A DNA stretch of 64,000 nucleotides from an uncultured Verrucomicrobiae bacterium (GCA_963772365.1 CAVYXA010000001.1:1472001-1536000); one strand, 5' to 3'. Counted from the first letter of the stretch, positions 1-64,000 are shown. Notes: generated from the letters alone by a model not told the origin. Numbers and translations: made by a program.

Positions 1-776
1 TCAAGCGCGGCACCGGCGACTTGTCGATCTTCCAAGGCGTTCATAAGCGCGCGCTCGTCGATCAAACCGCCGCGGGCGCAATTGATGATGCGCACACCGC
101 GCTTTGTCTTTTGTAATCGAGCCGCGTTCAGAATGTGCCGCGTTTCATTGGTCAGCGGCGTGTGCAGCGAAATGAAATCCGCGCTCGTGAGCAAGTCGTC
201 GAGATCATCGACGAGTTCGACTTGCAAGCTGCGCGCCCTGCTCGCTGAGAGATACGGATCGTACGCCATAACGCGCATTCCAAATGCTATCGCTCGCCGG
301 CTCAGTTCGCTCCCAATCCGGCCCATGCCGATTATGCCGAGCGTCTTGTTGTAAAGCTCGACGCCTTCGAAATTCTTTTTGTCCCATTTCTTCTCCCGGA
401 CGTTGGCGTCAGCAGCCGGAATCTTGCGGGCGACCGAAAGCAAAAGCGAAAAAGCATGCTCTGCGGTTGAAACAGTATTCCCGCCCGGGGCATTCAGCAC
501 GATGACGCCACGTTTGGTTGCCGCTTCAACATCGACATTGTCCACGCCCACACCCGCGCGCCCTACCACACGCAGCTTGGTCGCAGCATTCAAAATGTTT
601 GCCGTCACTTTCGTTTGGCTTCGTACAACGAGCGCGCTGAACTCCGGGATAAGATCGACAAGTTCCTTTTCGCTCAGGCCGGTTTTCACCGCGACTTCCA
701 GTGCGCCGTCGCGAGTAAGCTCATCGACTCCGCGAGGTGAAATCGAATCGGCAATCAGAACCTTGGCGACGCTCAT
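1..776 (-). CDS. serA: D-3-phosphoglycerate dehydrogenase (5' part; runs off window start)
   Basis: Manual translation from ATG at 776: MSVAKVLIADSISPRGVDEL...VVGRAGVGVDNVDVEAATKRGVIVLNAPGGNTVSTAEH...TLGIIGMGRIG...DFISLHTPLTNETRHI...IINCARGGLIDE. Not in the ORF track because it has no stop inside the window. Confidence 0.92.
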   Translation of the reverse strand, partial: MSVAKVLIADSISPRGVDELTRDGALEVAVKTGLSEKELVDLIPEFSALVVRSQTKVTANILNAATKLRVVGRAGVGVDNVDVEAATKRGVIVLNAPGGNTVSTAEHAFSLLLSVARKIPAADANVREKKWDKKNFEGVELYNKTLGIIGMGRIGSELSRRAIAFGMRVMAYDPYLSASRARSLQVELVDDLDDLLTSADFISLHTPLTNETRHILNAARLQKTKRGVRIINCARGGLIDERALMNALEDRQVAGAAL

Positions 777-779
777 GTC

Positions 780-830
780 TTGTAGGGCAGGCGCATCGCC
801 TGCGAGGCAACCGAAGCGGTTGCCCTACAA
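780..830. repeat. Inverted pair of GTAG-type REP palindromes (REP dimer)
   Basis: TTGTAGGGCAGGCGCATCGCCTGC...GGCAACCGAAGCGGTTGCCCTACAA. Each arm is GTAG plus a hairpin, and a near-identical copy lies at 10009-10071. Confidence 0.8.
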
Positions 831-851
831 CTACGCTCTGTCTTTACGCAC

Positions 852-2750
852 CTATCCATAAATGAGCAGGCGGATCGATTCAGGCAGTTGCTGAGCCACA
901 TTTGTGGCCACACTACCGCGCAGAAGTTTGGTCATGGCAGTTCGTTGTGACGCGCCGATGATCAAGTAATCGACGCCCATGGTCGCGGCCAGATCAAGAA
1001 TGGTCGAAGCGGTGTCTTCGCTCACAGCATAAATCGGCAGCACGGAGATACCACGCTCTCCGCCCACCTTTATCATCATCGACATGATGGTAGCGGCTTG
1101 CGGATCGTCCTGCCAACGGGCGCGGGTGGGAAGAGTCGGTCCGCCACCGTAAAAAATGGCGATCTCTTTCACATAGAGAACAAAGAGGCAGGCCTTTCTC
1201 AACTGCGCCTCCTCAAGAGCAAAGGTGAGTACGGGAGTGATACCACGCGCTGCCACCATGATTTTCTCGCCTTCGTGCAAATGGGGGCGCAATTGCTCCG
1301 TCAATTCGGGCGTGACCATGGCAGCTACTTCGCGCGTGACGGTGAGTGTGGTCAGACCCTGCCGCTTTAATGTATAAGCGCGCAGTGCAAGACCGCCGCC
1401 TAAAACGCAGATGATAAAGAATAACGCGTCCGGTTTTGTGCGGGCGAGCGTGATCTCGACCCCGCCGAGCACCAAAAAAGTGACGGCGAACAAGACGCGG
1501 TCGTACCAGGTAAAACCGACCGTCTTGTTAAAGGCACACGACCCGACGTTTACTGTGATGGCGCCGACGACCCCGATTGCGTACAGGCCGACCAGTGAAT
1601 TAAAATTGGCCGCGCTTAAAACCACGACGATCGGCAGACCAAACGCGATCAGCAACGGAAGAAACGGTACGCCGTGACCGTTCAATCGTTTGAATTGACG
1701 CGGCATTTCACCATCGCGCGCGACCATGTAGAGGAGACCAATCATGGCGACGATCGCCGTATTGGCCGCACTGAGAAGCAACAGGAAAAAGACAATCCCG
1801 ACAACCCAACTGAAAATGCTTCCAAACCAGGGCGCGATCGTCGCCGCTCCAAATTGTTCTCCAATGAAGCGCAGCATGTCTTCCTGGCGTGCGGCGAGCG
1901 CATCTGAAATCGCCTTGGGGGTGGTAAGATGGAGAGTTTGGCCCATGACGCTCGGTAGCGAGAGCATTGCCCAGCCCAGCAAAATGGTTCCAATGACGAC
2001 CTCAATTGCAACCGGCAAAATCGCCTTGAGCGATTCGCGCGCGACCCTCGGATGTTCCGATGTGTATCCCGGGTCGAGCTTCATGACGCCAGTGAGGTTG
2101 GCGATCGATTCCGCACCCGAAAGAGCGAGGATGACGCCTACAAATTGCACCCACAAAGCGCTAAGACTCTCGTGACGTGGTTGCAAAAATTTGGTCGTGA
2201 GATGCGGGGCGCTGATCGCAATCAAGACCAACACGACAATGACGGCCGGCGCTGCCAGAACGATGGCAAGATTACCGCTGTGCCTGGGGCCAAAGTAATT
2301 GATCGCTCCCAGCAAGAGCAGCGTTGCCATCGTAGTCAGCGCAATGTGATCGCGTAGGAATTTGATCCAGGCAATCTGTTCCGCTCCCGAAGTGATGTAA
2401 CTTAGAGCGGCCCAACCGCTCAGTGCAGCCGTGACAGTCAAATTCGCTACGAGCAACAACGCACCCACTACCGCCAGCAATCTGCCCTGCGAACGCGCTG
2501 CAGAATAAACTCCTCCGCCATCCGGGAAATGACGGCAGATGACAATGTAATTAATGCCGACCAATCCGGTGACGGCGCAAACAGCAATGATGATCGGCAG
2601 CGACGAAAACCCCGCGGCAACAAAGGCCAACCCGATTACATAGGCCTTGCTCGTGCCCCAGTCGCCGTAGAGCAATGCCGCCGCGCGTTTCCAATCGAGA
2701 TTGCGCGGCCGATGCACTCCGCCGCTCTCGCTTGCCACCAACTCAGCCAT
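852..2750 (-). CDS. APC-superfamily permease with C-terminal universal stress protein (USP) domain; probable KimA/Kup-like K+ transporter
   Basis: About 12 hydrophobic helices, G-x-E-S-I-A-N motif, TM1 YGDWGTSKAY, and a C-terminal USP signature (ILDLAATMGVDYLIIGASQR...LLRGSVATNV). Start moved to MAELVASE (2750) to avoid overlap with kup. Confidence 0.8.
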   Translation of the reverse strand: MAELVASESGGVHRPRNLDWKRAAALLYGDWGTSKAYVIGLAFVAAGFSSLPIIIAVCAVTGLVGINYIVICRHFPDGGGVYSAARSQGRLLAVVGALLLVANLTVTAALSGWAALSYITSGAEQIAWIKFLRDHIALTTMATLLLLGAINYFGPRHSGNLAIVLAAPAVIVVLVLIAISAPHLTTKFLQPRHESLSALWVQFVGVILALSGAESIANLTGVMKLDPGYTSEHPRVARESLKAILPVAIEVVIGTILLGWAMLSLPSVMGQTLHLTTPKAISDALAARQEDMLRFIGEQFGAATIAPWFGSIFSWVVGIVFFLLLLSAANTAIVAMIGLLYMVARDGEMPRQFKRLNGHGVPFLPLLIAFGLPIVVVLSAANFNSLVGLYAIGVVGAITVNVGSCAFNKTVGFTWYDRVLFAVTFLVLGGVEITLARTKPDALFFIICVLGGGLALRAYTLKRQGLTTLTVTREVAAMVTPELTEQLRPHLHEGEKIMVAARGITPVLTFALEEAQLRKACLFVLYVKEIAIFYGGGPTLPTRARWQDDPQAATIMSMMIKVGGERGISVLPIYAVSEDTASTILDLAATMGVDYLIIGASQRTAMTKLLRGSVATNVAQQLPESIRLLIYG

Positions 2751-2847
2751 GTTTGCGCTGACTGTCGATGGGTACGGTTGGCCGACCGCAAGTCCTTTCT
2801 GGGTGGCATGGCGGTGCCGCCCGACCGCGACCACAACTGTTGACGAG

Positions 2848-4779
2848 CTACACCTCCACACGCGCACCGAGTTCGACAACGCCGTTCGGTGGCAGGCAAA
2901 AGTACGACGTCGCGTCTCCGGCATTCCGTGTCATCCAGGCAAAGAGCGAGCCACGCCAGGCCGAGAGACCGAGCTTACGCGTGGCCAGAATTGTTTCGCG
3001 ACCAATGAAATAGGTAGTGCGCATGGGATCGAACTGGAGGCCGGCTTCTTTGATGGAATCGAGCGCCGAAGGCACATCGGGTTTCTCGATAAAGCCGAAG
3101 TGGATTTGGGCGCGCCAAAATCCTTCGCTCAATCTCTCCAGCGCAACGCGATCCTTTATGTTCCTGAGATACGGAACTTCTTCCGTTCGCACGGTGAGCA
3201 ACACAACATTTTCATGAAGCACTTTGTTGTGCTTCAAATTATGCAAGAGCGCGAGCGGCGTTCCAAAGCGATTGCCTGACATGTAAACCGCTGTGCCGGG
3301 CACGCGCCGAATGTTTTGGTTTTTCAGATCGGCCAGGAAATCCTCGAGCGGTAGACAAATTTCCCCGAGGTGATCGCGAAGAATGCGGCGTCCTTTTCTC
3401 CAAGTCAGCATAAGAAACAGAATGCCCGCCGAAACCAGCAGCGGGAACCATCCTCCGTGCGCGATTTTCAACATGTTTGCCGAGAAAAACGCAAAATCGA
3501 TGGCAATGAAGAACGCTGCAACAGCAAGGGCAATAGCCGCGGGCCAGCGCCATCGTCTTCGCGCCACCATGTAAAATAAGACGGTCGTGATCAGCATCGT
3601 CGTGGTGATGGCTACGCCGTAGGCAGCAGCAAGGTTGCTCGACGATCGAAAGCCAAGAACAAGTCCGATGCAGGCGATCATCAGGATCCAATTCACCACC
3701 GGCACATAGATTTGGCCGATCACGCGCGCGGAGGTGTAGTTAACTTTCAGACGCGGGATGTAGCCGAGTTGAATCGCCTGCATCGTGAGAGAGAACGATC
3801 CGCTGATGATGGCTTGCGAGGCAATCACAGCGGCTGCCGCTGCCAGAATCACCATTGGATAAAGCGCCCATGCCGGCGTCATTCGGAAGAATGGATTGAC
3901 AGCAGATTCCGGTTCCACGAGGAGGAGGGATCCCTGCCCAAAATAATTTAGAGTTAGCGCCGGAAGAACAACAGCGAACCAGCTCCATCGAATCGGCGCC
4001 GTCCCGAAATGTCCGATGTCTGCGTAAAGCGCTTCGCCTCCGGTCACGACGAGAAAAACAGCGCCAAGGACAATGAAACCGCGCCAGCCGTTGTTCAGAA
4101 AAAACTCAAAGCCATGGATTGGATTAATCGCGCCAAGTACTTGCGGCGCGCGAATGATTTGGTGAACGCCAAGCGCGCCGATTGCCAGAAACCAGAGCAA
4201 GGTAACAGGACCAAATACAGCTCCAATCCCAGCAGTGCCGCGCGATTGGAAAATAAACAGGCCAATCAAAATGCCGATGGCGATCGGGACGACAAATGGA
4301 TCGAACAACGGCGTCGCGATGTGCAGTCCTTCCACCGCCCCCATTACTGAAATCGCGGGAGTAATCATTCCATCGGCGTAAAGCAGGGCCGCTCCGAACA
4401 ATCCCAGAAGAAAAAATATTTTGCCGCGCCTAACGATGTCTCCGACCAGCGTAGCCAGAGCCAGAATCCCACCTTCGCCTCGATTGTCGGCCCGGAGAAT
4501 CAGGGTCAGATATTTGAGCGAAATAATGAGAAGCAACGACCAAAGAATTAGCGAGAGCACGCCCAGAACATTTGCGTGCGACGGAGCGATGCCGTGCTGG
4601 CCGTAAAAGCATTCGCGCAACGCATACAACGGGCTCGTCCCGATGTCGCCGTAAACGATCCCGAGACAGGCCAGGCAAAGTAAAAGCAGCCGCTTCTTTC
4701 CAACTTTTGTCGGGTTGGAAGGCTTTGCCCGGACTCTCTCCGGAGCGGCTGAAACTAGCGTTGAAAGGCCTGAGCTCAC
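2848..4779 (-). CDS. kup: Potassium uptake protein Kup
   Basis: GIVYGDIGTSPLYA, ADNRGEGGILAL, YADGMITPAISV, TGGEALYADIGHFG, GQIYVP, LLHNLKHNKVLHE motifs. Confidence 0.96.
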   Translation of the reverse strand: MSSGLSTLVSAAPERVRAKPSNPTKVGKKRLLLLCLACLGIVYGDIGTSPLYALRECFYGQHGIAPSHANVLGVLSLILWSLLLIISLKYLTLILRADNRGEGGILALATLVGDIVRRGKIFFLLGLFGAALLYADGMITPAISVMGAVEGLHIATPLFDPFVVPIAIGILIGLFIFQSRGTAGIGAVFGPVTLLWFLAIGALGVHQIIRAPQVLGAINPIHGFEFFLNNGWRGFIVLGAVFLVVTGGEALYADIGHFGTAPIRWSWFAVVLPALTLNYFGQGSLLLVEPESAVNPFFRMTPAWALYPMVILAAAAAVIASQAIISGSFSLTMQAIQLGYIPRLKVNYTSARVIGQIYVPVVNWILMIACIGLVLGFRSSSNLAAAYGVAITTTMLITTVLFYMVARRRWRWPAAIALAVAAFFIAIDFAFFSANMLKIAHGGWFPLLVSAGILFLMLTWRKGRRILRDHLGEICLPLEDFLADLKNQNIRRVPGTAVYMSGNRFGTPLALLHNLKHNKVLHENVVLLTVRTEEVPYLRNIKDRVALERLSEGFWRAQIHFGFIEKPDVPSALDSIKEAGLQFDPMRTTYFIGRETILATRKLGLSAWRGSLFAWMTRNAGDATSYFCLPPNGVVELGARVEV

Positions 4780-4791
4780 CTGTTGTTACCG

Positions 4792-4837
4792 ATTCTAAGC
4801 GGGCTAACGGTCCAGAATAATTAAAACGGTACTAAAA
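4792..4837 (-). promoter_or_regulatory. Putative kup promoter with KdpE/OmpR-type direct repeat
   Basis: On the minus strand, TTTTAG-N5-TTTTAA (4837-4821, 11-bp period) lies upstream of a -10-like TAGAAT (4797-4792). The layout resembles the E. coli KdpE site (TTTATA-N5-TTTACA). Confidence 0.45.
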
Positions 4838-4867
4838 TTCTGAGCCGCGCATTTCCCAGGCGGTTAG

Positions 4868-6037
4868 ATGCGCTACATTTGCGGCGTGCTGGGAAAAACC
4901 AGTTCGCCCGTTGTTAAACAATCTTCCGAAATGCTGACCTCGGAAGCGCCCAATGATCGCGACGTCTCTGAATTTGCGCCATTAAAGGAATACATCGGCG
5001 CAGTTGTGGGAGTTGTTTTGCTCACGCTTGCCTGCTGGTTGCTAACGCCGTTTACTGGATACGGAGCGATTTCGCTGATTTATCTGCTCGGCGTCCTGCT
5101 GGCCGGAATGATCCTGAGTCGCGGACCAGTCCTGTTAGTCGCCGCGCTCAGCGCGCTTTGCTGGAACTTTTTGTTCATCCCGCCACTGTTCACGTTGCAT
5201 ATCGCAAAGTTGGAAGACGCCCTGACGTTTGCCACTTACTTCATCGTTGCCCTTACTGTCGGAAGTTTGACCGCGCAGTTGAAAGCACGCGAGCATCTTG
5301 CCGCTCAGGTCCAACTTGCCGCCGATTCCGAGCGGCTCCGCAAGACTTTGCTCGACTGCGTTTCGCACGAGCTGAAAACGCCGCTGTCGGCAATTGGCGC
5401 TGCCAGCCAGGAACTTTTGCGTCTGGCCTCGAATTCTCAGGATCCAGAGATGCTTAAACAGTTGGCTGCCGAAATTCGTCACGGCTCATTGCGTCTCAAT
5501 CGTGTCGTTAACAATCTTCTAGATATGAACCGCCTCGAAAGCGGAGTGGTCCGGCCTGACTACGAATGGTGCGATGTGCGCGATCTGTTGCAATCGGCCA
5601 TCGAGATCGAGCGCGAATCAATCGAGGGCCGTGAAGTCAGATTGGACGTGGCGGAGAACATGCCGCTGGCGCTTGTCGATCATACTTTGATCGAGCAGGC
5701 CGTCGCGAAGTTAATTGCCAATGCCGGAAGTCACACGCCACCAGAGCTGCCGATCGAGATCGACACCGAATACGCCAACGGCCAACTCGTGATTTCGGTG
5801 AGCGATCGCGGCCCCGGGTTTTCCATCGAATCGACACAGCGTGCTTTTGAAAAATTCTATCGAGGCAACAATCGCAAGACCGGTGGCCTCGGGCTTGGAC
5901 TCTCGATCGCGCGCGGTTTTGTCGAAGCACACGGCGGAACACTTACCGTAGAAAATCGCGATGGAGGCGGCGCGCGTTTGATCATGAAATTGCCGGTGCG
6001 CACCACTGACGCGAACGCATTGAAAGAAGAGACATGA
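4868..6037 (+). CDS. kdpD: KdpD-like sensor histidine kinase (DUF4118 TM domain + HisKA + HATPase), lacking the N-terminal KdpD/USP region
   Basis: WNFLFIPPLFTL TM block, SERLRKTLLDCVSHELKTPL H-box, DRGPG, GLGLGLSIARGFVEAHGG. The start may be at 4931. Confidence 0.8.
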   Translation: MRYICGVLGKTSSPVVKQSSEMLTSEAPNDRDVSEFAPLKEYIGAVVGVVLLTLACWLLTPFTGYGAISLIYLLGVLLAGMILSRGPVLLVAALSALCWNFLFIPPLFTLHIAKLEDALTFATYFIVALTVGSLTAQLKAREHLAAQVQLAADSERLRKTLLDCVSHELKTPLSAIGAASQELLRLASNSQDPEMLKQLAAEIRHGSLRLNRVVNNLLDMNRLESGVVRPDYEWCDVRDLLQSAIEIERESIEGREVRLDVAENMPLALVDHTLIEQAVAKLIANAGSHTPPELPIEIDTEYANGQLVISVSDRGPGFSIESTQRAFEKFYRGNNRKTGGLGLGLSIARGFVEAHGGTLTVENRDGGGARLIMKLPVRTTDANALKEET

Positions 6038-6735
6038 AATCATCTCGCGTGGCGCTGATTATCGATGACGAAAAACAGATTCGCCGGCTTCTTCGCTTCG
6101 CGCTGGAAGCGGCGGACCATACGGTTTATGAGGCCGAGACTGGGCAAGCCGGACTTTCGCAAATTCTGCAACACCGTCCCGATATCGTGCTTCTCGATCT
6201 TGGGTTGCCCGACATGGAAGGCGTCAAAGTCCTGCGCCGTTTGCGGGAATGGTCGGATGTTCCGGTGTTAATCCTTTCGGTTCGCGACGATGCAGAGGAA
6301 AAAGTCGCGGCCCTCGATGCCGGAGCGGATGATTACGTGACCAAGCCGTTCGATACTGCGGAATTGCTGGCCCGGGTTCGTGTCGCGCAACGCCGGTCGC
6401 TAACGGAAACGGGCGAACCGGTTTTTCATTCGGGACCGCTTTACGTCGATTTCGCGGATCGGCAGGTCAAGCTCAATGGCGTGGAAATTAAGCTCACGCC
6501 TACCGAATATTCACTGCTCCGCGTGCTGGTTCAGAATGCCGGGAAAGTTGTCACGCATCGGCAATTGCTCCGGACGGTTTGGGGAGAGAAAGCTGAAAGC
6601 CAGGCGCAATATCTGCGCGTCTATGTCACGCATCTGCGCAAAAAACTGGAGATCAATTCCGAGGTACCAAGTCTAATTGGAACGGAAGTCGGAATCGGTT
6701 ACCGATTATCGCTCGAACCACCAGCAACTCGCTGA
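6034..6735 (+). CDS. kdpE: KdpE-like OmpR-family response regulator
   Basis: DDEKQIRR, LLDLGLPDMEG, ALDAGADDYVTKPF, LTPTEYSLL, QYLRVYVTHLRKKLE. ATGA overlap with kdpD. Confidence 0.9.
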   Translation: MKSSRVALIIDDEKQIRRLLRFALEAADHTVYEAETGQAGLSQILQHRPDIVLLDLGLPDMEGVKVLRRLREWSDVPVLILSVRDDAEEKVAALDAGADDYVTKPFDTAELLARVRVAQRRSLTETGEPVFHSGPLYVDFADRQVKLNGVEIKLTPTEYSLLRVLVQNAGKVVTHRQLLRTVWGEKAESQAQYLRVYVTHLRKKLEINSEVPSLIGTEVGIGYRLSLEPPATR

Positions 6736-7046
6736 AAGAATCGCGGGGGGTGCTCTAAGTTAACAATCTTTTAGCACTCCGGAGCCCGATTTTAATTAGC
6801 CATCGCACTACAGAGCGAGCCAGCTTTGGATATGCAAACGATCGTCGTTATGTACATCCAAACGCCCGGCGCTCGGCTTTCTCCGGAACAAATCGGCGTC
6901 GTATCGACCGGCGGCAGCTCGAATGGATGGATTGACCCGCATTCCTGGGACAGCAACCACAGTTTCAACTCATCCCAACGGGAGGAAAAAACGCCTCCCT
7001 TCTGGACGTGGTTCATGGAGAATCCGCGCAGCCGCAGAACAACCTG

Positions 7047-7185
7047 GTGATCTCAACTGACGTCCGGCGTCCGCGCAATGTGGATTGGAAGCGCGCGGCG
7101 GCGATTCTCTACGGCGATTGGGGCACGAGCAAAGCCTAGGTGCCGGGCCTGGCGTTCGCGATTGCCGCCTACAGTTCGCGTACGC
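7047..7185 (+). pseudogene. 5' remnant of a paralogue of the APC-USP permease, with an in-frame amber stop
   Basis: Translates VISTDVRRPRNVDWKRAAAILYGDWGTSKA*VPGLAFAIAAYSS, versus VHRPRNLDWKRAAALLYGDWGTSKAYVIGLAFVAAGFSS in 852-2750. TAG at 7137-7139 replaces Tyr, and similarity ends soon after. Confidence 0.85.
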
Positions 7186-7416
7186 TGTCAGCCCGTCCGC
7201 CGCGGAAACAATTGCGATGTTGCTGCGACCTCGGCGCATCGCGAGTCATCCTCGGCGCGCCGCAACGCAATGCGCTGCTAAATCTTTTGCGCGGAAATGT
7301 ACTTCGGGAAGTCTCGAGCTCGCTTCCCGAAGAGATCGATCTCCTTGGTTTACGCTTAACTGGACCGGGTCGTGTCGATTTCAGCGTTCAGCGATCGACG
7401 TTGGGCGTTTTCTTCT

Positions 7417-8436
7417 CTATCCCCGCACCGCGCTGATCCCCTGTCGGGTGATTCGCTCGATCAACTGTGGATACGGCAATCCAGCTTTACCCGCGGAAAG
7501 CGCGAAGTCTTCGTCCTCGGCAAGATGAGGGTTGGGATTTGCTTCGATGAAGTAAATCTTCTTCTCCGGTGTGATCCGCAGATCGATTCGAGCGTAACCG
7601 TCAATGGTGAGCAGGCGATAAATCCGTTTGCAGGTTTCCTCGATCTCTTCAATCAGCGCCGGCTCGAGGCCGTCGGCGAACTGGTTCTCCAAGCCCCATC
7701 GTTTCCGATATTCGTCATCCCACTTCGCTTTGAACGTGGCGATCTTGGGTTCGTTCGGCGGCACTTCTCGAAATAGCATTTCTCGAATAGGAAACACAGC
7801 CAGCTTCACGTTACCCATGATGCTGACATAGAGTTCGCGGCCATCGATGTATTCTTCCGCGATTGCGGAGCTGCTGTGTTTCTCATGAATGAACGCAACG
7901 CGCTCCCGAAATTGTTCGTCGGCCTCGACGAACGACGCCTGCGAGATTCCATAGGATGCTTCTTCCTTAACGGGTTTTACCAGGACCGGGAACTTGAGCT
8001 GTTTGGGTCGACCGATCCGTTGCCCGCGTGGAATCACCACAAAATTCGGAACGTGGATATGATGATAATGCAGAATCTTCTTCGAAATGCCCTTGTGTTT
8101 GCAAAGCGTCAGGCCGGTCGAGCCGCACCCGGTAAACGGTAAGCCTTGCATCTCGAAAAACGAGACGATGTTCTGGTCGAACCCGGGATTGTTTCGGAAT
8201 TGCTCGACCAGATTAAAAAGAACGTCCGCCGAAAACGTCTCCATCTTTTGCCGGACAAGATCGACATCGTCATAAATGGCCAGATGCTCGGCGGTGTGAC
8301 CGAGCTTGCCCAGCGCATCCATCACGTTCGCCTCGGTTTTCCAGTCCGGCGTCTTCATTTCCTCGCTGAAATCCTGATCGACCTTCGTTGGACTGGTGCC
8401 GTCGAACAGAACCAGAACTTTCAGTTTCTTTTTCAT
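7417..8436 (-). CDS. D-alanine--D-alanine ligase family ATP-grasp protein
   Basis: VLFNLVE, GLPFTGCG, FPVLVKPVKEEASYGIS, AEEYIDGRELYV, GYARIDLR, YFIEANPNP. Confidence 0.88.
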   Translation of the reverse strand: MKKKLKVLVLFDGTSPTKVDQDFSEEMKTPDWKTEANVMDALGKLGHTAEHLAIYDDVDLVRQKMETFSADVLFNLVEQFRNNPGFDQNIVSFFEMQGLPFTGCGSTGLTLCKHKGISKKILHYHHIHVPNFVVIPRGQRIGRPKQLKFPVLVKPVKEEASYGISQASFVEADEQFRERVAFIHEKHSSSAIAEEYIDGRELYVSIMGNVKLAVFPIREMLFREVPPNEPKIATFKAKWDDEYRKRWGLENQFADGLEPALIEEIEETCKRIYRLLTIDGYARIDLRITPEKKIYFIEANPNPHLAEDEDFALSAGKAGLPYPQLIERITRQGISAVRG

Positions 8437-8456
8437 GCTCTAAGCCACCACCTGAT

Positions 8457-8537
8457 GTCATTCCGAGCGAAGTCGAGGAATCCCGCAGCAGAACCCCATG
8501 TAATTCTGCGGGATGTCTCGACTTCGCTCGACATGAC
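8457..8537. repeat. Intergenic palindromic element (MITE/REP-like GTCATTCCGAGCGAAGTCGAGGAATC...GATGTCTCGACTTCGCTCGACATGAC)
   Basis: Long imperfect inverted repeat with GTCAT/ATGAC ends, sitting between two co-oriented genes. Confidence 0.75.
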
Positions 8538-8546
8538 CAATTGTCT

Positions 8547-9572
8547 TCACTTCGTGCGCTTAAACTTGCCGGTAAATAAGTAATTCATCACCAGCGTGGT
8601 GATGTAGGAGGCGGTCCGGAGGTCTTGCTGAGGATCGTCATTGAGCACTCGAAGACCGAGCTCATCCGTGCGGTCGATCAGTCGATTCAATAATTTGTTG
8701 ATCCGATATTTCTTTTCATTCGTCCACTGCGACACCGAATTCATGATCCGCCGTTTCCGCTGCCGCAGATACGAGCTGGCCTTGATTGCGGCGTCGCCAG
8801 CCGAAGCGGAAAACAGTTGGCGAAGATCGACATCGTAAAAGGCGGGATAAGCTTCCGCATAGAGTTTTCGCTTCCGCGCATAATAGGTCCGGAGCTTCAG
8901 GTTCAGGCAATTGTAATCGGCCGCGCGATATTTGGGCATGTGAACAGGCGCAGTGCCGGCGAGCGATCGCATCAATTCATCAACGCACTCGAGTTTCTGG
9001 AGAGCAATTTTCCAACGGGCATACTGCTTTCGCCAATCGAGCCCCGGTGTCAGCCAGACCGCGAACGTCTCGGCGAAATCTTCATCCGGATGGGCCTGAG
9101 CATACCAATCATCGAGATGGAGAACGTAACTTCGACTAAACGGGCGCGGCCGATAAAAACTCGGCGTTTCCTCATCGGAAGTTTGACCAAAACATTGTTG
9201 CCATTTTTTCCTGTGCTGAAGTTCGTAAGCGTAGCTGTAAGCGTGACCGGCCTCATGCCGCATCAATTTCATGAACCAGGCCGGCGTCTCGCCTTCAACT
9301 TCGAGCATCATCGAACGTTCCAGCGCACGGAGCCGATCGTGCACCAGAAAAAACGGAATAAAGATCGCCGGGATTCCGATCGGCACGAACCATTCATCAC
9401 CGATGTAACATGGCGGAAGAAACGTCAGACCTTTGGATGAAAGTTCATCGTAAAGTTGTTTAATCAACGGCTCGAGCGGCGTGCCTTCGAGTTTTAAACC
9501 GAGCGTGGAAATTCGGCGCTCGAGCAATTGCTCGTCAGTAAGTGATGGCCAATTTTCGGTCGCCGCTTCCAT
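8547..9572 (-). CDS. Putative zinc-binding metallopeptidase
   Basis: LMRHEAGHAY (HExxH) and YAQAHPDEDFAETFAVWL motif. Confidence 0.85.
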   Translation of the reverse strand: MEAATENWPSLTDEQLLERRISTLGLKLEGTPLEPLIKQLYDELSSKGLTFLPPCYIGDEWFVPIGIPAIFIPFFLVHDRLRALERSMMLEVEGETPAWFMKLMRHEAGHAYSYAYELQHRKKWQQCFGQTSDEETPSFYRPRPFSRSYVLHLDDWYAQAHPDEDFAETFAVWLTPGLDWRKQYARWKIALQKLECVDELMRSLAGTAPVHMPKYRAADYNCLNLKLRTYYARKRKLYAEAYPAFYDVDLRQLFSASAGDAAIKASSYLRQRKRRIMNSVSQWTNEKKYRINKLLNRLIDRTDELGLRVLNDDPQQDLRTASYITTLVMNYLFTGKFKRTK

Positions 9573-9673
9573 TGCGGAAAAGAATCATCTATTTACGAAG
9601 TCAGGAAAGAAGGAAAATTGGATTGTATGCTGACTGGCATACAAGGTGATACTCTGTCGTATTTTTTCAGACA

Positions 9674-9844
9674 ATGAAGTTTCCGACGATTATCTACAAA
9701 GCTGAAGACAAAGCGTGGATTGTGGAGTGTCCCGCCATTCCGGGCTGTATTAGCCAGGGCCCGACGCGTGAAGCGGCAATGGCAAACATTAAGGAAGCCA
9801 TCGCGGCTTGTCTCGAAGTCCGCGCCGAGCACGGGATGTCATGA
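9674..9844 (+). CDS. hicB: HicB-family antitoxin (short, 56 aa)
   Basis: Manual translation MKFPTIIYKAEDKAWIVECPAIPGCISQGPTREAAMANIKEAIAACLEVRAEHGMS*, showing the HicB P-x-I-P-G-C-x-S-Q-G-x-T motif. Confidence 0.82.
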   Translation: MKFPTIIYKAEDKAWIVECPAIPGCISQGPTREAAMANIKEAIAACLEVRAEHGMS

Positions 9845-10014
9845 GCTTGTCCGAAATCAAAACTGCGGTGCGCGATCTCTCGCCAAAGGAACTGGCGGAG
9901 CTTTCGGCATTTATCGCCAAGCAGGACAACGCGGCGTGGGACAAGCAGATGGACGACGACGCGCAAAGCGGCAAGCTAGATTTCCTTTTTGAAGAAACCG
10001 AACGCGAGTTGTAG
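9841..10014 (+). CDS. Small antitoxin-like protein (WDxQxxxDxxxGKLD type); no partner toxin
   Basis: MSLSEIKTAVRDLSPKELAEL...AWDKQMDDDAQSGKLDFL. ATGA overlap with hicB; the stop codon is supplied by the REP GTAG. Confidence 0.6.
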   Translation: MSLSEIKTAVRDLSPKELAELSAFIAKQDNAAWDKQMDDDAQSGKLDFLFEETEREL

Positions 10015-10071
10015 GGCAGGCGCTCCGCCTGCCGATCTGAAGAAATGGCAACCGATGCGGTTGCCCTACAA
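10009..10071. repeat. Inverted pair of GTAG-type REP palindromes, followed by a further GTAG hairpin (10076-10098)
   Basis: TTGTAGGGCAGGCGCTCCGCCTGCC...GGCAACCGATGCGGTTGCCCTACAA, matching 780-830. Confidence 0.8.
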
Positions 10072-10155
10072 TTTCTGTAGCGACGGTTTATGACCGTCTA
10101 GTCGTTAGTTTCAATGTTCACCTCTCAACTCTCAACCATCAACAGGTTCTATTTG

Positions 10156-10212
10156 TTGTCGGCCCGGCGAGCCTCCGCCATCCAACCTCTCAAAGCGTTG
10201 CGACACGAGTAG
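10156..10212 (+). pseudogene. Orphan 3' end of a MacB/ADOP-type ABC permease
   Basis: LSARRASAIQPLKALRHE* matches the PARRATRVDPMVALRYE terminus of the permeases at 18-31 kb. Confidence 0.65.
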
Positions 10213-10453
10213 GCCCTGGAACATACCCGGGGATTGCATCATATCACGACTCCGAACACTTTTGATTCGTTCCCTCCCGCTCACTCACCCTTGCCTTTCG
10301 GGTTGTGATCTATGTCGCGGCATTCCCGCTTCGCTCCATTCGCGACGCCGAATTCGCGCGTGAGCGGTTTCGGGTCAAAGAATGAATTGTGAAGAAACAA
10401 GGATTGCAATCCGGGCGCTTGAACTGCTCGCTATATCGTCGTAATATCGACGC

Positions 10454-10732
10454 ATGAAGACGCTTTCTCCTACGCAGGCACGGAGCAATCTTTCCGCATT
10501 GCTCAAGAGAGCCGCCAATGGCGAAGACATCGGAATCCTCCATGGCGATCACGTCATCGCGCTCCGACCGGTCACGGTTCACTCGGATGATTACGCTCTT
10601 CAAGAATACGGAGTAACCGAGAAGGAGCTCGACCGGTTTGTGAAGGGGATGAACCGAAGGATCACTCAAGAGCGTAAAAAGGGGACGATCAAGAAGTACA
10701 GCGGCAATCTCGAGGCCGATCTTGCAGATTGA
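10454..10732 (+). CDS. Phd/YefM-like antitoxin
   Basis: MKTLSPTQARSNLSALLKRAANGEDIGI is a Phd-type N-terminus; the gene overlaps the downstream toxin. Confidence 0.7.
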   Translation: MKTLSPTQARSNLSALLKRAANGEDIGILHGDHVIALRPVTVHSDDYALQEYGVTEKELDRFVKGMNRRITQERKKGTIKKYSGNLEADLAD

Positions 10733-10997
10733 GCTTTTAAAGGCGTTTCGGGCGCGAGTACGCGAGATGCCGAAGGCGCGCCGCCGGGAAATTGCTCGCG
10801 TAATCGACGCGACGCATGTCGGTTTTGGCAAACCTCATTTGCACTCGGGCCTAGGTATTCGGCGACTGCGACAAAATTACTTTGAGTGCCGAGTTGGATT
10901 GGACATTCGATTGGCGTTTCGCGTGGAGGGCGATCGGCTGATTTTCGTTGCGGCCGGCAATCACAATGAGATTCGCAAGCTAATAAAGACTCTGTGA
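10722..10997 (+). CDS. RelE/ParE-superfamily toxin
   Basis: Basic 91-aa protein: HSGLGIRRL...FECRVGLDIRLAF...GNHNEI. Confidence 0.65.
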   Translation: MQIELLKAFRARVREMPKARRREIARVIDATHVGFGKPHLHSGLGIRRLRQNYFECRVGLDIRLAFRVEGDRLIFVAAGNHNEIRKLIKTL

Positions 10998-11049
10998 ACC
11001 CGAAGACCGCCGTTGACAGTTGTCCAGAATAGCAGTTGAGAGTTAGCCG

Positions 11050-12396
11050 GTGAGCCGGGTTTTGATTGCGGATGATCAGCGCGATGTGCTGGAGGCGCTG
11101 AGGATTTTGCTCAAGGGCGCCGGGCATCAGACGGAATCCGTCCCGTCGATCAGCGGAATTTTCAATGCGCTTCAGCAACGCGATTACGCGCTGTTGATGA
11201 TGGACCTCAATTACACGCGCGACACGACTTCGGGCCAGGAAGGGTTGGAAGTGATTCCGAAAATCCAGGCGCTCGACAGCACGTTGCCGATCGTGGTGAT
11301 GACGGCATGGGCGACTATCGATCTCGCGGTCGAGGCGATGAAGCTCGGCGCGCGCGATTTCGTTACCAAACCGTGGGATAACGAGCGGTTGCTCACCATC
11401 GTTCGGACCCAGATCGAGCTGGGCAGCGCTTTGCGAAAAGGACGCAAGCTCGAGGCCACAAACAAATTGTTGGGCGGCAACATTCCGAACTTAATCGCGG
11501 AAGCGCCGTTGATGCGACCGGTAATCGAGATGGTCCAGCGCGTCGCGCCGTCGGACGCGAATGTGCTGATCACGGGCGAGAACGGCACGGGCAAAAGTTT
11601 AATTGCACAAGCGATGCACGCGCTCTCACCGCGCGCGTCGCATAGCATGATTACAGTGAACATGGGTGGTCTGTCGGAGACACTCTTTGAGAGCGAATTG
11701 TTCGGTCATGTGAAAGGCGCGTTTACCGACGCGAAGAGCGATCGCGCGGGACGGTTTGAGCTGGCGGACGAAAGCTCTCTTTTCATGGACGAAATCGCGA
11801 ACATCCCACTGAATCAACAGGCAAAACTGTTGCGCGTGATCGAGACGGGCGAATTCGAGCGCGTCGGTTCATCGAAAACATTGCACGCCAATGTGCGGAT
11901 CATTTCGGCCACAAACGCAAATCTGGCGGACGAAGTCGCGGCCGGACGTTTTCGTCAGGACCTGCTTTTTCGTTTGAACACGATCGAGGTCGCGCTCCCG
12001 CCATTGCGCGATCGCCGCGAAGACATCATGCCGCTGGCGAATAATTTTTTGCGGATGCATGCACAGCGTTATCGAAAGGGGCTCTCTGGATTCGATGAGA
12101 TCGCACGGGATCGATTAATGCAGCATTCGTATCCCGGAAACGTGCGCGAGCTCGATCACGTGATTGAACGCTCCGTGTTGATGGCGCGCGGTCCGCAAAT
12201 CAAAGCATCCGATCTTGGCCTCACCAGCAGAGGCGGCGAATCGAAAAGTCTGGAAGAAATGAGCCTCGAAGAAGTGGAAGCGTTCCTGATCAAAAAAGCG
12301 CTTGCCCGAAACAACGGAAATGCGCGGAAAGCCGCCGAATCGCTCGGTCTGAGCCGAAGCGCGTTTTATCGCCGGCTGCAGCAATACGGTCTCTGA
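11050..12396 (+). CDS. Sigma-54-dependent response regulator (NtrC/Fis family)
   Basis: Receiver domain, Walker A GENGTGKS, ESELFGHVKGAFTDA, FRQDLLFRLN, YPGNVREL, C-terminal HTH. Confidence 0.95.
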   Translation: MSRVLIADDQRDVLEALRILLKGAGHQTESVPSISGIFNALQQRDYALLMMDLNYTRDTTSGQEGLEVIPKIQALDSTLPIVVMTAWATIDLAVEAMKLGARDFVTKPWDNERLLTIVRTQIELGSALRKGRKLEATNKLLGGNIPNLIAEAPLMRPVIEMVQRVAPSDANVLITGENGTGKSLIAQAMHALSPRASHSMITVNMGGLSETLFESELFGHVKGAFTDAKSDRAGRFELADESSLFMDEIANIPLNQQAKLLRVIETGEFERVGSSKTLHANVRIISATNANLADEVAAGRFRQDLLFRLNTIEVALPPLRDRREDIMPLANNFLRMHAQRYRKGLSGFDEIARDRLMQHSYPGNVRELDHVIERSVLMARGPQIKASDLGLTSRGGESKSLEEMSLEEVEAFLIKKALARNNGNARKAAESLGLSRSAFYRRLQQYGL

Positions 12397-13731
12397 TGCC
12401 GCGCAAACCAAAAAATCGCTACCGCTTCTCGCATCAGGGCAAATTAACATGGCTGATCTTCGGGCGCAGCGATGCCGGCCGTGATCATTGCGATGTCGAT
12501 CCTATGGTTCGGCAACTTCACCTCCAAAGTGCAATGGACGCTGACCATTTTGATTTTCGCGTCCGCTGCCGGATTCATCTCCGCCGCCCGCGATAATGTC
12601 GTTCATCCGCTGCGGACGATGAGCAATCTGCTGGCGGCCTTGCGCGAAGGCGATTATTCGATTCGCGCCCGGGGCGCGCGAGCGGATGACGCGCTCGGCG
12701 AGGTGCTGCTCGAAATCAATACGTTAGGCGAAACCTTGCGGGTGCAACGTCTCGGCGCGTTTGAAGCGACGGCGCTTTTGCGCACGATCATGGCGGAGAT
12801 CGACGTGGCCGTATTTACCTTCGATCCGGACCGGCGTTTGCGGCTGGTGAATCGAGCCGGTGAAGACCTTCTCGCTCAAACAATCGATAAACTTCTGGGA
12901 AAAACCGCAAAGGATCTCGGGCTCGAAGCTTGTTACGACGCCGATCAAGATGAGCCGCTGACTTTATCATTTCCGGGCGGCTCCGGACGTTGGGGCGTGC
13001 GTCGCAGCACATTTCGCGAACATGGATTGCCGCATGAGCTGATTGTTCTAACGGATTTGAGCCGCACCCTGCGTGAAGAGGAGCGCCGCGCCTGGCAACG
13101 CCTTGTCCGCGTACTCGGCCACGAAATGAATAATTCACTCGCGCCGATTAAATCGCTGGCCGGCAGTCTGGAAACGCTTTTGCGCCGCGAGCCCATGCCA
13201 CACGATTGGAAAGACGATGCCGAGAGCGGATTGAAATCAATCGGCTCGCGCGCGGATTCACTAAGCCGATTCATGCAGGCTTATACCCAGCTGACGAAAC
13301 TGCCACCGCCGCAAAAGGAAGATGTCGATCTCACGGAGCTGGTGGAGCGGGTCGTTAATCTCGAACCGCGACTCAAGGTGCAAATCGTTCCGGGACCGCG
13401 GCTGCGGATCCAGGCGGACCGCGCCCAAATCGAGCAGGTTCTTATCAACCTGGTCCACAACGCCGTCGATGCCGCACTCGAAACGAAAGGCGCGGTGGCA
13501 ATTCGCTGGCGCGAGGCCGGGGACTGCACTGAAGTGATCGTTCATGACGAAGGCGAAGGAATCATGAATCCGGCGAATTTGTTTGTGCCGTTCTTCACCA
13601 CCAAGCCCGGTGGATCAGGAATTGGACTCACGCTCAGCCAGCAAATTGCGGAAGCGCACGATGGAGCGCTGACGCTAACGAATCGCAAAGATCGCACCGG
13701 TGCGGAAGCGGTGCTGCGTTTGCCGCGCTAG
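12396..13731 (+). CDS. Sensor histidine kinase (HAMP/PAS, NtrY-like); +1 frameshift near 12462
   Basis: ORFs 12396-12596 and 12472-13731 join if one G is removed. Motifs AWQRLVRVLGHEMNNSLAPI, NLVHNA, DEGEG, PFFTTKPGGSGIGL. Confidence 0.88.
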
Positions 13732-13824
13732 TTGTTACCTCGAGATCTTCTGAGGACGAAACATACCTCGCGTGTCATGTTCGACGCCTCGCCGACTAAT
13801 CCTTCCAGGGCGGCGACTATTTAT

Positions 13825-14125
13825 CAGTCAGCCAGACGTACATCGACGACGATGACGGTTTTAACCGCATCATCTTTTGCCGACCACTTTTGAGAACTGC
13901 TTCGAGGAGATCGATGTTGAGAAGACCTTGGAGGCTCCACCAGCGCCTATCTGTCCTCCAAGCGTTTTTTGAAATTCTTCCGGCGTGAGCCAGTGCGACG
14001 GATCTTTATCGTTCAGACGCCGCGCCATCGTGGCCTGATATGCAGCGTCCGCGCGATGCCGTAAATGAAAAAGGAACGCGGTCAATTCATTTTGTTCCCC
14101 CGGCGAGAGCGTCGCCAGTGATGCT
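13825..14125 (-). pseudogene. Decayed toxin-antitoxin pair (antitoxin 3' part plus internally deleted toxin)
   Basis: SLATLSPGEQNELTAFLFHLRHRADAAYQATMARRLNDKDPSHWLTPEEF(fs)KRLEDR*, then toxin-like fragments ...NIDLLEAVLKSGRQ and DAVKTVIVVDVRLAD*. Confidence 0.5.
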
Positions 14126-14309
14126 CTGGTCGCCGCGCTCGAGACGGTGAAGCGTCGAGGGCGGCAGCCCACTCGGTGCGAAGATTCGGCAACATTTCAC
14201 CTCGGCATTTCCGGAGAAAGCTAGGTTGCAACATAGACTCGCTAGGTGTGGAAATATGGGGCTTTCAAAGAACTTTCGGAACTCCGCTTTCGATTTCCCG
14301 GACAAGTTT

Positions 14310-14366
14310 GTGAGGGCCTCCGATGTTTCGATCACCAAATCGAACGTGGGCACCGGGCTGCCGTGA
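14310..14366 (+). pseudogene. Orphan 3' end of a dockerin-like C-terminal domain
   Basis: VRASDVSITKSNVGTGLP*, with no upstream gene body. Confidence 0.55.
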
Positions 14367-14381
14367 GGGGGCGTCGCCCTC

Positions 14382-14416
14382 CAGAGATCAGAAGACAGAA
14401 GTCAGAGGTCAGAGGG
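14382..14416 (+). repeat. Heptamer tandem repeat (CAGARRN x5)
   Basis: cagagat cagaaga cagaagt cagaggt cagaggg. Confidence 0.75.
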
Positions 14417-14471
14417 TCACACGCGCGAGTGTTCTTGCGTGCTCAAACCGGCAGCGGTATCATCGGTAGAA

Positions 14472-14699
14472 ATGAGCACGCTAACGAAAAACTTGATTGA
14501 AGAAATCAAGGCGGCGCCCGAAACAGTGCAGCGCGAAGTTTTTGATTTTCTTGTTTTCCTGAAAGCTCGGGAGTCCGCGCAACCAGGAGGACAGAAGGAT
14601 CGCCTCGCTCAGGCTGCCGAGGCTCTTCTCGCTGATTACACCTCCGATCCGGAATTGACCGCATTCACAGGCCTGGATGACGAGCCATTTCATGCATAG
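14472..14699 (+). CDS. Antitoxin (DUF2281-like)
   Basis: LIEEIKAAPETVQREVFDFLVFLK...DYTSDPELTAFTGLDDEPFHA; overlaps the mazF-like start. Confidence 0.65.
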   Translation: MSTLTKNLIEEIKAAPETVQREVFDFLVFLKARESAQPGGQKDRLAQAAEALLADYTSDPELTAFTGLDDEPFHA

Positions 14700-15036
14700 A
14701 GGCGAGATTTGGCTGATCAACCTCGATCCCACAGTCGGCGCAGAAATCCGAAAAACCCGTCCTGCCGTTATCATCAACGATGATGCCGTCGGAATTCTAC
14801 CGCTCAAGGTGGTTGTGCCGATTACGGAATGGAAGGACCGTTATCGAGTCGCGCCTTGGATGGCAAGACTTGAGCCCAATCCGACAAACGGCCTGAAGAA
14901 ATCTTCTGCCGCCGATGCATTTCAAGTTCGCTCCGTGGCACAACAGCGTTTCGCTCAACGGATCGGAACGGTGTCAGAGAATCAACTTCGTCAAATCACG
15001 ACAGCCTTGGCCGTCGTATTGAAGATCCATCCCTAA
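14692..15036 (+). CDS. mazF: PemK/MazF-family toxin
   Basis: MHRGEIWLINLDPTVGAEIRKTRPAVII...VVPIT...NGLKKSSAADAFQVRSV. Confidence 0.92.
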   Translation: MHRGEIWLINLDPTVGAEIRKTRPAVIINDDAVGILPLKVVVPITEWKDRYRVAPWMARLEPNPTNGLKKSSAADAFQVRSVAQQRFAQRIGTVSENQLRQITTALAVVLKIHP

Positions 15037-15040
15037 GCAC

Positions 15041-15207
15041 AAGACGAACGGCAAGAGTGCGGTAAACGCCAGCCTGTTCCAAAGGAATCGCGCATCGGCC
15101 AATCGGTGAATGCGACAAACTTCAAATCCGATGCGAATGCCAACAGGCCAATCACCGCCTCCGATATGTCGATCATCAAATCGCACATCGGCATGGGCTC
15201 GCCGTGA
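15041..15207 (+). pseudogene. Degenerate dockerin-type (double Ca-binding repeat) C-terminal domain remnant
   Basis: TNGKSAVNAS(fs)..SRIGQSVNATNFKSDANANRPITASDMSIIKSHIGMGSP*. Confidence 0.6.
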
Positions 15208-15406
15208 ACTGAGAATCTGTACTTGGCACGCAGGAGCCGGTGCTGCGCTTACCGCAGTAGAGAAGCGGCGAGTCAGTCCGAGCCGGACTGGCATCTGTGA
15301 CGAGCGACGAGAATTGCAGCAGCATCTATTGCTGTGGCGGGTTTCAGAACTCTTTGAAGACATTCCTGGGTTGCTGTTTTCCTGATTAAAAATTGACTAC
15401 GCGGTT

Positions 15407-15445
15407 GTCCCGAATTCGGGACTGGGTTGTCCCAAAAGCGGAGCA
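15407..15445. promoter_or_regulatory. Putative enhancer (UAS) sites for the sigma-54 activator
   Basis: Perfect palindrome GTCCCGAATTCGGGAC (15407-15422) and a second imperfect TGTCCC...GGAGCA copy, about 80-115 bp upstream of a -24/-12 promoter. Confidence 0.6.
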
Positions 15446-15521
15446 CTTCGCGCTTCGCCGAAAAAGGATCGACAACTTTTATCGGCTGATCGTCAGCAAC
15501 TTAGAACCGGTCGGGAGCGCG

Positions 15522-15537
15522 TGGCATGCGCGTTGCA
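15522..15537 (+). promoter_or_regulatory. Sigma-54 (-24/-12) promoter
   Basis: TGGCATGCGCGTTGCA = GG-N10-GC. An IHF-like GTCAGCAACTTA lies just upstream. Confidence 0.8.
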
Positions 15538-15617
15538 ACAGGGAGAATCCGAAATGAAAAAACTTTTGAATCCATTACGAGGCCGAAGCGCTTCTAACTA
15601 AGGACGAGAGGGAAATT

Positions 15618-15893
15618 ATGAAATCAAACTCAACCACAAATCACAGCGGGCGGCGATTTCCGCTCGTCGAATATCATTATCAGACCGCGGCTCTGGAGAA
15701 CTTGAGCGGTTCTTGCGTAACAACGCCCAAAGTCAGCCACAGAATCGGCGGCGACTACTTCGATGTCGAAGCGAACCGCGATTTCCTGGGCGATGTTCTG
15801 GTTTTTGGAACGTTAATCGTCACAACAGCGGTGCCGATTCTGACTACCGCGAGCGCAGTGCTCGAGCTTTGCCGAACGCTTCCCTTGTTTTAA
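15618..15893 (+). CDS. Hypothetical small membrane protein leading the ABC operon
   Basis: Good RBS (GAGAGGGA) and a C-terminal hydrophobic segment. Confidence 0.6.
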   Translation: MKSNSTTNHSGRRFPLVEYHYQTAALENLSGSCVTTPKVSHRIGGDYFDVEANRDFLGDVLVFGTLIVTTAVPILTTASAVLELCRTLPLF

Positions 15894-15899
15894 TCATCC

Positions 15900-17228
15900 G
15901 TGACCCCACAACTCCACAAAGACGACGATAATACCATCGTTCGCCCCAGCGGTTTTACTCCCGGCCTTTCATCGATGGATGTTCCTCGCCAAGGCGTAGC
16001 CGCGAAGAAACGGAAGCGCCGGATTCTCATTATTGCCGGGAGCGTCCTCGGCTTAATCGTGGCGACGATCGCATTGTCCCGCCTAAAGCCGGCTGCGCCG
16101 AGCGTAGATCGTTCAAGTGTTTGGATTGACACCGTGAAGCGCGGGCCGATGTTGCGACAGGTCCGCGGTCTCGGCACTCTCGTTCCCGAAGATATCCGTT
16201 GGATCCCGGCGAACACCGAAGGCCGCGTCGAAAAGATTTTGATCTGGCCGGGAACAAAAGTCGAACCCGGTGACGTTATTCTAGAATTGAGCAGTCCGGA
16301 ACTGGAACAAAGCGCGCATGACGCGCAATTGCAGGCGAAAGCGGCGGAAGCGGAGCTTGCCACGATGCGGGCAACTTTGCAGCGCGAGGTGCTTGACCAG
16401 GAATCGAAGACCACAGCGGCCCATGCTGCTTATGAGCAGGCGAAGATGGAGCGCCAGACAAACGATCAATTGGCCAAGAACGGTTTGGTAGCCGAGCTGG
16501 TTTACAAGAGTTCCAAGATCAAAGAAGAAGAAGCGCAAAAAAGCGACGAGATCGAGCAGAAGCGGCTAACATTCTCACGCGATTCAATCGAACCGCAGCT
16601 CGCCTCGAAACAAGCAGCGGTCGATCAAGCGAATCAGCTGGCAAAGTTGAAAGAGGACCAGGTTGAAGCGTTGCATGTGAAAGCGGGAATGACCGGCGTG
16701 TTGCAACAATTGCCGGTCCAAATCGGTCAGCGCGTAAAGGTAGGAGATAATCTCGCTCGCGTCGCAGACCCGACAAAACTTAAGGCCCAGATCAAGATCG
16801 CGGAAACACAGGCGAAAGATATTCAGCCGAAACAGCAGGCGACAATCGACACCCGCAATGGTGTGGTGAAAGGCCACGTCACCCGGGTCGATCCAGCCGT
16901 CGAGCAGGGAACGGTTACTGTCGATGTTGCATTCGATGAACCGTTGCCAAAAGGTGCACGTCCCGATTTGAGCGTCGATGGAACCATTGAGCTGGAGCGT
17001 CTCGACAACGTCGTCTTTGTCGGTCGACCCGCATTTGGTCAGGAAAACAGCACGGTAGGGATGTTTAAACTCGTGGCCGGCAGCAACGAAGCTGTGCGCA
17101 CCCCGGTGAAACTGGGCAAGAGCTCAGTCAATAGCATCGAGATCTTGAGCGGCCTGAATCCCGGCGATCAGGTCATCCTTTCCGACACCAGTGCCTGGGA
17201 TTCACACGAAAGAATTCGACTTAACTAA
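15900..17228 (+). CDS. HlyD/MacA-family periplasmic adaptor (efflux RND/ABC MFP)
   Basis: N-terminal TM, VKRGPMLRQVRGLGTLVPE, coiled coil, GARPDLSVDGTIELERL. Confidence 0.9.
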   Translation: MTPQLHKDDDNTIVRPSGFTPGLSSMDVPRQGVAAKKRKRRILIIAGSVLGLIVATIALSRLKPAAPSVDRSSVWIDTVKRGPMLRQVRGLGTLVPEDIRWIPANTEGRVEKILIWPGTKVEPGDVILELSSPELEQSAHDAQLQAKAAEAELATMRATLQREVLDQESKTTAAHAAYEQAKMERQTNDQLAKNGLVAELVYKSSKIKEEEAQKSDEIEQKRLTFSRDSIEPQLASKQAAVDQANQLAKLKEDQVEALHVKAGMTGVLQQLPVQIGQRVKVGDNLARVADPTKLKAQIKIAETQAKDIQPKQQATIDTRNGVVKGHVTRVDPAVEQGTVTVDVAFDEPLPKGARPDLSVDGTIELERLDNVVFVGRPAFGQENSTVGMFKLVAGSNEAVRTPVKLGKSSVNSIEILSGLNPGDQVILSDTSAWDSHERIRLN

Positions 17229-17235
17229 AACAACT

Positions 17236-17985
17236 ATGCCAACCATGACAACAACCTCGCCCAATCCACATACATCCACTTCTCGCAGCAACGGTTCGAC
17301 ACCGTTGATCCGGCTCGACGGCGTCACCAAAGTGTTTCTCACTGACGAAGTCGAGACGCACGCGCTTTCCGGAATCCATTTGGACATTCGAGACGGCGAA
17401 TACATTTCAATCGCCGGGCCGTCGGGCTGCGGGAAATCGACATTATTGTCGATCCTCGGATTGCTCGATACGCCTTCTGACGGCAGTTATGCGCTGAAAG
17501 GACACGAAGTCGCCAATCTTTCGTTTGCCGATCGCGCGCGAATCCGCAATCGCGAGATCGGTTTCATTTTCCAAAGCTTCAATTTGATCGGCGATCTCAC
17601 GGTTTTTGAAAACGTGGAGTTACCGCTGACTTATCGTGGAATGAGCGCAGGCGATCGCAAAACTCTGGTCACCCAGGCGCTCGATCGCGTGGGAATGGCG
17701 CATCGCGCGAAACATTTGCCGAGCCAGCTTTCGGGAGGTCAGCAGCAACGAGTGGCAGTCGCCCGCGCGCTCGCGGGTAAACCGGCCATTCTGCTTGCGG
17801 ACGAGCCGACGGGAAACCTCGATTCACGCAACGGCGAAGCGGTGATGAATTTGCTCAAGGAGTTGCACGCCGGCGGCGCGACCATTTGCATGGTCACGCA
17901 CGATGAACGTTTCGCGCAACATGCCGACCGCACCGTTCATTTGTTCGATGGCCGCGTTGTCGAAGATAACCGGGTAGCAGCCTAA
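17236..17985 (+). CDS. ABC transporter ATP-binding protein (LolD/MacB type)
   Basis: [38 protein letters not shown]. Confidence 0.95.
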   Translation: MPTMTTTSPNPHTSTSRSNGSTPLIRLDGVTKVFLTDEVETHALSGIHLDIRDGEYISIAGPSGCGKSTLLSILGLLDTPSDGSYALKGHEVANLSFADRARIRNREIGFIFQSFNLIGDLTVFENVELPLTYRGMSAGDRKTLVTQALDRVGMAHRAKHLPSQLSGGQQQRVAVARALAGKPAILLADEPTGNLDSRNGEAVMNLLKELHAGGATICMVTHDERFAQHADRTVHLFDGRVVEDNRVAA

Positions 17986-18014
17986 CGATGTAAGATCGAC
18001 AATCACCGGCGATT

Positions 18015-20489
18015 ATGCTGAGCGAAATCAAAGTGGCGCTGCGGGGCCTGGCGAAAAGTCCCGGGTTCACGGCGATCGCGATTGCAACGCTGGCCTTGGC
18101 GATTGGCGCAAACAGCGCTGTCTTCAGTTTGATCAATGCGTTGTTGGTTCGGCCGCTGCCCTATCAGCAACCGTCCCGAATCGCCGTAATCTGGGAACGC
18201 TTTGCCACACTGGGATTGGATCGGCTTCCGTGTTCGCCGCCGGAATATCTCGACCTGGAAAAAGAATTCCAAAGCGGAAGCGGCCTCGCAGCATTCACGT
18301 TCGAGAGATTCAATCTCGGCGGCGGCGATGTTCCGGAGCGAATCTCGGGCGCGGTGGTAACGCCGTCGTTGTTTCCGCTCCTCGGAGTCGAACCGATTAA
18401 AGGCCGGACGTTTGCGCGCGAAGAGCAGGGAATCGGTCGCGACGATGTGATCGTGATCAGCGAACGGCTTTGGAAACGTCGTTTTAATTCTGATCCCACC
18501 CTCATCGGGAAGAGGCTTCTGTTGAACGGCCGCAGCTACGCTGTGATCGGGATCATGCCGGCACGATTCGAGTTTCCGATTCCATTGTTCGGGCTGAAGG
18601 GAAATCAATTCGCCGAACGGGCGGACATTTGGAAACCGATCGCGTTTACGCCGCTCGAGTTGAAGGAACGCTATTCGCGGAGCTACGGATTAATTACGCG
18701 ATTGCGCCCGGGGGTGTCGATTGCTCAGGCTCAATCTGAGCTGGACACAATCATTTCCCGCTGGATCCAAAGCCATCGCGCTAATTACACGGGAGGCTTT
18801 GGTGCGCGAATTTATCCGCTGCGCGACCAGGTCGTTGGTGGAATGCGAACTGGTCTGGCGATTTTATTCGGCGCAGTGGTTCTTGTTCTGCTGATCGCAT
18901 GCGCAAATCTCGCGACGATGTCGCTGGCGCGCGCGAGTGCACGCGAACGCGAGCTCGCCATTCGAGTTGCCCTGGGAGCAGGATGGTGGCGATTGCTCCG
19001 GCAAATGCTGATCGAAAGCGTGTTGCTCGCTCTTGCCGGTGCCGCCGGCGGTATCTTTCTCTCGGTTTGGGGACTTGAATTTCTCAAACAGATCGGTGCG
19101 CGCACGGTTCCGAGACTCGCCGAAGTAAATGTCGATCTTTTGGTTGTAATCGTGACCGCGGTCGTTTCGGTTGGAACCGGAATTTTGTTTGGATTGATTC
19201 CGGCGTTCGCGACCGCCAAACCCGAACTGACTGAGACACTCAAGGAAGGCAGCCGTTCTTCAACGACCGGTGCGCGCCGAAATCAGGTGCGCAATTCGCT
19301 CGTGGTCGCGGAGATTGCGCTCGCGTTAGTCCTGCTCGTTGGCGCTGGACTGCTGCTAAAAAGTTATGCGCGCGTGCAGAACATCGATCCTGGATTCGAT
19401 CGTCGAAATGTGCTGACGGCGGAGCTGAACCTGTCGGAGACAAAATACCCGCAGCGCGGCAGCGTCGATTACAACAACGGCGCGGCCATGATCAACTTTT
19501 GGAACGAAGGACTCCGCCGAATCCAGCAATTGCCGGGAGTGGAAGGTGCCGCTTACACGGTCATTCTTCCATTGAGTGGATCGAACTCCGATTCATCATT
19601 TTCGATCGAAGGGCAGGTGTTGGGCAAAAACGAACCCGGCCCCGATGAAGAGATCCGCGTCATCTCGCCGGATTACTTTCGCGTATTGAAAACGCCGCTG
19701 TTTCGGGGCCGGTTCTTCCTCGATTCGGACAACGCGGACGCGCCCAAGGTTGCGATCATCAACGACGCGTTGGCGAAAAAGTATTGGCCGAATGAAGAAG
19801 CGCTCGGGAAACGAATCACGTTTAACGACCCACAAAAGAATCCGACGTGGCTCACCATTGTCGGAATCGTCAAAAGTATTCGGCACCGAGGCCTCGATGT
19901 CGATCCTGCGCCGGAATATTACCTGCCGCTTACGCAGCGCGCCGAGGGAACCATGATCCTGACGCTTCGCAGCGCGCAGGATCCCCGCAGTTTAACCTCC
20001 GCGATTCGCCGCGAAATCCAATCGATCGACCCCGACCAACCGATCGCGAACGTGCGCACACTGGAAGCAGTCACCGCCGAGTCGGTTGCTCCGCGCCGGA
20101 TGTCGATGGTGTTGCTCGGCGCGTTTGCGGGCATCGCGTTGCTGTTGGCGAGCGTCGGGATTTACGGAGTGATTTCGTATTTGGTGGTGCAGCGCACGCA
20201 CGAGATCGGCGTGCGAATGGCACTCGGCGCGCAACGCCGCGATGTTTTATGTCTCGTCGTCGGTCACGCAGCTAAACTCGTTGGGATCGGCAGCGTGATC
20301 GGATTGATTCTGGCGTTTTTGTCAACGCGCACGCTTTCGGCGTTGCTTTACAGTGTCGGGGCATTCGACCTTGGCACTTTTCTTTTCGCAACGATCGCGC
20401 TCGGAGCAGTCGCTTTGCTCGCCAGTTACATGCCCGCGCTTCGCGCAACCCGCGCTGATCCGATGATCGCGCTCAGCCATAACGCATGA
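18015..20489 (+). CDS. ABC transporter permease (MacB-like duplicated / ADOP type) 1
   Basis: LALAIGANSAVFS, LLIACANLA, RELAIRVALGA, GIYGVISY..QRTHEIGVRMALGA, ALRATRADPM. Confidence 0.92.
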   Translation: MLSEIKVALRGLAKSPGFTAIAIATLALAIGANSAVFSLINALLVRPLPYQQPSRIAVIWERFATLGLDRLPCSPPEYLDLEKEFQSGSGLAAFTFERFNLGGGDVPERISGAVVTPSLFPLLGVEPIKGRTFAREEQGIGRDDVIVISERLWKRRFNSDPTLIGKRLLLNGRSYAVIGIMPARFEFPIPLFGLKGNQFAERADIWKPIAFTPLELKERYSRSYGLITRLRPGVSIAQAQSELDTIISRWIQSHRANYTGGFGARIYPLRDQVVGGMRTGLAILFGAVVLVLLIACANLATMSLARASARERELAIRVALGAGWWRLLRQMLIESVLLALAGAAGGIFLSVWGLEFLKQIGARTVPRLAEVNVDLLVVIVTAVVSVGTGILFGLIPAFATAKPELTETLKEGSRSSTTGARRNQVRNSLVVAEIALALVLLVGAGLLLKSYARVQNIDPGFDRRNVLTAELNLSETKYPQRGSVDYNNGAAMINFWNEGLRRIQQLPGVEGAAYTVILPLSGSNSDSSFSIEGQVLGKNEPGPDEEIRVISPDYFRVLKTPLFRGRFFLDSDNADAPKVAIINDALAKKYWPNEEALGKRITFNDPQKNPTWLTIVGIVKSIRHRGLDVDPAPEYYLPLTQRAEGTMILTLRSAQDPRSLTSAIRREIQSIDPDQPIANVRTLEAVTAESVAPRRMSMVLLGAFAGIALLLASVGIYGVISYLVVQRTHEIGVRMALGAQRRDVLCLVVGHAAKLVGIGSVIGLILAFLSTRTLSALLYSVGAFDLGTFLFATIALGAVALLASYMPALRATRADPMIALSHNA

Positions 20490-21164
20490 TCGCTCTCCGA
20501 AACCTCGAACGCCAGCCATCCGCTATCGCACGGCAAGTTCTTCTATGTTCTGCGCGATATCGGCATCCACGTTGCCGAGGGAGAATTCGTTTCGGTGATG
20601 GGTCCTTCGGGCGCCGGAAAGTCGACACTCCTTCACATTCTGGGAATGCACGATCACAGCTGGACCGGCGAATATTTCTTCAACGATACCGCAGTTCATC
20701 ATTTGAAAGCCAAAGAACGCGCCGCGCTTCGTAACGACAATATCGGATTTGTTTTCCAACAATATCATCTGCTCGATGATCTGACCGTCTATGAGAATCT
20801 CGAGATTCCCCTCTCCTATCGCAAAGTAAGCAGAGCGGAACGCGCCGCGATCGTGGCCGACGCGCTCGATCGTTTCCAAATGGTAGCCAAGAAGGATCTG
20901 TATCCACGGCAATTGTCCGGCGGCCAGCAACAACTTGTGGGCGTGGCGCGGGCGATCATCGGCAATCCGAAATTGATTCTAGCAGATGAACCAACCGGCA
21001 ATCTTCACTCGAGCCAGGGTGAAGAGATCATGGAGCTATTTCGAAAACTGAATGCCGAGGGCACGACCATCATTCAAGTCACACATTCGGAAAAAAATGC
21101 CGCTTACGGCAACCGCATCATTCAGCTGCGTGACGGTTGGGTGATCGAGCCAAACACAAAGTAA
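20486..21164 (+). CDS. ABC transporter ATP-binding protein 2; frameshift near 20512
   Basis: MIALRNLER(fs)[37 protein letters not shown]...LSGGQQQ...DEPTGNL. Confidence 0.88.
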
Positions 21165-21168
21165 CCAT

Positions 21169-23673
21169 ATGATTCTCGATTCATTTCGTCAGGATGTACG
21201 CGTCGGGCTACGTGTGTTGTTCAAGGACAAATCCTTTTGTTTCCTGGCGGTGCTGGTACTGGCTCTCGGCATCGGTGGTGCGACGACCCAATTCACTGTG
21301 GTTAACGCGATCGTCCTCCGTGGCTTTTCATTTCCGCATCCCGAGCAATTAGCGAGCGTCGGGCTGATCGATCCGAAGGCTACCGACCAGAACAACAACT
21401 TCGGCATTGGCCAAATTCCTTCCGCGCAGGATTACGAAGATCTCAAGGCGGCGCAAAAATCATTCTCGCTCATGGCGGGTTATCTCAGTGGATCGACAAT
21501 CAACCTCACTTACAGGAACAATCCGCAACGTTATACGGGTGGATATGTCACCGAGGATCTTTTCAAAATCGTAGGAGTATCGCCGGCGCTTGGCCGCGAT
21601 TTTACCGCCGAAGACAATAAACCGGGCGCGGAGAAAACGGTCATTTTGGGCGACGAAATCTGGCGGCGCGATTTTGGCGCGGATCCAAACATCATTGGTC
21701 AAGGCGTTCGGGTGAATGGCAAAGCCGCAACCATCATCGGCGTTATGCCTGCGGGTTTTAAATTCCCGTTCTCAGAAGAACTGTGGACACCTTTATATAA
21801 TGAATTTCCGCCCACGCCGCGCGGAGACTTGCGGCTCGGGGCGAACAATAACGCGCCTGCCGTTATCGGTCGCCTCAAAGCCGGTGTCACTCTCGATCAA
21901 GTAAACGCTGAGTTCGTCACACTTGCCCGACGTCTGGCTGAAGAAAATCCGAAGACGAACCAGAATTTTACGTCGGCAAGCGTGCAGCCGTTGCTCTATG
22001 CATTTACTCCCGTGCAACTGCGCCAAACGATTTGGGCAATGCTCGGAGCGGTCATCCTCGTTTTGCTGATCGCATGCGTGAATGTCATGAACATGCAATT
22101 CGGCCGGGCCGCACTGCGGGCCAAGGAACTTGCGATTCGTGGCGCACTGGGGGCGACACGCTGGAGGATCGTTAGGCAAATGTTGACGGAGAGTCTGGTC
22201 GTCGCGGTCTTTGGCGGAGTCGCTGGCATCCTGCTCGCGTTTTGGGGGATTGATATGCTGGTGAGAGCGTTTAGTGCGTCACCGTTTCCCTTGCCTTACT
22301 GGTGGCAATTCACAATCGATGCGCGAGTTCTCGCGTTCACCCTCGTGATTACGCTCGTGGCGACGGTTGTTTCCGGTTTGGTTCCGGCCTTTCTCAGCGC
22401 CCGCGGCAACGCGGCTGAGATCATGAAAGAAGGTGGTCGAGGCAACAGCAGCCGCCTTGTAAACATCATCACGCGCGTACTAGTCGTGGGACAGATCGCC
22501 TTAACCGCCGCGCTTTTGATCGCGGCTACTCTGCAGATCAAGTCGATCCGGAATCAGACCAAGTTGAACTACGGTTACGACGAGAACGCCGTTTATACCG
22601 CACGAATTGCCTTAATGGAAGGCGCATATCCCAACGAAGAAGCGCGGCGGCAATTTTTCATCCATGCGGTGCAGGCGTTACGAGCCGATCCGCACTTCGC
22701 AGCGGCCGCCATGAGCGATCGCTTTCGAATGACGTTCGCTCCAAGCGGTCAATATGAAGTCGATGGTCAGAATTACTTGACCGATCGCGACCGGCCTCGC
22801 GGCAATTTCGAATCTGTCTCCGACAATTACTTTTCCACGCTTGGTGTGAAGATGCTCGAAGGTCGTGACTTCACCGTCAATGACTCGGACACAAAGCAGC
22901 CAGTCGCGATCGTGAACGCGAGTTTTGCGCGAAAGTATTGGGGAAACCAGAGTCCCCTGGGCCATCAGGTTCGCATCTTTAATCCCGGCCAGCCACAACC
23001 GTGGCGAACCATTATCGGGGTGGCTCCGGACATGTTGATGCAGGGCCCCTTCGATCAACAAACAGAGGCCGCTGGTTTTTACATGCCGCTGCTGGGCGCA
23101 TCCCCCACCACGCAGTTTTGCACGATTATCGTTCGGCCGCGTGCCGGGCAGCGCGCAGAAACTCTCGGTCCCGCTCTGAGCAAAGCAGTCACTGAAGTCG
23201 ATTCCAATCTGCCGACCTATTTTCCCGGCACGCCAGCACAATTGCACACCGAAATTCTGAGCGGCCCTCGCATCATCGCGATGTTGTTCAGCATCTTTGG
23301 AATGGTTGCCTTCATTCTCTCAGCGGTTGGCCTTTATGGAGTCATGAGCTTTTCGGTTAACCAGCGAACGCAGGAATTCGGAATCCGCATGGCCCTGGGC
23401 GCCGACGCTGCGCGCATTTTCCGAATGGTTATGCAACAAGGGGCGTGGCAGCTCGGGATTGGACTCGTTCTCGGTGTCGGTGGCGCCGCCTTGTTGCTCG
23501 GTGTGTTGGCTGCGGCTGCCTTGAAAAATATTTTGTTCCAGGTCAATGCGCTGGATCCAACGATTTATTTCCTCGTGGCGGGACTACTCGCGCTCGTCGC
23601 CGCAGTTTCCTGCTTCGTTCCCGCGCGTCGCGCCACCCGTGTCGATCCGATGGTCGCTCTTCGTTACGAATAA
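21169..23673 (+). CDS. ABC transporter permease (ADOP type) 2
   Basis: Same MacB_PCD/FtsX duplicated architecture; ends PARRATRVDPMVALRYE. Confidence 0.92.
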   Translation: MILDSFRQDVRVGLRVLFKDKSFCFLAVLVLALGIGGATTQFTVVNAIVLRGFSFPHPEQLASVGLIDPKATDQNNNFGIGQIPSAQDYEDLKAAQKSFSLMAGYLSGSTINLTYRNNPQRYTGGYVTEDLFKIVGVSPALGRDFTAEDNKPGAEKTVILGDEIWRRDFGADPNIIGQGVRVNGKAATIIGVMPAGFKFPFSEELWTPLYNEFPPTPRGDLRLGANNNAPAVIGRLKAGVTLDQVNAEFVTLARRLAEENPKTNQNFTSASVQPLLYAFTPVQLRQTIWAMLGAVILVLLIACVNVMNMQFGRAALRAKELAIRGALGATRWRIVRQMLTESLVVAVFGGVAGILLAFWGIDMLVRAFSASPFPLPYWWQFTIDARVLAFTLVITLVATVVSGLVPAFLSARGNAAEIMKEGGRGNSSRLVNIITRVLVVGQIALTAALLIAATLQIKSIRNQTKLNYGYDENAVYTARIALMEGAYPNEEARRQFFIHAVQALRADPHFAAAAMSDRFRMTFAPSGQYEVDGQNYLTDRDRPRGNFESVSDNYFSTLGVKMLEGRDFTVNDSDTKQPVAIVNASFARKYWGNQSPLGHQVRIFNPGQPQPWRTIIGVAPDMLMQGPFDQQTEAAGFYMPLLGASPTTQFCTIIVRPRAGQRAETLGPALSKAVTEVDSNLPTYFPGTPAQLHTEILSGPRIIAMLFSIFGMVAFILSAVGLYGVMSFSVNQRTQEFGIRMALGADAARIFRMVMQQGAWQLGIGLVLGVGGAALLLGVLAAAALKNILFQVNALDPTIYFLVAGLLALVAAVSCFVPARRATRVDPMVALRYE

Positions 23674-23682
23674 CCATCTCCC

Positions 23683-26133
23683 ATGTTAGACGATATCCGT
23701 TTCGCCTTCCGGCAGTTGATCAAGAATCCCGGGTTCACTCTGGTCGCGGTCCTGACGCTCGCGCTTGGCATTGGCGCGGGCACTGCCGTGTTCAGCGCGC
23801 TCAATGCGCTGTTTGTTCGTGCGCTTCCAATAGAGCAACCGGAAGCCGTGGTCTGCGGCTACGCGATGCGCGAAGGCCACGATCCTTATCTGACATCAGC
23901 GCTGGAGTACAACGCATATCGCGAACAAAGCCGTTCTTTTACCGTTACCGGAATTGCAACTCCCCGTTCATTTAATCTCGCTGGTGGGGGCGAACCCGAG
24001 CGCCTGCCTGGCGCAGCCGTAACGGTTGATTATCTAACGACTTTAGGCGTCAAACTATTTGCCGGACGAACTTTTCTGGAAGACGAGGATCGGCCCGGCG
24101 GGCCGACGGTTGCGCTGATTAGTTATGAGCTCTGGCAACGCCGGTTCGGTGGTGATCCAAAATTAGTTGGGCGATCGCTGACGCTGGATGATGGCAGCTA
24201 CACTGTCATCGGCATTTTTCCGCCCGGATTTAATATGCCGTTTGCGGCCGACATCTGGGTTCCGCTCCAGAGTGACATCAACGCAGCTCCGCTCGATCAG
24301 CGGGCGCAGCCCGCTTACGACATGGTTGCGAGATTGAAGCCAGGCGTAATCCTTCGCGCCGCGGACGCAGAATTGAAGCACATCGCGGCACGTCTAGCCG
24401 TTGAGTATCCGCAATTCAGAAAAGGCTGGAGCTATAAGCTCATTTCGCTGCGGCAAAACTTGATGGGCGACTTCGAAGGCGGCACCAGGAAGGGACTCTT
24501 CGCGTTGGTGGCCGCCGTCGCATTTCTATTGCTGATATGTTGCGCGAACCTGGCAAATCTTTTGCTTGCACGAGGCGTCGCGCGCGAAGGCGAAATCAGC
24601 ATCCGTTTCGCATTGGGCGCGGGACGTGCCCGGATCGTTCGTCAACTGCTCACCGAAAGTTTGCTTATCGCTTTGCTCGGCGGCGCGGCTGGTACGCTGC
24701 TGGCGGGATGGGTCGTTCCGCTGCTCGGCAAATTAAGTCCAGTTAAGGTTGTCTCGCTGGCGAGTTTTTTGCGCGACTTCCGAATCGATTCCCGCGTTCT
24801 TGCTTTTTCCTTCCTGCTCTCGCTCCTGACTGCGGCGATCTTTGGTTCGATTCCCGCAATTAAATTGATGCGGTCACGTCACCTAATCACGGTGATCAAA
24901 CAGAAAGAGCAACGCGTGGGCGGAGCATCGGGTGGACGACTACTGGACATTCTGGTCACCGCGGAGATAGCGATGGCGGCAACGTTGCTCGTAGCCGGAG
25001 GTTTGATCGTGCAAAGTTTTCAAAGCCTCCAACGTATTACATTAGGTTTTCGCCCGGATAACTTGCTGATGGTCGAGATGCAGCTGCCGCCCAGCAAGTA
25101 TCGTGACCAGAGCGCGCGCGTCGCATTCGCGAAGCAGTTGCTCGAGCGAGTCAGGGCCCTGCCTGGCATCGACTCGGTAGGAACGACAACAAACTTTCCA
25201 TTACAACTGTACGACGCTGCATCCAGTTTTACGGTCGAAGGCGCGCCCGCGACAACTGCCGGTTTAGCGCCAATGACGGTGCACCGTCTGGTTAGTCCTG
25301 GATATCTCAAAACGATTGGGGCCGCACTCTTACGGGGCCGCGACCTTAGCGAACAGGACACGGCGCAAAGTTTACCGGTCGTTGTTGTCAGTGAAGAATT
25401 GGCACGACAAGCCTGGCCAAACCAGGATCCAATCGGCAAACGGATCAGACGCGGCCGCGCAGACGAGACAAATAATCCGTGGCTGACTGTTATTGGAGTA
25501 GTCGCGAACATCAAAGAGGATCGGTTCAACTTTCGGGCGGACAGGGCAGTGTGGTACCTGTCTTATGCTCAGGAGATTAATCGGCCGTTAATCGGCCCGT
25601 TGATCCTGGCAGTGCGAACAGAAGGCGATCCCGCGAATTTCACCGGCGCGATTCGCGGTGCGATTCACGCTGTCGATCCAAATCAGGCGATCTCAAGTGT
25701 GACAATAATGAAGGCATACTTGGCGGAGGTGTTAATGAGAGAACGCTTCAACGCGCTTCTCATGGGAACACTCGCCATGCTCGGATTAGTATTGGCCGCA
25801 CTGGGTCTTTATGGAGTCATGGCATATTCGGTCGCCCGACGGACCGGTGAAATTGGACTGCGCATGGCGCTCGGCGCGGCCTCGCGCGATGTTTTTCGTC
25901 TGGTTCTCGGTCATGCTTTCGCGTTGATCGGGTGCGGTTTGGTGATCGGATTGCTCGGCGCGTTCGGCATAACGCGAGGCTTGTCAGCAACGCTCTACCA
26001 AATCAGTCCGACCGACCCCGCTACGTTTACGGTAGTTGCAGTACTGCTGGCCAGCGTGGCACTACTGGCGTGCTATTTGCCAGCCCGCCGCGCTACGCGG
26101 GTCGATCCGATCATCGCGCTACGAACCGAATGA
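23683..26133 (+). CDS. ABC transporter permease (ADOP type) 3
   Basis: DIRFAFRQLIKNPGFT...PARRATRVDPIIALRTE. Confidence 0.92.
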   Translation: MLDDIRFAFRQLIKNPGFTLVAVLTLALGIGAGTAVFSALNALFVRALPIEQPEAVVCGYAMREGHDPYLTSALEYNAYREQSRSFTVTGIATPRSFNLAGGGEPERLPGAAVTVDYLTTLGVKLFAGRTFLEDEDRPGGPTVALISYELWQRRFGGDPKLVGRSLTLDDGSYTVIGIFPPGFNMPFAADIWVPLQSDINAAPLDQRAQPAYDMVARLKPGVILRAADAELKHIAARLAVEYPQFRKGWSYKLISLRQNLMGDFEGGTRKGLFALVAAVAFLLLICCANLANLLLARGVAREGEISIRFALGAGRARIVRQLLTESLLIALLGGAAGTLLAGWVVPLLGKLSPVKVVSLASFLRDFRIDSRVLAFSFLLSLLTAAIFGSIPAIKLMRSRHLITVIKQKEQRVGGASGGRLLDILVTAEIAMAATLLVAGGLIVQSFQSLQRITLGFRPDNLLMVEMQLPPSKYRDQSARVAFAKQLLERVRALPGIDSVGTTTNFPLQLYDAASSFTVEGAPATTAGLAPMTVHRLVSPGYLKTIGAALLRGRDLSEQDTAQSLPVVVVSEELARQAWPNQDPIGKRIRRGRADETNNPWLTVIGVVANIKEDRFNFRADRAVWYLSYAQEINRPLIGPLILAVRTEGDPANFTGAIRGAIHAVDPNQAISSVTIMKAYLAEVLMRERFNALLMGTLAMLGLVLAALGLYGVMAYSVARRTGEIGLRMALGAASRDVFRLVLGHAFALIGCGLVIGLLGAFGITRGLSATLYQISPTDPATFTVVAVLLASVALLACYLPARRATRVDPIIALRTE

Positions 26134-26155
26134 ACCAGATGGCCGAATCACCTCC

Positions 26156-28613
26156 ATGTTAAACGACATTCGTTTCGCCCTTCGCCAGCTCCGCAAATCA
26201 CCGGGGTTCACCTTGATTGCCGTGCTGACTCTTGCGCTCGGGATCGGCGCCAACACTGCGATCTTTAGCGTCGTGAACGCCGTATTGCTGCGACCGCTAC
26301 CCTATCCCGACGCAAACAAACTCATCGCGATTCGCGAGCGCTCTCATACGTTTGAGCGCGGTTCAGTCGGTTACAAGAACTGGCTCGACTGGCATGCTGG
26401 CCAGCGCAGCTTCACCGACCTTGTGCTGGTCCGGCGCGAGAACTTTAATTTTTCCGTTGGATCAGAAGCCGCAGCGCCGCAGCGCATTCGTGGAGTTCGG
26501 GCAAGCTCGGGGCTTCTTTCGACGCTTGGTCTCAAGCCCAAGATCGGCCGCGATCTTAGCCCGGCCGAAGATGTCGATGGCGCGCCGAATGTGGTCCTGA
26601 TCAGTGAAAGTCTCTGGCGCAGCAATTTTGGCGGATCAACCGACGTGCTCGGAAAACGCGTTTTGATTGACGGACTTGAGCGCGAGATCATCGGCGTTTT
26701 CCCTCGCTCACTGCAGTTCGGCCGCAATCCTGACGTGCTCGTTCCTCTCAGCGAGATCGTGAAAGACCCTCTCATGCAGGACCGTGACAATCATCAAGGT
26801 TTCTGGGGAATCGGACGCTTGAAACCTGGCGTGACAATAAGTCAGGCAAATAGCGACCTGGATGCGATTGCCGCGGATTTAGAAAAAAAATATCCGGCGA
26901 CGAATACGGGGCGTCGCGTCCACATGTTTCCACTGTTCGAAGCGACGATTGGAGATTACCGGGCCAGCTTAAATATGTTACTGGCGGCAGTTGCGTGCGT
27001 GTTGCTCATTGCCTGTGCGAATGTGGCAAATCTGCAGTTCGCACGTGCTCTTGCTCGCGCCCGGGAGATCGCCGTGCGTGTCGCGCTCGGAGCAAGCCGC
27101 TGGGCAATTGCGCGACAACTTCTCATTGAAAGCACACTCGTGGCTGTGATCGGCGCTTGCGCCGGAACTTTGCTGGCCACTTGGAGTTTGGACACGATCC
27201 TCGCTCTGACTCCCCCCACGGTACCACGATTTCACGAAACCAGGATCGACCTCAGTGTTCTCGTGTTCACGATGTTTTCGGCAGCGCTTGCCGGAATTCT
27301 CGTGGGCCTCTGGCCGGCTTGGCGAATCTCGCATACCACATCGCTCGCGGGCGCTTTGCACGAAATAGGCGGCCGCGGCTCGAGTGATGGTGCGGGCCGC
27401 CAACGCATGCGGTCCGGCCTCGTTGTCACACAGGTTGCGCTCGCGATTGTCTTACTTGCCGGAGCTGGCCTGACTCTGAAGAGTTTTTGGAATGCACAGA
27501 ACGCACCGCTCGGCTTCAATCCGCACGGGATCGTGACTTTTCCAATCTCTCTGCCTGAGGCGAAGTCACAAAAAAGACGAACAAAAAGACGCGTTCTGGA
27601 CGGCTCTGCTCGAACGCGTGAAGCATATTCCCGGGGTCGAAGCGGCGGCGATCAGCGCCAACAGCCCATTCGATGACGATGAATGGGACAGTTATTTTCA
27701 CGTCACAGGGACACCACCGGCACCCTTGGGAGAATCGCCTTCGGCTGAGGTGGCGCTGGTTTCGCCGGATTACTTCAAAGTGATGGGGATGCCGATTTTG
27801 CGCGGGCGCAATTTCGGTCCCGAAGATCCGCCGGGAGAAAAAGGACATCCCCGCTCCATCATAATCGACGAGACATTTGCGAAAAAATACTTCGCCGGGA
27901 AGGACCCGATCGGTCAACACATCGACGACAACCAAACTAACGACAAGGCAGCGCCACCAATGGTGATTATTGGGGTGGTGCCGCGAACGCGCAACGAAGC
28001 TCCGGGCGAGAACAACACCGAAAAACTTCAGATGGTCGAGGAATACTTGCTGGCGTCGCAGGCTCCGCAGGGGGCGAATAATCTTCACGTGCGTACGGGC
28101 CTGCACGACATCGGTCCGCTTATTGCCGCTGTCCGTGCCGAAGTTAAGGGACTGGACCCCGATCAACCAATTGGGCAAATCACGACGATGGACGACGCGG
28201 TCGCGGCGAGTCTCGCCACCAGGCGATTAACGATGGTATTGCTAGCCACGTTTGCGGTTCTGGCGCTGGGCCTGGCAAGCATTGGTTTGTACGGCGTAAT
28301 GGCCCTCACCGTTACCCAACGCACTCGCGAGCTCGGAATCCGAATGGCGCTCGGCGCGGAACGGTCCAACATTTTTCGACTTGTTCTCCGACATGGCATG
28401 TCGCTGATGGCCGCTGGCATTGCCATTGGTCTCATTGGTGCAATCGCCGCTGGTCGCGCGCTGATGTCGCTACTTTATAATGTCGGCTCGCTCGACACTG
28501 GCGCGGTCGCTGTTGCCGTTTTGTCCCTGCTCGGTGTGGCTCTCATTGCCTGCTGCGTCCCCGCGCGCCGCGCAACTCGCGTCGATCCGATCCAAGCTTT
28601 GCGCGCCGAATGA
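26156..28613 (+). CDS. ABC transporter permease (ADOP type) 4; frameshift near 27570
   Basis: ORFs 26036-27676 and 27618-28613 are the two halves. Start MLNDIRFALRQL at 26156. Confidence 0.88.
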
Positions 28614-28647
28614 TTCCGAAAATCCAAAACCGCCAACTACCACCATC

Positions 28648-31063
28648 ATGAACGACATTCGCTTCGCCTTTCGCAAACTTCTACAATCTCCCGGCTTCAC
28701 CTCGATCGCATTACTCACGCTGGCATTGGGGATCGGGCTCAACACGGCCATCTTCAGCCTGGTTAATGACTTGTTCCTGCGCGGCCTGCCGTTTCGAGAA
28801 CCGGCGCGCGTCCTCCACGTCTTTTCCCATTTCAAAGATCAGCGAGTTGATTTTCCATTGTCAGCACCGCGGTTCATGCATTTTCGCGACGGTCAAACCA
28901 TCTTTGATGGATTTGCCGCTGAAAACGGGCTCGCGGCCACGGTGACCGGATTGGGCGATCCATTCCAGGTTCCGATTTTCAAGGCGACTGCAAATTATTT
29001 TGATGTGCTTGGCGTGCGAGCAATCCGTGGTCGGACGTTCTTGCCTCAGGAAGAGGAAGGGGCCGATGTCGCGATTATCACCGAGCGGTTTTGGAAATCG
29101 CGACTTGGCAGCGATCCAAATGTAATCGGGCGTGGTCTCACTCTGGATGGAGTATCGCACACGATCGTCGGCGTGATACCCACTTTGCCAGTCTCGTGGA
29201 CAGGACCGAACGCCGATATCTGGACGACAAAGCCATTCGTGATCGCAGGATTTTCCTACGAACGGATGATGCGGGGCACCGCGTTTCTCCGGGCAGTTGG
29301 CCGCTTAAAGCCTGGCGTTTCCGTCAAACAAGCGCGCGCCGCGCTGCAATTACTCGAAAACAGTTACCGCGCCCAGCATCCGGAGAAGATCGACGCCAAA
29401 TCTACCACGGTGGTAAAAACTTTACCGGAAGATGTAACCGAAAATCTCCGACCGGGCTTTGCCATATTATTTGCGGCGGTGACGTTTGTTTTGCTGATCG
29501 CGTGCAGCAATGTCGCCAATCTCTTGCTTGTTCGGTTCACCGGGCGCCGTCGTGAAATTTCACTTCGAATGGCCCTGGGCGCGACGCGCGCCAGCGTGCT
29601 GCGTTTGTTTGTTTTCGAAAGCGTGCTGATCAGTTTGCTCGCTGGAATTCTCGGTGCGGTGCTCGCGTGGCAGCTCGTGCCGCTGCTGCCAAGGCTTGCC
29701 GCAAATTTTCTTCCGATCGAAGCGGGAAGTGCCACGGCGATTTCACTTCCTGTCCTCGGCTTTACAATCGCGCTCTCAGTTCTCACCGGTCTGGGAATGG
29801 GAGTCTATCCCGCGTTGCAAAGTTCGCGGGCTGACATTGTCGATGCACTAAAGGAAGGTGGCCGCGGTACCGCTGGGAGCGTGCGTCAACAGCGCTTCCG
29901 CAAGGTGTTGGTCGGCGCCCAAGTGGCGCTTTCCGTGATGCTACTCGGCGGTGCGTCGCTGCTTATCGCAAGCTTTGTGCGACTAAATCATCAGGATCCC
30001 GGCTTCAAATTCGAAAATCTCTGGACGTGTTTCACCGGTACTGCCGCAAGCGCAATATCCAGATGAAGCGACACGCAGCCGATTCGCCGACCAATTGACG
30101 AAGACATTGGGCGCAACAGCTGGCCTGCAAGAAGCGACGATTAGCACCAGTATTCCGCTCAATGGAGGCGCCGGCGCGACGCTCTACACGCGTCCCGAAG
30201 GGAACGTGCCTCCTGTGCCTGAACGCAATGGCGCGCCTTCCAATGACATCCCTCCGGGATGGCTGCGCACACTTGGCATTCCGCTGCTTGCCGGTCGTAA
30301 CTTTAACGAGCAGGACGTCGCAGATCACCCCAATGTAATTCTCATCAGCGCTTCTGGAGCGAAGACTGTGTTTGGAAACGAAAATCCGATTGGAAAAACT
30401 TTGCTCATCACCAGTGGCAGCGTCCCGGTCGAGATCGTCGGTATCGTTGGCGATGTGCGCTCTGTGCGACTCGATCAGCACAATGATATGGAATTTTACC
30501 GGCCCCTCGCGCAGGAGAACTTCCCATTTCTCTCCATCACGGTGCGCAGTTCCTTGCCCCCGGATACGGTGACAAAAACTGTGCAGGCGGCATTGCGCAC
30601 GATCGACCCAAATCTTGCGCTCATTTTGCCGCAACCGGTCAAAGAGATCATGAGGCAAGCGCTCGGCCAGGCGAAATTGATGATGGTCCTGCTGGGAGTT
30701 TTCGCCGGTGTCGCGCTTCTCCTCGCCACCGTCGGGATCTATGGCGCCGTGGCTTATACTGTTGAACAACGCACGGGCGAGATCGGTGTTCGCATGGCGC
30801 TGGGTGCGCAAACGCGCGACGTCCTCCGCCTTATTGTGAATCAGGGAATGAAGCCGGTCGTTATTGGATTGGGGATTGGAATTGTCTGTGCGTTCGCCAT
30901 CGGGCGATTAATCGGGTCGCAGCTCTATCAAGTCTCCGATCACAACCCCGCTTTGCTCGCTGGCGCGACACTTCTGCTTGCGGTCGCTGCCTTGCTCGCA
31001 TGTTTGTTACCGGCCCGGCGCGCCACGCTTGTCGATCCAGTACACGCGTTGCGCGCTGAATAA
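28648..31063 (+). CDS. ABC transporter permease (ADOP type) 5; frameshift near 30040
   Basis: ORFs 28480-30066 and 30095-31063 are the two halves. Start MNDIRFAFRKL at 28648. Confidence 0.88.
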
Positions 31064-31073
31064 TTCTTCAGCA

Positions 31074-32153
31074 TCACAATACGCATCGAACTGCCACTTC
31101 GATCTCGGCGGTTTGGGGAAACATGTCGAGTGGAGTCACGGAATCGATCGCGAAAGGTTCACTCAACTCTTTCAAATCGCGCGCCAAAGTGGACGGATTG
31201 CAGGAAACATAAATCAATGTCTGCGGTGCAAGATCGACAATCGCTTTTCGGACGTTTGAGCTGAGTCCGGTTGCCGGAGGATCGACAATGAGCGTGGAGA
31301 GCGGTTGTTGCGCCTTCGGCGATTTTTTTAGCATCGTCTTCGGAGAAGCCGATCCACCTAGCTCTCTTTCAATGTCGCCAGCGATGTAAGTTTCTTTCTC
31401 AGTCGCGTTTTGTTTGGCTGCGGCAATGGCGAATCTGTCCCAATCGATTCCCACGATGCGCTCGAATTTGTTCAGTAGCGCCTTGGCAAAAAACCCGGCG
31501 CCGCAATATGCATCGATCAGTAACTCCTGATTCGGCGCAACAAGATCGACAACCAAATCACGCAATGCGTTTGCGACAGCATCATTCGCCTGCGAGAAAA
31601 CGCGCCGTCCCGTTGAAGCGCGCAATGTATAATGCCCTTCGCGAGGATTCTGCGAACGCAATTCCGCTAACGCGCGATTGACTTCGTTCATCGAAATCGG
31701 GCAGCGCTCGATGTCGATCAATCGATGCGAATCGCGCCGATAAAATCCGATCACGCCATCCTGCACATGGACCGTGATTCGGTTTCGATAACCATATTGT
31801 TCGGGCGATGGGATGATCGGACGCATCGGCGGATTGTCGATCTTGCCAATGCGCCGGAGAACATCGCGGACCTGGCGCCATTTGACGGCTAACTGATGCT
31901 CGTAATCGATATATTGATAGGCGCAGCCGCCGCATCGACCGAAGTACGGACAAAGCGCTTCAACCCGATGTGGCGAAGATTGTTTAACGGCGACGAGGTC
32001 AGCTTCAGCGAATTGCTTTTTTTCACGGACGATCTCGGCCGAAACCAATTCGCCCTCGATGACATAGGGAACGAAAACGGCTTTTCCAGTTTCGCGGCCG
32101 ACGCCTTTCCCGCCGAAAGCGATGTCTTCAATGTTAAGATCGACAACGCGCAT
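31074..32153 (-). CDS. TRAM-domain RNA uracil-C5 methyltransferase (RlmD/TrmA family)
   Basis: CPYFGRCGGC Fe-S motif, IDAYCGAGFF, VDPP, YVSCNPSTLARD, DMFPQTAEIE. Confidence 0.9.
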   Translation of the reverse strand: MRVVDLNIEDIAFGGKGVGRETGKAVFVPYVIEGELVSAEIVREKKQFAEADLVAVKQSSPHRVEALCPYFGRCGGCAYQYIDYEHQLAVKWRQVRDVLRRIGKIDNPPMRPIIPSPEQYGYRNRITVHVQDGVIGFYRRDSHRLIDIERCPISMNEVNRALAELRSQNPREGHYTLRASTGRRVFSQANDAVANALRDLVVDLVAPNQELLIDAYCGAGFFAKALLNKFERIVGIDWDRFAIAAAKQNATEKETYIAGDIERELGGSASPKTMLKKSPKAQQPLSTLIVDPPATGLSSNVRKAIVDLAPQTLIYVSCNPSTLARDLKELSEPFAIDSVTPLDMFPQTAEIEVAVRCVL

Positions 32154-32211
32154 TGAAGACGTGATTCGACATTGGCTGCATCGTTAGATCGGAAAACTCG
32201 TAGGAGAGCTG

Positions 32212-34242
32212 CTAGGAAACAGCCGCTCCTTCCAGCGCACGTTCAATGGCGGCTTCGAGTTTTTCCAGCTTCACCGGTTTGACCAGATGCTGGGAGAAAC
32301 CGGCCTGCAAACTTTTTTCGATGTCGCCATTGTTCCCGAAGCCACTGATGGCAAGAGCCGGCATCTGAGAAATGGCGCGCAGCTGCATGAAAAGATCGAT
32401 GCCAGTACCATCAGGCAAAGAAATATCGCTGATCAACAAATCAAATTGATTACGTACGGCAGCTTCCATGGCTGTGCGAACGTTGTGGGTTGCAGCGACC
32501 AAATGGCCGCGCCGAATCAGTAATTTTTCCAGTGCTTCACAGGTGTCATGATGATCGTCGACTAGCAATATGCGAAGCCCATGCCGCGGGCTGCTTGTCG
32601 GTTTGGCCTCCCGTGGAATCAGATTTTGCGGAGGTGAAATTGTTTCCATCGCCAGTGTAAATGTCGATCCTTGATTGCGGCCTTCGCTCCGGGCCGTGAG
32701 CGTGCCACCGTGCGCCTGGGCCAGCGATTTTGAAATAGCAAGACCGAGACCGAGCCCGCCGAAACCGCGCTCGACCGATCGATTCCCCTGCTCAAATGGA
32801 TCAAAAATTCGCTTCATCAGATCGGGCTCGATTCCGACGCCGCTATCGCGCACGGTAATGTTCAGAATTCCCGACGCCGGATTGAAGGATGAGATCGCTA
32901 TCTCGCCGTTTTCGGGAGTGAACTTGATTGCGTTCTTGAGGAGGTTCCACACAATTTGCTGTAACTTCGCTGCATCCGCGCACACCGTATGAGCACCGGC
33001 CCGCAGGTTCGCGTGGATGCGGATGTTCTTGGCGTCCGCTTCCGGACGACAAATCTCGATCACGTTGTGAACGGCGCAGTGAACATCGACCGGGTCGAAC
33101 TGCAATTGCAATTTGTCTTTTGCAATCCGGGTAAGATCGAGAAGATCGTCAATGAGCTGACTCTCCAATTCGACGTTGCGCCGGATCATGGCCAGCGCGC
33201 GATTCGATTCGTCCGTGCTCAGCGGACCTGTTTCGAGAGTGTCGACTGCAGTGATCACAGGAGTGAGCGGCGTTCGCAACTCGTGGGAGAGCATCGCGAG
33301 AAAATTGTCTTTGGTGCGGTTGGCGGCCTCTACGATCGCTTTCTGCTCCTGAAGGGCTGATTCAAATCGGCGACGCTGCGTCATCGCCGCAGCCAGGGCC
33401 AGAGCGGTGATCGCGAGGATCGCAGTCCGCATTTGCAGGATGAGCAGCGACTGGTTCTCCGTTTGCAAAACGAACGGGCCTCTCCCCTGCAGAGTTCCCC
33501 AAATGGCAAAGCTGACGAGCACGAATATTCCGGTCGCCGCCTCGCGGGGCGTAAAACGAAACGCCAGCCAAACTACAAACGGACCGTAGAGAAACGAAAT
33601 CGGATAATTTTTCGCGCTGATCGGGAACCACCCGCCAAAACTAATTTCAGCCAGCACGATCAAAGCGAGGAAGAGAGCGCTCACCTCGGCAATTTCACTG
33701 CGCGTCCATTTCCGCACCGAGTCACTGCACCAAAGCACAATCAAAGGCGCGATGATGAGATCGCCTGTCAGATCTCCCTGCCACCACGTGAGCCAGACGG
33801 GGGAAAAATTGCTCCAAGAAGCAAAACCGCCGAGTGCCAGACTTGTTATGCCGATCGTTGGGCTGACCAGAGTGCTGATTGCGGCGGCGACCGAGAACTT
33901 GAAGACATTCGCGGCGTTGTCGAACGCCTCGATTCCGCCGGCGAATCGATTGACCAGCCATGCGCCGCAAAATGCTTCGAGAGTATTGCCCGTCGCGATC
34001 CCGAGCGAGGTCGCGATGTTTCCGGCGGTCAATAAATTGACCAGAAATGCGGCGGCAAAGATTCCCGGCCAGATCCGATTGCCTAACAAAAGCAATGAAG
34101 CCAAAGCAATACCGGCCGGCGGCCACACCGGCGACGCGCTTTGGTGCAGCGAGGCGAACGTCAGCCCGAACTTACCTGCGGCAAAGTAGATTAGTGCGAC
34201 GATGCAGACCGCAGGTAACGTGGAGATACGTCGCACTTGCAT
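32212..34242 (-). CDS. MASE1-domain hybrid sensor histidine kinase / receiver
   Basis: SPVWPPAGIAL (MASE1), FLAMLSHELRTPL, NLLKNAIKFT, GLGLGL, C-terminal receiver with LLISDISLPDG. Confidence 0.92.
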   Translation of the reverse strand: MQVRRISTLPAVCIVALIYFAAGKFGLTFASLHQSASPVWPPAGIALASLLLLGNRIWPGIFAAAFLVNLLTAGNIATSLGIATGNTLEAFCGAWLVNRFAGGIEAFDNAANVFKFSVAAAISTLVSPTIGITSLALGGFASWSNFSPVWLTWWQGDLTGDLIIAPLIVLWCSDSVRKWTRSEIAEVSALFLALIVLAEISFGGWFPISAKNYPISFLYGPFVVWLAFRFTPREAATGIFVLVSFAIWGTLQGRGPFVLQTENQSLLILQMRTAILAITALALAAAMTQRRRFESALQEQKAIVEAANRTKDNFLAMLSHELRTPLTPVITAVDTLETGPLSTDESNRALAMIRRNVELESQLIDDLLDLTRIAKDKLQLQFDPVDVHCAVHNVIEICRPEADAKNIRIHANLRAGAHTVCADAAKLQQIVWNLLKNAIKFTPENGEIAISSFNPASGILNITVRDSGVGIEPDLMKRIFDPFEQGNRSVERGFGGLGLGLAISKSLAQAHGGTLTARSEGRNQGSTFTLAMETISPPQNLIPREAKPTSSPRHGLRILLVDDHHDTCEALEKLLIRRGHLVAATHNVRTAMEAAVRNQFDLLISDISLPDGTGIDLFMQLRAISQMPALAISGFGNNGDIEKSLQAGFSQHLVKPVKLEKLEAAIERALEGAAVS

Positions 34243-34390
34243 GGACAGGAGCCAGTTGCGAACCGACTACCCTCTACATGGCTATTGGCCCTCGTCAACA
34301 GGGGCGCAGGGAATACTGGACCAGTTCAGGGATTGTCACCTTGAATGACGAGAGCCCAAGTCGGAACAGATCAGGTGTCGCCGGACAATC

Positions 34391-34795
34391 TTAATAGTCC
34401 CGCACCCACGGATATTTCGTCTCGTTACCTAACTCAGGCGGAAACTCCGAATAGCCCGCATGGATGTAGGGAATATCTGGTCGGAGGACGGGATAATACG
34501 TCCCATGATAGGTTGGGAACGGGAACGTCAGGATTTCATAGAAGCCAAGCATGCGCCGCCAGGTCGCTCGGCCAACACCACGGACGACTCCGTATCCTGC
34601 GGCAGCGGAATTGCCCTCATTCGTATTCACGGTTGTGACGGTCACGAAGACTTCCGCCGGGGCCAGAAAGAAATTCGACAGGCCACGTCCCAGTTTGCGG
34701 GTCGGGCCGTAATCGTTTGCCGGAGGATCCTGTATGTCCGCCAGCACGGGGCTGATCAAAAGTGCAAAAACAGCGACAACAGTGAACTTTTTCAT
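34391..34795 (-). CDS. Exported protein of the TIGR04073 (exosortase-associated) type
   Basis: Signal peptide, then PTRKLGRGLSN...GVVRGVGRATWRRMLGFYEILTFPFP. Confidence 0.65.
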   Translation of the reverse strand: MKKFTVVAVFALLISPVLADIQDPPANDYGPTRKLGRGLSNFFLAPAEVFVTVTTVNTNEGNSAAAGYGVVRGVGRATWRRMLGFYEILTFPFPTYHGTYYPVLRPDIPYIHAGYSEFPPELGNETKYPWVRDY

Positions 34796-34843
34796 CCGTG
34801 TACCGCCAGCTAAACAACTCTGAATAAGAAAGGCAACAGTTTT

Positions 34844-35797
34844 TCATTGTCGATTTTCAATTGGACCTCTCCTGTGGGTTACGGCCATGGAAATAATGAT
34901 CGTGACAGCAAGGATAACGAGAATGATGACTAGAGAAAGACCCGTAGGAATTGGGAAATGATCAGCCACAATCATCTTGATGCCGATGAACCCCAGAACA
35001 AGGGCCAGTCCCGTCCTCAAGTAGATGAATCGATCCATCACATGGGCCAAAAGAAAATAAAGCGAACGCAAGCCCAGAATGGCGCAAATATTAGACGTAT
35101 AGACGATAAAGGGATCGCGGGTGATGGCGAAGATGGCGGGAATCGAATCGATCGCGAACATCAGATCGGTCAGCTCGATCACGAGCATGGCCAAAGCGAG
35201 CCGGGTGAGCATCCAGCGGCCGTTGACCCTCACTTTGAAATGCTCGCCGTGAAATTCGTGAGTGACCGGCAGCATCCGGCGGGAGAATCGCATGATCCCT
35301 GTTTCACCAAATTCACCGGCCGAATGTTTTTGAAAAAACATGCGGAAGGCAGTGAACAACAGAAAAATCCCAAATAGATAGAGTATGAAATGAAAGCGTT
35401 GCACCAGGGCGATCCCGCAAATGATGAGCACACCCCGCATCAGCAATGCGCCCAGGATGCCCCAGACCAGGACACGGTGCTGAGCGTGACGAGGCACTTG
35501 GAAATAAGAAAAAATGAGGACGAAAACGAAGATGTTGTCGGCGCTGAGCGAATACTCAATGAGATAGCCGGCCAGGAAATCGATCGCGTGATCGAGTCCT
35601 TTAACACGCCAGACGAGCAGATCGAAAGCAAGCGACACCAGTACCCAGAGCAACGTCCTCCGCGCTGCCGCGGTCATGCTCAGCTCGCGTTGGCGGCGTT
35701 TGAACGTGACGAGGTCGACCCCGATCGCGATAAAGACGCCAACGTGAAAGGCGAGCCAGAACCAAATACTCGTGGACACTGGCCGTGACATTTTCAT
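34844..35797 (-). CDS. terC: TerC/Alx-family membrane protein
   Basis: GYLIEYSLSADNIFVF, IELTDLMFAIDSIPAI, YTSNICAILGLRSLYF. Confidence 0.92.
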   Translation of the reverse strand: MKMSRPVSTSIWFWLAFHVGVFIAIGVDLVTFKRRQRELSMTAAARRTLLWVLVSLAFDLLVWRVKGLDHAIDFLAGYLIEYSLSADNIFVFVLIFSYFQVPRHAQHRVLVWGILGALLMRGVLIICGIALVQRFHFILYLFGIFLLFTAFRMFFQKHSAGEFGETGIMRFSRRMLPVTHEFHGEHFKVRVNGRWMLTRLALAMLVIELTDLMFAIDSIPAIFAITRDPFIVYTSNICAILGLRSLYFLLAHVMDRFIYLRTGLALVLGFIGIKMIVADHFPIPTGLSLVIILVILAVTIIISMAVTHRRGPIENRQ

Positions 35798-35902
35798 GCC
35801 AGATCACTAACGGCAACTCCGAAAGTCTTCGTGAGCAAAGTCGCAAATTGCGCGCGCAGCTTCTCCGACCTATAAGTCAAAGGAACATATACGACCCGAT
35901 AA

Positions 35903-37792
35903 ATGGACATCGAACTGCAAAAGCTGATCGAAGCAGGAAAACTCGCGCCGCAATCTGCCCTGCAGCTGGACAAACTGAAGCCGGCAACCTTTTGTCTGCA
36001 CAAGAGCTGGGGATTTGGTCGGATCGCCGAGTGGAATCTTCTGCTCAATCAAATCGTCATCGATTTCGTCGGGAAAAAAGGACATCCGATGCAACTGCAA
36101 TATGCGGCGGACAACCTGACCCCGATTCCTCCGGAACATTTCCTCGCGCGCAGGGCGACCGATTTGGCCTCCGTCAAAAAGCTCGCCAAAGAAGATCCTG
36201 TCGCGCTCGTGCGCAACATTCTGGAAAGCCTGGATGGTCAGGCCACGCCGCAGCAAATCAGCGAATGGATGATTGGCGATCTGTTTACCGAAGCGGAATG
36301 GAAGCGCTGGTGGGAATCGACCAAGAAACAGCTCAAGACTAGCGGCACGTTTTCCATTCCCGCAAAAAAGAGCGAGCCGATCCAGTTGCGAGGCGAAGGC
36401 GTGTCGCACGCCGATGAACTGATTACTGCATTCCACCAGGCTCGACAGCCGCGGCAACAAATCGCTGCCGTCGATCAGATGGTAAAATCTCATCAGCAAT
36501 TCAAAGAACCCGAAAAGCAATTGCAGCCCGTCATTGCCGCGATCGAGAACGTGGCCGCTCGGAACCAGAAAATGCATCCCGAGATTTCTTTCGAATTGGT
36601 CCTTGGCCGGGACGATCTGCTCAAGCAATTTCCGCAACTTCATACGACGCACGTCGGTCTGACTCTGGGAAAATTGATCGGAGATGAGGAGAAACGGCTG
36701 GTCACGATCCTGCCAAAGTTGTCGGCTGCGAAAGAAAAGCTCGTCTTGCAGGCGTTACCGTCCGCGCTGGGGGAACGATGGAGCGCACGGGCGTTGCAAT
36801 TGATGCAGGCAACTCATGGACGCATGGTGGCCCAGATTCCGCGCGTTTTCAGCGATGCGGGCCGTCATGAGGAATTACGGACGGCGTTGGATCGCAGCAT
36901 TCGCGAGCATTCCGCCACCAGCGAAATGCTGGTCTGGCTCTCTTCCGAACGCGAGGATTGGCCGGATTTGATCAGTCCCGAATTGCTGGCTGCGATTTTA
37001 TCCGCGATTGAGCGCGAACAACATCGGGCAGTGACCAGTCGCAATAGCAAACTGCAGCGGTTGCTGGTCGATGATCGACAATTGATCGCCGATATTTTCA
37101 AGGAAGCAGACGTCGGAATTGCCCGGGACGCAATGCGACGACTCCAGCTGAGTCATTTATTCGACGAATTGACGAAGCGTTCCTTGCTCGCGCGAATCGT
37201 CAAAATCTTCCCCGACCTCGAGAGTATGATCACGGGTGGTCAGGCGGAGGAAAAGGCCGCGCCGCTGATTGTTTCCTGGAGCAGTTTGCAGAAGCGCAAG
37301 GGAGAATACGAAGAACTGGTCAAAAAGAAGATTCCGGAAAACACGCGGGAAATTTCGATCGCGCGATCGTATGGCGATCTAAGCGAAAACTTCGAATACA
37401 AAGCAGCCAAGCAAATGCAGGCCGTTTTGATGCGTCGCAAGACCGAGCTGGAGCAAATGCTGCATCGAGCGCGCGGAACTTCGTTCCAAGATCCGGATAC
37501 TTCGCGCGTCTCCATCGGCACGGTTGTGACCGTTCAGGACAAAGAGAAAGGCGATAAAGAAACTTACACGATTCTCGGCGCGTGGGACGGCGAACCCGAG
37601 CGCCATATCATCTCATATCAAACGGCGATTGGTCAGGCCCTGCTCGGGCATTCAGCCGGCGAAGTCGTCACTCTGAACACCGACCACGGCGCGAGTGAAT
37701 TCGAAATCGTATCGATTGAGGCCGCGCCGCCAGACCAAGCAACCGCCGACGCCGCCCCGTTAGAGACCGACACCGTAGCAGCCGCAAGCTAA
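35903..37792 (+). CDS. greA: Large GreA/GreB-family transcription elongation factor
   Basis: C-terminal ARSYGDLSENFEYKAAK...ISYQTAIGQALLG with a long helical N-terminal extension, as in PVC-superphylum GreA. Confidence 0.85.
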   Translation: MDIELQKLIEAGKLAPQSALQLDKLKPATFCLHKSWGFGRIAEWNLLLNQIVIDFVGKKGHPMQLQYAADNLTPIPPEHFLARRATDLASVKKLAKEDPVALVRNILESLDGQATPQQISEWMIGDLFTEAEWKRWWESTKKQLKTSGTFSIPAKKSEPIQLRGEGVSHADELITAFHQARQPRQQIAAVDQMVKSHQQFKEPEKQLQPVIAAIENVAARNQKMHPEISFELVLGRDDLLKQFPQLHTTHVGLTLGKLIGDEEKRLVTILPKLSAAKEKLVLQALPSALGERWSARALQLMQATHGRMVAQIPRVFSDAGRHEELRTALDRSIREHSATSEMLVWLSSEREDWPDLISPELLAAILSAIEREQHRAVTSRNSKLQRLLVDDRQLIADIFKEADVGIARDAMRRLQLSHLFDELTKRSLLARIVKIFPDLESMITGGQAEEKAAPLIVSWSSLQKRKGEYEELVKKKIPENTREISIARSYGDLSENFEYKAAKQMQAVLMRRKTELEQMLHRARGTSFQDPDTSRVSIGTVVTVQDKEKGDKETYTILGAWDGEPERHIISYQTAIGQALLGHSAGEVVTLNTDHGASEFEIVSIEAAPPDQATADAAPLETDTVAAAS

Positions 37793-37793
37793 G

Positions 37794-37819
37794 GTGGATC
37801 GTCTTCTCCGAAGACGATG
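37794..37819. repeat. GTGG-type REP-like hairpin / possible terminator after greA
   Basis: GTGG ATCGTCTTC TCC GAAGACGAT G. Confidence 0.45.
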
Positions 37820-37882
37820 GTACAGCAAGCGCCGAAGGCGCTAACTCATTCTCGCGTCGTGCATTCGAACAACGTCGTCTGT

Positions 37883-38164
37883 CTAGCCGGGAGATCGTGT
37901 CGGCGTCGCCGAACAATTCCCTTCATTGTGGTGCCCGTCAGTCGAAGGGAACTCCACCGTTACAGTCGCACCGACGCTTAACTGTCCACTTTTAACTGTG
38001 ATAGACGCGCGGTTAATCGTCCATACATCGGTGCCGACTTGCAGTGTGACTTCACTGTCAGTCAAACTACAGACCGTGCCCGTGAGATTGGTATTTTTTC
38101 CTAACGCAATTCCGCTGAGCAAGCATACGCCAACAAAAACGCTAAGTAAGATTTTGAGTTTCAT
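37883..38164 (-). CDS. Small secreted beta-rich hypothetical protein
   Basis: Signal peptide MKLKILLSVFVGVCLLSGIALG, then TGTVCSLTDSEVTLQ...GQLSVGATVTVEF. Confidence 0.6.
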   Translation of the reverse strand: MKLKILLSVFVGVCLLSGIALGKNTNLTGTVCSLTDSEVTLQVGTDVWTINRASITVKSGQLSVGATVTVEFPSTDGHHNEGNCSATPTRSPG

Positions 38165-38323
38165 GCCGCCATTGAACGACCGGGGATTCGCCCGATGCAA
38201 GCTTTTTGTCGGCACTTCGTTAGACTGCGAAGTTCCCGGAGAAATAGTGGCATTAACCCGGCAAAAGTGCGCCGATCAGAATCGACTTGCCACACCAGTG
38301 ACAAGATCGAGATAATAAGAGAG

Positions 38324-38749
38324 TTGAATAATCATAAGATTCATCATCTCGCCGTCTGGATTCTCGCTGTCATTCATTTTTTTATCGGGCTGGGATGGTA
38401 CGCGCTCTTCGGCGAAGCATGGTTAAATTACAATGCCCGCACGATGACAGACATCGAGCAGCCGCACAGCCCGATCCCGTATCTGATCGCGGCTGCTTCC
38501 GCCATCATTGTCAACTACGCGCTGGCCTGGCTCTTTTCGAAGTTACGCGTTGCCCACGCTCTGACCGGGTTGGCAATCGCACTGATTTGCTGGTTCGCAT
38601 TCCTATTTGTCCAGTACGCCACGATCTCGGTTTTCTCCGCTTTCGAAACCAATCCATGGCCGCTGATCTTGATTAACATGGGCCGACCGTTCCTCGCCTT
38701 TGCCATCAGCGGCATCGTTCTCGGCGCCTGGCGCCGCCGCGAGTTGTAA
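38324..38749 (+). CDS. DUF1761-like small membrane protein
   Basis: LAVWILAVIHFFIGLGWYALFGEAW...LILINMG, four TM segments. Start uncertain (TTG at 38324). Confidence 0.65.
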   Translation: MNNHKIHHLAVWILAVIHFFIGLGWYALFGEAWLNYNARTMTDIEQPHSPIPYLIAAASAIIVNYALAWLFSKLRVAHALTGLAIALICWFAFLFVQYATISVFSAFETNPWPLILINMGRPFLAFAISGIVLGAWRRREL

Positions 38750-38899
38750 ATGAGCGCCACGACTGACTGTCCATAGTTTCTATTTCGCGTTAACCGTTTC
38801 CTTGCATTACGAAAACTTGAAACAGTGGCTGGAAGAATGTCGCCAAACGATGGGACTCCGATAGTTTCCTGTATTCGCGCCTGATATGATGCGCTTTAA

Positions 38900-40033
38900 A
38901 TGACCTATTGGCTTGATTTGTTTACCGGCCAGACATGGCAGGAATTTCGCGACCATGGCGCGACTGTGAGCGGATTCCGCAAACGAATGCACAAAGCTGT
39001 CGAGCGAATTAAGCCGGGAGACATTTTGCTCTGTTATTTGACTGGCGTGATGCGATGGGTAGGCGCGCTCGAAGTGTTAGGCCACAGCCGAGACAAGAGC
39101 GCTATTTGGCAATTCGATGAATTTCCTGAACGACTCAGCGTGAAGCCAATCGTGATGTTGTCGCCCGAGCACGGCGTGCCGATGGAAGAACTAGAAGCGA
39201 AGGTGGATTTTTATCGGTCACGCGCAGACCGACCGGGTTTCAATGGATTTCTGCGAATGAGCCCGAACCGGTTCAAACGCGCAGGCGACGGTGAGTTAAT
39301 ATTGGATTTGCTTAGAGCAGCCGAGAAGCAGCCGATCAATCGATCTGTCGATCCAAAGAAACTTGCGCGAAGACCATTCTACAAAGCCGAAGAGAAGCGT
39401 GGCAAGCGGAAAGTCACGATAGTTGTGAGTGTCCCGGAAGCAGATGAACAACAGTCTGACACGCCGGTTGCACCCGAAGCAGAACCGACTGGAACACGCC
39501 ACACCGAAATCCAGTACGCGCTGCTCACTCTAGGTCGGGATATGGGGTTTGATCTCTGGGTTGCACGGAATGATCGTTCTAAGGTTTGGAACGGATCCAA
39601 TCTCGGATCACTGGCTGGAATGGTTGGTCAATTGCCAACTCAATTTAACGAAGCGACTAATCGTACGATCGAACTAATCGACGTTCTCTGGTTGAAGGGA
39701 AATTCGATTGTTGCCGCGTTTGAAGTTGAATCGACAACTTCTGTTTATTCTGGTTTGTTGCGGATGAGCGATTTACTCGCGCTGCAACCAAACCTCTCAA
39801 TCGACTTGTTTCTAGTCGCGCCTGATGATCGCCGGGACAAGGTGGAAAGCGAACTAATGCGTCCGACATTCAAGCTCCGCGAAAAACCGCTTTCGTCGAT
39901 CTGCGGTTTCTTGGGATTCGATTCGCTGGTTGAGAAACTGAAAGCCATCCAGCAACTCGGGTTGGCTTCTTCGCTTAAGCCGGATTTTCTGGAAAAAACG
40001 GCCGAATACTTCGGGAATGAGGATGCAAATTGA
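38900..40033 (+). CDS. EVE-domain + PD-(D/E)xK-like nuclease (candidate modification-dependent restriction enzyme)
   Basis: N-terminal YWL...TWQEF...VERIKPGDILLCYLTG (EVE/PUA-like). C-terminal HTEIQ...IDVLWL...AFEVESTTSVYSGLLRMSDL (restriction-endonuclease fold). Confidence 0.72.
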   Translation: MTYWLDLFTGQTWQEFRDHGATVSGFRKRMHKAVERIKPGDILLCYLTGVMRWVGALEVLGHSRDKSAIWQFDEFPERLSVKPIVMLSPEHGVPMEELEAKVDFYRSRADRPGFNGFLRMSPNRFKRAGDGELILDLLRAAEKQPINRSVDPKKLARRPFYKAEEKRGKRKVTIVVSVPEADEQQSDTPVAPEAEPTGTRHTEIQYALLTLGRDMGFDLWVARNDRSKVWNGSNLGSLAGMVGQLPTQFNEATNRTIELIDVLWLKGNSIVAAFEVESTTSVYSGLLRMSDLLALQPNLSIDLFLVAPDDRRDKVESELMRPTFKLREKPLSSICGFLGFDSLVEKLKAIQQLGLASSLKPDFLEKTAEYFGNEDAN

Positions 40034-40046
40034 GGCGTGCGAATGA

Positions 40047-40670
40047 TTATTCGTAAGATGCCCGACCTAACTTTTGGGCGATCTCATCTGGTTCGATTCG
40101 TCCCAACGTCGGTCTTCGATGGCCGATGTACCGACTCTTATCAACTAGATCACTTTCGCCCTTTGTAGTGTGGAGAAATAGCTGACAGATTGTGAATCCG
40201 GGCCTGATCGCAATGGGAATTTCTCCCACGTTCGTTAGTTCAAGCGTTAGGCAGCCGGTGTACCCCGGATGAACTCCCGCTGCGGTGGCAATGATCAAGC
40301 CACGCCTGCCCCATGATGATTTCCCAATCACGTACGCTGCTAAATTTGTAGGCAGTCGTATCCATTCTAAGGTTGCCGCCAGCACAAAAGAGCGCGGATG
40401 GATGATGTATTCCCCACCGAAGGGTACGAAGTTCGTGCGCGTAAACTTTGCGTCGTTCCACGATCCAGTCTTCGTTGGATCGATTTCAAGCAGCGGCATC
40501 CGTCGTCGGTAGAGCGTGACAAACCATGAACCAAGCCGCAAATCAATCGACGCTGACCCGCTCGCGCTCAAAATTTTGAGATCTGGCTGCGGTCGAATTA
40601 ACAATCGTTCGGGCCTGCTTCCCTCAAGATCCGACAGCAATTTCGCTATTTCGTCAGCCTTTAAAATCAT
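40047..40670 (-). CDS. dcd: dCTP deaminase (trimeric dUTPase-fold Dcd family)
   Basis: MILKADEI...ASIDLRLG...FVLAATLEWIRLP...GKSSWGRRGL...HPGYTGCLTLELTN...ICQL...SRY. Catalytic S/R/E retained; it has its own ATG at 40670. Confidence 0.88.
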   Translation of the reverse strand: MILKADEIAKLLSDLEGSRPERLLIRPQPDLKILSASGSASIDLRLGSWFVTLYRRRMPLLEIDPTKTGSWNDAKFTRTNFVPFGGEYIIHPRSFVLAATLEWIRLPTNLAAYVIGKSSWGRRGLIIATAAGVHPGYTGCLTLELTNVGEIPIAIRPGFTICQLFLHTTKGESDLVDKSRYIGHRRPTLGRIEPDEIAQKLGRASYE

Positions 40671-41909
40671 GATGAAACGACGATCTCTTGGTACTCCAAA
40701 ACTTCGATGGATTTTAGAAGAAGCTCCTTGAGGTACAGTTGATCGTCGAGATTTGATCTGCGGTATATCTGACCACAGATTCTCATCGTGGAAGCCGCGC
40801 CAACCGGCATTTAGAATATTAGCCAAGCAGCCAGCATGTTGTGCGGGCGCGATTAGTTGGAAATCCGCGTAAATCTCATTATTCTTTTCCGTTGAAGGCA
40901 GCGTCAGTGCAGCATCGGTGACAATCTCATTTGCGAGTGTGATCAGCGTCTTAGTTTGATTCTGCGATGCATAATCCGCCAGAGAGAGCAGAAATTTCTT
41001 GTTGCGTTCGTATTCCGCGGGTTCACTGAAGTCTTCAAACAACCCGGCAAAACTCGGTCGCACCTTAACGCCGTACGCATCCGCAGCGGTATCCATGTTC
41101 CCAACACGCCGCTGCAGATTTGGGTAAATCACAGATCGCGTACCTCGCGGTCGCGGGGAAAGTAGATACGCAAATGCCTGACAGTATGATTCGCCAAAAA
41201 TTCGGACGCCTATCACATCGCAAAATGTCTCTTCCATTTGGCGGGTTGCCCAATCTGTGGCAGCCCACCACGTTTGCCGCACAATCAGATCTTCTGTGAC
41301 TGAAGCTTTATCTTGTACTTCCGGATGCAGCGTTTGAAATTCCTGCCACCGAGGTCCAGTGATTTGATTGACGATTTCATCCTCTATTGGTCGGCTAAAC
41401 CGGTTGTGCATAGTCCTGTCGGTCCAAATCGTATGGCCCAGCTCATGACCGGCTAGGGGAACAAGCAACGGATTCGATGATTCGTGAGCTGGCAGCCCGA
41501 TCAGTACAAAATTGGGCAGATGGGTTATTCGTGCGTAAGTGAAAGGACTGTACTCCCACTCGGATGACAAAAGCAGCTTGGCATCTTTCCCCAGAATTTT
41601 CTGGCAAATTCTTAGAATAGGGCGGTAGATTTCAAACGCGTTCCGCACATTCGTTGAACGCAAAATGAAACCGAGGATCGGAAGGTAATCGAACAATCCG
41701 GCGACCTCGGCCATCGACGCGGCACGCATTGTGTCAGGGTCGCTTTCGTCATCAAGATTTGCTAAAATCTCGAGAAAACCGCGGAATCTTCCTTCGATTA
41801 AGTCGAGCGCCCGCTTGGAATCCAGATAAGGAAAGTCTGAAGCTTGGAGCTTCGTTATCTCATCTAGAAACGCTGTGACGCGTCCTTTAGAAAACTCGAG
41901 CGATACCAC
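40667..41909 (-). CDS. Uncharacterised HExxH (gluzincin-like) metalloprotein; frameshift near 40740 fuses it in silico to dcd
   Basis: PLAGHELGHTIW...MEETFCDVIG...YP..RR. The alternative frame gives a natural end LYLKELLLKSIEVLEYQEIVVSS* whose TGA overlaps the dcd ATG (ATGA). Confidence 0.72.
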
Positions 41910-42352
41910 TACCGCCGAAAAGTATGTGTGGGTTCAAGGTCCTGCAATGATTGTCGGTACGCAGTAGCATATTTTGACAGCGCGACGCAAAAATTCCGGA
42001 TTTTTTCTACCTGCTCGGCTTGGGCGTCTTCGGCCAATTTGGTCATGGCATCGGCAATGTCCCCTGCTCCAGTAATTAGTTCGTTGGTTGTCTTGACCGG
42101 GCCTGCCCACTCAGTGGTATCGAGTGCTGGCCCCACAATCGCAAATGTGCTGGAATCAAGCACGGCACGTTTTCCATTCGCAATAGAGCCCTCAAGAGAA
42201 ACTCTCAGCCGATTTCCAATCTCATTCACCGTCGATAAGCCGATACGCCTGCCGCGACGCAGACTGTCAAGCTCGATCGCCGCTTGCGCGGCGAGCATCG
42301 GAAGATCGGGATCATACAAGCGCAAGGATGTGGGAGCACTGAACGGAGACAT
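41909..42352 (-). CDS. Uncharacterised 147-aa helical protein, first gene of the dcd operon
   Basis: RBS AGAAAGGTG before ATG 42352; its TAG overlaps the next gene's GTG. Motifs AAQAAIELD, IRNFCVALS. Confidence 0.7.
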   Translation of the reverse strand: MSPFSAPTSLRLYDPDLPMLAAQAAIELDSLRRGRRIGLSTVNEIGNRLRVSLEGSIANGKRAVLDSSTFAIVGPALDTTEWAGPVKTTNELITGAGDIADAMTKLAEDAQAEQVEKIRNFCVALSKYATAYRQSLQDLEPTHTFRR

Positions 42353-42466
42353 ATTTTTCACCTTTCTGATTTCGACACCGACAAAGAGATTTCGTGCCGG
42401 TGAGACCATTTGGATCCCATGCTATTTTCGCCGGTTGATACCGTGCAAGCATTAAGATGAGTAAAT

Positions 42467-42495
42467 ATTACAAGGGCTTGTTCTCCACTTGTCAA
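42467..42495 (-). promoter_or_regulatory. Sigma-70 promoter of the three-gene dcd operon
   Basis: Minus strand TTGACA-N17-TGTAAT. Confidence 0.7.
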
Positions 42496-42503
42496 CAGCT
42501 TAT

Positions 42504-42550
42504 TCACTATATCTAGTACCCTCTTGAGCTGCACCCCCACTATTTAGTGA
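42504..42550. promoter_or_regulatory. Tandem NrdR-like boxes
   Basis: tcaCtAtATcTaGtac (42504-42519) and cccCactATtTaGtga (42535-42550), 31 bp apart, versus consensus acaCwAtATaTwGtg. Confidence 0.65.
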
Positions 42551-42695
42551 CTCGACGGCGAGAGGATGAGGCGCTCTGCCGATATGCAACCAGCGCGGAT
42601 TGTGCCAATGCGCTGCAATTTCTCCAACACGGCCTCGCGTCGATAGATTTCCCGCAGGGGGAGGTTCTGTTTTTCGCGTAAAGGATTCTAACGAA

Positions 42696-42748
42696 TCATC
42701 CACATCCCTGGCTCGTGCCGCATTCGGTGCAGACGCCGGCGCGGATCA
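42696..42748 (-). pseudogene. Displaced duplicate of the nrdJ 3' end
   Basis: IRAGVCTECGTSQGCG* versus nrdJ IRAGACGVCTECGTSQGCG*. 15-bp direct repeat at 42734-42748 and 42855-42869. Confidence 0.85.
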
Positions 42749-42807
42749 TCCGGTGGCGGCCGGACTGCCGCACATCATTGCCGAAGATCAAATCGCGTTT
42801 CATCAAA

Positions 42808-45800
42808 TTAACCACATCCTTGACTGGTACCGCACTCCGTACATACACCGCAGGCGCCGGCGCGGATCACTTTGTTGCTTCCGCACACGGAGCAGGTGAT
42901 GTCCATGAACATGTTGCCGAGCGCTTCTTTGACGCGCTCAGCGTGGCTGTGACCGTTTCCGGCCACGGCGGGCGCGCCTTCGTTAGGGGAGTGGCCGGTG
43001 ATGACGTCGATTAGTTCTTTTTCGCCGGTGCGCGGAAGATCGACAACGGGCCGGTTGACCGCTTTCTTCTCAATTTCGGCAATCTCTTTCATCGGGAGCT
43101 CGGGCTGGCCGCGATTGGGTGAGGTCGCTTCTTTGTAGCCTTTGATGAACTGGCAACCGAGCCAGCGAAACACGTAATCGGTGATGCTGGTCGCGCTGCG
43201 GATATCGGGGTTCTTGGTGAACCCGCTCGGCTCGAATCGCTGATAGGCGAATTTTCTGACCAGGCTCTCGAGCGGCACGCCGTATTGCAATGACATGGAG
43301 GTGAGCGTGCCTATCGTATCCATGAGTCCGCCGATGGTGCTCCCTTCCTTCGACATCTGAATGAAAAGTTCGCCCGGTTGGCCGTTCTCGTACAGGCCGA
43401 CGGTGATATAGCCTTCGTGTCCGGCGATCTCAAACTTGTGCGTGAGCGACATCCGGGTGTCGGTCATGCGATGGCGCACAGGTTGGTCGGCCTGGATACG
43501 TAACATCGACAATTCCTGTTCCAGCTCGAGGATGCGTTCCTGGAGATCGTCGGAGCCGGCATCTGATCCGCTGAGGACAGCGGACGCTACAGTATCGTCG
43601 GTTGCGCCCATGTGTTTAGTCTTGCGCGTGTTTAACGGGGCGGATCGCTTCGAGTTTTCGCGATAAATGGCGATCGATTTCAGCCCGAGCCGCCAGCCTT
43701 CGATGTAAGCATTCATGATTTCATCGGCGGTTGCCGATTCGGGCAGGTTTACCGTTTTGGAAATCGCGCCGCTGAGGAACGGTTGGGCGGCGGCCATCAT
43801 GTGGAGATGCGCATTGTAATGCAGTGAACGCTGCCCTTTGAACGGCTTGAATGCGCAATCGAAGATGGGGAGATGCTCAGGTTTCAACCCGGACGAAATT
43901 GTCGATCCATCGGTGTCGGTCACATCTTCGATGGTGTCGAATGCGTCGATGTGGGCGATGATTCGTTCGACCTCTTCGGAGTTGTAGCCGAGTTTTTCCA
44001 GCGCTGGTTTCACGGTTTGATTGACAATTTTCAACATACCGCCGCCGGCGAGTAGTTTGTATTTCACCAGCGCAATGTCCGGCTCGATTCCGGTGGTGTC
44101 GCAATCCATCAGAAAACTGATCGTGCCCGTAGGTGCGAGCACGGTAACCTGCGCGTTGCGATAACCGTGTCGTTTACCCAGCTCGGCTACTTTTTTCCAA
44201 GTCTTGCGCGCTTCCTGTTTTAAATAGAGAAACTCGTCCGTGTCCGGGATTTCGCTCACGGCGCACCGGTGGAGATCGATCACATCGAGCATCGGCGCGA
44301 CATTGCTTTTCGCGACCGGTTTCGGCACACCGGCGCATTTGGCGTCCTTGTAACCGGGGAAGGGTCCCATGGTCCGCGCCATGCGGGCGCTTTGCTCGTA
44401 GGCTTCACCGGTCATGATCGATGTGACGGCGCCGCAGAGCGCCCGGCCTTCGATGCTGTCGTAGCCGTAGCCGTAGCTCATGATTAGCGAGCCGAGGTTC
44501 GCGTAACCAAGCCCGAGCGTGCGGAAAATGTGCGAGTTTTCGGCGATCTCTTTGATCGGATAACTGGCGTTATCGACGATGATCTCCTGCGCGGTGATGA
44601 ACACGCGCACCGCCGACTTGAACCGTTCGATATCGAATTCGCCGTCGGCGCCCTTGAATTTGATTAAATTGAGCGAAGCGAGATTGCACGCGGTGTTATC
44701 GAGAAACAGATATTCCGAGCACGGATTTGTTGAGTTCTGTCGATCCGTTCCTTTGCAGGTGTGCCATTTGTGGATCGTGGTATCGAACTGCATCCCGGGG
44801 TCGCCGCACACCCATGTGCCTTCCGCGACTTTGCGCAGCAGTGCCCGCGCGTCTTTCTTTTCGCACGGTTTACCGTCCAGCACGCGGCGAGTCCACCATT
44901 CGCGGCCTTCCACGGCGGCTTCCATGAATTCATCGCTGACGCGCACGCTCAGGTTTTCATTTTGATACATCACCGAGCCGTAGGCGTCGCCGTTGTAACT
45001 GCCGTCGTAGCCCTGCTCGATCAACGCCCACGCCTTTTTCTCTTCTTTTTGTTTGGCGTCGATGAACTCCTCGATGTCGGGATGCCAATCTTTCAGCGTG
45101 TTCATTTTGGCCGCACGCCGCGTTTTGCCGCCGCTTTTCACAACGTTCGCGACCTGATCGTAGACTTTCAGGAAGGATAGCGGCCCGCTCGGTTTACCGC
45201 CGCCGCTCAATTTTTCCCTTGTCGATCTTAACGTGGAAAGATCGGAGCCAGTGCCACTGCCATATTTGAACAGCATCGCCTCGCTCGTGGCCAGCCGCAT
45301 GATGTCTTCCATCGTGTCGTGCACGCTCTGAATGAAACAGGCGCTGCCCTGCGGGTATTCGTATTGCGTAGGCGCGCGCTCGGCTACACCACTCTGACGA
45401 TTGTAAAAATAGTTGCCTGCTCCTGCATTCTTGCCCACGCCATATTGATGATAGAGCCCGACATTAAACCAGACCGGCGAATTGAACGCGCCATGCTGAT
45501 TCAAACAGAGCCAGGTCAATTCGTCGTAGAAAATTTCCGCCGATTCAGCGTCGGCAAAATAATCATCCGCGATTCCCCAATCAGTAATCGTGCGCGTCAC
45601 TCGATGAATCAATTGCCGCACCGAACTCTCGCGACCGCCTTTGCTCGGATCGAGACCCTGCGCGATGTCGCCATAGAAATATTTCGAGACCGCAATCTTC
45701 GTGGCCAGCGCGCTCCAACTTTTTGGAACCTCGATGTCTTCCTGTTTGAAGATGATTTTGCCGCCATCGTCCGCGATTTCAGCAGTCCGGCGTTCCCATT

Positions 45801-45957
45801 CAATTTGATCGAATGGTTTCACCGTTGGACTACTGAAAACGCGTTCGAAACACAGGCCGGCAGTTTTCTTTTTGGACGCACGCGAACGGCGAAGATCCGC
45901 CGATTTAGCTTCTTTCCTGAGTGAGGCTGGCGTGAGACCGGGCTTGAGTTGGATCAT
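42808..45957 (-). CDS. nrdJ: Vitamin B12-dependent (class II) ribonucleotide reductase
   Basis: FNSPVWFNVG, PQGSACFI, KSGGKTRRAAKM, STNPCSEY, APTGTISFLMDCDTTGIEPD, SGAISKTVNLP, TSCPD-like domain and C-terminal zinc ribbon. Start MIQLKPG at 45957. Confidence 0.96.
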   Translation of the reverse strand: MIQLKPGLTPASLRKEAKSADLRRSRASKKKTAGLCFERVFSSPTVKPFDQIEWERRTAEIADDGGKIIFKQEDIEVPKSWSALATKIAVSKYFYGDIAQGLDPSKGGRESSVRQLIHRVTRTITDWGIADDYFADAESAEIFYDELTWLCLNQHGAFNSPVWFNVGLYHQYGVGKNAGAGNYFYNRQSGVAERAPTQYEYPQGSACFIQSVHDTMEDIMRLATSEAMLFKYGSGTGSDLSTLRSTREKLSGGGKPSGPLSFLKVYDQVANVVKSGGKTRRAAKMNTLKDWHPDIEEFIDAKQKEEKKAWALIEQGYDGSYNGDAYGSVMYQNENLSVRVSDEFMEAAVEGREWWTRRVLDGKPCEKKDARALLRKVAEGTWVCGDPGMQFDTTIHKWHTCKGTDRQNSTNPCSEYLFLDNTACNLASLNLIKFKGADGEFDIERFKSAVRVFITAQEIIVDNASYPIKEIAENSHIFRTLGLGYANLGSLIMSYGYGYDSIEGRALCGAVTSIMTGEAYEQSARMARTMGPFPGYKDAKCAGVPKPVAKSNVAPMLDVIDLHRCAVSEIPDTDEFLYLKQEARKTWKKVAELGKRHGYRNAQVTVLAPTGTISFLMDCDTTGIEPDIALVKYKLLAGGGMLKIVNQTVKPALEKLGYNSEEVERIIAHIDAFDTIEDVTDTDGSTISSGLKPEHLPIFDCAFKPFKGQRSLHYNAHLHMMAAAQPFLSGAISKTVNLPESATADEIMNAYIEGWRLGLKSIAIYRENSKRSAPLNTRKTKHMGATDDTVASAVLSGSDAGSDDLQERILELEQELSMLRIQADQPVRHRMTDTRMSLTHKFEIAGHEGYITVGLYENGQPGELFIQMSKEGSTIGGLMDTIGTLTSMSLQYGVPLESLVRKFAYQRFEPSGFTKNPDIRSATSITDYVFRWLGCQFIKGYKEATSPNRGQPELPMKEIAEIEKKAVNRPVVDLPRTGEKELIDVITGHSPNEGAPAVAGNGHSHAERVKEALGNMFMDITCSVCGSNKVIRAGACGVCTECGTSQGCG

Positions 45958-46037
45958 GGCGTTAGGAGGGTTGAGGTTGGGAATTCCAGTTAATACCGGT
46001 GAACAGCCAAGGCCAATAACCTGTGAACCGTAGTGAA

Positions 46038-46085
46038 CAACAAGTAATAGCGCAGCTGTCCGGGCGGATGCACAATATGCAGTGC
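46038..46085. promoter_or_regulatory. NrdR boxes upstream of nrdJ
   Basis: gcaCaAtATgcaGtgc (46070-46085) and a weaker caaCaAgtaaTaGcgc 32 bp away. Confidence 0.6.
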
Positions 46086-46203
46086 CGCAGCCGGTCAAGG
46101 CAAGACAAAATTTGTGACATTTTTCGGAGCCTGAGCTTTACCCGGTAAAATCGGCGAGAAGTTCTCGAAAACGTGGGCCGGAGACCCTTCGACTATGCGC
46201 GCG

Positions 46204-46843
46204 TTAGGGCCAGGGACGCAACCCCGGGCCGCGCGGATAAAGTGGCGCTTGACGGTACGAACCGAACCATGGCGAGCGGCTTTGTATTCTTTGGTACCTC
46301 GAACCGCTTCCTCGCGGCGTGCGCCCGAACACGTTGACCGGTGTGCCGATGTCGACCGCATTGAAAAATGCAATCGCCATTTCTCTCGGGATCCGAACAC
46401 AACCGTGTGAAGCGGGATATCCGGGCAAATAGCCGGCGTGCAATCCATCAGCGCCGTTGAACCGCATGGAATAAGGCATCGGCGCCGGAACAAATCTGCA
46501 TCCGTGCGGCACTTTTCATATCGATATCCACATCAGCCACGACCGTGTTGCCTCGAGCATCGATAATCTTGCCGTAAACGCTGGAGTAATGCGCTCGCTC
46601 TTTCTCGATAACTTTGAATGCGCCGGTCCCGGTAAGATGACCGTAGCGCCCACTCGAGATGGGCGACTGCAAAACGGCGTGCCGGCCACGAAGCAGATAC
46701 GCCACCTGCTCCTCTAAATCGATTTCGATGCGATACGGAGTCGGATTTTCGGCAAGAGCAGACATTCCCACCAGCAACAGGATCGACAGTAAACACCAGA
46801 ACCTCACAGGAAGTTCAACACCAAAAAATGAAAGAAGTCTCAA
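46204..46843 (-). CDS. L,D-transpeptidase (YkuD family); frameshift near 46515
   Basis: [18 protein letters not shown]...TGAFKVIEK, then APMPYSMRF...[19 protein letters not shown]. Confidence 0.85.
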
Positions 46844-47643
46844 ACTGCGATTGGCGCTTTGATTGATGGATGTGGATCGTAACCGAGCAACTCGAAATCT
46901 TCGAAATCGAATTCGTGAATATTCTTGATCGCGGGATTAATTTTCATTCGCGGTAAAGATCGACAATCGCGCGTCAACTGTTCGCGGGCCTGATCGAGAT
47001 GATTTTGATAAAGATGAAGATCGCCAAAAGTGTGGACAAAATCGCCGGGCATAAGATCGACAACCTGTGCGACCATCATCGTCAGTAATGCATAGGAAGC
47101 GATGTTGAACGGCACGCCGAGGAAAAGATCTGCGCTCCGCTGATATAGCTGGCAGCTAAGTTCGCCATCCTGCACGTAGAATTGGAATAGGACATGACAC
47201 GGCGGCAAAGCCATCGTCTCGATTTCGGATGGATTCCATGCGCTCACGATCAAGCGGCGGCTATACGGGTTTGATTTGATGTGATCGATCAGGTTGCCAA
47301 TCTGATCGATTCGTTTCCCGTCAGCTCCGCGCCAATCGCGCCATTGCGCTCCATAAACGCGGCCGAGATTGCCATTCTCATCGGCCCATTCATCCCAGAT
47401 TGTGACTTTATGCTCATTCAGGTAACGAATGTTCGTGTCGCCCCGCAGAAACCAGAGCAGCTCGTAAATGATCGATTTAATGTGGAGTTTCTTCGTGGTC
47501 AGGAGCGGGAAACCTGGTCCGTTCGAGCGTAAATCGAAGCGGGCCTGGGCGCCGAAGATCGACAATGTGCCGGTTCCGGTGCGATCGGCGCGCGGTTGAC
47601 CGTGATCGAGAACAAGCCGCAATAGATCGTGATATTGGCGCAC
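46840..47643 (-). CDS. thyA: Thymidylate synthase
   Basis: [47 protein letters not shown]. Confidence 0.98.
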
Positions 47644-47920
47644 AAGAAACAGTAACTAATAGCTGGCAGATTAGGAAATCGAAATCGGCAGGAGTCGTGC
47701 ATCAAATCGTCACAACCTGCGCCTTCGACCCGGGACCGCGAGCAGTCGATACGGTCCATTGCGCAAATCAAATGCAGCCATTTCTCATCCGTTACGTTTT
47801 CCTTGGACGCAGTGATACCACTAAGGCGTGGCTCCATTGATGTGGGTGAAGGTATCGATTCAGCAGCGACGATTCCGCACAGAACACGCGCCAAAGTAAT
47901 CGATTTGCGATTGCAGATAA

Positions 47921-48541
47921 TTACTTTTTTCTGTGATCGACCATCTCGCCTTTAATCGTGCGAGCATCGACACGGGTGAGATTTTTTTCTATTGTCGATT
48001 TTAGGAGACGAACATGCGGTATGTCGCAGAGATGTTCGGCGATGAACCAGACCGGTTTGTCGGTTGTCATCCAATGCAGATGATCGAATCGGGCGAGATT
48101 CACGGGACGTGAATATCGTCGAAGCGTGCGCTCACCGCGCAGATTGAAGTAGATGTTGAAGTAGCTAATGGCCAATTCGCGCAGAGACCGATACACCGGT
48201 TCGCGATAGCGGCAGCCGGTGAAATTTGATTTCGCCACCGCACCCCAATGGCCGCGAATTTTGAAGATTGCGACCACGTGATCTGTGTCCTGCTCGGCTT
48301 CCAGATCGAAAATTAAAGGCGGAAATCCGAGCACACGTAAAGCAGCAGCGCCAAAAATCCCACCCTCAAGACAGGAAGCGGTGCGATCTTCCAGGACTTT
48401 TCGAGGCGAGCGCGCTGTGTACGTGAGATTGTAGGGAAGCTCATCGAGGAATTTCTGAATCCCGACCGGAGTCTTGAACGATCTGAGTTTGCGCCATCCC
48501 GAAGGCGCGAAGCCGAATTGAGGAGAATTCTTAGAGTCCAA
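47921..48541 (-). CDS. Conserved hypothetical protein with a transglutaminase-like Cys/His motif
   Basis: ASCLEGGIFGAAAL...DHVVAIF...WGAVAKSN...YREPVYRSLREL. Start uncertain. Confidence 0.65.
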   Translation of the reverse strand: MDSKNSPQFGFAPSGWRKLRSFKTPVGIQKFLDELPYNLTYTARSPRKVLEDRTASCLEGGIFGAAALRVLGFPPLIFDLEAEQDTDHVVAIFKIRGHWGAVAKSNFTGCRYREPVYRSLRELAISYFNIYFNLRGERTLRRYSRPVNLARFDHLHWMTTDKPVWFIAEHLCDIPHVRLLKSTIEKNLTRVDARTIKGEMVDHRKK

Positions 48542-49055
48542 CCGGATGGCGAGCCTCGAAGCCAGTCGGTGAACGCCGGGTAATTTGCCAACCGGGAGCC
48601 CAGCGTTCTCTACCCGTGATATAGGGAGTGGTATCAAGCCGAAGACCAGCGATCACGGCAAAGGTGTGGCCGTTACGGGCATAAACGGTGATCCATCGTC
48701 CGCGACCATGTTCTCCATAGTGGCGGAATTCCGATGAGCTGAGCGGCGCTTTGATGAGGCCGGCCCCGGCGAGGGCGAAGGAAACTGTTCCCGAGCAATC
48801 GTAGGCGCGATCAAAAAATGTGCGATGACCGCCGCCGTAACGATATGGTTTGGAGTGCAGTTTATTGGCGGCCCAGATTGCCCGCTTCACCGGAAGAGGT
48901 GCTCTCGACGGTGCGCAGGCGATCCCATGTCGAAGGCAAGCCTTGCTCCCTTCGATAATGGGGCCGGACGCCGGAAATGGGTTCGCCAGAGCGGAACCGG
49001 CAAAGACCGCAAAAACGGCTGTTATTGACGATTTCTTACCAGGAACAAACCTCAT
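48531..49055 (-). CDS. NlpC/P60-like peptidoglycan endopeptidase
   Basis: PYRYGGGH, YDCSGTVS, NGHTFAVIAGLRLDT; signal peptide. Confidence 0.82.
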   Translation of the reverse strand: MRFVPGKKSSITAVFAVFAGSALANPFPASGPIIEGSKACLRHGIACAPSRAPLPVKRAIWAANKLHSKPYRYGGGHRTFFDRAYDCSGTVSFALAGAGLIKAPLSSSEFRHYGEHGRGRWITVYARNGHTFAVIAGLRLDTTPYITGRERWAPGWQITRRSPTGFEARHPVGL

Positions 49056-49194
49056 TACTCTTTCTCAGCGTTTGCTGTGCCAGAAATTTTTTGTTTCCAA
49101 GACCGAGTAGTAGCAAAGCAAGGACAAACTGCAAGCGCATAGCGTCGAAAAATGATTTGCGCACCAGGGCAAATACGAGTTTCGGATAAGGGAA

Positions 49195-51058
49195 TCAGCG
49201 AGTGACTGACTCGCTCTGCTCGATTTGCATTCTCAATCTCTGAAATTCGGGCTGAATCGGATTTAGCTTGAGCGCGTTGGCAATCTCTGTTCGGGCAATC
49301 GCGATTTGGCCTGCTTTAACATGAGCTTCGGCCAACAGGTAATAGGTCTTGGCGTTGCGAGGATTCTGCACCAGCGCTTTGGAAAAGAAAGCCGCGGCCT
49401 CATTCCATCGATGCTGATCCAGCGCAAGAAGCCCAAGATTGTTGTAAGCGCCAGCATGTGCGGGATCGAGTTGAAGCGTGGCGACGTAGTACCGATTCGG
49501 CTCCGACCTTGTTTTGCTCGGCCAATCGAAGATTGCCGAGAGCGAAATTTGTCTCGGCGTTACCGGGAACGTAAGCATAAGCCAGTTCGAGCTTTTTGTT
49601 AGCGAGCTCGAGATTATTCGATTCCAGAGCCTGCCGTCCAGAGTTGTAGGCATCGAGAGCCCAAAGAGAAGGATTGCGTTGCGGCCACGCCACGAAAATT
49701 GTTGAAGCGATTAGAAGTCCTAAATAGACAGCAGCAAAACGAAATCTGTTCGTGGCCAGGCTTTGCCAGAAGATCGACAACCCAAAGGCGCCAAGCAAAA
49801 GCAGGCCGGGGACAACTGCCATACGGTAACGCTCCGTGATGAAGACGGTAAGCAATGCCAGCATCTGCAATAAAATTGCCGCAATTATCCAGCGTGACCT
49901 GGGCGCGAGCACCCAACCCAGGAGTATTCCCACTAACCCAAAAGCTGCGACGACACCGAAGTAAAGGCCGGGCAGGATCACACCTTCATCCCGCAGAATC
50001 GTTATGATGCTCAGATCATCATATTGAAAGGCACTCCAGAAGTTTCGCAGTTTGGTGGCCAGTAGCTTTAGCCAATCCGTAAAATGACCGGCGATATAGG
50101 CCCTTGTCTTGTCCGACCAGTAGGCAGAAACCTGCCCCCGTTTGAGCGGATGGCCTGCGGCGATTTCGGCTCGAGTAATCGAGTCCTGGAGCATTGCCGT
50201 TTGCCCTGCGCGTAACCCTGGCGGAAATCGCGGATAACCATTCGACTCCGGATTATTGCCGATCCAGAAATTGATTCCGCTGTGAGCCGAGAGCAAGACC
50301 GGTTCGCGCGCGATGAAATAGTTGTGAACCCAACAAGGCGATGTCCCGGCCGCGACGCCTGCAAATAGTAGAACCGAAGCCAGCAACAAAGAGATCTTCC
50401 ATTTTCCGTGATTGCCGCGGGTCGGTTTCAAGGCTATGGCGGCGAAAACGAGTGGAATAAGGAACAGCATCGCCGCCACTCCCATGGCAATAAAGCCTAT
50501 CAAAAGACCCAGCCAGAAGCACTCCACGCCGCGCGGTGCAAAGTCATTGCGAACGATTCGCCAGGTGACGAACCAAAAAGCGAAAACGAACCAGGCGGTC
50601 GGCATAAGGATAACCGCGTATGCTTGGGCCGGAGCGAAGAAGCCCCAGCCAAGTGCCGCCGTCATCCCAATGAATTGAGCCTTACTCCACGGCCGACAGG
50701 GATTGCCTTCTGCGCTGAAGATCCGAATCCCGAGCTTGTAAAGAATGGTGGCGGTCCCAGCGTCGAAGCAGGCTTGCAAAAAAGCGGGAACAAACGGGCC
50801 GTACCCGACGACTTTGTAAATGAGAGCGAGCAGATAGGCATAGAGCGGCAGGCCATAAAAGGCCAGGTGATCCGTAAAGTGACGTTCGAGGATCTGCCGG
50901 GCCCACTCATCATAGAAATGCATGTCGCCATAGGTTGGTAGGAGAAAAGGCGAAATCGTCAGGCGTGCCAGGACGATTAGCCGCAGGAGCAATACGGCCG
51001 CAAAAACGTAATGAGCCGGCCCGGGTGAATTCCGAAAGGGCGATCTCGAAGGGGTCAC
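49195..51058 (-). CDS. GT-C (PMT/ArnT-like) membrane glycosyltransferase with C-terminal TPR; frameshift near 49490
   Basis: GDMHFYDEWA, PLYAYLLALIY, GINFWIGNNP, FITERYR, then TPRs (AYNNLGLLAL). Confidence 0.75.
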
Positions 51059-51156
51059 CAGGCGAGCTTAAGCACAAACTATGCGCTGGTTGGAGAGTCT
51101 TGGGTTGGAATCGCGACGGGAAGGGGGTTCATAAAAACCATAAAAAGGCGGCCGCT

Positions 51157-51172
51157 TGGCACCGACACTGCT
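51157..51172 (+). promoter_or_regulatory. Sigma-54 promoter of pilin 1
   Basis: TGGCACCGACACTGCT (GG-N10-GC). Confidence 0.7.
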
Positions 51173-51242
51173 GTTAAAACGCCGTTCGCGATGAGTATCG
51201 CGGACCGCAATCAAAAAACAAACTTGGGAGAATAGCAAATAT

Positions 51243-51647
51243 ATGTTACAGAAACTGAATAACCGCCGCGGGGGCTTCACCCTCGTGGAAATCATGATCG
51301 TGGTCGCGATCATCGCATTGCTGGCAGCCATCGCCGTGCCCGGATTCCTCCGTGCCCGGAAGCGCTCGCAAGCCACTCGAATCCTGAACGATCTTCGCCT
51401 GATTGATTCAGCAGTCGACCAATACGCGATTGAGACCAATCGCTCTACCGGTGCCACGGTGAATACGGTGGACTGGACGAACTACCTTAAACAAGGAACC
51501 GCGCTCTACAACACGGGCACGGACATCCTTGGCAACGGCTTTGGCGCTCAGGCCGTTGATACGCTGCCCAAAGTTCCGCACAACAGCTTCCTCGCATTGT
51601 CGGACGTTGCTCCAGTTGGGTTCTGGTCGCCTTATTCGGCTAACTAA
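51243..51647 (+). CDS. Type IV prepilin (major pilin-like) copy 1
   Basis: Class III signal G|FTLVEIMIVVAIIALLAAIAVP. Confidence 0.92.
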   Translation: MLQKLNNRRGGFTLVEIMIVVAIIALLAAIAVPGFLRARKRSQATRILNDLRLIDSAVDQYAIETNRSTGATVNTVDWTNYLKQGTALYNTGTDILGNGFGAQAVDTLPKVPHNSFLALSDVAPVGFWSPYSAN

Positions 51648-51659
51648 GAATCGCACGAT

Positions 51660-51704
51660 TCATTCTCCTGGCGTTCTCGCCCTGGCGCGAACGTCAGGGA
51701 ATGA
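51660..51704 (+). terminator. Stem-loop after pilin 1 (duplicated after pilin 2, ~52359-52403)
   Basis: TCATTC-TCCTGGCGTTC...GAACGTCAGG-GAATGA; no strong U-tract. Confidence 0.45.
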
Positions 51705-51851
51705 GTAGTGCCACCGCTGACTTTTTGCGGTCCTCGCTCCCGGTTCTGTCGCGACACAGACATAAGAACCGTTCCGGCTCGCCAGCACTCCCCTCCGTGA
51801 TCTGGTGAATCTACAAGCATTTTTCACCCGCCTTGCGGGTGGCGACGTTTT

Positions 51852-51867
51852 CGGCATCAACACTGCT
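51852..51867 (+). promoter_or_regulatory. Sigma-54 promoter of pilin 2
   Basis: CGGCATCAACACTGCT (GG-N10-GC), at the equivalent position to the copy 1 promoter. Confidence 0.65.
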
Positions 51868-51941
51868 GCTTAGACGGTATCCGCGACGATAAATCGCGGA
51901 CTGCATTCAAACAAACAAACAAACGGAGAAAAGCGCTAATC

Positions 51942-52346
51942 ATGTTACAAAAACTGAATAAAAGCCGCGGGGGTTTTACCCTCGTGGAAATCATGATCGT
52001 CGTCGCGATCATCGCATTACTGGCAGCCATCGCCGTGCCCGGATTCCTCCGTGCCCGGAAGCGCTCGCAAGCCACTCGAATCTTGAACGATCTTCGCCTG
52101 ATCGATTCAGCGGTCGATCAATATTCGATTGAGACTAACCGCTCTACTGGCGCTACAGTGAATACCGTGGACTGGACGGCCTATCTTAAGAAGGGAAGTG
52201 TCCTCTACAACACAGGCACGGATATTCTAGGCAACGGCTTTGGTCCCCAGAGCGTTGATACGCTGCCCAAAGTTCCGCACAATAGTTTCCTCGCATTGTC
52301 GGACGTTGCTCCAGTTGGGTTCTGGTCGCCTTATTCGGCTAACTAA
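51942..52346 (+). CDS. Type IV prepilin copy 2 (tandem duplicate)
   Basis: 125/134 aa identical to copy 1; 699-bp offset. Confidence 0.92.
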   Translation: MLQKLNKSRGGFTLVEIMIVVAIIALLAAIAVPGFLRARKRSQATRILNDLRLIDSAVDQYSIETNRSTGATVNTVDWTAYLKKGSVLYNTGTDILGNGFGPQSVDTLPKVPHNSFLALSDVAPVGFWSPYSAN

Positions 52347-52472
52347 GAGTCGCACGATTCATTCACCTGGCGTTCTCACCCTGGCGCGAACGTCAGGGAA
52401 TGAGTGGTGACCTGAAGACTGCATTAAACGATTTCCCCCTACGTAGCGGCAACAAGAGCGATCGGATATAGA

Positions 52473-54566
52473 ATGAAAACCGCTCGGCGGATCCAGGGTG
52501 GAAGGTTTCCCCGATTGATCGATGCTTTTCATAGCACCTGGGCGCGCTGTGTTGTTTTGATATTTGCGGGTGTTGCGACTCACCTTCCGGCGCTCCAAGG
52601 CGAGCGAATCTGGGACGACGAGTATCTCTCAAAAGGCAGTCCGCTCATCAAAAGCCCCTTGTTTATTCTGGAAAGCTTTCGCCATTATCTTTTCCTCGAC
52701 TCTTCCTCACGCTACTACCGACCGGTTCAGAACGTTTCCTACATAATCGATTATCTCTTCTGGAATAACGATACGATCGGCTTCCATCTCACGAACATTC
52801 TCCTGCACACAACAGCCGGCGTATTGCTCTATTTTCTGCTGCGTCGATTATTTCAGTCGCTACTAACGGTTACGAATCTCGAATTGATCGGCCGCAGGAC
52901 AGTAGCCACGGCCGCATTCCTCGTGGCTTTGATTTGGATGGTTCATCCGGTCCATAGCGCTGCCATTGATTACATCTCCGGACGCGCAGATAGCCTCGCA
53001 TTCCTATTTGCGTGCGCCGGATGGTTGACTTTCCAGCGCGCCCAAAATTCGGGCCGCCTCGGCATCCGTATCTCGCTCTATTTTCTGGCCGCGATCTTCG
53101 GTCTGGCAGCTTTGTTCTCACGTGAAATCGCCTGCGTCTGGCTTGTGCTCTTTTGCGCCTATCTCCTTTCGATCGAAAAAGGGAGACCGTTTGCTCCGCG
53201 AATGACAGCGGTCGTCTGCTGCGTAATTCTTTTCAGCATTTATTTCGCCTGCCGACAATTGCCAGCAGCGCGTCCACCTGCAACGTCAGATGCGATGATC
53301 GGACAGGGTGAGGTCCGCGCTGTCCTGATGCTCCGCGCACTCGGAGATTACGGCCGCCTTTTGCTTTTTCCGGCAAATCTTCACATGGAGCGCCGTGTTC
53401 TTGATCCGATTGCATATCGAACCCAACTCGATTGGCGACAGGATATCGGTTTCGAGTACTTGTCGATCCTCGGACTGCTTGTGCTTGCCGGCTTCATCTT
53501 TGGAAGCATCAAACCGGGGCCTGGCCAGACGATGCGGATCTTCGGTGCAGGGTGGTTTTTCGCAGCATATCTGCCGATCTCAAACATCGTTCCGCTCACT
53601 GCAACTGCCGCGGAGCACTGGCTTTATTTGCCCAGTGTCGGTTTTTTGATTTTCGCTGGCGGCTGGGCGATCGATCTCCCGCGGCAGCATTGGAGAATCG
53701 CTCTTGTTATCGCCGTTTTGGCAACCAGCGCATTTGGGGTTCGGTGTTACGTGCGAAGCACAGATTGGATATCAGCCGAGACTTTTTATCGGCGAACAAT
53801 TGCCAGTGGCGGCGCAAGTCCGAGATGCGCGCTCAATCTGGGGCAGCTTTACGCAAGCCGGGGTGATTATGCCGAGGCAGTAAGAATCTTTCGCAAGTTG
53901 CTCGATATTGTGCCCGATTATTCTCTGGCCCAGAACAATCTCGGCAGCGCGCTTTCCAACGAGGGCAAAACCCGAGAGGCTGAAGCCTTGTTTGCTAGTT
54001 TGGAAAAAAATTCTGAAGAACTTCGCCATGACTACCCGCGAAGTTGGATCGGCGCTTTGAACCTCGCCGGCGTTCGCTACAGCAGAGGCGACCATGATTC
54101 CGCTATCGCAATCCTGGAGCGCGCACGAAGGAATTATCCAGAGGTATGGGAGTTGGTCAGTTTAGAGTCAGAATTTATCCGCCAAACCGACGGGCCTGAT
54201 GCCTCTTTGCATCTCGTCGAACAGTTTGCGCGAAAAAATTGGTGGCATTACAGCGCTCAACTGGCTTTGGGGCGGTTGTATGCACAAAAAGGAGATGTCG
54301 ATCTTGCTCGTGCGGCTTGGCAGCGCGCCAGCCGACTTGATGTGCACGATATCGAGTCATTGAGGCTAGCAGTCATCATGGAGTTGCGGGAGAAGAACTT
54401 TGAAGAAGCGCGTCGCACGCAATTGCGCGCCATCCGGCGACAACCGGATCAACCGCGGCAGTATGCCTTGCTTTCGGAAATTCTCACCAAGATGGGACGG
54501 GCCGATGAAGCTCACGTCGCTCTGGCTAGAGCTGCGGAGCTGCGCGCTTTTGCTTTGGCGAACTAA
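52473..54566 (+). CDS. TMTC-like GT-C membrane protein with C-terminal TPRs
   Basis: IWDDEYL, YYRPV, GFHLTNILLH, HPVHSAAIDYISGRADSL, AEHWLYLPS, followed by TPR repeats. Confidence 0.82.
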   Translation: MKTARRIQGGRFPRLIDAFHSTWARCVVLIFAGVATHLPALQGERIWDDEYLSKGSPLIKSPLFILESFRHYLFLDSSSRYYRPVQNVSYIIDYLFWNNDTIGFHLTNILLHTTAGVLLYFLLRRLFQSLLTVTNLELIGRRTVATAAFLVALIWMVHPVHSAAIDYISGRADSLAFLFACAGWLTFQRAQNSGRLGIRISLYFLAAIFGLAALFSREIACVWLVLFCAYLLSIEKGRPFAPRMTAVVCCVILFSIYFACRQLPAARPPATSDAMIGQGEVRAVLMLRALGDYGRLLLFPANLHMERRVLDPIAYRTQLDWRQDIGFEYLSILGLLVLAGFIFGSIKPGPGQTMRIFGAGWFFAAYLPISNIVPLTATAAEHWLYLPSVGFLIFAGGWAIDLPRQHWRIALVIAVLATSAFGVRCYVRSTDWISAETFYRRTIASGGASPRCALNLGQLYASRGDYAEAVRIFRKLLDIVPDYSLAQNNLGSALSNEGKTREAEALFASLEKNSEELRHDYPRSWIGALNLAGVRYSRGDHDSAIAILERARRNYPEVWELVSLESEFIRQTDGPDASLHLVEQFARKNWWHYSAQLALGRLYAQKGDVDLARAAWQRASRLDVHDIESLRLAVIMELREKNFEEARRTQLRAIRRQPDQPRQYALLSEILTKMGRADEAHVALARAAELRAFALAN

Positions 54567-54637
54567 AAGTAATCTGGCAATTGCGAGCCAGGTTAGCTCA
54601 GGATTGTATTGAGGCGATCAGCTTCCCGAAACACGCA

Positions 54638-55630
54638 ATGGCTGCACGAATTTACACCGACAAAGATGTCGATCTTGCCTGGCTTAAAGGAAAAACGTGT
54701 GGCGTTATCGGTTTTGGAGCGCAGGGCCGAGCACACGCGCTGAATTTAAAGGACAGCGGTTTCAGCGTATTGATAGGTCTCTACGCAGGAAGCAAGTCGC
54801 GATCGATAGCGAAACGCAGCGGGCTCAAAGTGATCGTCACTGCCGAGGCTACCCGGCGGGCCGACATTCTTTTCCTCGCGCTTCCGGACACGAAAATGCC
54901 AGAAGTTTACGAAAAAGAGATCGCGCCCGAGCTTCACGAGGGCCAAACACTCCTTTTCGCGCACGGCTTCGCCATCCATTACCGAACAATTCGGCCACCG
55001 AAAAATGTCGATGTTATCATGGTTGCACCGAAGGGGCTCGGACCGATGGTGCGCCGGGAATTTCTTCGCGGCCGGGGCGCGCCGGGATTAATTGCGGTTC
55101 ATCAGGAGTATAGCGGAAAGGCAAAGCGTACCGCGTTGGCCTGGGCGAAAGGCATTGGCTGCACTCGGGCGGGGGTGATTGAGACGACATTCCGTGAAGA
55201 GACCGAGACCGATCTCTTCGGCGAGCAAGCAGTTTTATGCGGAGGGACGACTGCGCTGATAAAAGCCGGTTTCGAAACGCTGGTGCGCGCCGGTTATCCG
55301 CCGGACTTGGCCTATTTTGAGTGTCTGCATGAGCTGAAATTCATTGTCGATCTTATCCACGAATCCGGAATCGCCGGAATGACGAAGCTGATTTCGGACA
55401 CCGCAAAATGGGGCGAGCTGACCGTCGGACCGAAGATCATTGACGCATCGGTGCAGAAGCGAATGAGCGCGGTCCTGAAAAAAATTCGTTCCGGAACGTT
55501 TGCCTCCGAATTCATTCAAGAGATGAGAGGCGGACAAAAACGTTACAGGCAGTTGCTGCGCGAAGCGGAAAAACAGCCAATTGAAAATGTCGGACGCAAG
55601 CTTCGAGGGTTAATGAATTGGAAAAAATAG
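54638..55630 (+). CDS. ilvC: Ketol-acid reductoisomerase
   Basis: IGFGAQGRAHALNLKDSG, FAHGF, MVAPKGLG, ETETDLFGEQAVLCGG, AYFECLHELK. Confidence 0.97.
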   Translation: MAARIYTDKDVDLAWLKGKTCGVIGFGAQGRAHALNLKDSGFSVLIGLYAGSKSRSIAKRSGLKVIVTAEATRRADILFLALPDTKMPEVYEKEIAPELHEGQTLLFAHGFAIHYRTIRPPKNVDVIMVAPKGLGPMVRREFLRGRGAPGLIAVHQEYSGKAKRTALAWAKGIGCTRAGVIETTFREETETDLFGEQAVLCGGTTALIKAGFETLVRAGYPPDLAYFECLHELKFIVDLIHESGIAGMTKLISDTAKWGELTVGPKIIDASVQKRMSAVLKKIRSGTFASEFIQEMRGGQKRYRQLLREAEKQPIENVGRKLRGLMNWKK

Positions 55631-55689
55631 CTCCCCCTTCGCTGCCGATTTGGCAGCGAACGCCTTTCCCGCGAAAGGTCGGTCGAGCC

Positions 55690-55956
55690 TTATTGTAAGC
55701 GACCCATCACTTGGACGGGGCTCACGGTGGTCGGAATTCCCACAATATAGCGCTTGCAGGGTTGCGGAATCCCAGACGCGATGGTTTTCACATAGCAAAG
55801 CACAACCCTATGGGTTGTTATATGCTTTGCGGGTGTTACCACCGTTGTGGTACCGGAACCTGCCAAGCCTGATGCGCAAAACGCCAGCGAAACGGCGGCG
55901 ATTGCGCATCGCACCGACCAACCGCACAGGCTCGATGTCCTGTTTACAGTTGTCAT
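55690..55956 (-). CDS. Small secreted hypothetical protein with a Cys pair
   Basis: Signal-like AIAAVSLAFCASGLA, then CYVKTIASGIPQPCKR. Confidence 0.5.
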   Translation of the reverse strand: MTTVNRTSSLCGWSVRCAIAAVSLAFCASGLAGSGTTTVVTPAKHITTHRVVLCYVKTIASGIPQPCKRYIVGIPTTVSPVQVMGRLQ

Positions 55957-56057
55957 GCACACACTGTGCGCTCTTCTAGCCGTGAAGCAAAGAAAAATGT
56001 TTCGTTCTAGGAGACAAAAATCCGGCGTTTTCGGCTATTGCGGCTCGACAGCTCAAA

Positions 56058-58514
56058 TCAATTCGCCCAGAGAAAATGTTCCAGGCGTAATCGGGTGAGC
56101 CGCGCTCTTGCTTCCTCGCTGCGGCTGCCTCCTGCATTAGCCAGTCTTTCATAAACGGCGGCAGCCGATTCCCATTTCGAATCCTCTTCCAAAATCCGCG
56201 CAGCATTGAAACCCGCCTTGTAATACCAGAACAATTCATGCTGCCGATCCGGGCGCGCCTCGTCTTCCAGGACGCGATAAAATGTCTCAAGCGCACCCGT
56301 GCGATCGGCCTTTTTTTCGAGGCAGAGCGCCTTCTTGAAAAGTGCCTGATTGCGCCAGTGAGCAGGCAGATCCTTGTCGGATGCTAGTTGATCGTAGGCA
56401 TCAATGGCGCGCTGATAATCGGCTCCGCCCGTTTCGAAGAAAATGTCGCCCTTCGCGCAAAGCGCTTCGCGCTTTTCAGCGGGCCGGGCATCGCTTTTTA
56501 GAACTTCATCGTAAAGCGAGAGCGCATCGTGGGACTTGCCCAGCTTGCGTTCGATTGCCGCTTGCTCATTACGCGCGGCCCACTTCAGATCACCGTTCAT
56601 ACGGACCACCTGGTCGAAAAGTGTAATCGCATGGTCGAGCGCCCCGCTGGCCATGCTAGACACAGCTGATTCGGCCGCAAAGAAAAGCGCTTTCTCGGCC
56701 AGCGGTCCCGTCGGATTCTCCTGTGCCAGTAGTTCGAATTGAGTCTGGGCGTTCGGAAAATCCTGCCGGAGGTAATATGTTTCAGCCAGTTTCATTCGGA
56801 CGTCCGGGGCAAAGGAGGAAGCGGCGTGCTGCTTGAGAAAGCGGTTGGCCAATTCGACGACCTTCGCGTCGTCGTCGTTCGATTCGGTCGCGTCTTCGAT
56901 CCAGATGCGCAAATAATCGGCCCGCTCAGCTGCAGCGAGGGTTGGTTTCGCTTCGGCTGCTCGAGTCAGATATTTTCGAGCCTCATCCAGATGTGGCGGA
57001 GAGGAATGGAATGCCAGCTCCGCTAATGCCACAAATGCCTCGGATATGCGCGGATTGTCAGGAAAATCGTGGACAAAGGCGTGCAACGATTCCGCGGCTC
57101 GCGGGTCGGCTTTTGCGGCCTGGACCAAAGCTTCTTCCAAGCGCAGTTCCGCACGCGATCCTTCATCGCCTCCCTGTTTTTCGAATTCTTTGTAATCGGT
57201 CAAAAACTGATCGTGACGATCGAGCTGCAGCCAACCGGCGGCAGCATTGAAAAAAGCGAGACGGGAGAAAGGAGAATCCGACCGCGCCAACTTCTTATAT
57301 TGGTTAGTCGATTGATCGAACCGTCCGGCAAGATAGTTCGTCCGGCCGGCAAGCAAATCAATCCGGTCGAGCAAGACCGAGTCTGGTTTGGCTGCGCGCG
57401 CGTCATTCAAAATCGCAAGCGCCTGATCAAATTGTCGATCTTCCAATTCAAGTTTCGCAAATTCCAGCATGGCGACGGCGTAACTATTCGGGAAAAATTT
57501 CGCGCCATCGCGCTGCAGATCCGAAAAGTATTCTCGCGCTCTATCGCGATGACCCGCCCGCAGCTCGAAACTAGCCAAATGCCATCGGGCCAGACTGCGC
57601 CTTGGCTGTGCCGGATCGCGTGTCCACCGCTCCAGTTCGGCGCGAGGCGGTTTTCGCTCGGCGCGATACAGTTCATCCAACTTGGCGAAGATCCGGGCTA
57701 GATCGGCGTCCTGCGGATGATGATCGATGTAATCCTCCATTATATCGGCACCATCCTCCGCGGTTTTTCGTTTCAGCTCGGCGTCAGCAACCCCGAATAG
57801 CGCCGCCAGCAACACATCGTGACTGGCGCCCTCCGGTTTTCTCAGCAGCGATTCAAACAAAGCAATTGCCTTCTCGATTTTTCCCGAAACCAGCTCCGAC
57901 CGCGCGCGGAGCAAATGACGTTGTTTGCGCTGAGCGGCGGTTTTTGGATGCGTCTGATCAAGTAACCGTTTCGCTTCTGGTGCTGCTCCCTTGTCGATGT
58001 ACAGTTCCGCCGAGCGCAGACGGGCTGGTATTCCCCATTCTTGATCTCGTAGAAGCGGAGCCAGCTTTTGCAATGCTTCATCCTGGCGTCCAAGCGCACA
58101 AAGCATTTCTGCCGCTCCGAAAGCAGCATCCTTGGCAAACGGCAAATGATCGTCAACGGCAAGCTGTTCATAGAGCGGTAGGGCCTCGCTCCATCTGCCC
58201 AAATCGGCGAGACCTTGCGCTCGCCAGAACTTTGCTGCAGGCACATCGCGCAGGCGAGCATTAGCAAGAAGTTTGACCGCGTTTGCCGGTTGCCTGGCAG
58301 CGACCAGCGCTTCACCGAGTTTTACTGCCGCGACGCGCCATTCCTGTTCTGAGAGATCTTTATCCAGCAAAGACTGCAACCGGACGACCGCAATTTCCGG
58401 AACTCCCGCTGCTAGCGGGGCCGTGGCTTCGGAAAGCTGCGCAGAAATATCTGCACACACGATTCGCGCGAGTAGAAAGATACTAAGAAAACTTATGTGT
58501 CGTATGCGTCTCAT
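56058..58514 (-). CDS. Secreted tetratricopeptide-repeat protein
   Basis: Signal peptide and many helical TPR-like repeats; ATGA overlap with the uvrA stop. Confidence 0.8.
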
Positions 58515-61371
58515 TTTCTTTCGAGTAGCGGTTTGAGATAAATGCCGGTGTGGCTTTCGTTAATTTCCGCGATTTTTTCCGGAGAGCCCGCGGCGACAAT
58601 TTCCCCTCCCGCTTCTCCGCCTTCCGGACCGAGATCAATAATCCAGTCCGCGCATTTGATCATCTCGAGATTGTGTTCAATGACGATGAGCGTATTTCCC
58701 GACGAGCGGAGTTTCATTAGCACCTGAAGCAGCTTCTCGATATCGGCGAAATGCAATCCCGTAGTGGGTTCGTCCAGAATGTAGAGGGTTCGTCCGGTCG
58801 CCTTTTTCGCCAGCTCCGTGGCTAGCTTGACCCGTTGCGCCTCACCGCCAGAGAGCGTGGTTCCGGCCTGGCCGAGTTGGAGATAACCGAGGCCCACATC
58901 CAGCAGCGCATTCAGCTTGTCCGAGATGCTTGGCACGTTACGAAAGAAACGCGCTGCTTCGTCCACAGTGAGATTAAGCACATCGGCAATGTTTTTTCCC
59001 TTGTAGGTGATTTCGAGTGTCTCGCGATTGTATCGTTGGCCGTGGCATACTTCGCACTGCACATACACATCAGGCAAAAAATGCATCTCGATCTTGATCA
59101 TGCCCCCGCCTTCGCAATTTTCACATCGGCCACCTTTCACATTGAAACTGAACCGGCCGGAATCGTAACCGCGCACCCGGGCCGCAGGTAACTGCGAAAA
59201 CAACTCGCGAATCGGGGTGAATGCACCGGTGTAGGTAACTGGATTGGAACGGGGTGTTCGTCCAATCGCGCTTTGGTCGATCACAATTGCCTTGTCGATC
59301 TGCTCGACTCCCCGCAAAGCGCGATATGCACCGGGTTTTTCCTTCGAATTGTAAAAGCGGCGGAACAGCGCCCTGCGCAAAATGTCATCCACTAGTGTCG
59401 ATTTGCCGCTGCCGGAGACACCCGTTACGCAGCTGAAACAACCGAGTGGAAAAAAGATGTCGATGTTCTTCAAATTGTTCTCTGATGCGCCGGTCACGAT
59501 CAACCAGCCATCCGGCCGCGGCTTCACCCTTTGCTTGGGAACTGGAATTCGAACTCGTCCTGATAGGTAATCAGCCGTTAGCGAATTTTTTGCCCGGAGA
59601 ACTTGCTCAAGAGTTCCCTGGGCGACGATCTCCCCTCCCCGAGGCCCTGCGCCGGGGCCAAGATCGACAATGTAATCCGCTGCGCGGATGGTTTCCTCGT
59701 CGTGCTCGACTACGATCACAGAATTCCCAAGATCGCGCAGCCGTCGCAGCGTTCCAAGCAGACGTGAATTATCGCGCTGGTGCAGACCGATGCTGGGTTC
59801 ATCGAGAACATAAAGCACGCCAGCCAGACCTGAGCCGATCTGTGTCGCCAGGCGGATTCGTTGCGCTTCCCCGCCACTGAGGGTCCCGCTTTCGCGATCC
59901 AGCGTAAGATAACCAAGCCCGACCTCGACCAAAAACTGGAGCCGCGCCTGAATTTCATGAACTACGTCGGCAACAATCTGTTTCTGTTGCACCCTCAGGT
60001 GAAGATTCTCGATATACTCCAAAGCTGCCGCGGTTGTCAGTTCGCTGAACTGATGAATGTTCAATTCAAGTCCCGCGGCATTTTTGATCGTCACAGCGAG
60101 AATTTCCGGCTTGAGCCGCGCGCCATGACAGGTCTTGCAAGGGACGCGAGCCATGAAGGCGCGAATCCGATTCCGAGTAAATTCGCTTTGCGTTTGCTCG
60201 TAGAGCCGCTGCATCTGCGGCACAAGTCCTTCAAATGGGCGATGTTTTCCGCCATTTCCGCCGAGATTGATCGGAATAGGCGTTCCATTTGTGCCGAAGT
60301 AAAGCGCGTTTTGAACGCATCCGGCAGATCTGCGAACGGAACATCATCATCGACGTGGAAATGTTTTACCAGCGCGCCTTGCAATTGGCGGTAGTAGGCC
60401 CGCATTCGCTTCGTCCCACGCCGCCACGGGGTGATTGCGCCTTCAGCAATGGTTTTTGTGGGATCGGAAATCATAAGCTCGGGATCGACCACCAGCTGCG
60501 TCGCCAAGTCCATGACAAGCCGGACATGCGCCGAGATGGCTATTGAACGAAAAATGTTTCGGAGTTAGCTCGCCCAACGTGAAACCCGTCTCCACGTTGC
60601 CGTAATCGGTCGAGTAGCGCAATGCTCCTGACGCTCGCCTGAGGACTTTTCCGAACGCACAGCTAATTTATTCCGCTCCATTTCAATGCCGTCTCCACCG
60701 AATCAGTCAAGCCGCGTCCGAATTCCTTCGCGGACAACAAGGCGATCGACCACCGCCTCGATCGTGTGTGCGCTGATTTTTTTTCAGCCGAATCGGTTCC
60801 GGCCGATCCAGCTCCATAATTTCGCCATCGATGCGGGCTCGCACAAAGCCTTCCCGCTTGATTTTCTCGATCACATCCCGAAACTCGCCCCGCTGTCCCG
60901 GACAAGTGGCGCCAACAAGATGATCTTCGAGCCGGGCTCGAAGGCCAGAATTTGATCCACAATTTGCTGAGGCGTCTGCCGATAGATCGGTTGACCCGTG
61001 CTCGGATCGTGGGGCTGGCCGACTGCTGAAAAAAGCACTCGCAGATAATCGTAAACTTCCGTCGTGGTCGCGATTGTCGATCTTGGATTCGCGCCGGCGC
61101 TTCGCTGTTCGATCGCGATAGCTGGAGAAAGGCCTTCGATGAAATCCACGTCTGGTTTTTCCATTCGGTCGAGGAATTGCCGCGCGTAGGCGGAAAGACT
61201 TTCCACATATCGCCGTTGCCCTTCGGCATAAAGTGTGTCGAACGCGAGCGAGGATTTTCCGGAGCCACTCAGTCCGGTAATGACCACCAGCTTCTCCCGC
61301 GGTATTTCCAGGTGCAGGTTCTTTAGATTGTGCTGGCGCGCACCACTGATTTTGATAACTTGCGCAGGCAT
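58511..61371 (-). CDS. uvrA: Excinuclease ABC subunit A; several frameshifts between ~60220 and ~60900
   Basis: [53 protein letters not shown], second ATPase domain with [12 protein letters not shown]. Confidence 0.95.
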
Positions 61372-61437
61372 TCTGACGACAAATCTCGAACCTTTCAGTC
61401 AAGCACACCCGCCCGTTTCTCCAGCGAAAATTATACT

Positions 61438-61674
61438 ATGAATGAATCAGATTTTCAAATGACCGCGAAAGAATTTGACCAGTTGCGGAGAAAATTCAGC
61501 GAGATCAAGCACTCGATAAATAACGCTCTCGCCGTGATGATGGCTCTTTCGGAAATGTCGCAACGCCGACCTGATTATTCAGAGAAACTGGCCACCACCG
61601 TCTTGAGCAAGGCGCCTCAGATCGTTTCCAATTTGCAGGAGTTTACCCAGGCGCTAAATGAAAAAGCCGGCTGA
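61438..61674 (+). CDS. Small HisKA-like helical protein
   Basis: [19 protein letters not shown] resembles an isolated H-box dimerisation helix pair. Confidence 0.55.
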
Positions 61675-61752
61675 ATCCAGCAGCTGGCAGACGGGGCCGC
61701 GTAAATTCCGCAGCTACGTCTCTTATCGAAATAAGGCCTATTCGTCTGTGTT

Positions 61753-62451
61753 ATGAACATTATGTCTGAGAAAAAGAATCCTGATCGTCGAAGATGAAAG
61801 CGATGTCCTCGATTTGCTTATTTGGCATTGCAAAAAGCCGGTGGCTTTGTCGTTTCTACCGCCAACGATGGCGTGACCGGCCTCAACAAGGCGAGGTCCG
61901 AAAAGCCCTCTTTCATCGTTCTGGATCTAATGCTGCCGAAGATGCCAGGCTTGGAGGTTTGCAAGATTCTGAAGGGCGACTCAGCGACACGTCATATTCC
62001 GATAATGATGCTAACCGCGAAGGCGGAGGAGATGGACCGGATCGTTGGTTTGGAATTCGGCGCGGATGATTACGTCACAAAGCCGTTCAGCCCCGTGAAG
62101 TGGCGCTGCGGATTCACGCTATCTTCCGCCGCGAGTGAGCCGAAACAGGCTGATGAACATCTTAGTGTGGGTCCAATCACAGTCGATCCTGTGCGACATG
62201 AAGTCTCGGTGAATGGCAAGGCGGATTAATCTCACGATGCTTGAATTTAAACTTTTGCGGACATTGATGGAACGACGCGGGCCGTGTTCAGGCTCGCGAT
62301 CGTCTCCTCAATGAGGTCTGGGGATACGAAACATTTGATCGACACTCGCACAGTGGACACGCATATTCGTCGACTCCGGAAGAAACTCGGGAAAGCCGCC
62401 AATGTGATCGAGAGCATGCGCGGATTCGGTTATCGGTTGCGCGAAAACTAG
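61753..62451 (+). CDS. phoB: PhoB-like OmpR-family response regulator (frameshifted)
   Basis: ILIVEDE, LDLMLPKMPGLEVC, LEFGADDYVTKPFSP, LTMLEFKLL, DTRTVDTHIRRLRKKLG, GFGYR, read across frames. Confidence 0.75.
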
Positions 62452-62538
62452 GGTGCGTGGTTGCTTCCGCGAAGCTTTGACCAGTCTCTTCTGAATTTGC
62501 CTTTTGCCGGCCATCCGATTGCGGAACAATAGAAGCCG

Positions 62539-63824
62539 ATGTCGTGGCTAGTTCTGGGGCTGGTTTGCTATTGTTTGCCGCCATTCTTTGGATCGGCTGG
62601 CGAAAATGGGTTTTGCCCTGGCGTCAAGTTCGCGAGCTCGCCGCACAGATCGCCCACGGCGAACGACCGCGCACTTTCTTGGTCGATGGCGGCACGGAGG
62701 CGAAGAGCGATCGGGCTCGATCTGGAAAACGTTTTTGCGCGGCAGGAGGAACTTGAGCGTTAGAGCGCTGGCCGTGAATCTGGCACCCAGGCAATTTTAC
62801 GCGCGATGCAGGATGGTCTGCTGGTGGTGGATCGCAGCCGACGTGTGATCGTTGGTGAATGAAGCTTTTCGCCAATTGTTCGATCTGAATCGGATGTTTC
62901 GTTAGGCGGGCCCTGCTGGGTAATGCCATTCGCGACGCCAATCTGGATCGGTTGATCGCGGAGACCTCGGCACCGGCAATGCGAAACAAAGTGAATTGTT
63001 CTGCCGGAGACAATGTAAAACCGGGAACGTCATATCGAGATCACGCGCCGTTCCCATCAACGGTGATGTCGATCTTGTCAGCGGCGCAGTGGTGTTGTTT
63101 CATGATATTACCGAACTCAAACGCGCCGACAGCATCCGGCGCGATTTTGTCGCCAATGTGTCGCACGAATTGCGCACGCCCTTATCGATCTTGGGCGGTT
63201 ACATCGAGACACTGCTTGATCAGCCCCAAACGTCGCCCGAAGAACTGGAGCGAATTCTCAAAGTGATGGAACGACATTCCCAGCGCCTTGGCTTTCTCGT
63301 TAACGATTTGCTTACGCTGGCCCAGTTGGAATCGGGCAATCCAAATCTCCGACGGGCCGAAGTCTCAATTGCTGACCTCTTCAAAAACGTAGTTCGCGAT
63401 TGGGAAAAAAAATTCGCTGACAAACGCTTGACCGCGGTTGTCGATATTCCGCGGGCGCCACTCGTGATTCAGAGCGGATGAAACACGGCTCGAGGAGGTG
63501 CTTCATAATTTATTGGATAACGCGGTCAAATATTCGCCCGAGAAAGGTGAGATTCGTATTGCGGCCGAGCGTCACGGCGACGAAATTGCCTTAAGCATCA
63601 GCGACAAGGGCCCTGGGATTGCGAAGGGCGATCTGCCACGAATCTTTGAAAGATTTTACCGAGCCGACAAAGCCCGCAGTCGCGAACTGGGCGGGACGGG
63701 TCTTGGATTGGCAATCGTGAAACACATCGCCCAATTGCATGCCGGACGCGTGGAAGCGCGCAGCGAGATCGGGAAAGGAACAACGATTCGTGTGATCCTC
63801 CCGGTTCACGCCGACGTAATCTAA
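62539..63824 (+). CDS. phoR: PhoR-like sensor histidine kinase (frameshifted)
   Basis: FHDITELKRADSIRRDFVANVSHELRTPL, NLLDNAVKYS, RIFERFYRADKARSRELGGTGLGL. Confidence 0.75.
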
Positions 63825-64000
63825 GATCCGGAGATTGAGCGCCGTAACGAACGCCCCGAGATGTGGCTTGGCCCGTAAATTGCTTGCCTGTCGGCGTCGC
63901 CCTCAGTAAACTCCACGTATGGCTGGCCAAGGAATGCAGCAATCGCAGAATCTATCTCTGCAGCAAGTCCTTGCCCCGCAACTTCAGCAAAGCCTTCTGA

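Follow-up and report, generated by a model that had tools for sequence, protein, structure and literature searches.

A three-gene cassette in an island following nrdJ

The DNA analysed here (hereafter the window) is a stretch of 64,000 nucleotides from an uncultured Verrucomicrobiae bacterium. Between positions 40047 and 42550 it holds a cassette whose elements all lie on the minus strand, ordered 5' to 3' as two NrdR-type boxes, a promoter-like site, a gene for a small helical protein (g1), a gene for a predicted zinc metallopeptidase (gene 2) and dcd, for a predicted dCTP deaminase (Table 1). Translation of g1 likely starts at the ATG at 42352, which is preceded by AAGGTGA, and its TAG stop overlaps the GTG of gene 2 by 1 nt at 41909. 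A previous sequence-only reading had placed three coupled genes directly after nrdJ, in a segment more AT-rich than its surroundings. The position is correct, the cassette being within an island of about 4 kb that follows nrdJ, and the compositional difference is real and modest (GC of 0.48-0.53, against 0.53-0.59 in the flanks). The coupling held in part: the genes form a conserved unit and the TAG/GTG overlap is present, but genes 2 and 3 are fused in this copy by a frameshift.

Table 1. Features of the cassette and its surroundings, in window coordinates.
Feature	Position	Strand	Remarks
NrdR-type box 1 (distal), TCACTAAATAGTGGGG	42535..42550	-	5/6 conserved positions, including C4 and G13; T11 is G
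NrdR-type box 2 (proximal), GTACTAGATATAGTGA	42504..42519	-	6/6 conserved positions
Promoter-like site TTGACA, N17, TGTAAT	42467..42495	-	Read from sequence; TTGACA 42495..42490, TGTAAT 42472..42467
g1, 147-aa predicted helical partner protein	41909..42352	-	ORF open 42409..41909
Gene 2, predicted M48-like HExxH zincin	40667..41909	-	About 412 aa in relatives; native-frame tail ends with TGA at 40669-40667
Frameshift fusing gene 2 in frame to dcd	40733..40745	-	Yields 620-aa ORF 41909..40047
Gene 3 (dcd), predicted dUTPase-fold dCTP deaminase (Dcd), 207 aa	40047..40670	-	Start ATG at 40670; cassette-specific subfamily
Terminator-like hairpin and T-run	40002..40014	-	Just past dcd stop; consensus match only
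Convergent neighbour, 377 aa, restriction-endonuclease-like C-terminal half	38900..40033	+	Outside cassette
Island of about 4 kb (REase-like gene, cassette and promoter)	38751..42806	.	Without counterpart in relatives; lower GC

The island has no match in any of the three relatives with which it was compared (G006, G007 and G011). In G006, which belongs to the same genus, nrdJ is on another contig than the GreA-like and DUF1761 genes of the left flank. Residues 199-326 of the convergent neighbour match the PADLOC model REase_II (6.6e-17), and its N-terminus gives a weak match to NF002008; the adjacency of this gene to the cassette is not kept at other loci.

The deaminase, the metallopeptidase and its small partner

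The Dcd encoded by gene 3 scores above the cut-offs of both PF22769 (1.2e-29; 103.8 bits, cut-off 27) and the NCBI equivalog TIGR02274 (114 bits, cut-off 92.8). Its active-site Ser, Arg and Glu had been described as intact, which the alignment bears out, since S118, R122 and E144 are invariant among 28 cassette Dcds and S119 is nearly so. We take these residues to correspond to S111, R115 and E138 of the E. coli enzyme. The protein would accordingly be expected to act as a dCTP deaminase, forming dUTP or dUMP. Cassette Dcds are on average 54% identical to one another and 22% identical to housekeeping Dcds, and in a tree they split from eight housekeeping Dcds with a branch support of 1.0. They also have an N-terminal MILKADxIA motif of their own and a conserved C-terminal tail.

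Gene 2 was said to contain HELGH followed downstream by ExxCD, and both motifs (H155, E156 and H159; E227-x-x-C230-D231) are invariant or nearly so in 22-71 homologues. The protein has no match in Pfam, PADLOC, NCBIfam or PHROGs, and the M48 model PF01435 matched none of 22 gene 2 members at E<=5. A gene 2 profile searched against PDB sequences gave chance matches only (E>=0.3), and Foldseek searches of the PDB with whole and domain models found no match at E<=0.001. In a wide fold search, the whole 412-aa model retrieved only generic helical-bundle matches, which covered residues 1-135. Since these were uninformative, residues 88-290 were folded alone. The resulting domain model had a pLDDT of 88, and the best four of the 48,161 chains searched all belonged to the M48 family. 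The match to ZMPSTE24 had a Z of 7.0 (rmsd 3.9 over 128 residues), a modest score that lies within the range reached by unrelated models; Ste24p (5.8), BepA (5.0) and 3c37 (4.8) were also matched, and PprI/IrrE was among the weaker matches (4.2). Alignment by hhalign paired E227/D231 and a YPxxxxRV motif with the M48 motifs ExxAD and HPxxxxRI at a probability of 34%, gene 2 having Cys in place of Ala and Tyr in place of His. Together with the modest fold match, this leads us to predict that gene 2 encodes a divergent M48-like zinc metallopeptidase, which in the models looks soluble and helical rather than like a membrane protein. In a protein-language-model atlas, gene 2 retrieved unnamed clusters; the nearest to it among the named ones were Peptidase_U49 (Lit) and M48, at a score of 0.79, which is a lead only. 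A search of 250 genomes with the Lit model PF10463 was silent everywhere, controls included, as was Pfam for gene 2.

Genes 2 and 3 read as a single ORF in the window because of the frameshift, by which the final ~20 codons of gene 2 are exchanged for others. The C-terminus found in homologues (LKELLLKSIEVLEY...stop) lies in the +1 frame of the window, where its TGA overlaps the dcd ATG as ATGA. Alignment to the homologue P0001 is ungapped up to residue 394, with 77% identity over its residues 1-392. The frameshift as sequenced may be an assembly error. In the closest cassette, L093, gene 2 has suffered an out-of-frame deletion of ~110 codons, and the peptidase gene is thus damaged in both copies of this sub-clade that were examined, with g1 and dcd intact in each. 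Dcd alone may therefore be what selection keeps here.

The g1 protein has no match in Pfam, PADLOC, NCBIfam or PHROGs, and the language-model atlas gave nothing usable for it. Its family has conserved motifs, namely DLPxLAxxAAIELD, LRxFCxALS and a C-terminal HPFRR. The proposal that g1 is a small partner of the metalloprotein was strengthened by a complex model of the g1-peptidase pair, in which g1 docks on the peptidase with a contact score of 0.70, compared with at most 0.00 for the controls (n=3). The score is the model's own confidence, and the mark applied to it is one that 116 of 157 solved complexes and 2 of 215 mismatched pairs attain. Agreement between the three runs was 57% of contacts or more, with a pLDDT of at least 73 for the partner. 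The model and its controls thus support a predicted binding of g1 to the gene 2 protein.

Conservation and mobility of the cassette

For relatives of gene 2, 185,579 species were searched with one genome per species, which gave 137, in many phyla; 80 of their loci were kept. We asked whether they co-occur with Dcd. A dcd gene lies directly downstream of gene 2 in 75 of the 80, the five misses being contig ends, and a g1 profile match lies directly upstream in 79, the single miss being a contig that begins at gene 2. The ATGA coupling seen by the sequence-only reading turned out to be the family norm, gene 2 and dcd sharing 4 nt at 33 of 61 loci. Among 979 crudely called ORFs, the g1, gene 2 and dcd families were the only ones common to the loci, barring four identical Rhizobium loci. 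We considered nrd genes, or any fourth gene, as fellow travellers and rejected them, as the flanking ORFs share none. Natural fusions of peptidase and Dcd have arisen independently in P0048 (665 aa) and P0132 (622 aa), among the best 150 representatives. The fused ORF itself matched 651 clusters (50% identity) at E<=1e-30, a count that is mostly gene 2 and includes Dcd matches. The trio is a strictly conserved, self-contained three-gene unit across phyla.

The cassette is found on 10 conjugative Rhizobium plasmids, where its neighbours include Fic, S8/trypsin peptidases, an AAA ATPase and an integrase. With P0001 as the query, gene 2 was found in none of the 60 host relatives searched. No Dcd-family gene was found in any of 15 genomes of the same family, whereas nine of the ten other families in the order gave one. 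Three zinc deaminases are encoded by the host, and one has the size of a dCMP deaminase. Four of five other carriers possess a housekeeping dcd as well, and the fifth has a dUTPase-like match only. As to whether this could be the only, vertically inherited dcd, it is the sole Dcd-family gene found in a genome that is 90% complete, but vertical inheritance did not stand. By sequence comparison, the cassette is accessory in its host and horizontally acquired. Only three cassette loci occur among 2.9 million viral contigs, and no match was obtained among 50,697 phage GenBank records; such rarity in viral and phage collections speaks neither for nor against defence.

NrdR-type boxes upstream of the operon

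The two NrdR-like boxes had been reported as 31 bp apart, which is their start-to-start spacing, and they are separated by a 15-bp linker. Boxes were scored at positions C4, A6, A8, T9, T11 and G13 of the 16-bp box. The accessible text of PMC13584703 describes the NrdR operator as two 16-bp boxes with a linker of 15-16 bp, and in sequence comparison the window boxes match this scheme (6/6 and 5/6 positions, 15-bp linker). Box 2 lies upstream of the -35 element and ends 8 bp from it. The near-consensus TTGACA-N17-TGTAAT promoter is also present as described; a promoter scan omits it because its -10 element has no canonical A at position 2.

Within one mismatch, the box core occurs at 108 sites in the whole 3.35-Mb genome. 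The genome possesses nrdR, and its sole exact core stands in front of that gene. Within the window, near-consensus cores are found at two places only, upstream of nrdJ and upstream of the cassette operon. L093 has a box at the position of box 1 and a similar two-box layout with a 16-bp linker. Relative to the window, the tandem boxes are conserved while the sequence between them has diverged, and TTGACA is kept at an unchanged distance from box 2. A strong box is present in 4 of 64 cassette upstream regions (the window, L093, L066 and L068) and a weaker one in L055; after shuffling, the upstream regions had 1.5 on average and at most 6. NrdR boxes were therefore rejected as a general feature of the cassette. 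The idea of a dNTP-responsive system did not survive in its general form; since the boxes are lineage-specific and confined to few cassette lineages, the term applies to the window copy and not to the whole system. This copy should be wired to the dNTP-sensing repressor NrdR through its putative tandem operator, and repression would then be expected when dATP and ATP load NrdR.

Defence genes near the cassette

We compared the genes nearest to the cassette with random genes. Among the neighbours, 27 of 139 matched PADLOC models, compared with 4 of 139 random genes (Fisher p = 1.2e-5), where genes came from a crude ORF caller and matches are to single models rather than full system calls. The test covered two genes on each side at 52 loci at E<=1e-5, with a match at 21 loci, and the 139 control genes were drawn from six carrier genomes. 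The matches include AbiE, type I/III/IV restriction, KwaB, DpdF, NACHT, TIR and PDC candidates, and the window's own cassette neighbour is restriction-enzyme-like. PADLOC gave no matches for g1 or for the gene 2-Dcd ORF. The trio had not been recognised as a named system, and neither Pfam, PADLOC, NCBIfam and PHROGs nor the literature searched gives it a name. A full-text search, with subscription journals and supplementary tables outside its reach, found no paper on defence in which a metalloprotease goes with a Dcd-fold deaminase, and a term look-up in the eLife 2020 conflict-systems paper had the same outcome.

A proposed defence module under protease control and its alternatives

We judge the chances to be about even (roughly 0.5) that the cassette is a defence module, not described before, in which a protease controls the depletion of dCTP, and we infer that it functions against phages or other mobile elements. 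Dcd would be the effector, converting dCTP to dUTP or dUMP and so starving DNA replication of dCTP or loading DNA with uracil. The g1-peptidase pair would form the sensing and control part, and might exert control by cleaving g1, Dcd or a linker. The window copy would have entered a lineage without a Dcd of its own, peptidase and Dcd there being fused by the frameshift. A broader, joint reading is tentative, and we place it a little short of even odds: the cassette would represent a new family of immune systems in which a partner-held M48-like protease controls a dUTPase-fold Dcd that, upon infection, collapses the dCTP pool or floods it with dUTP. It would then be a second, independent dCTP-deamination immunity, which in some lineages has been plugged into NrdR or domesticated into pyrimidine metabolism.

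Control by NrdR would suit a role in dNTP metabolism no less than one in defence, because NrdR derepresses when dNTPs are scarce. The cassette might thus be an accessory dNTP-metabolism module that provides dUTP or dUMP for dTTP synthesis under NrdR co-regulation with RNR, its peptidase and g1 serving to tune or mature Dcd, and that has been domesticated in a host lineage without Dcd. The genome does contain nrdR, with its only exact box core; the tandem boxes persist in the window and L093 despite the diverged sequence between them, and NrdR-type boxes recur in L066 and L068 and, more weakly, in L055. A new Dcd could be useful in a family in which all 15 genomes lack one, the enzyme scores above an NCBI equivalog cut-off, and dcd is intact in the two copies whose peptidase gene is damaged. 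However, 59 or 60 of the 64 upstream regions have no recognisable box, four of the five other carriers already own a housekeeping dcd, and the cassette subfamily is far from housekeeping Dcds. Moreover, a plain enzyme requires no obligatory peptidase or partner, yet both are kept at essentially all loci, and the distribution is patchy and plasmid-borne with defence genes adjoining. We therefore regard the metabolic explanation as unlikely, both for the module and for its domestication in the host.

Conjugative plasmids and variable islands, on which the cassette is found, could also profit from an addiction or stabilisation module resembling a toxin-antitoxin system, with Dcd as the toxin and g1 and/or the peptidase neutralising it, to the benefit of the plasmid or island and not as phage defence. 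The compact, translationally coupled operon of small genes would suit such a module, as would the predicted binding of g1 to the peptidase and the AbiE-type and other toxin-antitoxin-like genes that adjoin the cassette. However, g1 is modelled on the peptidase rather than on Dcd, and three components with a 412-aa enzyme as 'antitoxin' would be unusual. We consider this improbable, although it overlaps with the defence reading and the two are not exclusive. Very unlikely is a reversal of roles, in which the peptidase is a Lit-like effector that cleaves an essential host or phage protein and the Dcd-like protein registers alterations that phages cause in dCTP or modified dCTP. In its favour, the residues of the zincin active site do not vary, the language model places Peptidase_U49 (Lit) and M48 nearest among named families (0.79, a lead only) and Dcd enzymes are nucleotide-regulated, but the invariant Ser, Arg and Glu columns of Dcd speak for catalysis rather than sensing alone, and two copies with a damaged peptidase keep Dcd.

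If the defence reading is true, immunity by dCTP deamination would have arisen twice, on unrelated enzyme folds, and proteolytic control would join the means by which nucleotide-depleting effectors are silenced. Two sizeable unannotated families, gene 2 and g1, would gain a testable role. The NrdR-boxed copies would be a natural case of a mobile module wired into the dNTP-sensing regulon of its host, and they may show how a lineage that had lost Dcd recruits the effector for metabolism. Should the cassette be only metabolic, it would be an unusual mobile, three-part route to dUMP.

Comparison with known systems

With housekeeping Dcds (TIGR02274/PF22769), the cassette Dcd shares the fold family, scores above both cut-offs and the catalytic Ser/Arg/Glu columns. 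It differs in forming a separate, mobile subfamily that is an additional copy in four of five other carriers, and in the cassette loci examined it was never seen without g1 and the zincin. The window boxes resemble the NrdR operators of RNR operons in having two 16-bp boxes with the conserved positions, a 15-bp linker and an adjoining promoter. Unlike those operators, they belong to a horizontally acquired operon without RNR genes, are placed upstream of the -35 element rather than over the promoter, and occur in few cassette lineages only.

Gene 2 resembles the M48 peptidases (Ste24/ZMPSTE24, HtpX and BepA) in its HExxH, a Glu-x-x-(A/C)-Asp ~70 residues further on and (H/Y)PxxxxR(I/V). Unlike them, it has no Pfam M48 match and the similarity is modest (Z 7.0; hhalign 34%); its model, moreover, begins with a three-helix bundle, where the contacts to g1 are made, and ends with a helical domain. 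Switches made of a protease and its partner occur with defence systems, among them those of the ImmA/IrrE type and Lit (e14). As far as the accessible descriptions go, CapP/CapH of CBASS likewise has, beside an immune effector, a zinc metallopeptidase to which a small partner is bound. Compared on the same basis with CapP/CapH, ImmA/IrrE and Lit, g1 shows neither a DNA-binding domain nor membership of a recognisable family; and, in contrast to CapP/CapH and ImmA/IrrE, the cassette peptidase is M48-like rather than M78, and the effector is a putative nucleotide deaminase.

The anti-phage dCTP deaminase of Tal et al. (10.1101/2021.04.26.441389) is, in the available portion of that report, one chain of 576 aa that combines an N-terminal kinase with a zinc cytosine-deaminase domain, and in AvcID, by the available excerpts, the AvcD deaminase is paired with an RNA antitoxin. 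The cassette shares with both the expected deamination of deoxycytidine nucleotides, which would starve phage replication, and the defence-island setting. The sequence-only reading had assigned the described enzymes to a different fold, and these excerpts agree: theirs is a zinc cytosine-deaminase, whereas the cassette enzyme is of the dUTPase/Dcd fold, has no zinc cytosine-deaminase domain and gives no PADLOC match. In further contrast to the systems so described, the cassette deaminase is always accompanied by a zincin and a helical partner.

Operon layout and a frameshift in gene 2

The cassette comprises g1, encoding a small helical partner, gene 2, encoding a predicted HExxH peptidase of the zincin type, and dcd, encoding a dUTPase-fold dCTP deaminase. 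The sequence-only reading had placed these genes in one operon behind a promoter and NrdR boxes, and this organization proved to be real: every element was re-read on the minus strand between window positions 40047 and 42550. A promoter scan of the window did not report the TTGACA/TGTAAT site, because its -10 element lacks an A at position 2. Relatives of g1 are 142-160 aa long; the likely start codon listed below gives 147 aa.

Features of the cassette and its surroundings, in window coordinates
Feature	Position	Strand	Detail
nrdJ NrdR site	46071-46117	-	proximal box GCACTGCATATTGTGC, 5/6; distal box TCACAAATTTTGTCTT, 4/6
GC-rich hairpin, then T-run	42646-42666	+	between nrdJ stop and NrdR boxes
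NrdR-type box 1	42550..42535	-	TCACTAAATAGTGGGG
Linker between NrdR-type boxes 1 and 2	15 bp	-	
NrdR-type box 2	42519..42504	-	GTACTAGATATAGTGA
Promoter-like site	TTGACA 42495..42490, 17 bp, TGTAAT 42472..42467	-	TTGACA 8 bp past box 2
Leader ahead of g1	~110 nt	-	
g1	likely ATG 42352; ORF open from 42409	-	147 aa; ATG behind AAGGTGA
gene 2	GTG start 41909	-	one-base overlap with g1 stop
Frameshift in gene 2	~40733-40745	-	
dcd	ATG 40670 to stop 40047	-	
Terminator-like hairpin	40014..40002	-	
Convergent neighbour	38900-40033	+	377 aa; C-terminal half matches PADLOC type II restriction-endonuclease model, 6.6e-17
GreA/GreB-domain gene	35903-37792	+	629 aa

As sequenced, the window reads gene 2 and dcd as a single 620-aa ORF. 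Homologues of gene 2 are approximately 412 aa long and end in ...LKELLLKSIEVLEYEEI..., followed by a stop. The window carries this tail in the +1 frame, where its TGA overlaps the dcd ATG. The sequence-only reading, which spoke of a frame-corrected operon, had evidently noticed the break. The frameshift replaces the conserved last helix of gene 2 with 24 unrelated residues that continue in frame into Dcd, and may be either a mutation or an assembly error.

Two further observations concern the surrounding DNA. No plus-strand gene terminates at the GC-rich hairpin between nrdJ and the NrdR boxes; because the window scan gave no clear minus-strand terminator 3' of nrdJ, transcriptional read-through from nrdJ into the cassette would be possible. 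The 629-aa protein encoded further along, conserved among same-family relatives, carries GreA/GreB N- and C-terminal domains at residues 457-606 only, and the 450-residue extension ahead of them has no Pfam match.

The trio is a conserved and mobile unit

Searching a 90%-identity protein collection with gene 2 gave 955 matches at E<=0.001 among 8000 candidates scored, the best being 76% identical. All source names displayed for the best 120 matches were 'hypothetical protein', and just one of these 120 contained a Pfam domain, namely P0048, a natural gene 2-Dcd fusion, through its Dcd part. With the fused ORF as query, 651 representatives were recovered at E<=1e-30, a count that includes the best Dcds. 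When one genome per species was examined, gene 2 relatives were encoded by 137 of 185,579 species, distributed among Planctomycetota, Verrucomicrobiota, Acidobacteriota, Nitrospirota, Desulfobacterota, Alpha- and Gammaproteobacteria, Actinomycetota, Gemmatimonadota, Saccharimonadales and others.

From these 137 genomes, 80 gene 2 loci were retained for analysis of gene order. The dcd gene lay immediately 3' of gene 2 in 75 of the 80, a contig edge explaining all 5 misses, while a g1 profile placed g1 immediately 5' in 79, the lone miss being a contig that begins at gene 2. The gene 2 stop and dcd start shared a 4-nt overlap in 33/61 loci and an overlap of any length in 46/61. All-against-all clustering of 979 crude ORFs yielded no fourth common gene, save at four identical Rhizobium loci. 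These data bear out the proposal that the three genes belong together: the trio forms a unit of three genes that is strictly conserved and moves horizontally. It occurs on ten conjugative Rhizobium plasmids, and on one of them, pRetR611c, it is flanked by a Fic gene on one side and by S8/trypsin peptidase, AAA ATPase and integrase genes on the other. On this Rhizobium phaseoli plasmid the cassette is intact (locus L084, 11589-13838), as it is at loci L006 and L016. Directly 3' of it (L084, 14058-22299), a three-gene block encodes peptidases of 930 aa (S8 plus trypsin-like) and 690 aa (trypsin-like) together with an AAA/NACHT-like ATPase of 1123 aa, and resembles a candidate conflict system in its own right.

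We then considered the relation of the cassette to its host. A search with P0001, one of the closest intact relatives of the gene 2 product (P0001-P0009), did not find gene 2 in any of 60 host relatives, of which 1 belongs to the host's genus, 35 to its family and 24 to its order; among the 61 genomes including the host, 46 are >=90% complete and <=5% contaminated. The relatives' counts for gene 2 and Dcd include G008, a genome marked unpublished, whose sequence was not used. Window segment 38751-42806, across which GC is a little lower, had no match in three relatives compared, and in the genome from the host's genus separate contigs carry the left flank and nrdJ. The cassette dcd is the sole Dcd/dUTPase-family match in the host genome (90% complete). 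The earlier reading would have been refuted by this being the only, vertically inherited dcd; it is the only one found, but it was acquired other than by vertical inheritance.

A Dcd-family gene was found in none of 15 same-family genomes and in 9 of 10 further families from this order. Three zinc deaminases are encoded by the host, among which the best is a 210-aa frame of dCMP deaminase size, so the host lineage probably makes dUMP by another route. A separate housekeeping dcd was present in four of five other carriers, and a dUTPase-like match in all five. Cassette Dcds (n=28, across phyla) averaged 54% identity among themselves versus 22% to eight housekeeping Dcds, and in a tree of these sequences the two groups were split by a branch with support of 1.0.

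Predicted folds and contacts

Dcd scores over the Pfam and NCBIfam cut-offs, with invariant Ser/Arg/Glu columns, and in gene 2 both HExxH and E-x-x-C-D are invariant. An AlphaFold model of intact P0001 reached a pLDDT of 90.6, and whole-chain fold searches with it returned nothing informative. Residues 88-290 of the window gene 2 were folded separately (pLDDT 88) and compared with 48,161 chains; the top four were all M48 peptidases, namely ZMPSTE24 (Z 7.0, rmsd 3.9 over 128 residues), Ste24p (Z 5.8), BepA (Z 5.0) and 3c37 (Z 4.8), followed by other zincins (M13, PprI and BlaR1). In hhalign comparisons with ten M48 domains taken from relatives of the host (probability 34%), E227/D231 paired with ExxAD and YPxxxxRV with HPxxxxRI. 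As the Pfam M48 model did not match gene 2, these fold and motif matches point to a predicted M48-like protein rather than a member of M48.

The g1 protein is helical, and no relatives were detected beyond the cassette. Conservation within g1 centres on DLPxLAxxAAIELD at the N-terminal end, LRxFCxALS, and HPFRR at the extreme C-terminus. A three-chain model combined Dcd, g1 and residues 1-394 of gene 2, with 28 rows from matched loci in the alignment of each chain, and the contact score was computed for g1. In this model g1 sits on gene 2 only, through its residues 9-37, 65-74, 86-92 and 119-140 and gene 2 residues 41-74, 128-130, 168-176, 205-222 and 259-261. The g1-gene 2 score was 0.70, compared with 0.00 for the best of three controls; 116/157 solved complexes attain this mark, versus 2/215 mismatched pairs. 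The g1 contacts agreed by at least 57% between runs, with partner pLDDT of at least 73. The modelling thus shows a predicted g1-peptidase contact. Gene 2 and Dcd are also joined naturally: the best 150 representatives include two fusions with differing linkers, P0048 of 665 aa and P0132 of 622 aa.

NrdR sites of the window copy and its sub-clade

According to PMC13584703, an NrdR site consists of a pair of 16-bp boxes, in which C4, A6, A8, T9, T11 and G13 are conserved, with a linker of 15-16 bp between them. Scored on these six positions, box 2 of the cassette has 6/6 and box 1 has 5/6. The host genome encodes nrdR, and its 3.35 Mb contain 108 sites matching the box core with <=1 mismatch. 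The only exact core (G000:C1:775335-775348 of the host genome) lies just 5' of nrdR (774872-775312, minus strand), which suggests that nrdR may be autoregulated. The window holds two box-core sites only, 5' of nrdJ and 5' of the cassette operon. The window copy carries a good predicted NrdR operator. The nrdJ site is no better than that of the cassette; because the listed nrdJ start, TTG 46098, falls within it, the true start is probably further downstream.

The closest cassette with available DNA, L093 (a 2.4-kb metagenome contig, gene 2 71% identical), has boxes of 5/6 and 6/6, a 16-bp linker and 8 bp to TTGACA, a window-like layout in which the inter-box sequence has diverged. Two gammaproteobacterial loci, L066 and L068, have a perfect box core in common at -140, and another cassette locus, L055, has the weaker upstream box TACTATATATAGTA. 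Strong boxes were present in just 4/64 cassette upstream regions, against a mean of 1.5 in shuffles. NrdR control as a feature of the whole system was therefore not upheld, and the predicted NrdR wiring is local rather than general.

In L093 (855-1763), gene 2 has an out-of-frame deletion of ~110 codons, with g1 and dcd intact; the former C-terminal tail and the ATGA junction are still legible in another frame. The peptidase gene is thus damaged in both readable copies of the NrdR-boxed sub-clade, which hints (n = 2) that this sub-clade retains Dcd for its own sake.

Association with defence genes

Neighbours were defined as the two closest crude ORFs of >=100 aa per side, giving 139 proteins from 52 loci. 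PADLOC models matched 27/139 at E<=1e-5, in 21 loci, including a type IV methyl-directed restriction enzyme, AbiEi/AbiEii, type I and III R-M, DpdF, KwaB (2.5e-138), NACHT, TIR and the candidates PDC-S70, PDC-S66 and PDC-M72A. For comparison, 139 random ORFs were drawn from six carrier genomes (18 arbitrary 10-kb regions) with the same caller and threshold, and 4 of them matched (Fisher p = 1.2e-5). The suggested link to defence islands therefore withstood the check, and the cassette prefers defence-gene neighbourhoods.

The convergent neighbour in the window lies within the cassette's 4-kb island and is not kept beside the cassette at other loci. Its N-terminal ~125 residues match NCBIfam NF002008 weakly (1.8e-6); we presume that they may form a PUA/EVE-like reader of modified bases, in which case the protein would be a type IV-like restriction enzyme.

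Proposed function and comparison with known systems

We propose, with a probability of about one half, that Dcd would act as the effector, depleting dCTP or producing dUTP, that the g1-peptidase pair would sense and control it, and that phages would be the target. That the cassette serves as an accessory route to dUMP under NrdR regulation we consider unlikely. An addiction module resembling a toxin-antitoxin pair is less likely still, and the reverse arrangement, in which the protease would be the effector and Dcd the sensor, is the most doubtful of the alternatives.

PADLOC models did not recognize the trio, and we found no description of it in the main text of openly accessible articles. 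The known defensive dCTP deaminase is a protein that combines a kinase with a zinc cytosine deaminase, unlike the cassette Dcd, and AvcD is a deoxycytidylate deaminase toxin paired with an RNA antitoxin. We regard the cassette as a candidate for a new variant of immunity by nucleotide depletion.
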